In this document: one piece after another, positions 1 through 64,000 of the stretch | Numbering within the stretch: position 1 is the first letter of the stretch | Layout of the letters: each line of letters begins with the position of its first letter | Assembly (NCBI GenBank): GCA_963842155.1 | Contig: CAWJFP010000028.1 | Span: 48,899 to 112,898 of the forward strand | DNA: 64,000 nucleotides | Origin: an uncultured Pseudomonadota bacterium | GTDB taxonomy: Bacteria; Pseudomonadota; Alphaproteobacteria; JACZXZ01 | Reading direction: 5' to 3' | Translations under genes and position numbers: made by a program | The notes under the pieces: generated by a model | Seen by the model: only the letters and a program-made list of their open reading frames with translations | Told to the model about the DNA's origin: nothing | Database searches by the model: none

Positions 1-211
1 GGGCGGCGCGACCGTTCTTGTCCGCTCTTAAGAAGGGCGCGAAGAGGCCGAGCCCTTTCCCGGTCACCATCATGACATCAGCCTCGCCGGGCTTGCCGTC
101 CGGCGTGGCGAAGACCAGACGATGCCCGCGCTCGCTCAAGATGCGCCAGGGAACGCCGGTCTCGGTCGGATCGAAATCCCGGCTGGGGAGCGGCATCAGC
201 ACCGTCGCCAT
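1..211 (-). CDS. DJ-1/PfpI family (type 1 glutamine amidotransferase-like) protein, 5' part; runs off the window edge
   Basis: Manual translation from ATG at 211: MATVLMPLPSRDFDPTETGVPWRILSERGHRLVFATPDGKPG..., a typical PfpI N-terminus; GGAAGG upstream. Confidence 0.75.
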   Translation of the reverse strand, partial: MATVLMPLPSRDFDPTETGVPWRILSERGHRLVFATPDGKPGEADVMMVTGKGLGLFAPFLRADKNGRAA

Positions 212-303
212 GGGCGTTTCCTTCCACTTCGAGCGCGTCAGGACGGCAGTCTAGCGCGTCTTCGCCAGTGTCTTGAACGCGACGAACGCTCCCCCGCTCA
301 TAA

Positions 304-1626
304 TGGCGGTGGCCAAAGAGGGACTGGATCACCGAGGAGGTTACGGGATGCGGACAGGTTCACTATTGGATTGGCTTTACGGAGAAGCCACGGAAGCAAA
401 ATAAAGGAGAGCTAAGCGGAATACTTGTCTACACCCGCGGCAAGATTTCTCAAGAAGCGACGTTTTTTGAAATCAGTGGTGGCGTTACTGGTCAACACGG
501 CCTCCGGTACATGGTAGGCATGGTTAGAGCGGAATGGCTGGACGCAAGCGTTGATGCTCCCGATTACATTGCAACTCCGGAGAGATTCTCATCGCTTGGG
601 AAAGTCCGCAGGGGGCCGCGTTTAAAGAATGGGGCCAGCGCTTAGTCAGGAAGTATTTGGCGGAGTGGGCTAAAAGACGCACGTCACTTCGGGAAAAACA
701 AATCAAGGAAATTAGTCCGAAGATCACGTCTCGCATCGAGCGGCTTGCTCCGTCATATAGAGACGTCGCCTTCCAGTTCATCGACAAGTTTAAATCGGTG
801 GAGATGGAACCGGGGGAGTTCGAGGATATTCTCTCCTGGTTTCTCGACGCGCTCGAAAACGCGACGTTGCGAAGCATTCTCCAGAAGCTGCGCGAAACGA
901 AGGTCGGTGACCTACAGCAATTGGACGACCTTCTCTCCCGGATGGAGATCAGAAATTGCGGTTACGCTCCTTCAAATTATTGACGGCAACTTGGCCGCGA
1001 TTGAGACCCTCGAAAAGATGCACCAGCAAGACGCAAAGGAACGCGGCGTCCTTTCGAAGCACCTCGAAAAGAATCCCTGGCTCATCGAGCCGACATGGAT
1101 GCTCAACAAGACGGAAGGTCGGATCGCTACCTGGATCAGGGAGAAGTTCGGGCTAGAAGAAACGGGACAGGCTGACGACAATAAGCGGGTTGACTTCTTC
1201 TGCGTTGCCGTTGGAGGAACACTGCACATTGTCGAAATCAAGCGGGGGAAATATATCGCCAAAGTGAAGGACTTCACTCAAGCCGACAGGTACCGCAAGT
1301 ACGTGGAAACACGCTTTCAGGAGCTCACGGACCCTAAAGCGATTAGGTACGCTTATGTCCAGAGTCATCTCATTTCCGCGCGGTTGCATGGAGACGCACA
1401 AAGCACGAAGGAAGCATTCGCCAGGCAAGGCTGGGTCTTTTTCACAACATGGGACGACCTGATTGAACGGTCAAAGCAGAGCCATTACCAATACAGGCAG
1501 ATTCTTCAAGCAACCGCCGAAGAGCAGAACGGAGCGAGCTTTGCAGAAAAAAAGCCGCGCGGGATTGACGTTCCGCCGGAGACGGGGGCAGGAAAGACGC
1601 GCCGTACCAAGGCCAAGCGCGGCTAA
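304..1626 (+). pseudogene. 5'-truncated GHKL/MORC-type ATPase fused to a PD-(D/E)xK nuclease (restriction component remnant)
   Basis: Frame opens after TAA at 301-303 with no start codon: ...GILVYTRGKISQEATFFEISGGVTGQHGLRYMVGMVRAEWLD...; continues through +1 shifts near 578-590 and 950 to ...NPWLI...RVDF...IVEIKR nuclease motif; lies upstream of the MTase and Vsr. Confidence 0.65.
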
Positions 1627-1640
1627 TAAAGACGAAAGCG

Positions 1641-2726
1641 ATGAAAGCAGAAAAGCCGATAGCAATCGACCTCTTCGCCGGATGCGGCGGCCTCACTAGA
1701 GGACTCCGTGATGCCGGATTTTGCGTCGCAGCGGCGGTGGAGATTGATCCCATCGCGGCACGCACCTACATGTGGCACAACCGCCGCACGCGTTTGTTCG
1801 AGAAGGACATACTCGAGGTGTCGGCGGACGAGCTTCTGAGTGCCACCGGGGGGAAGCGCGTTTCTCTCCTAGCTGGTTGCGCGCCGTGCCAAGGGTTCTG
1901 TTCCTTGACGTCGAAGTACAAACGGGAGGATCCGCGCAACGAGCTTCTGCTTGTCATGGCCGAGTTCATCAAGCAAATGCAGCCCGAAGCCGTCATGATG
2001 GAGAACGTTCCCGGTCTTCGGGATCGTGGGAAGCCAATTTTTGACAAGTTTCTGAATGTCCTTCGCGACCTCGGATACGAGTTTGATTGGAGGATTGAGC
2101 AAATGGCAAACTTTGGGGTGCCACAGTCGCGTCGGCGATTGGTGCTCCTTGCCGGGCGTGGCTTTAAGCTGACGTTCCCCTCGCCCACGCACGCCCGGTA
2201 TCCAAAACCGAAGTCCGGGTTGGAACCATGGAAGACGGTTCGAATGGCTATCGGCCACATGGGGGCGCCGAAGACATTTGTCCCAGCTCGACGGAACGAT
2301 GGGCTCGACGCGCAAAATTGGCACGTGGTTCGTAACCTTCAACCGCAAACCAAGGCGCGCCTAAAGGCAGCTCGGCCGGGACAAACTTGGCTAAAGCTGA
2401 AAGAGTTCCTTCGGCCAGAATGCCATCAAGGCGATTACAACGGATTTACGAACGTTTACGGCAGGATGGCATGGGACCAAGCCGCTCCGACGATCACAGG
2501 CGGCTGTACCACACCGTGCAAGGGCAGGTTCGGGCACCCGGATTTGCGGCGATATACTATATCTGTCCGGGAAGCCGCACTCCTTCAAACCTTCCCCGAG
2601 AATTTTCGATTCATGACCAACCAGATGGACGCCGTGTGCAACATCATTGGGAATGCAGTCCCTCCGCTATACGCGAAGCTTGTAGGGCAAACGGTCTTAG
2701 CAACACTGGCCTCCCGCGCGTCCTGA
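1641..2726 (+). CDS. dcm: DNA (cytosine-5) methyltransferase
   Basis: Motifs [44 protein letters not shown]. Confidence 0.95.
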
Positions 2727-2737
2727 CAGGGTAACGC

Positions 2738-3205
2738 ATGAGTCGATGGCCTGGAGACGCAGAGAGGGAAAGGACCACCTTCGGCGGTCTCTCCCGTGGC
2801 CGGCTGATGGCCAGAGTTCGCAGCAAGAAAAACAAAACAACCGAGCAACGGCTTGTTTCTCTGCTGCGATGGGCGCGCATAACTGGTTGGCGACGGCACC
2901 GGCCTTTGCCAGGGCGACCGGACTTCGTTTGGCCGGTGATGAAGGTCGCGGTTTTCGTTGATGGATGCTTTTGGCACGGCCACGATTGCGGCAAGAACGT
3001 GACCCCAAAAACTAACGCCGAAGCGTGGCGCGACAAGATTAGTCGAAATAAAGCCAGGGATAGCCGCGTAAGCAAACTCTTGCGGCAACGCGGGTGGGGT
3101 GTCGTGCGCGTCTGGGAGTGCCAGCTGTCGAAACATCCAAATCGCTGTGTGTCCAAGATTCGAAGGGCGATGCGATCATCGGAAAGCATGCTTCGGCGGG
3201 GGTAG
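2738..3205 (+). CDS. vsr: Very short patch repair endonuclease Vsr
   Basis: MARVRSK..E, LPGRPD, VFVDGCFWHGH, W..KI.RN..RD, VWEC motifs; follows the C5 MTase. Confidence 0.93.
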   Translation: MSRWPGDAERERTTFGGLSRGRLMARVRSKKNKTTEQRLVSLLRWARITGWRRHRPLPGRPDFVWPVMKVAVFVDGCFWHGHDCGKNVTPKTNAEAWRDKISRNKARDSRVSKLLRQRGWGVVRVWECQLSKHPNRCVSKIRRAMRSSESMLRRG

Positions 3206-3231
3206 CAGAACCTCCTGTTTTCGTGGAGCCC

Positions 3232-3892
3232 TCACCCCTTCCCCATCCGATAGACCACAGCCTCGCGGGCATCGCGGTCCTCGAGCTCGCGGGTCGTCGG
3301 CACCATGTAGCGCGCGAGCTCGACGAGGCCCGATTTCGGCAGATAGGCGCGGCCGGGATCGGCGAGCAGCACCTCGACCCCGCTGGCGGCGAGGCGCGCG
3401 AGCCAGGCCGCGGCGCGCTCCGCCATCGGCCGCTCGTAGCAAACGTCGCCGGCGAGAACGAGGTCCCAGCCGCGGTCGCCGCCTTCCGTCACGTCCTCGG
3501 CAAGAAGATCGAGCGTCACGTCGTTCGCTTGCGCGTTGAGGGCGAGGGCCGCCAGCGCCAGCGGATCGAGCTCGCTTGCCGCGACGGAGGCGGCACCCGC
3601 CTTGGCGGCGGCGATGCCGGCGACGCCAGAGCCCGCGGCGAAGTCGAGGAGCCGCCGGCCGCGCGCGAGCGAGGGATGATCGAGCAGATGGCGCGCCAGC
3701 GCCTGGCCTCCCACCCACGCGAAGGCCCAATAAGGCGGCGGCAGGCCGCTCTGCTCAAGCGATGCCTCGGTCGCGAGCCAGAGCGGCGTCAGCTCGGTCG
3801 CGAGATGGAGCCTGAGCTCGGGCAGCAAGGGCGGGGAGACGAGCGCCGTGTTGGCGCGGATGAAGGCGGCAGCGATCGCCGCCCTCGCTCAC
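3232..3892 (-). CDS. Class I SAM-dependent (protein lysine-type) methyltransferase
   Basis: PPPYWAFAWVGGQALAR, LDFAAGSG, LAGDVCYE, ADPGR; likely GTG start overlaps the ubiA stop, with one apparent +1 insertion near 3883. Confidence 0.85.
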
Positions 3893-4839
3893 GATGTCCC
3901 GATCGCGCGCGCCGCGGCGATGCCGGCGAGGATGAGCCAGGCGAAGAGGCGGTTCGACTTGAACTTGGCGAGGCAATCGTCGGGGTCGCCGAGATCGAGC
4001 GTGCTCACCTGCCAGAAGAGCTGCACCGCGCCTAGCGCCAGGCCGAGCTGATAAGGCCAGGCGAGATCGAGCGCGCGCCCGACGGCGGCGAGCAGCAGCA
4101 GCGAAGCGGCGTAGAAGCCGTAGAGCCAAGGCTTGGAGCGCTGGCCGAATTTGAGCGCGGTCGATTTCACGCCGATGAGCGCGTCGTCCTCCTTGTCCTG
4201 ATGGGCGTAGATCGTGTCGTAGCCCAGGGTCCAGGCGATGCCGGCGAGATAGAGCAGCAGGGGTGCCGGCGCGAGGGCGCCCTTGACGGCGGCCCAGCCG
4301 AGCAGCGCGCCCCAGTTGAAAGCGAGGCCGAGCCCGATCTGCGGCCAATAGGTCACGCGCTTGAGCAGCGGATAGACCAGCACGACGAGCAGCGAGGCGG
4401 CGCCGAGCGCGATCGCGAAGCGGTTGAAGCAAGCGAGGATGGCGAGCCCGGCGAGGCATTGCAGCGCCAGGAAGATGAAGGCCTGGCGCAGGCTGACCTG
4501 CCCGCTCGGCAAAGGCCGCGTGCGCGTGCGCGCCACCTTGGCGTCGAACTCGCGGTCGGTGATGTCGTTCCAGGTGCAGCCGGCGCCGCGCATGATGAGC
4601 GCGCCGAGCGCGAAGGCCGGGAAGAAAGCGAGATCGCGCCAGCTCTCATAAGCGAGCGCCAGGCTCCACCAGCAGGGGAAGAGCAGCAGCCATGTGCCGA
4701 TCGGCCGGTCGAGCCGCATGAGCCGCGCATAGGGGCGCGCGGCGCGCGGCAGATAATGATCGACCCAGTCGCCGCCGAAAATGTCGGTGCCGTCGTCCGC
4801 TAGCGCTTTGGGGCCCAGGGTTTTGGGATGGGAGGCCAT
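3889..4839 (-). CDS. ubiA: 4-hydroxybenzoate polyprenyltransferase
   Basis: RLDRPIGTWLL, NDITDREFDAKVARTRTRPLPSG, YDTIYAHQDKEDD. Confidence 0.95.
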   Translation of the reverse strand: MASHPKTLGPKALADDGTDIFGGDWVDHYLPRAARPYARLMRLDRPIGTWLLLFPCWWSLALAYESWRDLAFFPAFALGALIMRGAGCTWNDITDREFDAKVARTRTRPLPSGQVSLRQAFIFLALQCLAGLAILACFNRFAIALGAASLLVVLVYPLLKRVTYWPQIGLGLAFNWGALLGWAAVKGALAPAPLLLYLAGIAWTLGYDTIYAHQDKEDDALIGVKSTALKFGQRSKPWLYGFYAASLLLLAAVGRALDLAWPYQLGLALGAVQLFWQVSTLDLGDPDDCLAKFKSNRLFAWLILAGIAAARAIGTS

Positions 4840-4907
4840 GGGTTATCTTGCACCGCGGATGCGTCGTTTCTCAAGCATGGACACCGCTGTTAATGCAAAC
4901 CATCGAT

Positions 4908-5014
4908 CGTCATGCCCGGCCCTGTGCCGGGCATCCATGTCTTTCCTTCGCCGGCAATCAAGTCGTGGATGGCCGGCCGATTCCATTTTATGGAATTTGG
5001 GGCCGGCCATGACG
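4908..5014. repeat. Palindromic intergenic repeat (RIME/REP-like, alphaproteobacterial GTCATGCCCGG...GGCCATGAC type)
   Basis: Terminal inverted repeats CGTCATGCCCGGC / GCCGGCCATGACG with internal hairpins and a CATCCA/TGGATG pair. Confidence 0.75.
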
Positions 5015-5067
5015 GGCTCGGCTTTCGAAAGGGCCTCGAGGCCCGCTCTCGACGATCGCAGCAGCTT

Positions 5068-5826
5068 ATGAACGATAGGCACGAAAAAGCGGCGCGGATC
5101 AGGCTCCATGTCGAGGCGGCTTTGGCGGCGGGCGCGGAGGTGGCGCTCGCGCCGCCGCAGGCGCATTATCTCGGCCGCGTGATGCGGCTCGGGCCGGGTG
5201 CGTTGTTGCTGCTCTTCAACGGCCGCGACGGCGAATGGCAGGCGCGGCTCGAGTCGATCGGCAAGAGCAAGGCCGCGGCTCGGGTCGAGCGCAAGGTTCG
5301 CGCGCAAGAGCCCGAGCCCGATCTCTGGCTCGTCTTCGCGCCGATTAAGCGCACGCCCATCGATTATCTGGCGCAGAAGGCGACCGAGCTGGGCGTCTCG
5401 GCGCTCTGGCCCATCTTCACGCGCCATAGCGTGGTCGCGCGCGTGAACGAGGCGCGGCTGCGCGCCAATTTGATCGAGGCGGCGGAGCAATGCGGGCGCC
5501 TTTCCGTGCCCGCTCTCATCGGGCCGGCGCGGCTCGCCGACGCGCTCGCGCGATGGCCCGCCGAGCGGCGCCTGCTGCTCTGCGACGAGACCGGGCGAGG
5601 CGAGCCCATCGCGGCCGTGCTTGCGCGGCTCGGCTCCTCGCCCGGTGCCGCGGCCTTCATGATCGGGCCCGAAGGCGGCTTCGCCCCGGCCGAGCTTGAC
5701 GCTTTGCGAAAGCTACCCAATTGTACAGCGGTCGGCTTGGGGCCTCGCCTGCTGCGGGCCGATACCGCCGCGCTCTCCGCCTTGGCCTGCTGGCAAGCCC
5801 TTGCCGGCGATTGGCGCGCCCGATAA
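5068..5826 (+). CDS. rsmE: 16S rRNA m3U1498 methyltransferase
   Basis: HYLGRVMRL, QKATELGV, EAAEQCGR, IGPEGGF, LGPRLLRADTA. Confidence 0.95.
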   Translation: MNDRHEKAARIRLHVEAALAAGAEVALAPPQAHYLGRVMRLGPGALLLLFNGRDGEWQARLESIGKSKAAARVERKVRAQEPEPDLWLVFAPIKRTPIDYLAQKATELGVSALWPIFTRHSVVARVNEARLRANLIEAAEQCGRLSVPALIGPARLADALARWPAERRLLLCDETGRGEPIAAVLARLGSSPGAAAFMIGPEGGFAPAELDALRKLPNCTAVGLGPRLLRADTAALSALACWQALAGDWRAR

Positions 5827-5877
5827 GCAACGCGTCCTGCTGAGCCGCCCGTCCCTCGTTTCACAGAAAAGGCATCC

Positions 5878-7245
5878 ATGTCCGGTCCGCCCAAAGCCAG
5901 CGGTGAGCTTATCGAGAGCAAGAGCCAGCTGGTCGAGTATTTCGCGGCCGGCTGCAAGCCCAAGAGCGAATGGCGCATCGGCACCGAGCACGAGAAGTTC
6001 GTCTTCCACCGCGATACGCTGGCGTCGCTCTCCTACGACGAGCCGGGCGGCATCCGCGCCATCCTCGAAGGCTTGCGCGACCGTTTCGGCTGGAAGCCCA
6101 TCCTCGAGGCGGGCAACATCATCGGCCTCGAGAAGGCCGGCTGCGGCATCTCGCTCGAGCCGGGCGGGCAGCTCGAGCTCGCCGGCGCCGCGGTCAGGAG
6201 CCTGCACGAGACCTGCGCCGAGGTGCATCAGCATCTCCACGAATGCAAGCTGCTGGGCGACGAGCTCGGCTTCGGCCTGCTCGGCATCGGCTTCCACCCC
6301 AAGGCGCGGCGCGAGGACATTCCCTGGATGCCCAAGGCGCGCTACCGCATCATGCGCGACTACATGCCGAAGCGCGGGCGGCTCGGCCTCGACATGATGC
6401 TGCGCACCTGCACCGTGCAGGTCAATCTCGACTTCGCGTCGGAGGCCGACATGGTCGAGAAATACCGCGTGAGCCTCGCCCTCCAGCCCCTCGCCACCGC
6501 GCTCTTCGCCAACTCGCCCTTCACCGAAGGCAAGCCCAACGGCTTCCGCTCCTACCGCAGCCAGGTCTGGACCGATACCGACCCCGACCGCAGCGGCGTG
6601 CCGCCCTTCGTCTTCGAGCCCGGCATGGGCTTCGAGCGCTATGCCGACTACCTGCTCGACATGCCGATGTATTTCGTCTACCGCGACGGCCGCTATATCG
6701 ACGCGAGCGGCCAATCCTTCCGCGACTTCATGGCGGGGAGGCTGCCGGCCTTGCCGGGCGAGCGCCCCACCACGGGCGACTGGGCCGACCATATGACGAC
6801 CGCTTTCCCCGAAGTGCGGCTCAAGCGCTTCCTCGAGATGCGCGGCGCGGACGGCGGGCCCTGGCGCAGCCTCTGCGCGCTGCCGGCCTTCTGGGTCGGG
6901 CTGCTCTATGACGAGGACACGCTGGGCGAAGCGGCGCGGCTCGTCGCCGGCTGGACGCAAGAGGACCATGCCTACCTGCGCCGCGAGGTGCCGCGGGGCG
7001 CGCTCAAGACGCCCTTCAAGGGTCGCGATCTCCGCGCGCTCGCGCTCGAGGTGCTCGCCCTCGCCGAGGCGGGCCTGAAGCGCCGCGCGCTCAAGGACAC
7101 GTTCAATTCCGACAAGAGCCCCTTCCTCGACGTGCTGTGGGAGATCGCGCGCTCGGGCCGCACGCCCGCCGATGGGCTGCTCGAGGCCTATGAGCGGCGT
7201 TGGAGCGGATCGGTCGACCCGATCTTCCGCGAATATGCCTATTGA
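5878..7245 (+). CDS. gshA: Glutamate--cysteine ligase (alphaproteobacterial/plant type)
   Basis: [43 protein letters not shown]. Confidence 0.95.
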
Positions 7246-7296
7246 GGGGAAGGCCCCCGGATCGGGTTGATCCGCCACATGCGGGAGGAGCGAGCG

Positions 7297-7860
7297 ATGA
7301 GCGAGGGGAAGACAGCGATCCAGGTCCTTGGCATTTGCGGCAGCCTGCGCAAGGGCTCCTTCAACCGCATGCTGCTCAACACCGCGATCGAGCTCAAGCC
7401 GCCGAGCGTGCTCATCGAGACCTTCGATATCGCGCCCATCCCGCCCTACAACGAGGATATCCGCCAGGCCGGCTTCCCGCCGGCGGTGCAGCAGTTCCGC
7501 GACCGGATCAAGGCGGCGGACGCGCTCCTCTTCGTGACGCCGGAATATAACTACTCGGTCCCGGGCGTGCTCAAGAACGCGATCGACTGGGCCTCGCGCC
7601 CGCCCGACCAGCCCTTCAACGGCAAACCGGTCGCGATGGCCGGCGCCTCGGGCGGCAATTCCGGCACCATGCGCGCGCAGTATCACCTGCGGCAGAGCTG
7701 CGTCTTCCTCAACATGTTTCCGCTCAACAAGCCCGAGGTCTTCGTCGCCCAGGCGCAGAGCAAGTTCGACGCGAGCGGCAGATTGATCGACGAGCCGACG
7801 CGGGGCTTTGTCAAGGACCTGGTCGCCGCCCTCGAGGCCTGGGCGCGCAAGCTCGGCTGA
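7297..7860 (+). CDS. NADPH-dependent FMN reductase (ChrR/YieF-like)
   Basis: GSLRKGSFN, TPEYNYSVPGVLKNAIDWASRP, RAQYHLRQ. Confidence 0.92.
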   Translation: MSEGKTAIQVLGICGSLRKGSFNRMLLNTAIELKPPSVLIETFDIAPIPPYNEDIRQAGFPPAVQQFRDRIKAADALLFVTPEYNYSVPGVLKNAIDWASRPPDQPFNGKPVAMAGASGGNSGTMRAQYHLRQSCVFLNMFPLNKPEVFVAQAQSKFDASGRLIDEPTRGFVKDLVAALEAWARKLG

Positions 7861-7872
7861 CGGCGCGCGAGC

Positions 7873-8757
7873 TCAGCCGAAGACAAGCTCGATCCGCCGC
7901 TCGGCCAGGCGCACCTCGAGCGGCAGCTCGCCGACGAGATCGCCGTCGGCCTGCACCGGCTCGCCCGCGGGCCCGCATATCCTGACGCGGCTCGCCGGCA
8001 GGACGCGCAGGTCGGGCAGGCGATCGAGCCGGCCGAGCAGCAGCGCTGCGGCGTAACGCAGCACATGGAGCCGCCCCGCGCTCTCGAAGAGCGCCACCAG
8101 AAGGCGCGGCTCCTCCATCCGCGCTTCGCGCGCTACGACGAAACGCCCGCCGTAATAGTGACCCTTGGCGACGATCACCGACGCGGCGCGGTGGCTCCTG
8201 CCGTCGATCTCCACCTCGTAGAGCACCGGCCGGTAGCGGATCAGCTCGGCGAGCGTGGTCAGCGCATAGGCGAGCCGGCCGAGTGCGCGCTTGAGCCGGA
8301 GATCGACGCGGCGCACGACATGCGCGTCGAAGCCGACACCGGCCATCATGGCAAAGCGCCGCCCGTTGGCCTCGCCGAGATAGACCGCGCGCGGCCGGCC
8401 ATGGGCGATCGCCTCGGCGATGCGGCGCGGCGAACCTCCGAGGCCGATCTCGGCCGCGAGCACGTTCGCCGTGCCGAGCGGCAGCAAGGCGAGCGGCGGC
8501 GAGCGCCCGTCGAGCCCGTTGATCACCTCGTTGATCGTGCCGTCGCCGCCCGCGACGACGACGACGTCGAAGTTCCGCGCATCGACCGCGCGGGCGATCT
8601 CCTCCGCATGGCCGCGCGCCCTCGTCGCCCGCAGTTCGACCACGCAGCCGAGCCGCGCTAGCCAGCCGAGCGTGCGGTCGAGCCGCCGCCGCCGACGCCA
8701 GCCCGCCGCCGGGTTGTAGATCGCCAGTACCCGCCGCGACGGGCGGGCGTCCGGCAT
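7873..8757 (-). CDS. Diacylglycerol/lipid kinase family protein (YegS/DgkB-like)
   Basis: NPAAG, AGGDGTINEV, PLGTANVLA, QADGD. Confidence 0.9.
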   Translation of the reverse strand: MPDARPSRRVLAIYNPAAGWRRRRRLDRTLGWLARLGCVVELRATRARGHAEEIARAVDARNFDVVVVAGGDGTINEVINGLDGRSPPLALLPLGTANVLAAEIGLGGSPRRIAEAIAHGRPRAVYLGEANGRRFAMMAGVGFDAHVVRRVDLRLKRALGRLAYALTTLAELIRYRPVLYEVEIDGRSHRAASVIVAKGHYYGGRFVVAREARMEEPRLLVALFESAGRLHVLRYAAALLLGRLDRLPDLRVLPASRVRICGPAGEPVQADGDLVGELPLEVRLAERRIELVFG

Positions 8758-8838
8758 CGTCTCATATTTCAGGAGAGCCTCCCTGGACGCTTCCGCAAGT
8801 CGCGGCTTATTGGATGTTCCGCGCGATTTGTCAAGCTT

Positions 8839-8867
8839 ATTACCATTTTGTGAAAGTAAAATTACAA
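8839..8867 (-). promoter_or_regulatory. Candidate Pho-box-like direct repeats
   Basis: Minus strand TTGTAAT-TTTA-CTTTCAC-AAAA-TGGTAAT with 11-bp period, resembling CTGTCAT-N4 repeats, in an AT-rich divergent intergenic region. Confidence 0.45.
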
Positions 8868-8979
8868 TAAATAACCGCACCTATTGTTTATTTTATCTTG
8901 AACACCTCTAGGGCTTGGGGTAGTTTTCGCCTCGAATACAGCGTAATGTTGCCGCATTGCAAGAGAGACGAAAAGCCTC

Positions 8980-9751
8980 GTGAGCCGCTACCGGACGATC
9001 TGGATCTCGGACATCCATCTCGGCACGCGCGGCTGCAAGGCCGAGTTTCTGCTCGATTTCCTGAAGCATAACGAGTCGGACTATCTCTATCTCGTCGGCG
9101 ACATCTTCGACGGCTGGCGGCTCAAACGCTCCTGGTATTGGGAGCAATCGCACAACGACGTGATCCAGAAGTTGCTGCGCAAGGCGCGCAAGGGCACCAA
9201 GGTCGTCTATATCCCCGGCAATCACGACGAGGTCTTGCGCGACTACACCGGTCTCACGTTCGGCGGGATCGCGGTCGTCGCCGAGCATGTGCATGAGACG
9301 GCCGACGGGCGGAAGCTTCTCATCCTCCATGGCGACGAATTCGACGGCGTCGTCAAATATGCCCGCTGGCTCGCCCTGCTCGGCGACTGGGCCTATGGCG
9401 TGACGCTGCAGCTCAACCACAGCCTCGCCCATCTGCGCCGCCGGCTGGGATATCCCTATTGGTCGCTCTCGGCCTATCTCAAAAGCAAGGTCAAGAACGC
9501 CGTCGAATATGTCTCGAACTTCGAGGAGGCGGTGGCCGACGAAGCGCGCAAGCGGGGCGTCGACGGCGTCATCTGCGGCCATATCCACAAGGCCGAGATG
9601 CGCATGATCGAGCGGCGTGCTCTATTGCAACGACGGCGACTGGGTGGAGAGCTGTTCGGCGCTCGTCGAGGGGCCCGAGGGCAAGCTCGAGATCATCTTC
9701 TGGGCGGAGACCAAGGCGACCCGCCAAGCGGTAGAGCGCGCGGCCGCTTGA
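8980..9751 (+). CDS. LpxH-family metallophosphoesterase, PlcP-like phospholipase C
   Basis: SDIHLG, GDIFDGW, GNHD, HGD, GHIH; one +1 insertion near 9612, after which the frame reads LYCNDGDWVESCSALVE to TGA at 9749-9751. Confidence 0.85.
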
Positions 9752-10785
9752 TGCGCGTCCTCCTCGTGACCGACGCCTGGTTCCCCCAGGTGAACGGCGT
9801 GGTGCGCACCCTCGATGCGGTGCGCCGCGCCATCCTCGCCGACGGCCACGAGATGCGCATTGTTTCGCCGCGGCAGTTCCGCACCCTCCCCTGCCCCACC
9901 TATCCCGAGATCAGGCTCGCCCTCCTGCCGGGGCGGCGGATGGCGGCGGCCATCGAAGAGACGGCGCCCGACGCCATCCATATCGCGACCGAAGGTCCGC
10001 TCGGCTTCGCCGCGCGCAGCGCCGCCCTCAAGCGCGGCCTTGCCTTCACCACCTCGTTCCACACCCGCTTTCCGGACTATGTCCATGCCCGCTGCGGCGT
10101 GCCCCCCGATTGGATCTATCTCCTCCTCCGCCGCTTTCATAATGCCGGCGCCGGCGTGATGGCGGCGACGCGCTCGTTGCGCGAGGAGCTGGAAGGGCGC
10201 GGCTTCCTTCGCGTGCTGCCCTGGAGCCGCGGCGTCGACGGCACGCTCTTCCGGCCGCGCGACAAAGGCTTCCTCGCGCATAAGCGGCCGATCTGGCTCT
10301 ATGTCGGGCGGCTCGCGGTCGAGAAGAACGTCGAGGCGTTTCTGCGGCTGCGCCTGCCGGGGACCCAGCTTGTGGTGGGCGACGGGCCGCAACGCGCCGA
10401 GCTCGAGCGGCGCTATCCCGAGGCGGTCTATGCGGGCCCTAAAAGCGGCGAGGAGCTCGCCCGTCATTACGCGGCGAGCGACGTCTTCGTCTTCCCGAGC
10501 CGCACCGACACCTTCGGCCTGGTGCTGCTCGAGGCGCTCGCCTCCGGCCTGCCGGTCGCGGCCTATCCGGTGCCGGGGCCGCTCGACGTGATCGGCGATT
10601 CCGGCACCGGCGCGCTCGACGAGGATCTGGAGAAGGCTTGTCACGCAGCGCTTGCCATTCCGGGCGATCATTGCCGCGCTTATGCGCTGCAGTTCTCTTG
10701 GGCGGCCTGCGCGCGGCAGTTCCTGGGCAATCTATACCGCACCAACGGCGACGCGATGAAGGAAAGCTGGGCGCCCGAGAGGTAA
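9751..10785 (+). CDS. Glycosyltransferase family 4 (Agt-like glycolipid synthase)
   Basis: MRVLLVTDAWFPQVNGVVRT, HIATEGPLG, FPSRTDTFGLVLLEALASG; TGATG overlap with the upstream gene. Confidence 0.92.
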   Translation: MRVLLVTDAWFPQVNGVVRTLDAVRRAILADGHEMRIVSPRQFRTLPCPTYPEIRLALLPGRRMAAAIEETAPDAIHIATEGPLGFAARSAALKRGLAFTTSFHTRFPDYVHARCGVPPDWIYLLLRRFHNAGAGVMAATRSLREELEGRGFLRVLPWSRGVDGTLFRPRDKGFLAHKRPIWLYVGRLAVEKNVEAFLRLRLPGTQLVVGDGPQRAELERRYPEAVYAGPKSGEELARHYAASDVFVFPSRTDTFGLVLLEALASGLPVAAYPVPGPLDVIGDSGTGALDEDLEKACHAALAIPGDHCRAYALQFSWAACARQFLGNLYRTNGDAMKESWAPER

Positions 10786-10787
10786 GT

Positions 10788-10862
10788 TGGTGCCGCGAGC
10801 CGGACTTGAACCGGCAGTCACGGATTACAAATCCGTTGGTTTACCAATTAACCGATCGCGGC
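10788..10862 (-). tRNA. tRNA-Thr(TGT), atypical D arm
   Basis: Cloverleaf: acceptor GCCGCGA/TCGCGGC + A-CCA, D stem GGTT/AACC, anticodon arm ACGGA-TTTGTAA-TCCGT, T arm GCCGG-TTCAAGT-CCGGC. Confidence 0.85.
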
Positions 10863-10972
10863 ATCGCAAGTTCCGGGCGGCGGCTCTCCGGACGAAGATA
10901 AGCCCTGAGGAAGGGCCGCGCCAGCGCGCCCGGTGCCTAACGGTCGCGGCGGCGGGAGCGCAGATGCCGGCC

Positions 10973-11902
10973 TTACGCGCCCCGACCTCGCGCATATTCG
11001 TAAAGCGCGATCGCGGCGGCGGCGGCGACGTTCAAGCCGGCGGCGCCCTCCGGCGCCATCGGTATCCGCAGCAAGATGTCGCAGGTCTCGCGCGTCAGGC
11101 GGCGCAGCCCTTCTCCTTCCGCGCCCAGCACGAGCGCGGTGCGGCCCGCGAGCTTGGCCTCGGCGAGGCTTTGCGGCGCATCGGCATCGAGGCCGGCGCA
11201 CCAGAAGTCGGCTCCCTTGAGGTCCTCCATGGCGCGGACGAGATTGGTCACACGGACGAGCGGCACCTTTTCGAGCGCGCCCGAGGCGGCCTTGGCGAGC
11301 GAGGCGGTCGCGGCGGGGGCATGGCGCTCGGTCACGATCACCGCCAGCGCGCCGAATCCGGCGGCGGCGCGCAGCACGGCGCCGACATTCTGCGGATCCG
11401 TCACCTGATCGAGCAGCAGCAGCAGCGCGCGCTCTTGGCCCGCCACGCCGCGGCAGATCTCGTCGAGCTCGACATCCGGCAGGGGCCCGGCCTCGAGCGC
11501 GATCCCTTGATGCACGGTCGCGGGCGGCAAAAGCCGGTCGATGTCGCCGCGCGCAACGATCTCGCGCGCCATCTGCGCCCGATTGCCGGCGACAAGCGCC
11601 GCGCCGAGACGGTGGCCCAACGCGCGCGCCACCTCCTCCGTCAGCAGGAGGCGCCGACAGGGCCGCGTGGGATTGGCGAGCGCCGCCAGGACGGGATGGA
11701 CGCCGAAAAGCCAGATGACGTCCGGATGACGCTCACGCGCGGGTTTGCGTCGGCGCGGACGCCGCGCGGGCCGCGGATTTTCAGGCCCGGGATATGCTGG
11801 ACCAGGCGGCGCCGCGCCGGAGGGGGGCGGGAGCGGGTTACTGCGGTTTTGCCTGCGCGGAGCGTAGCTGCCGCCGATGCGGCCGGGCTTGCGTTTTGCC
11901 AT
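10973..11902 (-). CDS. rlmB: 23S rRNA Gm2251 methyltransferase (TrmH/SpoU family)
   Basis: HQGIAL, LDQVTDPQNVGAVLR, KAASGALE, GAEGEGLRRL, LNVA. Confidence 0.9.
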   Translation of the reverse strand: MAKRKPGRIGGSYAPRRQNRSNPLPPPSGAAPPGPAYPGPENPRPARRPRRRKPARERHPDVIWLFGVHPVLAALANPTRPCRRLLLTEEVARALGHRLGAALVAGNRAQMAREIVARGDIDRLLPPATVHQGIALEAGPLPDVELDEICRGVAGQERALLLLLDQVTDPQNVGAVLRAAAGFGALAVIVTERHAPAATASLAKAASGALEKVPLVRVTNLVRAMEDLKGADFWCAGLDADAPQSLAEAKLAGRTALVLGAEGEGLRRLTRETCDILLRIPMAPEGAAGLNVAAAAAIALYEYARGRGA

Positions 11903-12069
11903 GACCCTGTCCTATTATTCGCCTCAGACACGGTTCGCAACGACCCTCCTGCCGCGGTGCTTATCCGGGAGCAAGCGGTGGGGCGGGTGTTTTGTCGTGT
12001 TTGGACATTGACTTTCGAGGATGAATCCACTTACTTGCGTCTTCCGTCGCGGGCCCCTCGGGAGCCCGA

Positions 12070-12155
12070 GGAGGGGTGCCCGAGTGGCTAAAGGGGACGG
12101 GCTGTAAACCCGTTGGCGTACGCCTACGTAGGTTCGAATCCTACCCCCTCCACCA
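12070..12155 (+). tRNA. tRNA-Tyr(GTA)
   Basis: GGAGGGG...CTGTAAA loop, long variable arm, GTTCGAATC, CCA end. Confidence 0.96.
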
Positions 12156-12191
12156 GCCCCTTCGGGAGCGGCGCGCGGAGGCCCAATCGCT

Positions 12192-12265
<74 letters not shown>

Positions 12266-12284
12266 TGGTCGGAGCCGGCCGCAT

Positions 12285-12361
12285 AGGAGTGTAGCTCAAT
12301 TGGCTAGAGCACCGGTCTCCAAAACCGGGGGTTGGGGGTTCGAGTCCCTCCACTCCTGCCA
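12285..12361 (+). tRNA. tRNA-Trp(CCA)
   Basis: AGGAGTGTAGCTCAATTGG...CTCCAAA...CACTCCTGCCA; immediately upstream of secE. Confidence 0.96.
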
Positions 12362-12427
12362 GTCCGGCTCATCCGGCTTGTCGCCTGGCTTCGAGTGGTC
12401 GCAAAGAAACGAATGGTTCGCGAACAA

Positions 12428-12619
12428 ATGATCAATCCAGGCGAATTTATCCAACAAGTGCGCCAAGAGGTGTCGAAGGTCACCTGGCCCAGCCGCAAGG
12501 AGACCCTTGTGACCACGGGCATGGTGTTCCTCATGGTTTTCCTGGCCGCCATGTTCTTCTTCGTCGTCGATCAGGTGCTGGCGCTCGGCGTGCGCACGAT
12601 CCTCGGGCTGGGAAGCTGA
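12428..12619 (+). CDS. secE: Preprotein translocase SecE (alternative start 12413)
   Basis: VRQEVSKVTWPSRKET plus one TM segment; between tRNA-Trp and nusG. Confidence 0.93.
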   Translation: MINPGEFIQQVRQEVSKVTWPSRKETLVTTGMVFLMVFLAAMFFFVVDQVLALGVRTILGLGS

Positions 12620-12621
12620 CC

Positions 12622-13152
12622 ATGGCCGCACGGTGGTACGTGCTGCACGTCTATTCCGGCTTCGAGAAGAAGGTCGCGCAATCGATCCGCGACCAGGCGG
12701 CGCAGAAGGGCGTGGCCGACAAGATCGAGCAAGTCATGGTGCCGGTCGAGGAAGTGGTCGAGATGCGCCGCGGCGCCAAGGTGCAGACCGAGCGGAAGTT
12801 CTTCCCCGGCTATGTGCTGATCAAGATGGAGATGGACGACGAGACCTGGCATCTCGTGAAGAACACGCCGAAGGTGACCGGCTTCCTGGGCGACAAGGGC
12901 AAGCCGATCGCCATCAGCGAGCGCGAGGCCGCCCATATCCTGCATCAGATGCAAGAGGGCGTGGAGCGGCCGAAGCCCTCGATCACCTTCGAGATCGGCG
13001 AGCAGGTGAGGGTCTGCGACGGCCCCTTCACCTCCTTCAACGGCCTCGTCGAGGAGATCGACGAGGAGCGCGCGCGGCTCAAGGTGTCGGTCTCGATCTT
13101 CGGGCGCTCGACCCCGGTCGAGCTGGAATATTCGCAAGTCGAGAAGGTGTGA
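12622..13152 (+). CDS. nusG: Transcription termination/antitermination factor NusG
   Basis: WYVLHVYSGFE, FFPGYVL, KOW motif, IFGRSTPVEL. Confidence 0.98.
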   Translation: MAARWYVLHVYSGFEKKVAQSIRDQAAQKGVADKIEQVMVPVEEVVEMRRGAKVQTERKFFPGYVLIKMEMDDETWHLVKNTPKVTGFLGDKGKPIAISEREAAHILHQMQEGVERPKPSITFEIGEQVRVCDGPFTSFNGLVEEIDEERARLKVSVSIFGRSTPVELEYSQVEKV

Positions 13153-13256
13153 AGGACGGCGCCGGCGCGTCCCGGTTCCGCTCGAGGCTGAAAATTCGCG
13201 GCAGGCCCGCCACGGCCGTACCGCGGCCCCGTCACCAGAGAGGGTGAGGAAGAGAA

Positions 13257-13685
13257 ATGGCGAAGAAGATCGATGGCTATATCAAGCTGCAGGTGCCGGC
13301 GGGCGCGGCCAATCCCTCGCCGCCGATCGGCCCTGCTTTGGGCCAGCGCGGGCTCAATATCATGGAGTTCTGCAAGTCGTTCAATGCCGCGACCCAGAAC
13401 CTCGAGAAGGGCATGCCCATCCCCGTGGTGATCACGGTCTTCTCCGACCGCTCCTTCACCTTCCAGACCAAATCGCCGCCGGCGAGCTATTTCCTCAAGC
13501 GCGCCGCCGGCATCGAGAAAGGCAGCCCGACGGCGGGCCGCGATCCCGTCGGCCGCGTCAGCATGACGCAGATCCGCGAGATCGCCGGCCAGAAGATGAA
13601 GGATCTGAACGCCAACGACGTCGAGGCGGCCGCCAGGATGCTGGCCGGCACCGCGCGCTCGATGGGCCTCGAAGTGGTGGAGTAG
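13257..13685 (+). CDS. rplK: 50S ribosomal protein L11
   Basis: [23 protein letters not shown]. Confidence 0.98.
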
Positions 13686-13689
13686 ACCC

Positions 13690-14400
13690 ATGGCAACGCA
13701 TGGCAAGCGCCTCCGCGGCGCCTACGAGAAGATCGACCGGGCCCGCTTCTACCCCCTCCGGGAGGCAGTCAAGCTATTGAAGGAATTCGCTAAACTGAAG
13801 TTCGACGAGACCGTCGAGATCGCCATGAACCTGGGCATCGACCCGCGCCATTCGGATCAGCAGGTGCGCGGCGTCGTCTCGCTGCCGCACGGCACGGGCA
13901 AGAGCGTACGGGTCGCCGTCTTCGCCAAGGGCGACAAGGCGAAGGACGCCCAGGCCGCCGGCGCCGACATCGTTGGCGCCGAGGATCTTGCGGAAAGGGT
14001 CCAGCAGGGCCAAATAGACTTCGATCGTGTGATCGCAGCCCCCGACATGATGGCGGTGGTGGGCCGGCTCGGAAAAATTCTGGGGCCGCGCGGCCTCATG
14101 CCGAACCCGAAGCTGGGTACCGTGACCGCCGACGTGGCCAAGGCGGTGAAGGAGGCCAAGGCGGGCCAGGTGCAGTACCGCGCCGAGAAGGCCGGAATTC
14201 TGCATGCCGGCATCGGCAAGACCAGCTTCTCCGAGGATGCGATCATGGAGAATGTGCGCGCCTTCTACGACGCCGTGGCCAAGGCGAAGCCCAGCGGCGT
14301 GAAGGGTACTTTCGTCAAGAAGGTCTCGCTGAGTTCGACCATGGGGCCGGGCATGAAGCTCGATCTGGGCTCGCTCGGCGGCAGCGCCGGCGCGGCCTGA
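13690..14400 (+). CDS. rplA: 50S ribosomal protein L1
   Basis: [30 protein letters not shown]. Confidence 0.98.
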
Positions 14401-14521
14401 GGCGTTTCGAGATTGGCCGCTCTCGGGCATTCGCCCGCAGGGCGGCCGCGGGCTTTGAGATCTGCCGCTTCCGGGCCCTGCCCGGCTGCGGCAAGGAGGG
14501 GCCGGCCTTGGCCGGTCCCGA

Positions 14522-14589
14522 CCTGTCCAAGACTGCAGGTGCCGCGGCCGAGCGCCAAGGCATAAAGGGCGACCGCCTGCATAGACGGG
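14522..14589 (+). promoter_or_regulatory. L10 ribosomal protein leader (autogenous control)
   Basis: CCTGTCCAAGACTGCAGG...CCTGCATAGACGGG pattern directly upstream of rplJ. Confidence 0.7.
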
Positions 14590-14761
14590 AGTTGGACCCG
14601 GACTTCCGGAGAGCGCCCGCGAGGGCGCCTCTCCGAGGACGGGCTTGAACTTCTGGGACAGGGTGAGCCGGACCTCCGGTTCGACCCGGGGGTCCAGAGC
14701 GCAACCGACCCCGAAGACCCCGCGAGAGGGGCCGTTCGGGGCAGAGGAAGCGGAGAAGACG

Positions 14762-15280
14762 GTGCAACGCACGGAGAAACAGGAGCTGGTCTCCTCGCTC
14801 AAAAGCACCTTCCAGGAGGCCGCGATGGTGGTCGTCACCCACCAGAACGGGCTCACCGTGGCCGAGATTACGGAGCTGCGGCGGAAGATGCGGCAGGCGG
14901 GTGGCCGCTTCAAGGTGACCAAGAACCGTCTCGCGCGCCTCGCCTTGCAGGGCACGCCATATGAAGGGCTCGCGCATCTCTTTACCGGTCCCACCGCGAT
15001 CGCCATCTCGAGCGATCCGGTGGCGGCGGCGAAGACGGCGGTCGACTTCTCGAAGACTCACGAGAAGCTACGGATCACCGGCGGTGCGTTGGGCCAGCGC
15101 GTGCTCGATGCCGAGGGCGTCAAGTCGCTCGCCACGCTGCCGTCCTTGGACGTGTTGCGCGGCAGGCTGCTTGGCCTCATCGCCACGCCGGCGACGCGAA
15201 TCGCCAGCCTGCTCAAGGCGCCCGCAGGACAGCTCGCGCGCGTCCTGCAGGCCCATGCCACCAAAGGCGAGGCGGCATAG
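14762..15280 (+). CDS. rplJ: 50S ribosomal protein L10
   Basis: GTG start; GLTVAEITELRR, KVTKNRLA, LATLPSLD; position in operon. Confidence 0.95.
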   Translation: MQRTEKQELVSSLKSTFQEAAMVVVTHQNGLTVAEITELRRKMRQAGGRFKVTKNRLARLALQGTPYEGLAHLFTGPTAIAISSDPVAAAKTAVDFSKTHEKLRITGGALGQRVLDAEGVKSLATLPSLDVLRGRLLGLIATPATRIASLLKAPAGQLARVLQAHATKGEAA

Positions 15281-15323
15281 ACCCCCGAAGTAACCCGAAG
15301 TTCAAGCTCAAGGAGAGACTTAA

Positions 15324-15698
15324 ATGGCCGATCTAGCGCATCTCGTGAACGAGCTCTCGAAGCTCACCGTCATCGAGGCAGCCGAGCTCAGCAAGCTCTT
15401 GGAAGAGAAGTGGGGCGTCTCCGCCGCCGCGCAGGTCGCGGTCGCGGCGGCACCGGCCGCTGCCGCCGCGCCCGCCGCCGAGGAGCAGACCGAGTTCAGC
15501 GTCATCCTGGCGGCGAGCGGCGAGAAGAAGATCAACGTGATCAAGGAGGTCCGCGCCATCACCGGGCTCGGCCTCAAGGAAGCCAAGGATCTGGTCGAGG
15601 GCGCGCCCAAGGCGGTCAAGGAAGGCGTCAGCAAGGACGAGGCTGCCAAGCTCAGGAAGCAGCTCGAGGACGCCGGCGCCACGGTCGAGGTGAAGTAG
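15324..15698 (+). CDS. rplL: 50S ribosomal protein L7/L12
   Basis: [34 protein letters not shown]. Confidence 0.98.
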
Positions 15699-15736
15699 GC
15701 GGGTCGCGGCCCCCACCCGGCTAGCTGCGCTCGCCA

Positions 15737-15806
15737 CCCTCTCCCTCGGCGGGGGAGAGGGTTTGCGCAGTGCCGCGCTGAGCCCTCTCCCCTCGAGGAA
15801 GAGGGC
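15737..15806. repeat. Pair of CCCTCTCCC...GGGAGAGGG palindromes (REP-like)
   Basis: Two hairpins, 15737-15761 and 15782-15806, in the rplL-rpoB spacer; related copy at 24392. Confidence 0.6.
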
Positions 15807-15920
15807 GGACGGGCGCCGGAAGGCGCCGGGCGGGCGAGGGGTACCGGCGCTTCAAGCGTTGGTCTTGCCGTCTCGATTTCGAGCCGGCGCATGGTTTAGG
15901 TACGAGGAGCGGAACGAGCA

Positions 15921-20084
<4,164 letters not shown>

Positions 20085-20157
20085 GACGGCCGGGCGAGCC
20101 GCCGAGGCCAAAGGAAGTGACGCGCGCCGCACCCGCGAGGGACGGCGCGCCGGATAG

Positions 20158-24360
<4,203 letters not shown>

Positions 24361-24391
24361 GCCGCCAGTTGCGTCGCACGAGCTAGCCCAA

Positions 24392-24452
24392 CCCTCTCTC
24401 CTCCTTCGCCGGGGAGAGGGCGGGTGGGGCCAGGCGACTTCCGGTGAGGGGC
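24392..24452. repeat. CCCTCTC...GGGGAGAGGG / GGTGAGGGG palindromic repeat
   Basis: Same family as 15737-15806; lies after the rpoC stop. Confidence 0.5.
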
Positions 24453-24572
24453 TCTTGCGGACTGCGGCCTCCGTGACGGGGCGGGTCCGAGCCCCGATCT
24501 ATCCTCGCCGCGGCGCTTCCTCCCCGCGCGCCCGTCGCGACCGGAAAAGGGCGAAATTCCTCATACCGGCGC

Positions 24573-24601
24573 TTGACGGCGCCTTGAGCGGGACATAGTA
24601 T
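24573..24601 (+). promoter_or_regulatory. Sigma70 promoter of the str operon
   Basis: TTGACG-N17-TAGTAT followed by a GC-rich discriminator, upstream of rpsL. Confidence 0.7.
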
Positions 24602-24808
24602 GCGGCGCCTTTGGTTGGGGGTTGGCGGTAGGCGATCCGCCTAGACGCAACTCCCGGGTTCAGAAAGCCCGAACACAATTCGATTTACGCCTTTCGCGGG
24701 TTGGCGAAGAGAACCCGCGCGGAGCGGGGCTCGCGCCACCGCTCGTGTTTTGTTTGCACGGACGATGCGCCGCCCCGGGGCGGCGGATAGGGCAGAGGAT
24801 AGGACGGA

Positions 24809-25180
24809 ATGCCGACGATCAACCAGCTGGTGCGCCATCCGCGCCGGCCGCAGCCGGCGAAGAACAAGGTGCCGGCGCTGCAGGAATGCCCGCAGAAGCG
24901 CGGCGTCTGCACGCGCGTCTACACCACCACGCCGAAGAAGCCGAACTCGGCCTTGCGCAAGGTGGCGCGCGTGCGGCTCACCAACGGCTTCGAGGTCACC
25001 AGCTACATCCCCGGCGAGGGTCATAATCTGCAGGAGCATTCCGTGGTGCTGATCCGCGGCGGCCGCGTCAAGGACCTGCCGGGCGTGCGCTACCACATCA
25101 TCCGCGGCACCCTCGACACGCAGGGCGTGAACGACCGCCGCCAGCGCCGGTCGAAATACGGCGCCAAGCGGCCGAAGTAA
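24809..25180 (+). CDS. rpsL: 30S ribosomal protein S12
   Basis: [31 protein letters not shown]. Confidence 0.99.
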
Positions 25181-25666
<486 letters not shown>

Positions 25667-25682
25667 CCGCGAGAGCCCGATC

Positions 25683-27758
<2,076 letters not shown>

Positions 27759-27804
27759 CCGCCGTCGATAAAGCGACGTCATCTCGCGGAATGGAGAGAC
27801 CAAA

Positions 27805-28997
<1,193 letters not shown>

Positions 28998-29048
28998 ACA
29001 GGCTGATAGGAGAGCCCGGGCGCGCGACCCGGGCGGAAGGCGACGAAC

Positions 29049-29363
<315 letters not shown>

Positions 29364-29375
29364 GGGATGACGGCA

Positions 29376-30098
29376 ATGCGTACCGGGCTCGTCGCGCGCA
29401 AGGTCGGCATGACCCGCCTCTTCCGGGAGAGCGGCGAGCATGTGCCCGTCACCGTGCTTCAGGTCGAGGCCTGCCAGGTGGTGGCCCAGCGCACCCGGGA
29501 GACGGACGGCTATACCGCCCTCCAGCTCGGCGTCGGCAAAGCCAAGGTCAAGGCGCTCACCAAGGGCGAGCGCGGCCATTTCGCCAAGGCCAAGGTCGAG
29601 CCCAAGCGCAAGCTGGTCGAGTTCCGCGTCAGCCCCGACGCTCTCATCGAGGTGGGCGCCGAGCTCTCGGTCGAGCATTTCCTGCCCGGCCAATTCGTCG
29701 ACGTGACCGGCACCACCATCGGCAAGGGTTTCGCCGGCGCCATCAAGCGCCATCATTTCGGCGGTCTGCGCGCGAGCCACGGCGTCTCGATCTCCCATCG
29801 CAGCCACGGCTCGACCGGCCACCGCCAGGATCCGGGCAAGACCTTCAAGGGCAAGAAGATGGCCGGCCATCTGGGCGACTGCCGGCGCACCACGCAGAAC
29901 GTCAAGGTGGCGGCGACCGACGCTGCGCGCGGCCTCATCATGATCGAGGGCGCGGTGCCGGGCGCGGCCGGGGGCTATGTGCTGGTGCGCGACGCGGTCA
30001 AGCGGCCGGCGCCCAAGGATCTCCCCTTCCCCGGCGCCGTGGTGAAGGCGCCGTCGACCGCGGCACCCGAGGCCGCCGCCGGGACGAGCGAGGCATGA
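29376..30098 (+). CDS. rplC: 50S ribosomal protein L3
   Basis: [28 protein letters not shown]. Confidence 0.97.
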
Positions 30099-30103
30099 GC
30101 GCC

Positions 30104-30724
30104 ATGAAGGCCAAGATCATCAATCTCGACAACAAGTCGGTCGGCGAGCTCGAGCTCGAGGAGGCCGTGTTCGGCGTGGCGCTGCGCAAGGACATCCTCG
30201 CGCGCATGGTCAATTGGCAACTCGCCAAGCGCCGCCAAGGCACGCACAAGACCAAGGGCATCAGCGACATCAGCGGCACGACCAAGAAGCCCTACAAGCA
30301 GAAGGGCACCGGCCGTGCGCGGCAGGGCAGCCTGCGCTCGCCCCAGTTCCGCGGCGGCGCCGTGATCTTCGGCCCGGTGGTGCGCAGCCACGCCTTCGAC
30401 CTGCAGAAGAAGGTGCGGAAGCTCGCCTTGCGCACGGCCCTCTCGGCCAAGCAGGCCGAGGGCAAGCTCGTCGTCATCGACGAGGCGCGCATCGCCGAGG
30501 CCAAGACAGGCGCGCTCGCCAAGCGCCTCGGCAAGCTCGGCTGGGCGTCGGTGCTGATCATCGACGGGCCGGAGCTCGACGCCAATTTCGCGCGCGCCGC
30601 GCGCAACCTGCCCGGGGTGGACCTGCTGCCCCAGCAGGGCGCCAACGTCTACGACATCCTGCGCCGTGACACCCTCGTGCTCACCCGCGCGGCGGTCGAG
30701 AAGCTGCAGGAGCGCCTGCGATGA
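30104..30724 (+). CDS. rplD: 50S ribosomal protein L4
   Basis: [25 protein letters not shown] (3' end of ORF 28265-30724). Confidence 0.97.
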
Positions 30725-31044
30725 CCAAGCGCCATTCCGGCAAGGCCGTAGTGAGCCAGGAGCGCATGTACGAGATCGTGCGCGCGCCGTTGGTGACGGA
30801 GAAGTCGACGCGCGGCTCGGAGCACAACCAGGTGACATTCCGCGTGCCGCTCGACGCTACCAAGCCCGAGATCAAGGCGGCGATCGAGGGCCTCTTCAAG
30901 GTCAAGGTGAAGGCGATCAACACTATCCGCCTCGCCGGCAAGACGAAGCGCTTCCGCGGCCGGATGGGGCGGCGCTCGGACATCAAGAAGGCGATCGTGT
31001 CGCTCGTCGAAGGCCAGACCATCGACGTGACCACGGGTATCTGA
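30721..31044 (+). CDS. rplW: 50S ribosomal protein L23
   Basis: [26 protein letters not shown]. Confidence 0.97.
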
Positions 31045-31061
31045 GGGAGCGGCGGCAAACC

Positions 31062-31892
31062 ATGGCGCTCAAGACATTCAAGCCGGCCACCCCGAGCCTG
31101 CGCGGCCTCGTGATGGTCGACCGCTCGGAGTTGTGGAAGGGCAATCCCGTCAAGGCGCTCACCGAGGGCAAGCATTCCACCGGCGGGCGCAACAACCATG
31201 GCCATATCACGACCTGGCAGAAGGGCGGCGGGCACAAGCGCCGCTACCGCCTCGTCGATTTCGTGCGCCGCGCCAAATGGGGCATGCCGGCGGTGGTCGA
31301 GCGGCTGGAATACGACCCCAACCGCACCGCCTTCATCGCCCTCATCAAGTACGAGGACGGCGAGCTTGCCTACATTCTGGCCCCGCAGCGCCTCAAGGCG
31401 GGCGATACGGTGGTGGCGGGCGAGAAGGAGGACATCAAGCCGGGCAACGCCATGCCGCTCGCCAACATCCCCGTCGGCACCATCGTGCATAACGTCGAGA
31501 TGAAGGTGGGCAAGGGCGGGCAGCTCGCGCGCGCCGCGGGCGGCTACGTGCAGCTCGTCGGGCGCGATGCCGGCTATGCGCTCGTCAAGCTCGGCTCGGG
31601 CGAGGTGCGCATGGTGCGCGCCGAATGCATGGCGACGATCGGCGCCGTGTCGAATCCCGACCACGGCAACATCAAGATCGGCAAGGCCGGCCGCTCGCGC
31701 TGGCTCGGGCGCCGGCCGGTCGTGCGCGGGGTCGCCATGAACCCCATCGACCATCCCCATGGCGGCGGCGAGGGCCGCACCAAGGGCGGGCGCCATCCGG
31801 TGACGCCCTGGGGCATCGGCACCAAGGGCAAGCGCACGCGCAAGAACAAGGCGACGGGCAAGTACATCTTGCGCCGCCGCTTCCAGAAGTAG
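31062..31892 (+). CDS. rplB: 50S ribosomal protein L2
   Basis: [29 protein letters not shown]. Confidence 0.98.
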
Positions 31893-31904
31893 AGGAGCGT
31901 CATC

Positions 31905-32183
31905 GTGTCTCGTTCGGTCTGGAAGGGTCCCTTCGTCGACGGCTTTCTCCTGAAGAAGGCCGAGAAGTCGCGCGAGTCGGGGCGCAAGGACGTGATCAGG
32001 ACCTGGTCGCGCCGCTCGACCATCCTGCCCCAGTTCGTCGGCATCACCTTCGGCGTCCATAACGGGCACAAGTTCATCCCCGTGCTGGTGACGGAGAACA
32101 TGGTGGGCCACAAGTTCGGCGAGTTCGCGCCGACCCGCACCTTCCACGGCCACGCCGCGGACAAGAAGGTGAAGAGGGCCTGA
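31905..32183 (+). CDS. rpsS: 30S ribosomal protein S19
   Basis: [23 protein letters not shown]. Confidence 0.98.
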
Positions 32184-32578
32184 TGGGCAAGCAAGCAAGC
32201 GAGCGACGCCTGGCCGATAACGAGGCCATGGCCTTCGCCAGCAGCATCCGCACCAGCGCGCGCAAGCTCAACCTCGTGGCCGAGAGCATCCGCGGGCTCA
32301 CGGCGGAGAAGGCGCTCGCCGAGCTCGCCTTCTCGCGCCGCCGCATCGCGGTCGAGGTCAAGAAGGTGCTCGCCGCTGCGATCGCCAATGCCGAGAACAA
32401 CCACCAGCTCGACGTGGACCGCCTCGTCGTCGCCGAGGCGACCGTCGGGCGCGCGCTGGTCATGAAGCGCTTCCATGCGCGGGCGCGCGGGCGCGGCGCG
32501 CGCGTCGAGAAGCCGTTCAGCAACCTCCGCATCGTCGTGCGCGAGCGGAGCGAGGCGAAAGCCGAGGAGAGAGCCTGA
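32183..32578 (+). CDS. rplV: 50S ribosomal protein L22
   Basis: [23 protein letters not shown]. Confidence 0.97.
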
Positions 32579-33255
32579 TGGGCCATAAAGTCAATCCGAC
32601 CGGATTTCGACTCGGCGTGAACCGCACCTGGGATTCGCGCTGGTTCGCCGACGACGGCTACGCCGCGCTCCTGCACGAGGATCTGAAGCTGCGCCAGTAT
32701 CTCTACGAGCGGCTGGCGCAAGCCGGCGTCGCGCGCGTGGTAATCGAGCGGCCGGCGAAGAAGGCGCGCATCACCATCCATACGGCGCGCCCCGGCGTCG
32801 TCATCGGCAAGAAGGGCGCCGACATCGAGAAGCTGCGCCAGGACATCGCCAAGATGACGAGCAGCGAGGTGCATCTCAACATCGTGGAGATCCGCAAGCC
32901 CGAGCTGGAAGCGCGGCTCGTGGCCGAGAACATCGCCCAGCAGCTCGAGCGCCGCGTCGCCTTCCGCCGCGCCATGAAGCGGGCGGTGCAGTCGGCCATG
33001 CGGCTCGGCGCCCAGGGCATCCGCATCCAATGCGGCGGCCGGCTGGGCGGGGCCGAGATCGCGCGCGTCGAATGGTATCGCGAGGGGCGCGTGCCGCTCC
33101 ATACGCTGCGCGCCGACATCGATTACGGCACGGCGACCGCCAAGACCACCTACGGCACCTGCGGCGTGAAGGTCTGGGTGTTCAAGGGCGAGATCATGGC
33201 GCATGACCCCATGGCCCAGGACAAGCGGCTCGCCGAGCAGCAGGTCGCGCGCTGA
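32578..33255 (+). CDS. rpsC: 30S ribosomal protein S3
   Basis: [30 protein letters not shown]. Confidence 0.98.
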
Positions 33256-33294
33256 GCGCATGAGGACGAGCAGCAGGTCGCGCGCTGAGCGCAT
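33234..33294 (+). repeat. Tandem duplication of the rpsC 3' end (2 x 28 bp, period 33)
   Basis: CGAGCAGCAGGTCGCGCGCTGAGCGCAT at 33234-33261 and 33267-33294. Confidence 0.9.
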
Positions 33295-33308
33295 AGAGGA
33301 AGAGAGAG

Positions 33309-33728
33309 ATGCTTCAGCCGAAGCGGACGAAATACCGCAAGCAACACAAGGGCCGCGTCAAGGGCGTCGCCTGGTCGGGCACGGCGCTCAATTTCGGCGC
33401 CTACGGCCTGAAGGCGATCGAGCCGGGCCGGGTCACCGCGCGCCAGATCGAGGCGGCGCGGCGCGCGCTCACGCGCCACATCAAGCGTGTGGGGCGCGTC
33501 TGGATCCGCATCTTCCCCGACGTGCCGGTGTCGAAGAAGCCGGCCGAGGTGCGCATGGGGTCGGGCAAGGGCGCGCCGGAGTTCTGGTGCTGCCGCGTCC
33601 ATCCCGGGCGCATCATGTTCGAGATGGACGGTGTGCCGCGGACGATCGCGGTCCAGGCCATGGAGCTCGCGGCGGCGAAGCTGCCGATCCGCACCAAGTT
33701 CGTGGCCCGTCTCGGCGAGGAGCACTGA
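33309..33728 (+). CDS. rplP: 50S ribosomal protein L16
   Basis: [23 protein letters not shown]. Confidence 0.98.
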
Positions 33729-33731
33729 GCC

Positions 33732-33932
33732 ATGAGCGAAGCCGAGGACCTGCGCGCCAAGACCATGGACGAGCTCAAGGACCAGCTCTACGGCCTGCGC
33801 AAGGAGGCGTTCAACCTGCGCTTCCGGCGCGCCAGCGGCCAGCTCGAGAATACCGCCGAGGTGCGGCGCGTGCGGCGCGACATCGCGCGCCTCAAGACGG
33901 TGCTGGGCGAGCGCCGCCGGCAGGCCAAGTAG
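33732..33932 (+). CDS. rpmC: 50S ribosomal protein L29
   Basis: [19 protein letters not shown]. Confidence 0.96.
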
Positions 33933-33943
33933 GAGAGGAGAGA

Positions 33944-34207
33944 ATGCCCAGGCGCGAATTGCATGGCGTGGTGGTGAGCGACAAGGCCGACAAGACCGTC
34001 GTGGTGCGCGTCGACCGGCGCGTGCAGCACCCCGTCTACAAGAAGTTCGTGGTGCGCTCGAAGAAATTCATGGCGCATGACGAAGCCAACCGCTTCAAGG
34101 TCGGCGACGCGGTGCGCATCCGCGAATGCCGGCCCTTGTCGGCGCGCAAGCGCTGGGAAGTGGTCGCGAGCGGCGCCGACGCGTCGCCCGACAGTACCGC
34201 GAGCTGA
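33944..34207 (+). CDS. rpsQ: 30S ribosomal protein S17
   Basis: [28 protein letters not shown]. Confidence 0.96.
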
Positions 34208-34242
34208 CGGCCGCGGACGATTAGAGAGAAGAGGCCAACAAG

Positions 34243-34611
34243 ATGATCCAGATGCAGACCAGCCTGGAGGTCGCCGACAATTCGGGCGCGCGCCGGGTGC
34301 AGTGCATCAAGGTGCTGGGCGGGTCCAAGCGAAAGTTCGCTTCCGTGGGCGACGTCATCGTCGTCTCGGTCAAGGACGCGATCCCGCGCGGCCGCGTCAA
34401 GAAGGGCGACGTCCACCGCGCCGTGATCGTGCGCACGGCCAAGGCGATCCGCCGCGCCGACGGCAGCTCGATCCGCTTCGACCGCAACGCGGCCGTGCTG
34501 ATCAACGCCCAGGGCGAGCCCATCGGCACCCGCATCTTCGGGCCGGTGACGCGCGAGCTGCGCGCGCGCAAGTACATGAAGATCATCTCCCTCGCGCCGG
34601 AGGTGCTGTGA
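34243..34611 (+). CDS. rplN: 50S ribosomal protein L14
   Basis: [23 protein letters not shown]. Confidence 0.98.
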
Positions 34612-34928
34612 TGGCGTCAAGGATCAAGAAGGGCGACCGCGTCGCCGTGCTAAGCGGGCGCGACAAGGGCAAGCAAGGCGAGGTGCTCAAGGTGCTGCGC
34701 GCGGCCGACCGCGTCCTCGTCCAGGGCATCAACATCGTGAAGCGCCATACGCGCCAGTCGGCGAAGAGTTCGGGCGGCATCATCGAGCAGGAGGCGCCCA
34801 TCCACGTCTCCAACCTCGCGCATCTCGACCCCAAGGACAACAAGCCGACGCGCGTCGGCTTCAAGCTCATCGATGGCGGCCGCAAGGTGCGCTACGCCAA
34901 GCGCTCCGGCGAGATCATCGACAGGTAA
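34611..34928 (+). CDS. rplX: 50S ribosomal protein L24
   Basis: [25 protein letters not shown]. Confidence 0.96.
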
Positions 34929-34933
34929 GGACA

Positions 34934-35476
34934 ATGGCAGCCAGGCTACGCGAGCATTACGACACGGTCGTCAAGCCGGATCTGATGAAGCAGTTCCAGT
35001 ACCGCAACCCCATGCAGGTGCCGAAGCTGGAGAAGATCGTCATCAATATGGGCGTGGGCGAGACGGTCGGCGACAGCAAGCGGATCAACGCCGCGACGGA
35101 GGAGCTTGCCCGCATCTCGGGCCAGCGCCCCCTCGTCACCACCGCGCGCGTCGCGATCGCCAATTTCAAGCTGCGCAAGGGCATGAAGATCGGCTGCAAG
35201 GTCACCTTGCGGCGGGACCGCATGTACGAGTTCCTCGACCGCCTGGTCACCATCGCGCTCCCGCGCGTGCGCGACTTCCGCGGCCTCTCGGACCGCAGCT
35301 TCGACGGGCGCGGCAACTACACCTTCGGCCTCAAGGAGCAGATCGTGTTCCCCGAGATCGACTACGACCAGGTCGATGCCATCCGCGGCATGGACATCAC
35401 CATCGTGACGACGGCGAAGACCAACGACGAGGCGCTGGCGCTTCTCAAGGCCTTCTCCATGCCGTTCGCGAGCTGA
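34934..35476 (+). CDS. rplE: 50S ribosomal protein L5
   Basis: [25 protein letters not shown]. Confidence 0.98.
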
Positions 35477-35494
35477 TTCAAGGAGGGCCGGATC

Positions 35495-35800
35495 ATGGCC
35501 AAGAAGAGCTCCATCGAGAAGAACAACCGCCGCGCGCGCCTCGCCAAGCAGTATGCCGGCCGCCGCGCCGCGCTCAAGGCGATCGCGGCCGATCGCCAGA
35601 TCGCACCCGAGGAGCGCTTCGCCGCGCGCCTCAAGCTGGCCGAGCTGCCGCGCAACAGCGCGCTGGTGCGCGTGCGCAATCGCTGCGCCATCTCGGGCCG
35701 CGCGCGCAGCTATTACCGCAAGTTCAAGCTCTCGCGCATCGCGCTCAGGGATCTCGCCGCCACCGGGCAGATTCCGGGCATGGTCAAGTCGAGCTGGTAG
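35495..35800 (+). CDS. rpsN: 30S ribosomal protein S14 (long form lacking the Zn-binding Cys set)
   Basis: [23 protein letters not shown]. Confidence 0.97.
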
Positions 35801-35816
35801 AGGAGGAGATCGGCTG

Positions 35817-36215
35817 ATGTCGATGAGCGATCCCATTGGGGATATGCTGACCCGCATCCGGAACGGCCAGCGCGCCCACAAGGCGACGGTCGTCACGCCG
35901 CATTCGCGGCTGCGCACCTTCGTGCTCGATGTGCTTAAGCGGGAAGGCTATATCCGCGGCTACAGCGAGCGCGAGGAGCGGCCGGGCGTGGTGGCGCTCG
36001 AGATCGAGCTTAAATATCACGAGGGCGAGCCGGTGATCCGCGAGATCCAGCGCGTCTCCAAACCGGGCCGGCGGGTCTATTCGAAGATCAAGGACCTCAA
36101 CCGCGTGCATGGCGGGCTCGGCATCGCCATCCTCTCCACCCCCCGCGGGGTGATGTCGGATTCGGACGCGCGCGCCGCCAATGTCGGCGGCGAGATCCTC
36201 TGCCAGGTGTTCTAG
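35817..36215 (+). CDS. rpsH: 30S ribosomal protein S8
   Basis: [27 protein letters not shown]. Confidence 0.97.
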
Positions 36216-36223
36216 GAGCGGCC

Positions 36224-36757
36224 ATGTCGCGCGTAGGGAAATATCCGGTCGCCGTGCCTTCGGGCGTCGAGGTGCAGATCGCCGATGGCACCGTCAGCGT
36301 CAAGGGCAAGCTCGGCCAGCTCAAACTCGCGCTGGCCGACGATGTGGCCGCGCGCGTCGAGGACGGCAAGGTCTGGGTCGAGCCGCGCGGCGAGACCAAG
36401 CGCGCGCGCATGCTGTGGGGCACCTATCGCAGCCTGATCAACAATCTGGTGACCGGCGTCTCCAAGGGCTTCACCGTCAATCTCGAGATCGTCGGCGTCG
36501 GCTACCGCGCGGCGACGCAGGGCAAGAACCTGCAGCTCCAGCTCGGCTACAGCCACGACGTGCTCTATCCGATCCCCGAAGGAATCGCCATCAAGTGCGA
36601 GAAGCCCACGTCGATCTCGATCAGCGGCGCCGACCGGCAGCGCGTCGGCCAGGTCGCCGCCGAGATCCGCGCCATGCGCGGCCCCGAGCCCTACAAGGGC
36701 AAGGGCATCAAGTACGAGGGCGAGTACATCCTGCGCAAGGAAGGCAAGAAGAAGTAG
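36224..36757 (+). CDS. rplF: 50S ribosomal protein L6
   Basis: [23 protein letters not shown]. Confidence 0.98.
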
Positions 36758-36766
36758 GGACGAGCC

Positions 36767-37126
36767 ATGAAGTCCGCCAAACATTTCGAGCGCCGCTCGC
36801 GGCGTGTGCGTACCAGGCTGCAGCGGAAGGCGCGCGGGCGCGTGCGCCTCTCCGTGCACCGCTCGAGCAAGAACATCTATGCCCAGGTGATCGACGACGC
36901 CAAGGGCGTCACCCTGGCCGCGGCCTCGAGCCTCGACAAGACGCTCAAGGAATACCACGCCAAGGGCTCGGACATCGAGGCCGCCAAGGCGGTCGGCAAG
37001 CTGATCGCGGAGCGCGCGATCGCCGCCGGCGTCAAGGAGGTGGTGTTCGACCGCGGCGGCTATCTCTATCATGGCCGGGTCAAGGCCCTGGCCGACGCCG
37101 CCCGCGAAGGCGGCCTGTCGTTCTAG
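36767..37126 (+). CDS. rplR: 50S ribosomal protein L18
   Basis: [23 protein letters not shown]. Confidence 0.98.
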
Positions 37127-37139
37127 GAGAACGGAGCAG

Positions 37140-37721
37140 ATGGCAAGAAACACGGGCCAGCGCGAGTCGCGCGAGGACGGCGAGCTCGTCGAAAAGCTGG
37201 TCAGCATCAATCGCGTCGCCAAGGTAGTGAAGGGCGGCCGGCGTTTCGGCTTCGCCGCGATCGTCGTGGTGGGCGACGGCAAGGGCCGCGTCGGCCACGG
37301 CTCGGGCAAGGCGCGTGAGGTGCCCGAGGCGATCCGCAAGGCGACGGAGCAGGCCAAGCGCTCGCTCGTCCGCGTCCCCTTGCGCGAGGGCCGCACCCTC
37401 CATCACGACGTGCTCGGCCAGTATGGCGCCGGACGGGTGGTGGTGCGCTCGGCGCCCGCCGGCACCGGCATCATCGCGGGCGGCCCCATGCGCGCCATCT
37501 TCGAGTGCCTGGGCGTGCAGGACGTGGTCGCCAAGTCGATCGGCTCGACCAACCCGCACAACATGATCAAGGCGACCTTCTCGGCCCTCGATTCGGCCGT
37601 CGCACCGCGCCAGATCGCCGCCAAGCGCAACAAGAAGGTGAGCGAGATCATCGGCCGGCGCGGCGCCGAGGCCAAGGAGCAGGGGGCCAAGGAGCAGCCG
37701 GCCAGGGAGCAATCGGCATGA
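37140..37721 (+). CDS. rpsE: 30S ribosomal protein S5
   Basis: [22 protein letters not shown]. Confidence 0.97.
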
Positions 37722-37918
37722 GCGAGGGCTCGCCCAAGAAGAGGATCAAGATCACCCAGATCGGCAGTCCGATCGGGCGCGAGCGCTATCAGCGCGCGAC
37801 GCTCAAGGGCCTCGGCCTCAACAAGATGCACCGCACCGTCGAGCTCGAGGACACGCCCTCCGTGCGCGGCATGATCGACCGCGTCCATCACCTCGTGCGC
37901 GTCGTGGGCGAAGGCTGA
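37718..37918 (+). CDS. rpmD: 50S ribosomal protein L30
   Basis: [23 protein letters not shown]. Confidence 0.95.
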
Positions 37919-37943
37919 ACCCCGCAAAGCCAGGACCGACAAC

Positions 37944-38438
37944 ATGAAGCTCAACCAGATTTCCGACAATCCTGGCGCCCATAAGCGGACGAAGCGGCTC
38001 GGCCGCGGCATCGGCTCGGGCAAGGGCAAGACCTCGGCGCGCGGCGGCAAGGGCCAGACCGCGCGCAGCGGCGTCTCGCTCCTCGGCTTCGAGGGCGGCC
38101 AGATGCCGCTCTACCGCCGCCTGCCCAAGCGCGGCTTCCGCAATCCCTTCCGCAAGGATTTCGCCGAGGTCAATCTCGGCCGCCTGCAGGAGGCGATCGC
38201 CGCCGGCCGGCTCGACGCGGCCCGGCCGATCGACGAGAAGGCGCTCCTCGCCGCCGGCCTCGCGCGGAAGTCCCGCGACGGGGTGCGACTGCTTGCAAAG
38301 GGCAAGATCAAGGCCAAGATAGAGATCACGGTGGCGGGCGCCTCCAAGGCGGCGCTCGACGCGGTCGCCAAGGCCGGCGGCCAGGTCACCGTGACGACGC
38401 CGCCCAAGGCCGCGGCGCCGGCCCCCGCCGAGGCCTGA
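37944..38438 (+). CDS. rplO: 50S ribosomal protein L15
   Basis: [28 protein letters not shown]. Confidence 0.98.
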
Positions 38439-38463
38439 GCCAGGCCCCCTTCCGGAGAGATCC

Positions 38464-39807
38464 ATGGCGTCCGCCGCCGAACAGCTAGCCGCCAGCCTCA
38501 ATTTCGGCGCCTTCGCGAAGGCGACCGAGCTCAAGAAGCGCATCTGGTTCACCCTGGGCGCCATGGTGATCTATCGCCTCGGCACTTATATCCCCGTGCC
38601 GGGCATCGACCCGACCGCGCTCGCCGACGTCTTCAGCCAGAACTCGCACGGCATCCTCGGCATGTTCGACATGTTCGCGGGCGGCGCGTTGCGCCGCTTC
38701 AGCATGTTCGCCCTCAACGTGATGCCCTACATCTCCTCGGCCATCATCATGCAGCTGCTGACGTCGATCGTGCCCTCGCTCGAGGCGCTGAAGAAGGAGG
38801 GCGAGCAAGGCCGCAAGAGGATCAACCAATATACCCGCTACGGCACGGTCCTCCTGGCGGCGTTCCAGTCCTACGGCCTCGCCATCGGGCTCGAGGGGAT
38901 GAGCGGCAGCCACGGGCCTGCGGTGGTGGACCCCGGCATCTTCTTCCGCATCGAGACCGTGCTCACGCTGACCGGCGGCACCCTCTTCCTCATGTGGCTC
39001 GGGGAGCAGGTAACGGCGCGCGGGGTGGGCAACGGTGTCTCGCTCATCATCTTCTCGGGCATCGTCGCCAACTTGCCGAACGCGGTGGCCCAGACCCTCG
39101 AGCTCGGCCGCACCGGCGCGATCTCGCCCGTCACCATCATGGCCCTCATCGTCATGGCGGTGGTCGTCATCGGCGTGATCGTCTTCGTCGAGCGCGCCCA
39201 GCGCCGCATCATCGTGCAATACCCCAAGCGGCAACAGGGCAGCCGCGTCTTCGGGGGCGAGAGCTCGCATCTGCCGCTCAAGCTCAACGCCTCGGGCGTC
39301 ATCCCGCCGATCTTCGCGAGTTCGCTGCTGCTGCTGCCCGTCACCGTGGCCGGCTTCTCCGGCAGCCAGGGCCCCGATTGGCTCCAAGCCATCACCGCCT
39401 ATATGGGCCATGGCAGGCCGCTCTACATGGTGGGCTATGTCGCGCTCATCGTCTTCTTCTGCTTCTTCTATTCCTCAATCGTGTTCAATCCGACCGATAC
39501 GGCCGAGAACTTGAAGAAATACGGCGGCTTTATCCCGGGCATCAGGCCGGGCAAGAATACCGCCGACTATCTGCATTACATCCTGACGCGCTTGACGGTG
39601 ATCGGTGCCATCTACCTCTCGGTGATCTGCCTCTTGCCGGAAATCCTGATCTCGCAATATTCCGTGCCGTTCTATTTCGGCGGCACCAGCCTCCTGATCG
39701 CCGTCTCGGTCACCATGGACACGGTCGCCCAGATCCAGGCCCACCTGCTGGCGCATCAATATGAGGGGCTGATCAAGAAGTCCAAGCTGCGGGGCAGGCG
39801 CGGATGA
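38464..39807 (+). CDS. secY: Preprotein translocase SecY
   Basis: [35 protein letters not shown]. Confidence 0.99.
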
Positions 39808-40499
39808 ATCTTCTGGTCTTGGGGCCGCCGGGCTCGGGCAAGGGCACCCAGTCGAAGCGCCTCCAGGACCGGCTGGGCCTGATCCAGATCTCGACCGGCG
39901 ACATGCTGCGCGCGGCCGCCAAGGCCGGCACGGAGATCGGCAGGCAGGCCAAGGCCATCATGGACAAGGGCGGGCTGGTGCCCGACGACATCGTCATCGG
40001 CCTCATCGCCGACCGCATCCTCGAGCCCGATGCTCGCAGCGGCTTCGTCCTCGACGGCTTCCCGCGCACGGCGGCGCAGGCCGAGGCCCTCGACCGCATG
40101 CTCGCCGCCAAGAATCTGCGGCTCGACCATGTGATCGAGCTCAAGGTGGACGAGGACGCGCTGGTGCGCCGCATCGCCGGACGCTATGCCTGCGCCAAAT
40201 GCGGGGCAGGCTACCATGACGATTTTCAGCGGCCCGAACGGCCCGGCGTCTGCGACGTTTGCGGCTCGACCGAGTTCGTCCGTCGCGCCGACGACAATGC
40301 CGAGACGGTCAAGCGGCGCCTCGCCACCTACCGGGCCCAGACCGCGCCCGTGCTGCCCTATTACGAGCATAAGGGCATCCTCGCGCGGGTGGACGGCATG
40401 GCCCCCATCGACGAGGTCACGCGGCAGATCCAGAGCGTCCTCGGTCGCGCCAAGCCCTTGAGGGCGGCCAGCGCGGGCGAGGGCGCGCATCATTCATGA
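39804..40499 (+). CDS. adk: Adenylate kinase (LID with two CxxC motifs)
   Basis: [28 protein letters not shown]...CDVC. Confidence 0.97.
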
Positions 40500-40521
40500 C
40501 GAAGTCGTGCCGGGCGGGCGT

Positions 40522-40604
40522 CGGCGCCCGCCGTCCATATGTGGCAGGCAGCTATGCTGCCACGGGCGCGGCGCCCGCCGTCCATATGTGGCAGGCAGCT
40601 ATGC
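40522..40604 (+). repeat. Direct repeat, 2 x 36 bp, period 47
   Basis: CGGCGCCCGCCGTCCATATGTGGCAGGCAGCTATGC at 40522-40557 and 40569-40604. Confidence 0.9.
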
Positions 40605-40626
40605 GGCCTGCGCGGAGATAACCCTG

Positions 40627-40654
40627 TTGACGCGGCGGCTTTCCGGCCTATAAT
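40627..40654 (+). promoter_or_regulatory. Sigma70 promoter of the alpha operon
   Basis: TTGACG-N16-TATAAT upstream of rpsM. Confidence 0.75.
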
Positions 40655-40740
40655 TCGTGTCCCCTCGGCCGGGCGGCCGTCTAGGGGCGTCTTGTCGTGG
40701 CTTAAGGCCTTTCCCGGCTGGTTTCCAAGGAGTTTAGGGC

Positions 40741-41115
40741 GTGGCGCGTATCGCGGGCGTGAATATTCCGACCCAGAAGCGGGTCGAGGTCGCCTTGACC
40801 TACATCTATGGGATCGGCCCGACCAAGGCGAAGGAGATCTGCACCAAGGTCGGCATTCCCGAGGCGCGGCGGGTGAGCGAGCTCACCGAGCAGGAGGTCA
40901 TCCGCATCCGCGAGACGATCGACCGGGAATATCAGGTCGAGGGCGATCTCCGGCGCGAGGTGGCGATGAACATCAAGCGCCTGCTCGACCTCGGCTGCTA
41001 TCGCGGGCTGCGCCATCGCCGCGGGCTGCCGGTGCGGGGCCAGCGCACCCATACCAACGCCCGCACGCGCAAGGGCAAAGCGCGGCCGATCGCCGGCAAG
41101 AAGAAGGCCATCTGA
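40741..41115 (+). CDS. rpsM: 30S ribosomal protein S13
   Basis: [24 protein letters not shown]. Confidence 0.98.
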
Positions 41116-41151
41116 CGCGCGCGAGATTTTTGACGGTTGGAGACCAGGCAT

Positions 41152-41541
41152 ATGGCGAAGGCAGCAGCTCCGCGGCGGCGCCGCGAGCGCAAGAACATCA
41201 CGTCGGGCACGGCGCATGTGAATGCGACGTTCAACAACACCGTGATCACGATCACCGACGCACAGGGCAACGCGATCGCCTGGTCGTCGGCCGGCTCGCA
41301 GGGCTTCAAGGGCTCGCGCAAATCCACCCCCTACGCCGCCCAGATGGCGGCCGAGGACGCCGGGCGCAAGGCCATGGAGCACGGCATGAAGACGCTCGAG
41401 ATCTATGTGAAGGGGCCGGGCGCGGGGCGCGAATTGGCCTTGCGCGCGCTGCAGAACGTGGGTTTCACGATCACCGCGATTCGCGACGTGACGCCCATTC
41501 CGCACAACGGCTGCCGGCCGCCCAAGCGCCGGCGGGTATAG
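41152..41541 (+). CDS. rpsK: 30S ribosomal protein S11
   Basis: [30 protein letters not shown]. Confidence 0.98.
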
Positions 41542-41661
41542 CGCCCGAAGCGGCCCCGCGCGGGCCGGAATGAGAGGCCGGACGCCCCGAGGCGCTCGGC
41601 CGCTTTTGGATAACGGATTTGGCGCGGACCCCGGGGTCCGCCATAGCACGGAGAGAGTCCC

Positions 41662-42678
41662 GTGATTTACAAGAATTGGCTGGAATTGATCAAGCCCTCC
41701 AAGCTCGACATTCAGGCGGGTCCGCGGGCCGACCGCACGGCGGCCGTCGTCGCCGAGCCGCTCGAGCGCGGCTTCGGGCTTACCCTCGGCAACGCGCTGC
41801 GCCGGGTGCTGCTGTCCTCGCTCCAGGGTGCTGCCGTCACCTCGATCCAGATCGAGGGCGTGCTGCATGAATTCTCCTCGATCCCCGGCGTGCTCGAGGA
41901 CGTGACCGACATCGTCCTCAACATCAAGTCGATGTCGCTGCGCATGCATGGCGAGGGGCCGAAGCGCATCGCGCTGCGCGCCACCGGCCCGGGCGAGGTC
42001 ACCGCGCGCCAGATCGACACCGGCCACGACATCGAGGTCATGGATCCCGACCACGTGATCTGCACGCTCGACCAGGGTGCCAAGATCGTCATGGAGATGA
42101 CCGTCGAATCGGGCAAGGGCTACGTGCCCGCCGGCGCGGGCCGCACCGCCGACGCGCCGATCGGCCTCATTCCCGTCGACGCCATCTTCAGTCCGGTGCG
42201 CAAGGTCTCCTACAAGGTCGAGAACACCCGCGTGGGCCAGGTCACCGACTACGACAAGCTCTCGATGACGGTCGAGACCAACGGCGCGATCAAGCCCGAG
42301 GACGCCGTGGCGCTCGCCGCCCGCATCCTGCAGGAGCAGCTCAAGCTCTTCATCAATTTCGAGGAGCCCGTCTCCGCGCGCGAGGAGGACCGGCCGACCG
42401 AGCTGCCCTTCAACAAGAACCTGCTGCGCAAGGTGGACGAGCTCGAGCTCTCGGTGCGCTCGGCCAACTGCCTGAAGAACGACAACATCATCTATATCGG
42501 CGATCTCGTGCAGAAGACCGAGGCGGAGATGCTGCGCACGCCGAACTTCGGCCGCAAGTCCTTGAACGAGATCAAGGAGGTGCTGGCGCAGATGGGGCTC
42601 CATCTCGGCATGGAGATTCCCGGCTGGCCGCCGGAGAACATCGAGGAGCTGGCGAAGCGCCTCGAGGAGCCGTACTGA
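41662..42678 (+). CDS. rpoA: RNA polymerase alpha subunit
   Basis: [36 protein letters not shown]. Confidence 0.99.
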
Positions 42679-42739
42679 GAAACCGGGGCGGGGCGGCCTT
42701 CGCGGCCCGCGGCCGATCTAGGGAATTGGGAGCCGAACC

Positions 42740-43163
42740 ATGCGACACGGCGTGAGCGGGCGGAAGCTCAATCGCACCAGCAGCCACCGCAAGGCGCTTT
42801 TCGCCAACATGGCGGCGGCGCTCATCAAGCATGAGCAGATCAAGACGACCTTGCCCAAGGCCAAGGACCTGCGGCCGATCGTCGAGAAGCTGATCACGCT
42901 GGGCAAGCGCGGCGGGCTGCATGCCAGGCGACAGGCGCTCGCCTTCATTCCCGACAAGGCCATCGCCGACAAGCTGCTCGGCCCGCTGGCCAAGCGCTAT
43001 GCGGGCCGCGCGGGCGGCTACATCCGCGTGATGCGCGCGGGCTTCCGCTACGGCGAACTCGGCACCCATGGCGATCATCGAGCTCATCGACCGCGACAAG
43101 GCCGCCCATGGCCAGGATTCGGGACCCAAGCCCGAGACCGGCGAGAAGAGCGAGGCCGCCTGA
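42740..43163 (+). CDS. rplQ: 50S ribosomal protein L17 (apparent +1 insertion near 43056)
   Basis: MRHG...[24 protein letters not shown]; removing one A restores [15 protein letters not shown]...TGA at 43161-43163. Confidence 0.95.
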
Positions 43164-43188
43164 CCGGCGCGAGGATTGGCGAGCGCGC

Positions 43189-43216
43189 GAAGGGCAGCCG
43201 TTCGGCTGCCCTTTTT
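43189..43216 (+). terminator. Rho-independent terminator of the alpha operon
   Basis: AAGGGCAGCCG-TT-CGGCTGCCCTTTTT. Confidence 0.85.
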
Positions 43217-43268
43217 GTTCCGAATTGCTACATTGGAACGGGACGCGATCGAGTTGGGACACCCCGCT

Positions 43269-43328
43269 CGTCACCCCCGCGCAAGCGGGGGCCAGGGCCA
43301 CTGGATTCCCGCTTCCGCGGGAGAGACG
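43269..43328. repeat. REP-like double palindrome (GTCA..CCCGCGCAAGCGGG / CTGGATTCCCGC..GCGGGA..GAC)
   Basis: Two short hairpins bracketed by CGTC/GACG; common proteobacterial intergenic repeat type. Confidence 0.6.
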
Positions 43329-43411
43329 ACGCGATGTTTGCCTCGATTCGATTGAATCCGGCTCTAAAGAGCGGGTCTGCAGGAAACGAGTTGGCGCCGA
43401 CGGAGGATGGT

Positions 43412-44859
<1,448 letters not shown>

Positions 44860-44863
<4 letters not shown>

Positions 44864-46176
44864 GCGGACTGTTCGAAGCGGCGGCGCCGCGTCCGCTCGC
44901 CGACCGGCTGCGTCCCAAGACGCTCGGCGAGGTGGTCGGCCAGGACCATCTCCTGGGCCCGGAAGGGCCGATCGGCCGCATGGTCGCGGCGCACCGCCTC
45001 GCCTCGATCATCCTGTGGGGGCCGCCCGGCAGCGGCAAGACAACGATCGCGCGCCTCCTCGCGCAGGTCACCGACCAGCATTTCGAGCTGCTCTCGGCCG
45101 TGTTCTCGGGCGTGGCCGACCTGCGCAAGATTTTCGAGGCCGCCAGGAAGCGGCGCACCATGGGGCAAGGCACGCTCCTCTTCATCGACGAGATCCATCG
45201 CTTCAACCGCGCCCAGCAGGACGGCTTCCTGCCCTATGTCGAGGACGGCACGGTGACCTTGGTAGGCGCCACCACGGAGAACCCCTCCTTCGAGCTCAAT
45301 GCGGCGCTGCTCTCGCGCTGCCAGGTGCTGGTGCTGCGGCGGCTCGACGATCAGGCGCTCGAGACGCTGCTCGCCCGCGCCGAGGCGGCCGAGGGGCGCA
45401 AGCTGCCGCTCGACGCCGACGCGCGCGCCGCCCTGCGCGCCATGGCGGACGGCGACGGCCGTTTCGTGCTCAACCTCGCCGAGGAGCTGTTCGCCCTCGG
45501 CTCGACGACGCCGCTCGACACCGCCGCCCTCGCCCGCACCGTGCAGCGCCGCGCGCCCCTCTACGACAAGGCGCAGGAGGGCCATTACAACCTCATCTCG
45601 GCGCTGCATAAATGCCTGCGCGGCTCGGATACCGACGCCGGGCTCTATTGGCTCGCGCGCATGCTCGCGGGAGGCGAGGATCCGCGCTACATCGCGCGCC
45701 GGTTGACGCGCTTCGCCGTCGAGGATATCGGCCTCGCCGACCCCGACGCTGTCCATCAGGCGCTCGCGGCCTGGGAGGTCTATGAGCGGCTCGGCTCGCC
45801 CGAGGGGGAGATCGCCCTCGCCCAGCTCGTCATCTATCTCGCGACCGCGCCCAAATCGAACGCCGCCTACCTCGCCCTCGGCGCCGCCCAGCGCGCGGCG
45901 CGCGAGACGGGGTCGCTCATGCCGCCCATGCATATCCTCAACGCCCCCACGCGCCTCATGAAGCAGCTCGGTTACGGCAAGGGCTATCAATACGACCACA
46001 ATACCGAGGAGGGCTTCTCCGGCCAGAACTACTTCCCCGACGGCATGGCGCGCCAGCAATTCTACCGGCCGGTCGAGCGCGGCTTCGAGCGCGAGATCAA
46101 GAAACGGCTGGATTATTGGGCGAAGCTGCGCGAGCGCAAGGCCGCGGGCGGCGAAGCCGAGGAGCAGGAGCCGTGA
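44860..46176 (+). CDS. rarA: Replication-associated recombination protein A (MgsA/RarA)
   Basis: [43 protein letters not shown]. Confidence 0.95.
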
Positions 46177-47177
46177 GCGAGGCCCTGCGGGCCCTGATCG
46201 TGTCCGAGGACGAAAGCGAGCTGCGCCTCGACCGCTGGTTCAAGCGTCATTTCCCCACGCTTTCCCATGGCCGGCTCGAGCGGCTCATCCGGACGGGCCA
46301 GGTACGCGTCGACGGCCGCCGCGCCAAATCCGGACTCAGGCTCGCCCCCGGCCAATCGGTGCGCGTGCCGCAGCTCGGGGAAAGCGGGCCGCAGGCCGAG
46401 GGCGCCGGCGCACGGCCGCGGCTGCCGCCGACGCTGAGCGACGCCGACAGGCAATTCGCGCGGGCACTCGTGCTTTATCGCGATGACGACGTGATCGCGC
46501 TCAACAAGCCGCCCGGTCTAGCGGTGCAGGGCGGCACCGGCCTGGCGCGTCATCTCGACGGGCTGCTCGATGCGCTGCGCTTCGACGCGCCCGAGCGGCC
46601 GCGCCTCGTGCATCGCCTCGACAAGGATACGAGCGGCGTGCTGCTCCTGGGACGCAACGCCAAGGCAGCGGCGCGGCTCGCCGCCGCCTTCCGCGATCGC
46701 GCCACGCGCAAGATCTACTGGGCGCTCACGGCGGGCGTGCCGCGCCCCTTCCGCGGGCGCATCGATCTGGCGCTCGCCAAGCAAGGCGAAGGCGCCGAAC
46801 GCATGACGCTGGACGAGGAGGATGGCAAGCGCGCCGTCACCTACTACGCGGTCGTCGAGCATATGGGCCGCAAGGCGGCGTGGCTCGCCCTCTGGCCGGT
46901 GACCGGACGCACGCATCAGCTCCGCGTCCATCTTGCCGCCATCGGCACGCCCATTCTGGGCGACGGGAAATACGGCGCGGCCCAGGCCTTCGCGATTCCC
47001 GGCCTCTCGGGCAAGCTGCATCTCCACGCCCGCGCCATCGCCATCCCCCATCCGTCGAGCGGCAAGCCGCTCACGCTGATGGCACCCCTTCCCCCTCACA
47101 TGCTGGAGAGCTGGCGCTACTTCGGCTTCGATCCGGAGATGACGGGGGATCCCTTCGCCGAGCTCGAGACCAAATGA
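46173..47177 (+). CDS. RluA-family pseudouridine synthase with S4 domain (RluC-like)
   Basis: RLDRWFKR, NKPPGLAVQGG, HRLDKDTSG, TGRTHQLRVH. Confidence 0.93.
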   Translation: MSEALRALIVSEDESELRLDRWFKRHFPTLSHGRLERLIRTGQVRVDGRRAKSGLRLAPGQSVRVPQLGESGPQAEGAGARPRLPPTLSDADRQFARALVLYRDDDVIALNKPPGLAVQGGTGLARHLDGLLDALRFDAPERPRLVHRLDKDTSGVLLLGRNAKAAARLAAAFRDRATRKIYWALTAGVPRPFRGRIDLALAKQGEGAERMTLDEEDGKRAVTYYAVVEHMGRKAAWLALWPVTGRTHQLRVHLAAIGTPILGDGKYGAAQAFAIPGLSGKLHLHARAIAIPHPSSGKPLTLMAPLPPHMLESWRYFGFDPEMTGDPFAELETK

Positions 47178-47242
47178 CCACGCTCCCCGTGCCGCCCGGG
47201 ACATCCATAGAAGCCGCACAATTCGGCGATATACGGTAGGGC

Positions 47243-49003
47243 ATGGCCAGACAAAAGCCGGATTGTGCACCCCTCGCCGAACCGGAAGCCGCCTTTCGGG
47301 CGCAGACGATTGAGCATCCGGATCGTCCAGCTGGATTTGTCGGGCTGGCGCGCGAGGCGATGCGTCAGCGCGCCTGGAGCGTCGCGCTCGAGCGCTGGCA
47401 GGTTTGCTTCGAGCGCTTTGCGGCGCAGGCGCGGCCGGAATGGCAGGTCGGACTTGGCCGCGCGCTTCTCGCGCTCGGGCGTCTCGACGAGGCCGAGGTG
47501 GCCTTTCAAGCGCTGGCGGTGCGGCAAACGGATCGTCCGGCAGGATTTGTCGGGCTGGCGCGTGTGGCGACGCGCCGGTGCGCCTGGGACATCGCGCTCG
47601 AGCGCTGGCAGGTTTGCTTCGAGCGCTTTGCGGCGCAGGCGCGGCCGCAATGGTACGAGGCCCGCGCGAGCGCGCTTCTCGAGCTCGGGCGTCTCGACGA
47701 GGCGGCGGCGCTCTACCGGCAGATGATCGAGCGAGCGGCCGACGATTCGATGGCGCTGCAGGGCCTCGCGGTCGTCGCCGCGCGGATGGAGCAGGCGGAG
47801 GATGCCGCCCAATTGCTCGCCGTGCCTATCGAGGCGTTGGAACGTTCATTGGAGCTCGCGCCCGACGACCGGAATGCTCGGCTGAGCTTAGGCTTCATGC
47901 TTCAGTGCCTGGGCCGGCTTGACGCCGCTGTCGCCCAATATGCCGAGACGATCAGGCGCTGGCAATCGGCGCGCATCGCTCCGTCTCCCCAATGGTCGCG
48001 GCCCCGCGCCGCGCGGCGGATCGCCGGAGAGGTCCACTTGGTGAGTAACTTTGCCGTGCATGGCGGCGGCGAATGGAGGTGCATCGAGCTGTTCAAGGCT
48101 CTGGAGAAACACTGCCGACCAAGCCTCTGGAGCCCCTTGAAGCCGCTGCCGCTATTTGCGCAACGCTATCCGGTGCAAGTCATCGACACCGCGGCGGGGC
48201 GCTACCCGAAAGGGGGCACGATCGCGATTTTCGGCGCTCAGAAAATCCGCGAGTGGATACGCTTGGCGCAGCCGGAGCGCCTGATCCTCATCTACAACTA
48301 TCTGACGCCGCGCGGCCTGATGCGCGCCCTTGAAAACCTCGATCGCTGGGGCGTCTCCGGCCCGGAGCTCGTCTATGCCTCCGAGCTCATGCGGCGGGCC
48401 ACCTCTCTGCCTGGGATCGTGGAACCTTCGCTTATCGACATCTCGCGTTTTACGCCGCGAGCGCGGCGCCGGCACGAGCCGGACAGGTTCGCGGTCGGTC
48501 GCATGAGCCGCGATACCCCTGCAAAGCATCATCCGCGGGATCCCGGGCTTTATCGTCGGATGATCGATGCGGGATGCCACATCCGCCTGATGGGGGCGAC
48601 CGTCCTTGAGCCTCGGCTCGGCGGCCTCGCCGGAATTGAGATAATGCCGATCGAGGCCGAAGACGTGGCCGCTTTCCTTCAAGGCCTTGATTGCTTCTTC
48701 TATCGCACGTCATACGAGTTCGTGGAGACCAACGGCCGCGTGGTGCACGAGGCGATGGCCTGCGGCTTGCCGGTGGTTTGCCATCGCAACGGCGGATATC
48801 GCGAGGTGATCGACGATGGCCGGAATGGCTTTCTATTCGAGAGCGATGCCGAAGCGTTTGCCATCATCCTGCGCCTGAAAGCCGAGCCGGAGCTCCGCCG
48901 CAGGATCGGCGAGGCCGCGCGGAGGACCGCGGAGGCCATCCATGGACCGGCTGCCCGTCGCGATTTGATCGATTTCTACCTGGCGCCACGCGGCACCCTG
49001 TAG
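47243..49003 (+). CDS. TPR-repeat / glycosyltransferase family 4 fusion protein
   Basis: N-terminal TPR-like repeats (LGRLDEA); C-terminal GT-B motif ETNGRVVHEAMACGLPVV...IDDGRNGFL. Confidence 0.8.
   Translation: MARQKPDCAPLAEPEAAFRAQTIEHPDRPAGFVGLAREAMRQRAWSVALERWQVCFERFAAQARPEWQVGLGRALLALGRLDEAEVAFQALAVRQTDRPAGFVGLARVATRRCAWDIALERWQVCFERFAAQARPQWYEARASALLELGRLDEAAALYRQMIERAADDSMALQGLAVVAARMEQAEDAAQLLAVPIEALERSLELAPDDRNARLSLGFMLQCLGRLDAAVAQYAETIRRWQSARIAPSPQWSRPRAARRIAGEVHLVSNFAVHGGGEWRCIELFKALEKHCRPSLWSPLKPLPLFAQRYPVQVIDTAAGRYPKGGTIAIFGAQKIREWIRLAQPERLILIYNYLTPRGLMRALENLDRWGVSGPELVYASELMRRATSLPGIVEPSLIDISRFTPRARRRHEPDRFAVGRMSRDTPAKHHPRDPGLYRRMIDAGCHIRLMGATVLEPRLGGLAGIEIMPIEAEDVAAFLQGLDCFFYRTSYEFVETNGRVVHEAMACGLPVVCHRNGGYREVIDDGRNGFLFESDAEAFAIILRLKAEPELRRRIGEAARRTAEAIHGPAARRDLIDFYLAPRGTL
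47320..47705 (+). repeat. Intragenic tandem duplication, period 210 bp (70 aa)
   Basis: DRPAGFVGLAR...ALERWQVCFERFAAQARP...LGRLDEA occurs twice, with long identical nucleotide blocks at 47321 and 47531. Confidence 0.85.
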
Positions 49004-49141
49004 CCTACGGCGGTTCTACCCGAATGCAATCAGCGGGGCCAGCCTGTTCCGATCTCTCGGCGGCTCACGCTCGCGCGCCATAAAGGGTGCCGTCGCAAGG
49101 CGCTCTTTCCTTTGCCCCGGTCTTGCGCCACATATGGCGCC

Positions 49142-49834
49142 ATGAAGGAAGAGCGCGCCTTGCGGCTTGCCGTTTTCGATTGCGACGGCACGTTGGTCGA
49201 CAGCCAGCACGGCATCTTCGCCGCCGTGAGCGCGGCCTTCGAATCCTGCGGCCTGGTCCCGCCCCTCCCGGCGCTCTCGCGGCGGGTCATCGGCTTGCCG
49301 CTGGCCCAAGCCCTCGCCGCCTTGATCCCGGCGGAGGCCGCGCTCGATCCCGAGCTGCTCGCCCAACGTTACCGCGACGCCTTCCACGAAGTCAGGCGCC
49401 GGCCCGAGCTCGACGAGCCTCTTTTCGCGGGCGCCCTCGAAGCGCTCGACGCGCTCGCGGCCGACGGCTTTCTACTTGGCGTCGCCACCGGCAAGGGGCG
49501 GCGCGGACTCGAGGCGACGCTCGGGCGCCATGACGTGCTCCACCGATTCGCCACCTTGCAGACCAGCGAGACGGGTCCCGGCAAGCCGCATCCGGAAATG
49601 CTGCTGCGCGCCATGGCGGAGGTCGGGGCCGAGCCCGCGGCCACGGTGATGATCGGCGACACGAGCTTCGACATGCAGATGGCGCGCGCGGCGTCGGTCA
49701 AGGCGCTCGGGGTCGGCTGGGGCTATCACGCGCCCGAGGAGCTCAGTGCAGCCGGCGCCCACGCCCTCGTGCCGGGGTTCTCGGAGCTACCCGCGGCCGT
49801 GCGCGCGCTGCTGCCGCTCGGCCATCCGCCATGA
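49142..49834 (+). CDS. HAD-IA family hydrolase (phosphoglycolate phosphatase-like)
   Basis: FDCDGTLVDSQ, ATGK, KPHPEM, MIGDTSFD. Confidence 0.92.
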   Translation: MKEERALRLAVFDCDGTLVDSQHGIFAAVSAAFESCGLVPPLPALSRRVIGLPLAQALAALIPAEAALDPELLAQRYRDAFHEVRRRPELDEPLFAGALEALDALAADGFLLGVATGKGRRGLEATLGRHDVLHRFATLQTSETGPGKPHPEMLLRAMAEVGAEPAATVMIGDTSFDMQMARAASVKALGVGWGYHAPEELSAAGAHALVPGFSELPAAVRALLPLGHPP

Positions 49835-50541
49835 TGCGAGCCTCGCGCAAGCGCGCCTATGTCGATGTCGCGGTCATGGAAGAGCCGGAGGGTTTCGTTC
49901 TGACGCTCGACGGCAAGCCCCTGCTCAGCGCGGCCAAGCGCCCGCTGCGCCTGCCGAGCCGGGCGCTCGCTGAGGCGATCGCCGGCGAATGGGCCGCGCA
50001 AGGCCAAGAGCTCGATCCGCGCAGCATGCCCTTGACCCGTCTCGCTTATGCGGCCATCGACGTCGTGGCGCCGGGTCGCACCGAGATCGCGCGCCGCACG
50101 GCGGAGTTCGCCGGCACCGACCTTCTATGCTATCGCGCGAGCGAGCCCGAGGAGTTGGCGCTGCGCCAGCAGACGCTATGGCAGCCGCTGCTCGACTGGG
50201 CGGCGGCGCGCTATGGCGCGTATCTGGCCGTCGCGCAGGGGGTGATGGCTGTGGCACAGCCGGCCGATGCTCTCGCCGCCCTCGGCGACGAAGTCGCGGC
50301 GCTCGACGATATGCGGCTCGCGGCCTTGGCGACGGCGACCGGAGCGCTCGGCTCGCTTGTCCTGGGCCTTGCGCTTGTCGAGGGCCGGCTCGACGCCGAG
50401 GCCGCCTTCGCCCTCTCCCAGCTCGACGAGAGCTTCCAGAGCCAGCGTTGGGGCGAGGACGAGGAGGCCGCCGCCCAGCGCGCACGGCTCAAGGAGGATG
50501 TCGCGGCGGCCGCGCGCTTTCTCGCGCTGCTGAGGGAGTGA
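49831..50541 (+). CDS. ATP12 family chaperone
   Basis: LDGKPL, AIAGEW, MPLTRL, TDLLCYRA, WGEDEEA. Confidence 0.92.
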   Translation: MMRASRKRAYVDVAVMEEPEGFVLTLDGKPLLSAAKRPLRLPSRALAEAIAGEWAAQGQELDPRSMPLTRLAYAAIDVVAPGRTEIARRTAEFAGTDLLCYRASEPEELALRQQTLWQPLLDWAAARYGAYLAVAQGVMAVAQPADALAALGDEVAALDDMRLAALATATGALGSLVLGLALVEGRLDAEAAFALSQLDESFQSQRWGEDEEAAAQRARLKEDVAAAARFLALLRE

Positions 50542-50570
50542 GGCGCGGTCCGCGCGGGTGCGAATTGTCT

Positions 50571-53500
50571 CTAGGCCAATTCGGCAAGCAAGCGCGTCGC
50601 TTCCGCGAATTCCGGAAGCTCCATGCTTTTATCGAAGCCCGCGAGCGCAGGGGCGAGCAGGGAGCGCGCGGCCTCGTCGCGATTCGTCCTGTGATAGAGC
50701 CGTGCGAGCGACAGCGATGCACGCAGCTCGAATGTCAGCGTCTTCTGGCCGCGGGCGATCTCGATCGCGCGACCGAAGGCGGCCTCGGCTGCGGCGATAT
50801 CGGGCCGCGCGGCGCGAAGCAGAATGTCGCCGCGAACGCGATAAAGGTCCGCCTCATCCCAACGCTGCCCCGTTCGCTCGCTTACGGGAAAGGGCGTCAT
50901 CGAGCGTCGCGAGCGCGGATTCGACATGGCCCATCTGCGCTTCTATCTCGGCAAGACATGCTTCTAACAACGGCAGGAAGAAGGCGACCCCTTGCTCTCT
51001 TAACATCCCCATGCCCAGGCGCATTGCCGCTTCTCCGACCTCCCGCTCGCCCGCTCGCCAGCGCGCATAGCCGAGGTCGAAAGTGCCAAGGGCATCCCAA
51101 ACCGGCAGCCCGAGTTCGCGGCTCATGCCGACGAGCGATTCGGCATGCGGCAGGAGCCGCCCTGTGTCGCGGGCGAGCAGCTCGACTTCGCAAATAAGGC
51201 CCAGCGCATAGGCGACGGTCGCGAGATGCCCTGTGCTTGGCGCATAGGCGAGCGCTTCGCTCGGCAAGGCGGCGGGCGCGCGCAAGCTCGCCGCGCCCCC
51301 AGAGCGTGAAGGCAAGATACACCATGCAAGAGACGCCGCTGTCGGCGCCGTAGCGGACGGCGAGGGGACGGTGCCGCTCTGCGTCGTAGAGCGCAAGACC
51401 CTGCTCGAGATGCTCCTGAGCGCCAATATAATCGCCCGCATACCAAAGGCTGGTGCCGACGAGACGATGCCCCACCATGAGTTCGGGCGAGTCGGGCTCG
51501 CGCTCGGCGTCGCGCAGGAAGGCCGCCGACAGCTCCCGCATGGGCGCGGGCTCGCCGCGGACATAGCTGCCGGTCCATAGGCCGTAACGCGCCGAGAAAC
51601 GCTCGGCCGAATTTTCGATGCCGACCGCGAGCTCGGCGGCGCGCGCAAAGGCGGCCGTCGTCTCCGGCGCGCCATGTCCGCGCGATAGGAGCAACGCCTG
51701 GCCATAGGCGATTTGCAGCCGCAGCCGGAGCAGGCGCTCAGCGGGACCGTCGGCCAGACCCTCCGCCAGGCCGATCGCCTTGCCGAGATGGTCGGCGGCC
51801 TCGACATAGGCCGCGCGGCGAAGCGCGCCATCGCCGGCGCGTTGCCAGGCGGCGATGGCGGCTTCGGTCTCGCCCGCCTCGGTCAGGTGATAGGCGAGCA
51901 GTTCCGGCTGCGCCTCTCCGATCTCCTTGAATTCATCGGTCAAGGCCCGCGCCGCCGCGCGATGCAGCTCGCGGCGGCGGCTTTTCAGCAAGGTCCCATA
52001 GGCGGCGTCCTGCACCAGTGCATGCTTGAAGCGGTAGATGGCATCCGGCGGCAGGCCCTGGGCATGGATGAGGTCCGCCTCGGCCAGCCGTTCCAGGGCC
52101 ACTGTAAGAATAGCGTCGCCCAATCCGGCGACCGCCCGGATCAGCGGATAGGTGAACTCGCGCCCAAGCACCGCGGCGATCTGCGCCGCTTCCTTGGCCG
52201 ATCCCAGACGGTCGAGCCGCGCCGTCAGCGAGGCCTGCAAGGTCAAGGGTATGGCTTGCGTCCCGCCATGCCCGTCGCCTTCGAGCAGCAAGCGGGTCAC
52301 TTCCTCGATGAAGAGCGGCACGCCGCCGGTGCGCGTCACCAGCGCCTCCAGCACCTCGCCGCTGAGGGCATGGCGCGCCGCCACCTCATCCACCATGCGC
52401 AGCACCTCGCGCCGCTCCAACGGCGCCAGCGCGATCACGGTGTGATGGGAGCGGTGCGGCCAGGGCGCGCGGAACTCGGGCCGGCTCGTGATGAGGAGCA
52501 TCAGCGCTACAGTGGCACCCTGCTCGGCCAGCACCCGCAACAGATCGAGCGTCGAGGGATCGGCCCAATGGACATCCTCGACCAGCAGAAGGATGGCTTG
52601 CGTGCGCGCCCCGCCCGTCAACCAGCAGGCCAAGGTCGCGATCAGCCGCCGCCGCCGCTCCTCGGGCGCCGAGGGCGGCGGCGGATAATCCGCCGGCACC
52701 GGCAGCTCCAAGAGCGGCGCCACCAGCGGCACGGATTGCGCGGGGTCGAGCCCCACCGCGCGATGCCAGGCGGCAAGCGCCGCGACACGACCCTCCGGCG
52801 TCGGGTCCTGCTCCTCCAAGCGCCGCCGGGCGAACTCGATGAAGGGGTGGAAGGGCGTGTTCTGCAAAAGCTGCGAGCAGGCGAATTCCGTCCAGGTATG
52901 GGGCGTATCCGCGAGCCGGCTCTGGAACTCCTCCGTCAGCCGGGATTTGCCCAAGCCCGCTTCGCCCACCAGCAGCACCAGCTGCCCCTGGCCCGCTCGC
53001 GCCCGACCCCAGCGGCTCTCGACCTGGCGCAATTCCTCCTCGCGCCCGATCAGCGGCGTCGGCGCACGGCCCGCGGCGCGCCGCCGGCCGGCGCCGCTGG
53101 CCCGCATCACCTGATAGAGGCCAACCGGCTGGGCCACGCCTTTCAGGGTCTGCGCTCCCCGCTCGCTCACTACGAACAGCCCGGACACCAGCCGGTGAAC
53201 GTCGCCGGTGATCAGCACCGTGCCGGGCTCGGCCGCCGCCTGAACGCGGGCCGCGATGTTCGGCACCTCGCCGAAGACCTCGGCGTCCTCGCCGATCACC
53301 ACCGGCCCGGCATGGATGCCGACGCGCACCGCCAGCTTGGGCCCGCCGCGCGCCGCCAAGGCGCCGGCTCTGCGCGGCGATCACCTCGATGATCGCCAGA
53401 CCGGCGCGCACCGCCCGCTCGGCGTCGTTCTCCTGTGCTTGCGGATAGCCGAAATAGACCAGCGCCCCGTCGCCGAGATTCTTGGCGACATGACCGCCGA

Positions 53501-53894
53501 AGCGGTCGACCGCCTCGGCGACGGCGCGATGATAATCGGCGACGATGTCGCGCCATTCCTCGGCGTCGAGGCGACCGGCGATCGCGGTCGAGCCGACCAG
53601 ATCGCAGAACATCACCATGAGATGGCGCCGCTCGCCGCTCGAAGGCGCCGCCGCAACGGCAGGGCTCGCTTTCGGCGGCGGACTTGGCGCGGGAGCAGCC
53701 GGGCTTGACGCGCCGGATTCGAGCGCTGCGATGGCATCGAGCAGCTTGCGCCGATGGCCGACCTGCACGACGCCGATATCCTTCAGATCTTCGCTCGTCA
53801 GCCGCGGCAATATTGCGCCGTCGATCGCGTTGTCGCGAAAGGCCGGCGCGTACTGCTCCAATCCCAGGCCGCGTAACCAAGCCGCAACGTCCAT
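50571..53894 (-). CDS. SAM domain - class III adenylate/guanylate cyclase - STAND ATPase - TPR protein (three apparent +1 frameshifts)
   Basis: SAM ([10 protein letters not shown]...GHRRKLL), cyclase ([17 protein letters not shown]), P-loop [18 protein letters not shown] tail; pieces join near 53360, 51260 and 50888. Confidence 0.85.
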
Positions 53895-54057
53895 CCGCCC
53901 CCGTACCATTCCGGACGCGAAATCGTGCCCACTGTCCGCCAGAGCGCTTGCACGTCAAGTGAAAAAGCCCGCGCTGGCCTTGGCCATCGCCTTCGTGCTA
54001 TTTGCAATCTGCCCTCCGACGGTCATTTTCCGGCAAGCCATGGCAGGCGAGGTTCCC

Positions 54058-55590
<1,533 letters not shown>

Positions 55591-55602
55591 GGGCGGGTCG
55601 CG

Positions 55603-55812
55603 ATGGAATCCGGCCAGCGACGCCTGCGCGCCTTTCGCCTGCATCTCTTGGGCTATGCCGTCGTCGCGGCGGCGCTCGTGGCGCTCAACCTCGCGCTCGA
55701 TCCCGCGCGCGTCTGGTTCGTCTGGCCGATGGTGGGCTGGGGTGGCATCCTCGCCGTCCATGTTGCCTATGTGATGGGACTTTTCGGGCGCGGAGGGAGA
55801 AGCGAGCCATGA
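55603..55812 (+). CDS. 2TM domain small membrane protein
   Basis: FRLHLLGY...LNL...WFVWPMVGWG..LAVH pattern; overlaps the amidase start. Confidence 0.75.
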   Translation: MESGQRRLRAFRLHLLGYAVVAAALVALNLALDPARVWFVWPMVGWGGILAVHVAYVMGLFGRGGRSEP

Positions 55813-57203
55813 GCAAGGAGGTCGCGCTGTTGTCGGCCGTCGAGCTGGCGGCGCTTTATCGCCGCAAGAAGCTGTCGCCCGTCGAGGCAACCAAGGCCGC
55901 GCTCGCGCGCCTGGACGCGCTCAACGGCCGGCTCAACGCCTTCCGCCTGGTGGATGCCAAGGCCGCTCTCGCCGCCGCGCGGCGCTCGGAGCGGCGCTGG
56001 CATAAAGGCGAGGCGCTCGGCCCCGTCGACGGCGTGCCGGTCTCGGTCAAGGATCTGCTCCTCACCAAGGGCTGGTCCACCTTGCGCGGCTCCGAGACGA
56101 TCGATCCCGACCAGCCTTGGCTCGAGGACGCGCCCTCGGTCGCGCGGCTCAGGGAAGACGGCGCGGTCCTCCTCGGCAAGACCACGACGCCCGAGTTCGG
56201 CTGGAAGGGCGTCACCGACAGTCCGCTTACCGGCATCTCGCGCAACCCCTGGAACCAAGCGAAGACGCCGGGCGGTTCGAGCGGGGGAGCGGCCATCGCG
56301 GCGGCGACCGGCATGGGGGCGCTCCATCTCGGCACCGACGGCGGCGGCTCGATCCGCATTCCCTCGGGCTTTTGCGGCATTTTCGGCTTCAAGCCGAGCT
56401 ACGGGCTGGTACCCGCCTATCCGGCGAGTCCCTTTGCCGCGGTCGCCCATGTCGGGCCCATGACGCGCACGGTCGAGGACGCGGCGCTCATGCTGAATGT
56501 GATCGCCCGGCCCGACGCCCGCGACTTCTACGCCGCACCCTATCGCGGCATCGACTATCGCAAAACTCTCAATGCGGGCATCAAGGGCTTGCGGGTCGGC
56601 TATGCGCCGACGCTCTCGGGCAACCCCGTCGATCCCGAGGTGGCGGCGATCGTGGAGCGCGCCGCGCGTGGCTTCAAGGCGCTCGGCGCCACAATCGAGG
56701 AGACGGCGCCCGAGCTCGGCCTCTACGGCCCCGTCTTCGCCACCCATTGGTACGCCTCCGCGGCGAGCCTTCTCTCGGGCTTCACGCCCGAGCAGCGTCT
56801 GCTGATCGATCCCGGGCTCATCGAGATTGCCGCGCAAGGCGCGCGGATCCCGCTGCTCGACTATTTTGCCGCCATCAAGGCGCGCGAGGCCATGGGCGCG
56901 GTCATGCGCGTCTTCCACGAGCGCTACGACCTCCTGCTGCTGCCGACCCTTCCGATCGCCGCCTTCGAGGCCGGCCGCAATACGCCGCGTACGGGCAGCG
57001 GCAACGAATGGGTGGACTGGACGCCCTTCACCTATCCCTTCAATCTGACGAAGCAGCCGGCGGCCACCGTGCCTTGCGGCCTTACCGAGGCAGGGCTGCC
57101 GGTCGGACTGCAGATCGTAGGACCCCTTTACCAGGATTTGCGGGTCCTCCAGGCGGCCCGTGCCTTCGAGCGGGCGCATCCCTTCGCCATGCCCGATATC
57201 TGA
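55809..57203 (+). CDS. Amidase signature family protein
   Basis: GVPVSVKD, GKTTTPEFG, TPGGSSGG, GTDGGGSIRIP. Confidence 0.93.
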   Translation: MSKEVALLSAVELAALYRRKKLSPVEATKAALARLDALNGRLNAFRLVDAKAALAAARRSERRWHKGEALGPVDGVPVSVKDLLLTKGWSTLRGSETIDPDQPWLEDAPSVARLREDGAVLLGKTTTPEFGWKGVTDSPLTGISRNPWNQAKTPGGSSGGAAIAAATGMGALHLGTDGGGSIRIPSGFCGIFGFKPSYGLVPAYPASPFAAVAHVGPMTRTVEDAALMLNVIARPDARDFYAAPYRGIDYRKTLNAGIKGLRVGYAPTLSGNPVDPEVAAIVERAARGFKALGATIEETAPELGLYGPVFATHWYASAASLLSGFTPEQRLLIDPGLIEIAAQGARIPLLDYFAAIKAREAMGAVMRVFHERYDLLLLPTLPIAAFEAGRNTPRTGSGNEWVDWTPFTYPFNLTKQPAATVPCGLTEAGLPVGLQIVGPLYQDLRVLQAARAFERAHPFAMPDI

Positions 57204-57233
57204 GCCAAAAAGATGGTTGGCGGCGCGCTAATA

Positions 57234-57249
57234 TTAACGATTGCTTTAC
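57234..57249 (+). promoter_or_regulatory. CtrA-box-like site
   Basis: TTAA-CGATTGC-TTTAC, one mismatch to TTAA-N7-TTAAC, just upstream of the putative sRNA. Confidence 0.4.
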
Positions 57250-57261
57250 TTATGCCGGATA

Positions 57262-57362
57262 GGCTCGGGGTCGGTTGGAGCTCTCGGACCTCCCCGGTTC
57301 GATCCAACCTTCGTTGACGCCTCCCTGTTCAACTTGAGCCGCGCTTGCGCGGCTCTTTTTTT
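57262..57362 (+). ncRNA. Putative trans-acting sRNA with two CCUCCC anti-SD loops (suhB/alpha-r8- or AbcR-like architecture)
   Basis: Hairpin GGTTGGA/TCCAACC enclosing CCTCCCC, hairpin GTTGA-CGCCTCCCTGT-TCAAC, then a terminator; 5' end approximate. Confidence 0.65.
57336..57362 (+). terminator. Rho-independent terminator
   Basis: GAGCCGCGC-TT-GCGCGGCTC-TTTTTTT. Confidence 0.9.
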
Positions 57363-57495
57363 CGCCCGCGCGGCGCATCCCACCCAGGTCTCGAAAAGAT
57401 GGGCTTTTGCCCATTTTCGCGCCAGGCGATCATCCGAAAGTCGCTGAAATTGAAAGATTTAATCTGCCATTCCCGATCTGTTCACCCGATGCCGC

Positions 57496-57525
57496 TTGAC
57501 TGCGACAGATGGCCGCATCTACTCT
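57496..57525 (+). promoter_or_regulatory. Candidate sigma70 promoter for the second small RNA
   Basis: TTGACT-N18-TACTCT. Confidence 0.45.
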
Positions 57526-57527
57526 AC

Positions 57528-57631
57528 GGCGACGGTGAGTTGAATAGGGACGGGCGTCGCGAAAAAGGCAGGCTGCCGGTTCAGTGCAGCATCCAAGCTC
57601 GAGAGGGCCGCCATTGGCGGCCCTTTCTTTT
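57528..57631 (+). ncRNA. Putative second small RNA, complementary to the upstream sRNA (candidate sponge)
   Basis: GCGACG/CGTCGC hairpin exposing GAGTTGAATAGGGA, GCTGC/GCAGC hairpin, own terminator; no convincing ORF. Confidence 0.5.
57601..57631 (+). terminator. Rho-independent terminator
   Basis: AGGGCCGCCA-T-TGGCGGCCCT-TTCTTTT. Confidence 0.85.
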
Positions 57632-57741
57632 CGCGCATCCCCGGGCTTTTTGCGTATCATTCCATTGACGGACAGTCAGCAGCCTCCATCGAGCCGCTTC
57701 CGGCAGGCGAACGCGCGATTGCCGGGAGACGGGGAGCGGCC

Positions 57742-59038
57742 ATGATCGATCCCAAGCACTTCAAATTCGACACCCTCGCGCTCCATGCCGGCCAGCGACC
57801 CGATCCGGCGACGGGCGCCCGCGCCGTGCCCATCTACCAGACCACCTCCTTCGTCTTCGAGGATGTCGACCAGGCGGCCGCGCTCTTCAACCTCGAGCGC
57901 GCCGGCCATATCTACAGCCGCATCTCGAATCCGACGGTCGCCGTGCTCGAGGAGCGCATCGCGGCACTCGAAGGCGGCGTCGGCGCCGTCGCCACGGCAA
58001 GCGGCCAGGCGGCGCTCCATCTCGGCATCGCCACGCTCATGGGCCAGGGCGGGCATATCGTCTCCTCGGCCTCGCTCTATGGCGGCAGCCACAATCTCCT
58101 CCACCACACCTTGCCGCGCTTCGGCATCGTCGCGAGCTTCGTCGATCCGCGCGACCCCGCCGCCTTCAAGGCGGCGATAAGGCCCGAGACGCGCCTCCTC
58201 TACGGCGAGACGCTCGGCAATCCCGGGCTCGAGGTAATGGACATCACGGCCGTCGCCCAGGTCGCCCACGAGGCCGGCTTGCCGCTCATGATCGACAATA
58301 CCTTCGCCACGCCCTATCTCTGCCGCCCCTTCGAGCTGGGCGCCGACATCGTCACCCATTCGGTGACCAAATTCCTCGGCGGCCACGGCGTCGCCATCGG
58401 CGGCATCCTCGTCGAACTCCGGACGCTTCGACTGGGAGAAGTCGGGCAAGTTCCCCACCTTGAGCGAGCCCTACGCGGCCTATCACGGCATCGATTTCGC
58501 CGAGGAGTTCGGCCCCATGGCCTACCTCATGCGGGCGCGCTCCGAGGGCCTGCGCGATTTCGGCGCCTCGATGAGCCCGCAAAACGCCTTCTACCTCATC
58601 CAGGGGGTGGAGACCTTGCCGCTGCGGATGGCGCGTCATGTCGAGAACGCGCTTGCCGTTGCGCGCTACCTGGCGGGCGCCAGGAACGTGCTTTGGGTCA
58701 AATATCCCGGCCTCGAGAGCCATCCCGACTATGAGCGCGCGAAGAAGCTGCTGCCGCGCGGCGCGGGCGCGATTCTGAGCTTCGGCGTCAAGGGCGGCAG
58801 GGAAGGTGGCCGTTGCTTCATCGAGTCGCTGCGGCTCTTCTCCCATCTCGCCAATGTGGGCGACGCGAAATCCTTGGTGATACATCCCGCCAGCACCACG
58901 CATCAGCAGATGGATAGCGCGGCATTGGCGGCCGCCGGCATCGAGGAGGGGCTCGTCCGGCTCTCCGTCGGCCTCGAGGATCCGGCCGACCTCATCGACG
59001 ATCTCAAGCAGGCGCTGAGCGCCGTCGGCCTGGGCTGA
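57742..59038 (+). CDS. metY: O-acetylhomoserine aminocarboxypropyltransferase (apparent +1 insertion near 58415)
   Basis: AVPIYQTTSF, YSRISNPT, HSVTKFLGGHG, HLANVGDAKSLVIHPASTTH across two ORFs. Confidence 0.9.
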
Positions 59039-59041
59039 GCC

Positions 59042-59851
59042 ATGGAGCTGACGGTCGATGGCCGCAAGGTTTTCGCCGCGACCGGCGGGAAGCCCTTCGA
59101 CCCGGCGCTTCCCACGGTCCTCCTCCTCCACGGCGCCGGCATGGATCATACCGTCTGGCAGCTGCAGAGCCGCTATCTCGCCCATCACGGGCGATCGGTG
59201 CTGGCGGTCGATCTGCCCGGCCATGGCCGCTCGGCGGGTCCGGCATTGCCGGCGATCGCGGATTGCGCCGATTGGCTCGCGAGGTTGATCGCGGCGGCGG
59301 GGCTCGCGCGCGCAGCCCTCGTCGGCCATAGCATGGGCGCGCTCGTCGCCCTCGAGACGGCCGCGCGCGCGCCGTCGCGGGTCTCGGCGCTCGCTCTCCT
59401 CGGCGTGGCGGCGGCGACGCCGGTGCATCCCGAGCTTCTCTCGGCCGCCGCGCACGGCGAGGCGCTGGCGGCGGACCTCATCACCGCCTGGGGCTTCGGC
59501 AAGCCCGCGCATCTGGGCGGCCATCGCGCACCGGGCATTTGGATGCTGGGCGGCGCCAAGCGGCTGCTCGAGCAGACGGGCGCACTTGCGCGCGACCTCC
59601 AGGCTTGCGATGGCTACAAGGGCGCGCTCGCGGCCGCCGCGCGCGTCGCTTGTCCCGCGCTTCTCATCCTCGGCGCCCTCGACCGCATGACGCCGCTCGA
59701 GGCCGGGCGCGAGCTCGCCGCCGCCATTCCCGGCGCGCGCTGCTTGGTGCTGCCGGACTGCGGTCATATGATGATGATGGAGCGGTCCGACGCGACGCTC
59801 GACGCGTTGCGCGATTTTCTTTCCCACGCCGCCGCGGCCACGGCCGGCTAG
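59042..59851 (+). CDS. Alpha/beta fold hydrolase
   Basis: LHGAG, DLPGHG, GHSMG, CGH. Confidence 0.9.
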   Translation: MELTVDGRKVFAATGGKPFDPALPTVLLLHGAGMDHTVWQLQSRYLAHHGRSVLAVDLPGHGRSAGPALPAIADCADWLARLIAAAGLARAALVGHSMGALVALETAARAPSRVSALALLGVAAATPVHPELLSAAAHGEALAADLITAWGFGKPAHLGGHRAPGIWMLGGAKRLLEQTGALARDLQACDGYKGALAAAARVACPALLILGALDRMTPLEAGRELAAAIPGARCLVLPDCGHMMMMERSDATLDALRDFLSHAAAATAG

Positions 59852-59897
59852 CGGCGGTCCCTGCCGTTACAAGCCCTCAATCAAGGATGAGCGTTCC

Positions 59898-60882
59898 ATG
59901 GATTACGTGAATCTCGGCACGACCGGCCTCAAGATATCCCGTCTCTGCCTCGGCTGCATGACCTTCGGCTCGAAAAAATGGCGCGAATGGGTGCTCGACT
60001 ACGAGGAGGGGCTGCCGATCATCAAGCGGGCGCTCGAGCTCGGCATCAATTTCTTCGACACGGCCGACGCCTATTCCCTCGGCGCCAGCGAGGAGATCCT
60101 GGGCCGCGCGCTCAAGGCGCTGGGCGCGGAGCGCGACAGGATCGTCGTCGCGACCAAGGTCTTCAATCCGATGGGGCCGGATCCCAATCGGCGCGGCCTC
60201 TCGCGCAAGCATATCATGCATTCGATCGACAATTCGCTCGGCCGGCTGGGCCTCGATTACGTCGATCTCTACCAGAATCCACCGCTTCGATCCGACGACG
60301 CCGATCGCCGAGACGCTGGAGGCGCTGACCGACGTGGTGAAGGCGGGCAAGGCGCTTTATATCGGCGCCTCCTCTATGTTCGCCTGGCAGTTCGCCAAGA
60401 TGCTTGCGACATCGGAGCGGCTCGGCCTCAGCCGCTTCGTCGCCATGCAAAACCATTACAACCTGGTCTACCGCGAGGAGGAGCGCGAAATGATCCCGCT
60501 CTGCCGCGCGGAGGGCGTGGGCCTCATCCCGTGGAGTCCGCTCGCGCGCGGCTTCCTCGCCGGCAACCGCCGCCGTCAGGATTTCGGCGAGACCTTGCGC
60601 GCCCGGACCGATGAGTTCGCCCACAAGCTCTACTATCAGGATTCGGATTTCGCGGTGGTGGACCGGGTGAGCGAGATCGCGCGGAAGCGCGGCGTGGCGA
60701 ACATGCAAGTGGCGCTCGCCTGGCTGCTCCATAAGCCGGGGGTGAGCGCGCCCATCATCGGGGCGAGCAAGCTTCCCCATCTCGAGGAGGCGGTCAAGGC
60801 GCTCGAGCTCAAGCTCGATGCGGAAGAGATCGCGGCGCTCGAAGCGCCCTACAAGCCGCATCCCGTGCTCGGGCACGGGTGA
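59898..60882 (+). CDS. Aldo/keto reductase (apparent +1 insertion near 60276)
   Basis: LCLGCMTFG, FFDTADAY, ATKV, LSRKHI, YIGASSM, MQNHYNL, PWSPLARG. Confidence 0.92.
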
Positions 60883-60969
60883 CGGCTTGAACGAGAAGAA
60901 CCGGCCGACGGCATCGCCGCCGGCCGGTATTCGATCGAGTGGTCTCGTGGATAGCGAGGACTGGCCTCG

Positions 60970-61446
60970 TTAGGCCGCCTTCTGCTCGCTCTGGCGCTCG
61001 ACCTTGCCTTCGATCGTGCGCGAGCCGGCGTTGATGGCGATGGTGCGGGGCTTCTGCTCGTCGGGCACCTCGCGCACCAGCTCGACATGGAGTAGGCCGT
61101 TCTCGAGCGACGCGCCCGCGACCTTGATATGGTCGGCGAGCTCGAAGCGGCGCTGGAAGGCGCGGCGACCGATACCGCGATGGAGATACTCGGTCTCCTG
61201 CGCGGCCTCCTGGCCCTTGCCCGAGATCACCAAGCTGTTCTCCTGGCTGACGATGCCGAGGTCGTCGAGACCGAAGCCTGCAACGGCCATGGTGATGCGG
61301 TATTTATCCTGCCCCGTCTTCTCGATGTTGTAGGGCGGGTAGGAGACTTGCGAATCGTCGACGCGGGTCGCCGCATCCAAGAGGTCGTACATGCGGTCGA
61401 AGCCGACGGTGGAACGAAAGAGCGGGCTGAGATCGAAAGTGCGCAT
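60970..61446 (-). CDS. ibpA: Small heat shock protein (Hsp20, IbpA type)
   Basis: MRTFDLSPLFRSTVGFDR, YPPYNIE, YLHRGI, LENGLL. Confidence 0.95.
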   Translation of the reverse strand: MRTFDLSPLFRSTVGFDRMYDLLDAATRVDDSQVSYPPYNIEKTGQDKYRITMAVAGFGLDDLGIVSQENSLVISGKGQEAAQETEYLHRGIGRRAFQRRFELADHIKVAGASLENGLLHVELVREVPDEQKPRTIAINAGSRTIEGKVERQSEQKAA

Positions 61447-61550
61447 GGCTACATATCCTCCATTTGAGCAACATGTAGAATTGGGGTTCACCCGAAGGTC
61501 GAACCCCGATTCCGTTTCAGCGCCGAATCCGCTGCGGCATCCGGCGCATT
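61447..61550 (-). promoter_or_regulatory. ROSE-type RNA thermometer in the ibpA 5' UTR
   Basis: Minus-strand hairpin ACATGTTGCTC-AAATG-GAGGATATGT pairs UUGCU with the SD; two further hairpins upstream. Confidence 0.75.
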
Positions 61551-61555
61551 ATTGA

Positions 61556-61584
61556 AATTGGGAGGCCGCGAGCGCTGTTTCAAG
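61556..61584 (-). promoter_or_regulatory. RpoH (sigma32) promoter
   Basis: CTTGAA-N16-CCCAATT upstream of ibpA. Confidence 0.7.
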
Positions 61585-61736
61585 AGGTGGGAAGTCGCGG
61601 AAAATGGGCGGGGCCGCAGGCGATTCCCACGGCAATTCAAGCAGCGAGATTAAGCATGATTCGCTCGCCTCGGACTGTTAGGCTTCGCCCATGCGCTCCG
61701 GATTTTTCCAAGGCCCGACGCGGTAGGGTAGCGCCC

Positions 61737-62141
61737 ATGTTCGCCACCAGCGCCTTCTTCGAGCGCACCTATGGCGAGGCCTGGACGCTTCTGCGGGAGG
61801 CGCGCGACTATCTCGCTCTTTGCGAGGCGCGCGGGCTCAAGGGCATCGCCCTCATGGACCGGCTTCGCTTCAGCCGCGAATCGACCAGGCTCACGGCGCG
61901 GCTCACCGCCATCATGGCCTGGCTGCTGATGCAAAAGGCGGTCGCTGCGGGCGAGCTGGAGCCTCACGAGGTGGTCTCCGCGCGCCATCGTCTGCTGCGC
62001 CGCTCCGTCTGCCTCGACGACGATGGGCGCAACGAAGGCGCCTTGCCGGGAGGGCTGGCGAGCCTCATGACACGCAGCCACGGGCTTTATCTGCGTATCG
62101 CGCGGTTCGACGAGCTGATGGCGCGCGACGCCTTGCCCTAG
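61737..62141 (+). CDS. DUF1465 (RcdA-like) family protein
   Basis: TYGEAWTLLREARDYL, ESTRLTARLTAIMAWLLMQKAV..GE, LYLRIARFD. Confidence 0.8.
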   Translation: MFATSAFFERTYGEAWTLLREARDYLALCEARGLKGIALMDRLRFSRESTRLTARLTAIMAWLLMQKAVAAGELEPHEVVSARHRLLRRSVCLDDDGRNEGALPGGLASLMTRSHGLYLRIARFDELMARDALP

Positions 62142-62161
62142 GCGGCTTGCGCCGTTCGCGC

Positions 62162-62950
62162 CTAACCGTGTTTACCCAGAAACTTCTCGACGATCGTCGC
62201 CAGATAGACCGGCACCTCCTGCATGGGGTAATGGCCCGAATTGGGCATCACCTCGAGCTCGGCACGGGGTAGCCAGGCAAGATAGGTGGCGCGCATGATC
62301 TCGGCCGTCAGCCCTGCGTCATGCTCGCCGGGCAGCACCAGCATCGGCGTCGCGTTGCCCTGGATCTCGGCCACGAAATTGGTGCGCGACCAGGCCGCGA
62401 AATAGTCGGCGAAGGCCTGTTGCGTCGTCGTCTTGCGCGAGTTGGCCACCATCCAATCGAGCCAGGAGCCGGAAAGCCGGCTGCCTGTCGAGAAATCGAC
62501 GATGGCGCGACGGTTAGCGTCGTGCTCGGCGGCGCCCGCGAACAAGGCGAGCTGCTCGCCCTCCAGCGGCACGCCCGAGGCCGGCACCGGGGTGAGGGCG
62601 ACGGCGCTCTTCACGCGCCCGGCGGCGTCGAGAATGATGCGCTGGATCGCCATGCCGCCCATCGAATGGCCAACAAGATGAAAGCGCCGCCAGCCCAGAT
62701 GGTCAGCCAGCGCGATCGCATCGGCGGCGAGCTCGACCATATCGTGGTTGCCGGCGATGTCGCGCGACTTGCCGTAGCCGCGATAATCGACGAAGGCGTA
62801 GCTGAAGCGCGCCGCGTCGAGATAAGGCAGCATCGGCGCGAAGACCGTGTGATCGCCGAGCCAGCCATGCATGACGATGACGCACTCGCCGCCGCCGCCT
62901 ACGAGCGTATGGCCGATAGGCATCGATTTGCTCCCTGTCGGCGCGGCCAT
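62162..62950 (-). CDS. Alpha/beta fold hydrolase
   Basis: MHGW, DYRGYG, GHSMGG, SGHYPMQE. Confidence 0.9.
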   Translation of the reverse strand: MAAPTGSKSMPIGHTLVGGGGECVIVMHGWLGDHTVFAPMLPYLDAARFSYAFVDYRGYGKSRDIAGNHDMVELAADAIALADHLGWRRFHLVGHSMGGMAIQRIILDAAGRVKSAVALTPVPASGVPLEGEQLALFAGAAEHDANRRAIVDFSTGSRLSGSWLDWMVANSRKTTTQQAFADYFAAWSRTNFVAEIQGNATPMLVLPGEHDAGLTAEIMRATYLAWLPRAELEVMPNSGHYPMQEVPVYLATIVEKFLGKHG

Positions 62951-63046
62951 CGCCGCCGCGCTCTATTCTCTTTCGGCGATCTTAGACGGAGCCAGCGAAG
63001 CGGATCAATCGCCCGGCGTGAGGACGCGAAGAAGCTTGTCCAAACA

Positions 63047-63100
63047 TCCTTATGGTTCGAGACGCGCAGGCCTTGGGCCCGCGCTTCTCACCAGGGATGA
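63047..63100. repeat. Degenerate TGGTTCGAGACG...CTCACCA intergenic repeat
   Basis: ATGGTTCGAGACGCGC...GCGCTTCTCACCA hairpin, recalled as an alphaproteobacterial repeat type. Confidence 0.4.
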
Positions 63101-63910
63101 TGTTTGAATTCCGCAAGTTACCTCGCCCCGGGGAGGTGGCGCAGCCGTCGTCTCGAAGGGTGGGGGCATCGCCGCATCCAGGGCGAGTCGGTAGCCGCCG
63201 GGCACGGATTCGAGCAAACTCGCCAACCCGGGCGCGGGCTCGAGCTTGCGGCGCAGGCGATAGACATGCGTCTCGATGGTATGGCTTACCGCCTCGCTGC
63301 TATAGCCCCACACCTGCCGCATCAGGCTGTCTCGGCTCACCGCGCGCCCGCCATTGGCCTGGAAATAGCGCAGCATTGCCGCCTCCTTGGCGGTGAGCCT
63401 GATCTTGCGCCCGCTCGCGCGCTCGACGAGCTGCCGCGTGGCGGGATGGAATAGATAGGGCCCCATCGCCTGGACGGCGCCTCCCGGCTGGCCGCGATGG
63501 CGGAGCTGCGCGCGCAGCCGCGCGATCAGCACCGAGGGCTGGAACGGCCGCGCGATATAGTCGTCGGCGCCCGCATCGAGGCCCGCGATGACCTCGGCCT
63601 CGGCCTGCGTCGCGCCGAGCATGATGATCGGCGCGACGAAGCCCGCGCGGCGCAAGCGCCGGCAAAGCTCGCTGCCGGCCATGTCGGGGAGGCAGGCATC
63701 GAGCAACACCGCATCCGTCTCGCCGCCGCTTGCCAGGCGAAGCGCCTCCAGCCCGAGGCCGGTCGCAAGCACGCGAAATTCGCCTTCATAGGGGCGGAAC
63801 CGGGCCTGGAGCGCCTCGCGCGCCGCGACCGCGCCGTCCGCCAGCAGCAGCCGCAGCGGGGTACCGCTCGACCCTCCGCCCGGCGCGCCGATCGAAGCCT
63901 GCCGCCACAT
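63050..63910 (-). CDS. OmpR-family response regulator, CenR-like winged helix with degenerate receiver
   Basis: GLDAGADDYI, KIRLTAKEAAMLRY, VWGY, HTIETHVYRLRRKLE. Confidence 0.85.
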   Translation of the reverse strand: MWRQASIGAPGGGSSGTPLRLLLADGAVAAREALQARFRPYEGEFRVLATGLGLEALRLASGGETDAVLLDACLPDMAGSELCRRLRRAGFVAPIIMLGATQAEAEVIAGLDAGADDYIARPFQPSVLIARLRAQLRHRGQPGGAVQAMGPYLFHPATRQLVERASGRKIRLTAKEAAMLRYFQANGGRAVSRDSLMRQVWGYSSEAVSHTIETHVYRLRRKLEPAPGLASLLESVPGGYRLALDAAMPPPFETTAAPPPRGEVTCGIQTSSLVRSAGPRPARLEP

Positions 63911-64000
63911 GGCCCTGTCCTCCCGAAAACCGTTCCCAGGGATAAGACGCCAGGCGCCCCGCCATGTTACAGCGGCGAAATAAAAAATCGGCCGACGTCA

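Follow-up and report, generated by a model that had tools for sequence, protein, structure and literature searches.

A predicted terminated RNA, often upstream of metY, with conserved complementarity to two CCUCCC-seed small RNAs in Alphaproteobacteria

In Caulobacter crescentus, CrfA sponges the alphaR8 sRNAs SisA–D, and the available part of its description reports the binding of four CCUCCC-type sRNAs (Vogt et al. 2025, PMC12559287). For another alphaproteobacterial sRNA, BjrC1505 (RF02356), the accessible part of a preprint gives a Northern blot as the sole validation and names no confirmed target (bioRxiv 10.1101/2022.01.24.477521). Here, we analysed a locus within a 64,000-nucleotide stretch of DNA (this whole stretch is referred to as the window), in which a first-pass annotation, correctly pointing to the CrfA precedent, had proposed an sRNA (RNA1) and its adjacent cognate sponge (RNA2).

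RNA1 is located on the plus strand at 57268–57362, with an approximate 5′ end, and consists of a 5′ stem-loop exposing CCUCCCC (57289–57295), a single-stranded seed and an intrinsic terminator at 57336–57362, which has an 8-bp GC-rich stem, a 4-nt loop and U7 and was detected by a terminator scan (57336–57355 plus T7). The segment initially described as a second anti-SD hairpin proved, upon folding, to be a single-stranded linker between the 5′ stem-loop and the terminator, and the seed at 57313–57337 was unpaired in the consensus fold. The Rfam scores of RNA1 were 36 bits for BjrC1505, 30.8 for SorX, 30.7 for SorY and 26.1 for MmgR, the first of these, over the full model, being below the BjrC1505 gathering cut-off of 50. 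Since syntenic equivalents passed this cut-off in 5 of the 15 other loci scanned (50.5–67.8 bits), RNA1 is best regarded as a divergent relative of BjrC1505 and not as a certified member. The 3′ half of RNA1 is the same as that of BjrC1505: single-stranded UUGACGCCUCCCUGUU is followed by a GAGCCGC...GCGGCUC terminator, a motif identical to that of named Bradyrhizobium, Mesorhizobium and other loci. RNA1 was conserved in nine of ten genomes of the same family.

The genomic setting of RNA1 differs from that of canonical BjrC1505 loci, which lie upstream of a DUF1465 gene, usually with a DUF1192 gene on the other side, and are without RNA2, whereas the neighbours in the window are an amidase gene and metY. 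A DUF1192 gene was found upstream in G004, G046 and G094, and a DUF1465 gene was found downstream only in loci without RNA2. When 80 loci retrieved with the sRNA motif, which are canonical BjrC1505 loci from, for example, Bradyrhizobium, Mesorhizobium, Devosia and Stappia, were searched with the covariance model R2, RNA2 was found within 1 kb in only four, and most BjrC1505 sRNAs therefore work without RNA2. The sequence GUGAGGCGUUAACC, recurrent downstream of canonical BjrC1505 sRNAs, was rejected as an RNA2 candidate, since it corresponds to the DUF1465 ribosome-binding region. Upstream of RNA1, TTAACGATTGCTTTAC (57234–57249, plus strand) forms a degenerate TTAA-N7-TTAAC-like motif, of which better copies, TTAA-N7-TTAA(C/G), are present at the same position upstream of BjrC1505-type sRNAs elsewhere. 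This motif may represent a CtrA-type box in the promoter region of RNA1.

RNA2 is a predicted and hitherto unannotated RNA of approximately 100 nt (about 57530–57631, plus strand), delimited by alignments and consensus folds and recovered in other families by the covariance models R1 and R2, with its 5′ end placed from the promoter. From the 5′ end, it comprises an sRNA-binding site, an A-rich linker (57560–57566), a middle hairpin (about 57567–57594) and an intrinsic terminator. Alphaproteobacterial sigma-70 promoters have the consensus CTTGAC-N17-CTATAT. The predicted RNA2 promoter (57495–57523, plus strand) consists of CTTGAC at 57495–57500 (−35), a 17-nt spacer and TCTACT at 57518–57523 (−10). 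This candidate, already noticed in the first-pass annotation, is supported by a conserved CTTGAC-N17-CTAnnn pattern, the −35 element being kept in all 29 RNA2 loci, with TTGAC 36–59 nt upstream of the RNA2 core in each. The terminator (57601–57631, plus strand), with arms at 57601–57613 and 57615–57627 followed by UUUU, was recognized from its inverted repeat and by folding; a simple terminator scan did not flag it. Its pair probability was 1.0 in the window genome and 0.49–1.0 across 24 RNA2 folds, and both promoter and terminator were conserved in 29 of 29 loci. The predicted promoter of RNA2, together with the plus-strand terminators of both RNAs, agrees with the proposal of two separate plus-strand transcription units. 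When the minus-strand alternative was tested, pairing between the minus reading of RNA2 and the sRNA reached no more than −3.6 to −11.2 kcal/mol. The G-U pairs of the RNA2 terminator and its U tail exist on the plus strand only, and G-U pairs are also found in the middle hairpin.

The predicted binding site of RNA2 (57534–57559, plus strand) contains GGUGAGUUGAAUAGGGA, which forms helix 1, and GGCGUCG, which forms the RNA1-specific helix 2, with C57551 and G57552 bulged. Its sub-segment GAGUUGAAUAGGGA pairs with both RNA1 and an unlinked SorX-like sRNA, for which GGUGAG is the best fit. Across ten genomes of the same family the site was invariant except at position 57551, and this 5′ site of 16–24 nt is the sole deeply conserved sequence of RNA2. 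In many folds, base pairs form between the A-rich linker and the U tail, and the linker may be part of the terminator rather than an Hfq site. The claim that no start codon follows the AGGGA of RNA2 is correct for the window, which has ACG there, but not for relatives, in which an AUG overlapping AGGGA was seen by eye. A small ORF was rejected as a candidate: the AUG of the relatives, inside GGGAUGGGC, opens only 5–12 codons, and the frame is not conserved, because the window has ACG and G003 has 5 codons. The Rfam search assigned RNA2 to no family, whether the gathering threshold or an E-value limit of 10 was applied, chance-level matches falling on the terminator only (DUF3800-VI, 21.8 bits; ctRNA_p42d, 19.6). 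A sequencing-run search detected the sequence of the locus in four soil-metagenome DNA runs from one study and in no RNA run.

The RNA1 seed segment at 57315–57336 (plus strand), which reads UGACGCCUCCCUGUUCAACUUG, and positions 57536–57559 of RNA2, which read UGAGUUGAAUAGGGACGGGCGUCG, form exactly the antiparallel pairing that had been claimed, with 18 Watson–Crick and 4 G-U pairs by hand count and C57551/G57552 bulged. The two segments had a duplex energy of −33.5 kcal/mol in RNAduplex, which takes no account of intramolecular structure, and cofolding gained −22.7 kcal/mol relative to the separate folds. Within the 379-nt spacer between RNA1 and metY, the best duplex of the RNA1 seed was −33.8 kcal/mol, compared with a mean of −20.6 (sd 2.4) and a best value of −29.0 kcal/mol for 500 dinucleotide-preserving shuffles of this spacer. 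None of the 500 was as strong as the observed duplex (z −5.4), and the complementarity is unlikely to have arisen by chance. In a genome-wide ranking (7.5 Mb, both strands, 6,932 pre-filtered sequence windows), the RNA2 site took fourth place for the RNA1 seed, the antisense of RNA1 itself being excluded. The duplex energy alone is therefore not unique, and the distinctive feature of the RNA2 site is its same-strand position approximately 200 nt downstream, rather than its energy.

As expected of a sponge, the complementarity of RNA2 to the sRNA seed is both extended and kept in evolution. Compensatory changes preserve the pairing between RNA1-type sRNAs and RNA2 across 11 lineages, which are not fully independent: the cognate energy sum was −342.1, whereas permuted sums averaged −290.6 (sd 12); the cognate value was attained by only 1 of 200,000 permutations, and the double-centred diagonal residuals were negative for 11 of 11. 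The energy matrix was calculated with fixed windows of 27 nt and 32 nt, because long seeds are confounded by the terminator arms and by the GC-rich site of one family (f1). All of the co-variation comes from between-family comparisons, since the seeds are near-invariant within the family of the window genome. Examples of compensatory pairs are CUGUCUAACUUG with CAAGUUAGACAG in G046 and AAUGCCUC with GAGGCAUC in G109, and the position of the bulge in the duplex is conserved across families. A natural loss was found in G004, which is without RNA1 and in which the RNA1-specific helix 2 of RNA2 (GGCGUCG) has decayed.

The second partner of RNA2, a SorX-like sRNA designated P, is encoded on another contig of this genome (C34), unlinked to RNA2. 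The predicted binding energy with RNA2 was −47.5 kcal/mol for P versus −41.2 for RNA1, and −44.4 versus −37.2 in a second computation, P being predicted to bind as well as or better than RNA1. For P and RNA2 of 14 lineages, again not fully independent, the cognate sum of −507.8 (permuted, −461.8; sd 9.4) was attained by none of 200,000 permutations, with negative residuals in all 14. In a hold-out lineage, G061, the partner CAAGUCUUACAGGG was predicted from RNA2, and a terminated P-type sRNA with CCUCCCUGUAAGACUUGCC was found on another contig. P scored 31.6 bits with SorX (RF02784), below the cut-off of 46.6, and its SorX scores in two other lineages were 44.1 and 30.0 bits. In its architecture and its adjacent LysR gene, P resembles AbcR loci. 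Assignment of P to AbcR (alpha-r15) was rejected on the grounds that the AbcR anti-SD motifs of S. meliloti, CUCCUCCC and UUCCCCUC in the available part of PMC8844928, differ from those of P, and that Rfam gave only SorX. P has CCUCCCUGUU and a terminator in common with SorX; it differs in location, lying approximately 230 nt after a LysR-type gene, whereas in Rhodobacter, according to the accessible part of PMC9438474, SorX originates from a 3′ UTR.

In a sample of 151 genomes, one per family (approximately 150 families), the covariance models found RNA2 in 17 genomes, representing 16 alphaproteobacterial families. R2 gave matches at E up to 0.01 in 31 genomes, of which these 17 were accepted; 12 further loci that were inspected (L192, L197–L209 minus L203) were dropped for want of the core, promoter or partner. 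One carrier is a cultured bacterium, Sneathiella chinensis LMG23452, whose locus (L077) contains the sRNA together with RNA2 and metY. Within the family of the window genome, RNA1 and RNA2 were located on one contig in the same order and strand in eight of ten genomes, and were split over two contigs in a ninth. Among the 16 families, an RNA1-type sRNA adjoins RNA2 in only 10, and the unlinked P also co-varies; a closed two-part RNA1/RNA2 switch, linked as envisaged in the first-pass annotation, was not supported. Of the 29 loci, 21 (10 of the 16 families) have a co-directional metY gene after RNA2, and RNA2 stands upstream of metY without an adjacent sRNA in six families and in G004. RNA2 is linked more consistently to metY than to RNA1.

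In the window, metY (O-acetylhomoserine sulfhydrylase family; 57742–58999, plus strand; Pfam Cys_Met_Meta_PP, 1.7e-78, profile positions 1–213 of 381) is separated from the RNA2 terminator by 110 nt, and a frame switch in tblastn shows that the gene as assembled carries a frameshift between 58377 and 58421. The gap between RNA2 and the metY start is 33 nt in G122, approximately 35 nt in G003, 60 nt in G004 and 64 nt in G066, which leaves no room for a separate promoter; in these four lineages, RNA2 is therefore the 5′ leader of the co-directional metY. This does not apply to 8 of the 29 loci, in which no metY is present within approximately 1.5 kb downstream and the site, promoter and terminator are nevertheless kept. 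One such stand-alone RNA2, in G046, is followed by a convergent Hsp20 gene (Pfam), and the loci of G061 and G138 looked alike by eye.

We tentatively interpret RNA2, with a little less than even confidence, as a decoy or sponge for two CCUCCC-seed sRNAs that is often made as a terminated metY leader. Transcription of RNA2 would start at a promoter shared with metY in most lineages and would mostly stop at the terminator. Through its 5′ site, RNA2 would engage the CCUCCCUGUU-NAACU seed, single-stranded in both the BjrC1505-like RNA1 and the SorX-like P, in a long duplex containing a bulge. The released RNA2 would then bind these anti-Shine–Dalgarno sRNAs in vivo more tightly than any mRNA target does, probably aided by Hfq, the gene for which is present in the genome, and would set a threshold for sRNA action coupled to the activity of the metY promoter. 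Titration, as in the original sponge proposal, is one of two live mechanisms, the other being regulation of metY through its leader.

According to this other mechanism, the main role of RNA2 is that of a 5′ leader to the metY mRNA, both CCUCCC sRNAs are its regulators, and the short terminated RNA is a by-product or secondary target; pairing at the extreme 5′ end would alter the metY mRNA via RNase E or RNase III cleavage, 5′-end protection or read-through. We consider this a real possibility, although we lean against it. The frequent co-directional metY, the four gaps too short for a promoter of its own and the RNA2–metY order retained without an adjacent sRNA all argue for a leader, and in the four short-gap lineages an ordinary sRNA–target relation fits equally well. 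The partner families are moreover of a kind that represses mRNAs by anti-SD seeds, as SorX does potA in the available part of PMC9438474, and the accessible part of PMC8266604 offers a precedent in the action of StsR on UpsM and the dcw 5′ UTR of Rhodobacter. The duplex with RNA2 is, however, far longer than usual sRNA–mRNA seeds and follows the lineage-specific flank of the sRNA, its site is located upstream of a strong terminator and 100–500 nt from the metY ribosome-binding site, and the elements of RNA2 are kept in the eight loci without metY, some of which have convergent genes. In addition, no alternative structure joined the site to the terminator in the 24 RNA2 folds. These folds also bear on the improbable idea that RNA2 is a riboswitch-like attenuator of metY, controlled by a ligand or protein, in which the complementarity to sRNAs is incidental. 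The seed paired with the terminator arms in 0 of 24 folds, three non-zero seed–terminator values arising from overlap with the A-tract, an extension of the terminator helix, and RNA2 showed neither an antiterminator nor an Rfam riboswitch match at E up to 10. A promoter followed by a conserved leader, a terminator and a biosynthetic gene is a classical layout, and the regulation of metY here is unexplained because Rfam detected no known SAM riboswitch at the locus. Yet the consensus folds contain only the terminator and one variable hairpin instead of a conserved multi-helix fold, the conserved part is a single-stranded site co-varying with trans-acting sRNAs and not a structured aptamer, and RNA2 is also found without metY.

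The complementarity might, finally, be a historical relic, the RNA2 site being an inverted and decaying sRNA paralogue kept by descent or gene conversion with no RNA–RNA interaction. In accordance with this, the minus strand of 57536–57559 reads as a degenerate copy of the sRNA seed, and the site resembles the antisense of the P paralogue. Local conversion is nevertheless no explanation, since partners on other contigs, unlinked to RNA2, co-vary with it. The common position of the bulge among families, the chimeric, wobble-compatible sites suited to both sRNAs, the restriction of promoter and terminator to the plus strand and the conservation of the arrangement in 16 families sampled across the class make a relic very improbable. 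Returning to the decoy, an extended form of it, which we judge rather unlikely, would make RNA2, as the terminated metY leader, a widespread alphaproteobacterial hub whose release scales with the activity of the metY promoter and which titrates two different global anti-SD sRNAs through one chimeric, wobble-tolerant site, thereby wiring sulfur/methionine biosynthesis into two regulons. In such a hub, the BjrC1505-like sRNA would possibly be under cell-cycle/CtrA control and the SorX-like sRNA under stress control.

Neither RNA2 nor its interaction was described in the literature searched, which did not extend to papers behind a subscription, the first reports of BjrC1505 and SorX among them. 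If the decoy reading is correct, RNA2 represents a new conserved RNA family absent from Rfam, and a three-RNA alphaproteobacterial network in which sequence alone is enough to predict the partners. It would also provide the first concrete interaction partner for BjrC1505, because the available part of the preprint cited above describes this sRNA as validated only by Northern blot and without a confirmed target. A decoy within a biosynthetic leader would be another case of cross-talk by competing RNAs outside enterobacteria, and the natural compensatory variants could serve directly as pairs in band-shift and reporter assays.

Among the described systems, CrfA, in the accessible part of its report (PMC12559287), is similar to RNA2 in being an alphaproteobacterial sRNA with a G/A-rich site complementary to the single-stranded CCUCCC-type core of at least two sRNAs. 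The transcripts on either side of the interaction are, in each system, terminated and probably Hfq-associated, which for RNA2 is a prediction from its sequence. The partners of RNA2 are, however, BjrC1505-like and SorX-like sRNAs with GCCUCCCUGUU, in contrast to the alphaR8 core UUUCCUCCCU. CrfA is described as induced by carbon starvation, while RNA2 has a housekeeping-type promoter and is usually a metY leader, and the RNA2 duplex is 16–24 bp long with a conserved bulge. No homology between CrfA and RNA2 emerged from the Rfam search, in which RNA2 had no match. In the StsR–UpsM/dcw system of Rhodobacter sphaeroides, as far as the available part of its description goes (Grutzner et al. 2021, PMC8266604), a short RNA likewise arises by termination in the 5′ UTR of an operon, and a trans-acting sRNA recognizes this short form as well as the full-length leader. 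Downstream of UpsM lies the dcw cluster, whereas metY is the gene that usually follows RNA2; the outcome for UpsM is cleavage by RNase E after a conformational change, and RNA2 also occurs in stand-alone form, without a co-directional downstream gene. SroC, which acts on GcvB (PMC4474525), and 3′ETS-leuZ (PMC12559287) are, in the parts of these papers available, decoys from dual-purpose transcripts through which an sRNA regulon is linked to how strongly another gene is expressed, as proposed here for RNA2. These two decoys are processed fragments, unlike RNA2, which as a 5′ transcript would be primary and end at a terminator.

The segments that the first-pass annotation had paired, 57315–57336 (UGACGCCUCCCUGUUCAACUUG) in RNA1, a divergent BjrC1505-family sRNA, and 57536–57559 (UGAGUUGAAUAGGGACGGGCGUCG) in RNA2, an unannotated, predicted RNA upstream of metY, are identical to the window sequence and form, as claimed, 18 Watson–Crick and 4 G-U pairs, leaving C57551/G57552 as a bulge. 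The two segments have an RNAduplex energy of −33.5 kcal/mol, and cofolding of RNA1 with RNA2 gained −22.7 kcal/mol over the separate folds. This energy was upheld by a control in which the 379-nt spacer was shuffled 500 times with dinucleotides preserved: none of the shuffles reached the −33.8 observed with the RNA1 seed (best duplex of the shuffles: mean −20.6, sd 2.4, best −29.0). However, the RNA2 site ranked only fourth genome-wide for pairing with the RNA1 seed (6,932 pre-filtered windows, RNA1's own antisense excluded); thus, the unusual feature of this site is its energy combined with its position and strand, not the energy by itself. The pairing segment of RNA1 had been called a hairpin, but folding places it in a single-stranded linker.

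RNA1 (~57268–57362, plus strand) ends in a textbook intrinsic terminator (57336–57355, then U7). Through the shared CCUCCCUGUU region it resembles SorX, SorY, MmgR and BjrC1505, scoring 36 bits for the last, below the cut-off of 50. RNA2 has a predicted plus-strand promoter (CTTGAC at 57495–57500, a 17-nt spacer and TCTACT at 57518–57523). Downstream of it, the binding site is followed in turn by an A-rich stretch and a variable hairpin, and folding then gives a terminator (plus strand; inverted-repeat arms 57601–57613 and 57615–57627, then a U tract). TTGAC occurs 36–59 nt 5′ of the core in all 29 RNA2 loci collected, and no Rfam family covers RNA2.

Several further features were observed around these units. 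The decamer GGCGCATCCC occurs three times (57173–57182, 57372–57381 and 57632–57641, the third reading CGCGCATCCC), with the second copy directly after the RNA1 terminator and the third directly after that of RNA2; this triplicate may have arisen by chance. Runs of A and T border the short hairpin TGGGC-TTTT-GCCCA (57395–57416) between RNA1 and RNA2, which may act as a weak terminator in both directions; relatives do not conserve it, their spacers varying in length (140–330 nt) and sequence. The window carries four tRNA genes, three clustered at 12070–12358 (plus strand) and one at 10791–10862 (minus strand). Upstream of BjrC1505-type sRNAs (L013, L024, L071, L072 and L079) lies a TTAA-N7-TTAA(C/G) motif, degenerate in the window copy (57234–57249); the motif matches the CtrA-box consensus and hints that these sRNAs may be under cell-cycle control. 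In Bradyrhizobium and relatives, canonical BjrC1505 sRNAs are closely followed by a DUF1465 gene (Pfam 1.7e-59; L059, L041, L071 and others), whose ribosome-binding region (..GUGAGGCGUUAACC.., 100–200 nt 3′ of the sRNA) is complementary to BjrC1505 GUUUGACGCCUC, so this neighbour may be a target. A candidate alphaR8/MmgR-like sRNA (..GCGUUUCCUCCCUACACUUGGGCCGCGCC, then a hairpin and U tract) lies outside the window on contig C8 of the same genome, at ~54005 (plus strand).

Both blocks were matched in nine of ten same-family genomes, and in eight of these nine they share one contig with order and strand unchanged; their pairing segments are nearly invariant, so the family itself provides no co-variation. 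A short RNA 3′ of the local sRNA was also found in the distant genomes G011 and G053 and, among loci retrieved from a genome collection with the sRNA motif, in Algihabitans (L066), Sneathiella chinensis (L077) and metagenome-assembled genomes (L091, L103). Each of these RNAs shares the promoter type of RNA2, has a 5′ site that complements the sRNA beside it, and carries both an A-rich linker and a terminator. A covariance model from six distant-relative RNA2 sequences (R1) detected six further sRNA/RNA2 pairs and two false matches among 151 genomes, one per family. A second model from 16 sequences (R2) matched 31 of the same 151, among which RNA2 was accepted after inspection in 17 genomes of 16 families; R2 also matched all 11 genomes of the window's order, which comprises a single family. 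No CCUCCC sRNA was found within 600 nt upstream of RNA2 in six families (G122, G066, G073, G137, G140 and G061), nor in G004, which belongs to the same family as the window.

Co-variation between RNA2 and the adjacent sRNA was analysed for 11 lineages in windows of fixed length, 27 nt for the sRNA and 32 nt for RNA2, and supported the proposed pairing: the cognate sum was −342.1 kcal/mol against −290.6 (sd 12.0) after permutation, only 1 of 200,000 permutations reached the cognate sum, and the double-centred diagonal residuals were negative in 11/11 lineages. Compensation was seen as GUUCAAC/GUUGAA in the window's family versus GUUGAAC/GUUCA in G011, as CUGUCUAACUUG/CAAGUUAGACAG in G046 and as AAUGCCUC/GAGGCAU in G109. 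Every lineage has 1–3 extra RNA2 bases between the two helices, facing CCUCCC.

The window's genome encodes a second possible partner, the sRNA P (...ACGUCUCCCAGACGUGAAGCCUCCCUGUUCAACUCACC, then a terminator; SorX score 31.6 bits), outside the window on contig C34 (~92189–92330, minus strand; L157/L158), ~230 nt downstream of a LysR-type gene. P has a hairpin with exposed UCCCA and a seed, GAAGCCUCCCUGUUCAACUC, that is invariant across the family. Its predicted binding to RNA2 exceeds that of RNA1 (−47.5 versus −41.2 kcal/mol; −44.4 versus −37.2 in fixed windows), with RNA2 GGUGAG matching CUCACC of P and RNA2 GGCGUCG (helix 2) matching GACGCC of RNA1. An unlinked P-type sRNA (...CUGUUCAACUUGCC or ...CUCGCC) that complements the RNA2 of its own genome (GGCAAGUUGAACAGGG or a variant of it) occurs in G122, G140, G137 and G066, and a search of 10 further genomes found a P-type sRNA in 8. 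Across 14 lineages, the P/RNA2 cognate sum was −507.8 against −461.8 (sd 9.4) when permuted, reached by none of 200,000 permutations, with negative residuals in 14/14. In several genomes (G156, G094, G052 and G046) the RNA2 site fits both sRNAs, being chimeric or relying on wobble pairs.

Two genomes provide natural tests. For G061, the partner predicted from RNA2 alone was CAAGUCUUACAGGG; CCTCCCTGTNNNACT matches exactly at a single place, where the sequence reads CCTCCCTGTAAGACT; this lies on a different contig from RNA2 and is a terminated P-type sRNA beside a LysR-type gene, as is P in the window's genome. G004 (100% complete) lacks RNA1, its DUF1192 gene being followed directly by RNA2 and metY, and in its RNA2 the helix-2 segment specific to RNA1 is GGGCACAA in place of GGGCGUCG.

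Amidase and metY genes flank the two units in the window. The window metY (57742–58999) is frameshifted in the assembly, a relative's MetY aligning to 57742–58377 in frame 1 and 58421–58999 in frame 2, and its first ORF covers only Pfam profile positions 1–213 of 381; either an assembly error or a pseudogene could account for this. An alpha/beta-hydrolase gene directly follows RNA2 in G094 (L149) and G109 (L151) and follows metY in G049 (L152), while DUF1192 lies upstream in G004, G046 and G094; these positions suggest an ancestral order of DUF1192, sRNA, RNA2, metY and hydrolase.

Taken as sequence evidence, the computational support for an RNA2–sRNA interaction is strong, and hfq is present. 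Our preferred but tentative reading, to which we give nearly even chances, is that RNA2 acts as a decoy that binds two anti-SD sRNAs and is in most cases produced as a terminated metY leader. The main rival, a real but lesser prospect, is that the sRNAs would regulate metY through the leader site, in the way described for StsR acting on UpsM and the dcw leader (PMC8266604). In 21 of 29 loci metY lies downstream of RNA2 in the same orientation, and the terminator-to-start-codon distance is 33 nt in G122, ~35 in G003, 60 in G004 and 64 in G066; judging by these gaps, RNA2 must be the metY 5′ leader there. No metY is within reach in the other 8 loci, some with a convergent Hsp20 gene next, which points to a putative role of RNA2 as a free RNA. 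The decoy reading and leader regulation are not mutually exclusive.

A terminator was predicted in all 24 RNA2 folds (pair probability 0.49–1.0), and the site often sat within a large loop that its own flanks close; no pairing of the site with a terminator arm was predicted in these 24 sequences, so the folding models do not support simple sRNA-controlled antitermination. A riboswitch-like attenuator fits the data poorly and is improbable. Still more improbable, with a similarly poor fit, is a site that is the relic of an inverted paralogue. The plus-strand origin proposed for RNA2 is supported: the G-U pairs of its hairpin and terminator and its U tail exist on that strand only, and the site read from the minus strand paired with the sRNA at only −3.6 to −11.2 kcal/mol.

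We found no published description of RNA2 or of its interaction with sRNAs in the literature open to search. BjrC1505 itself is reported to have been validated only by Northern blot, in Methylorubrum, with a predicted target (bioRxiv 10.1101/2022.01.24.477521). The precedent named in the first-pass annotation is sound: CrfA sponges the alphaR8 sRNAs SisA–D, whose core is UUUCCUCCCU (PMC12559287). RNA2 is proposed to work like the CrfA system or UpsM, but differs from both in the RNA itself, in its BjrC1505-like and SorX-like partners, in its metY context and in the dual nature of its site.
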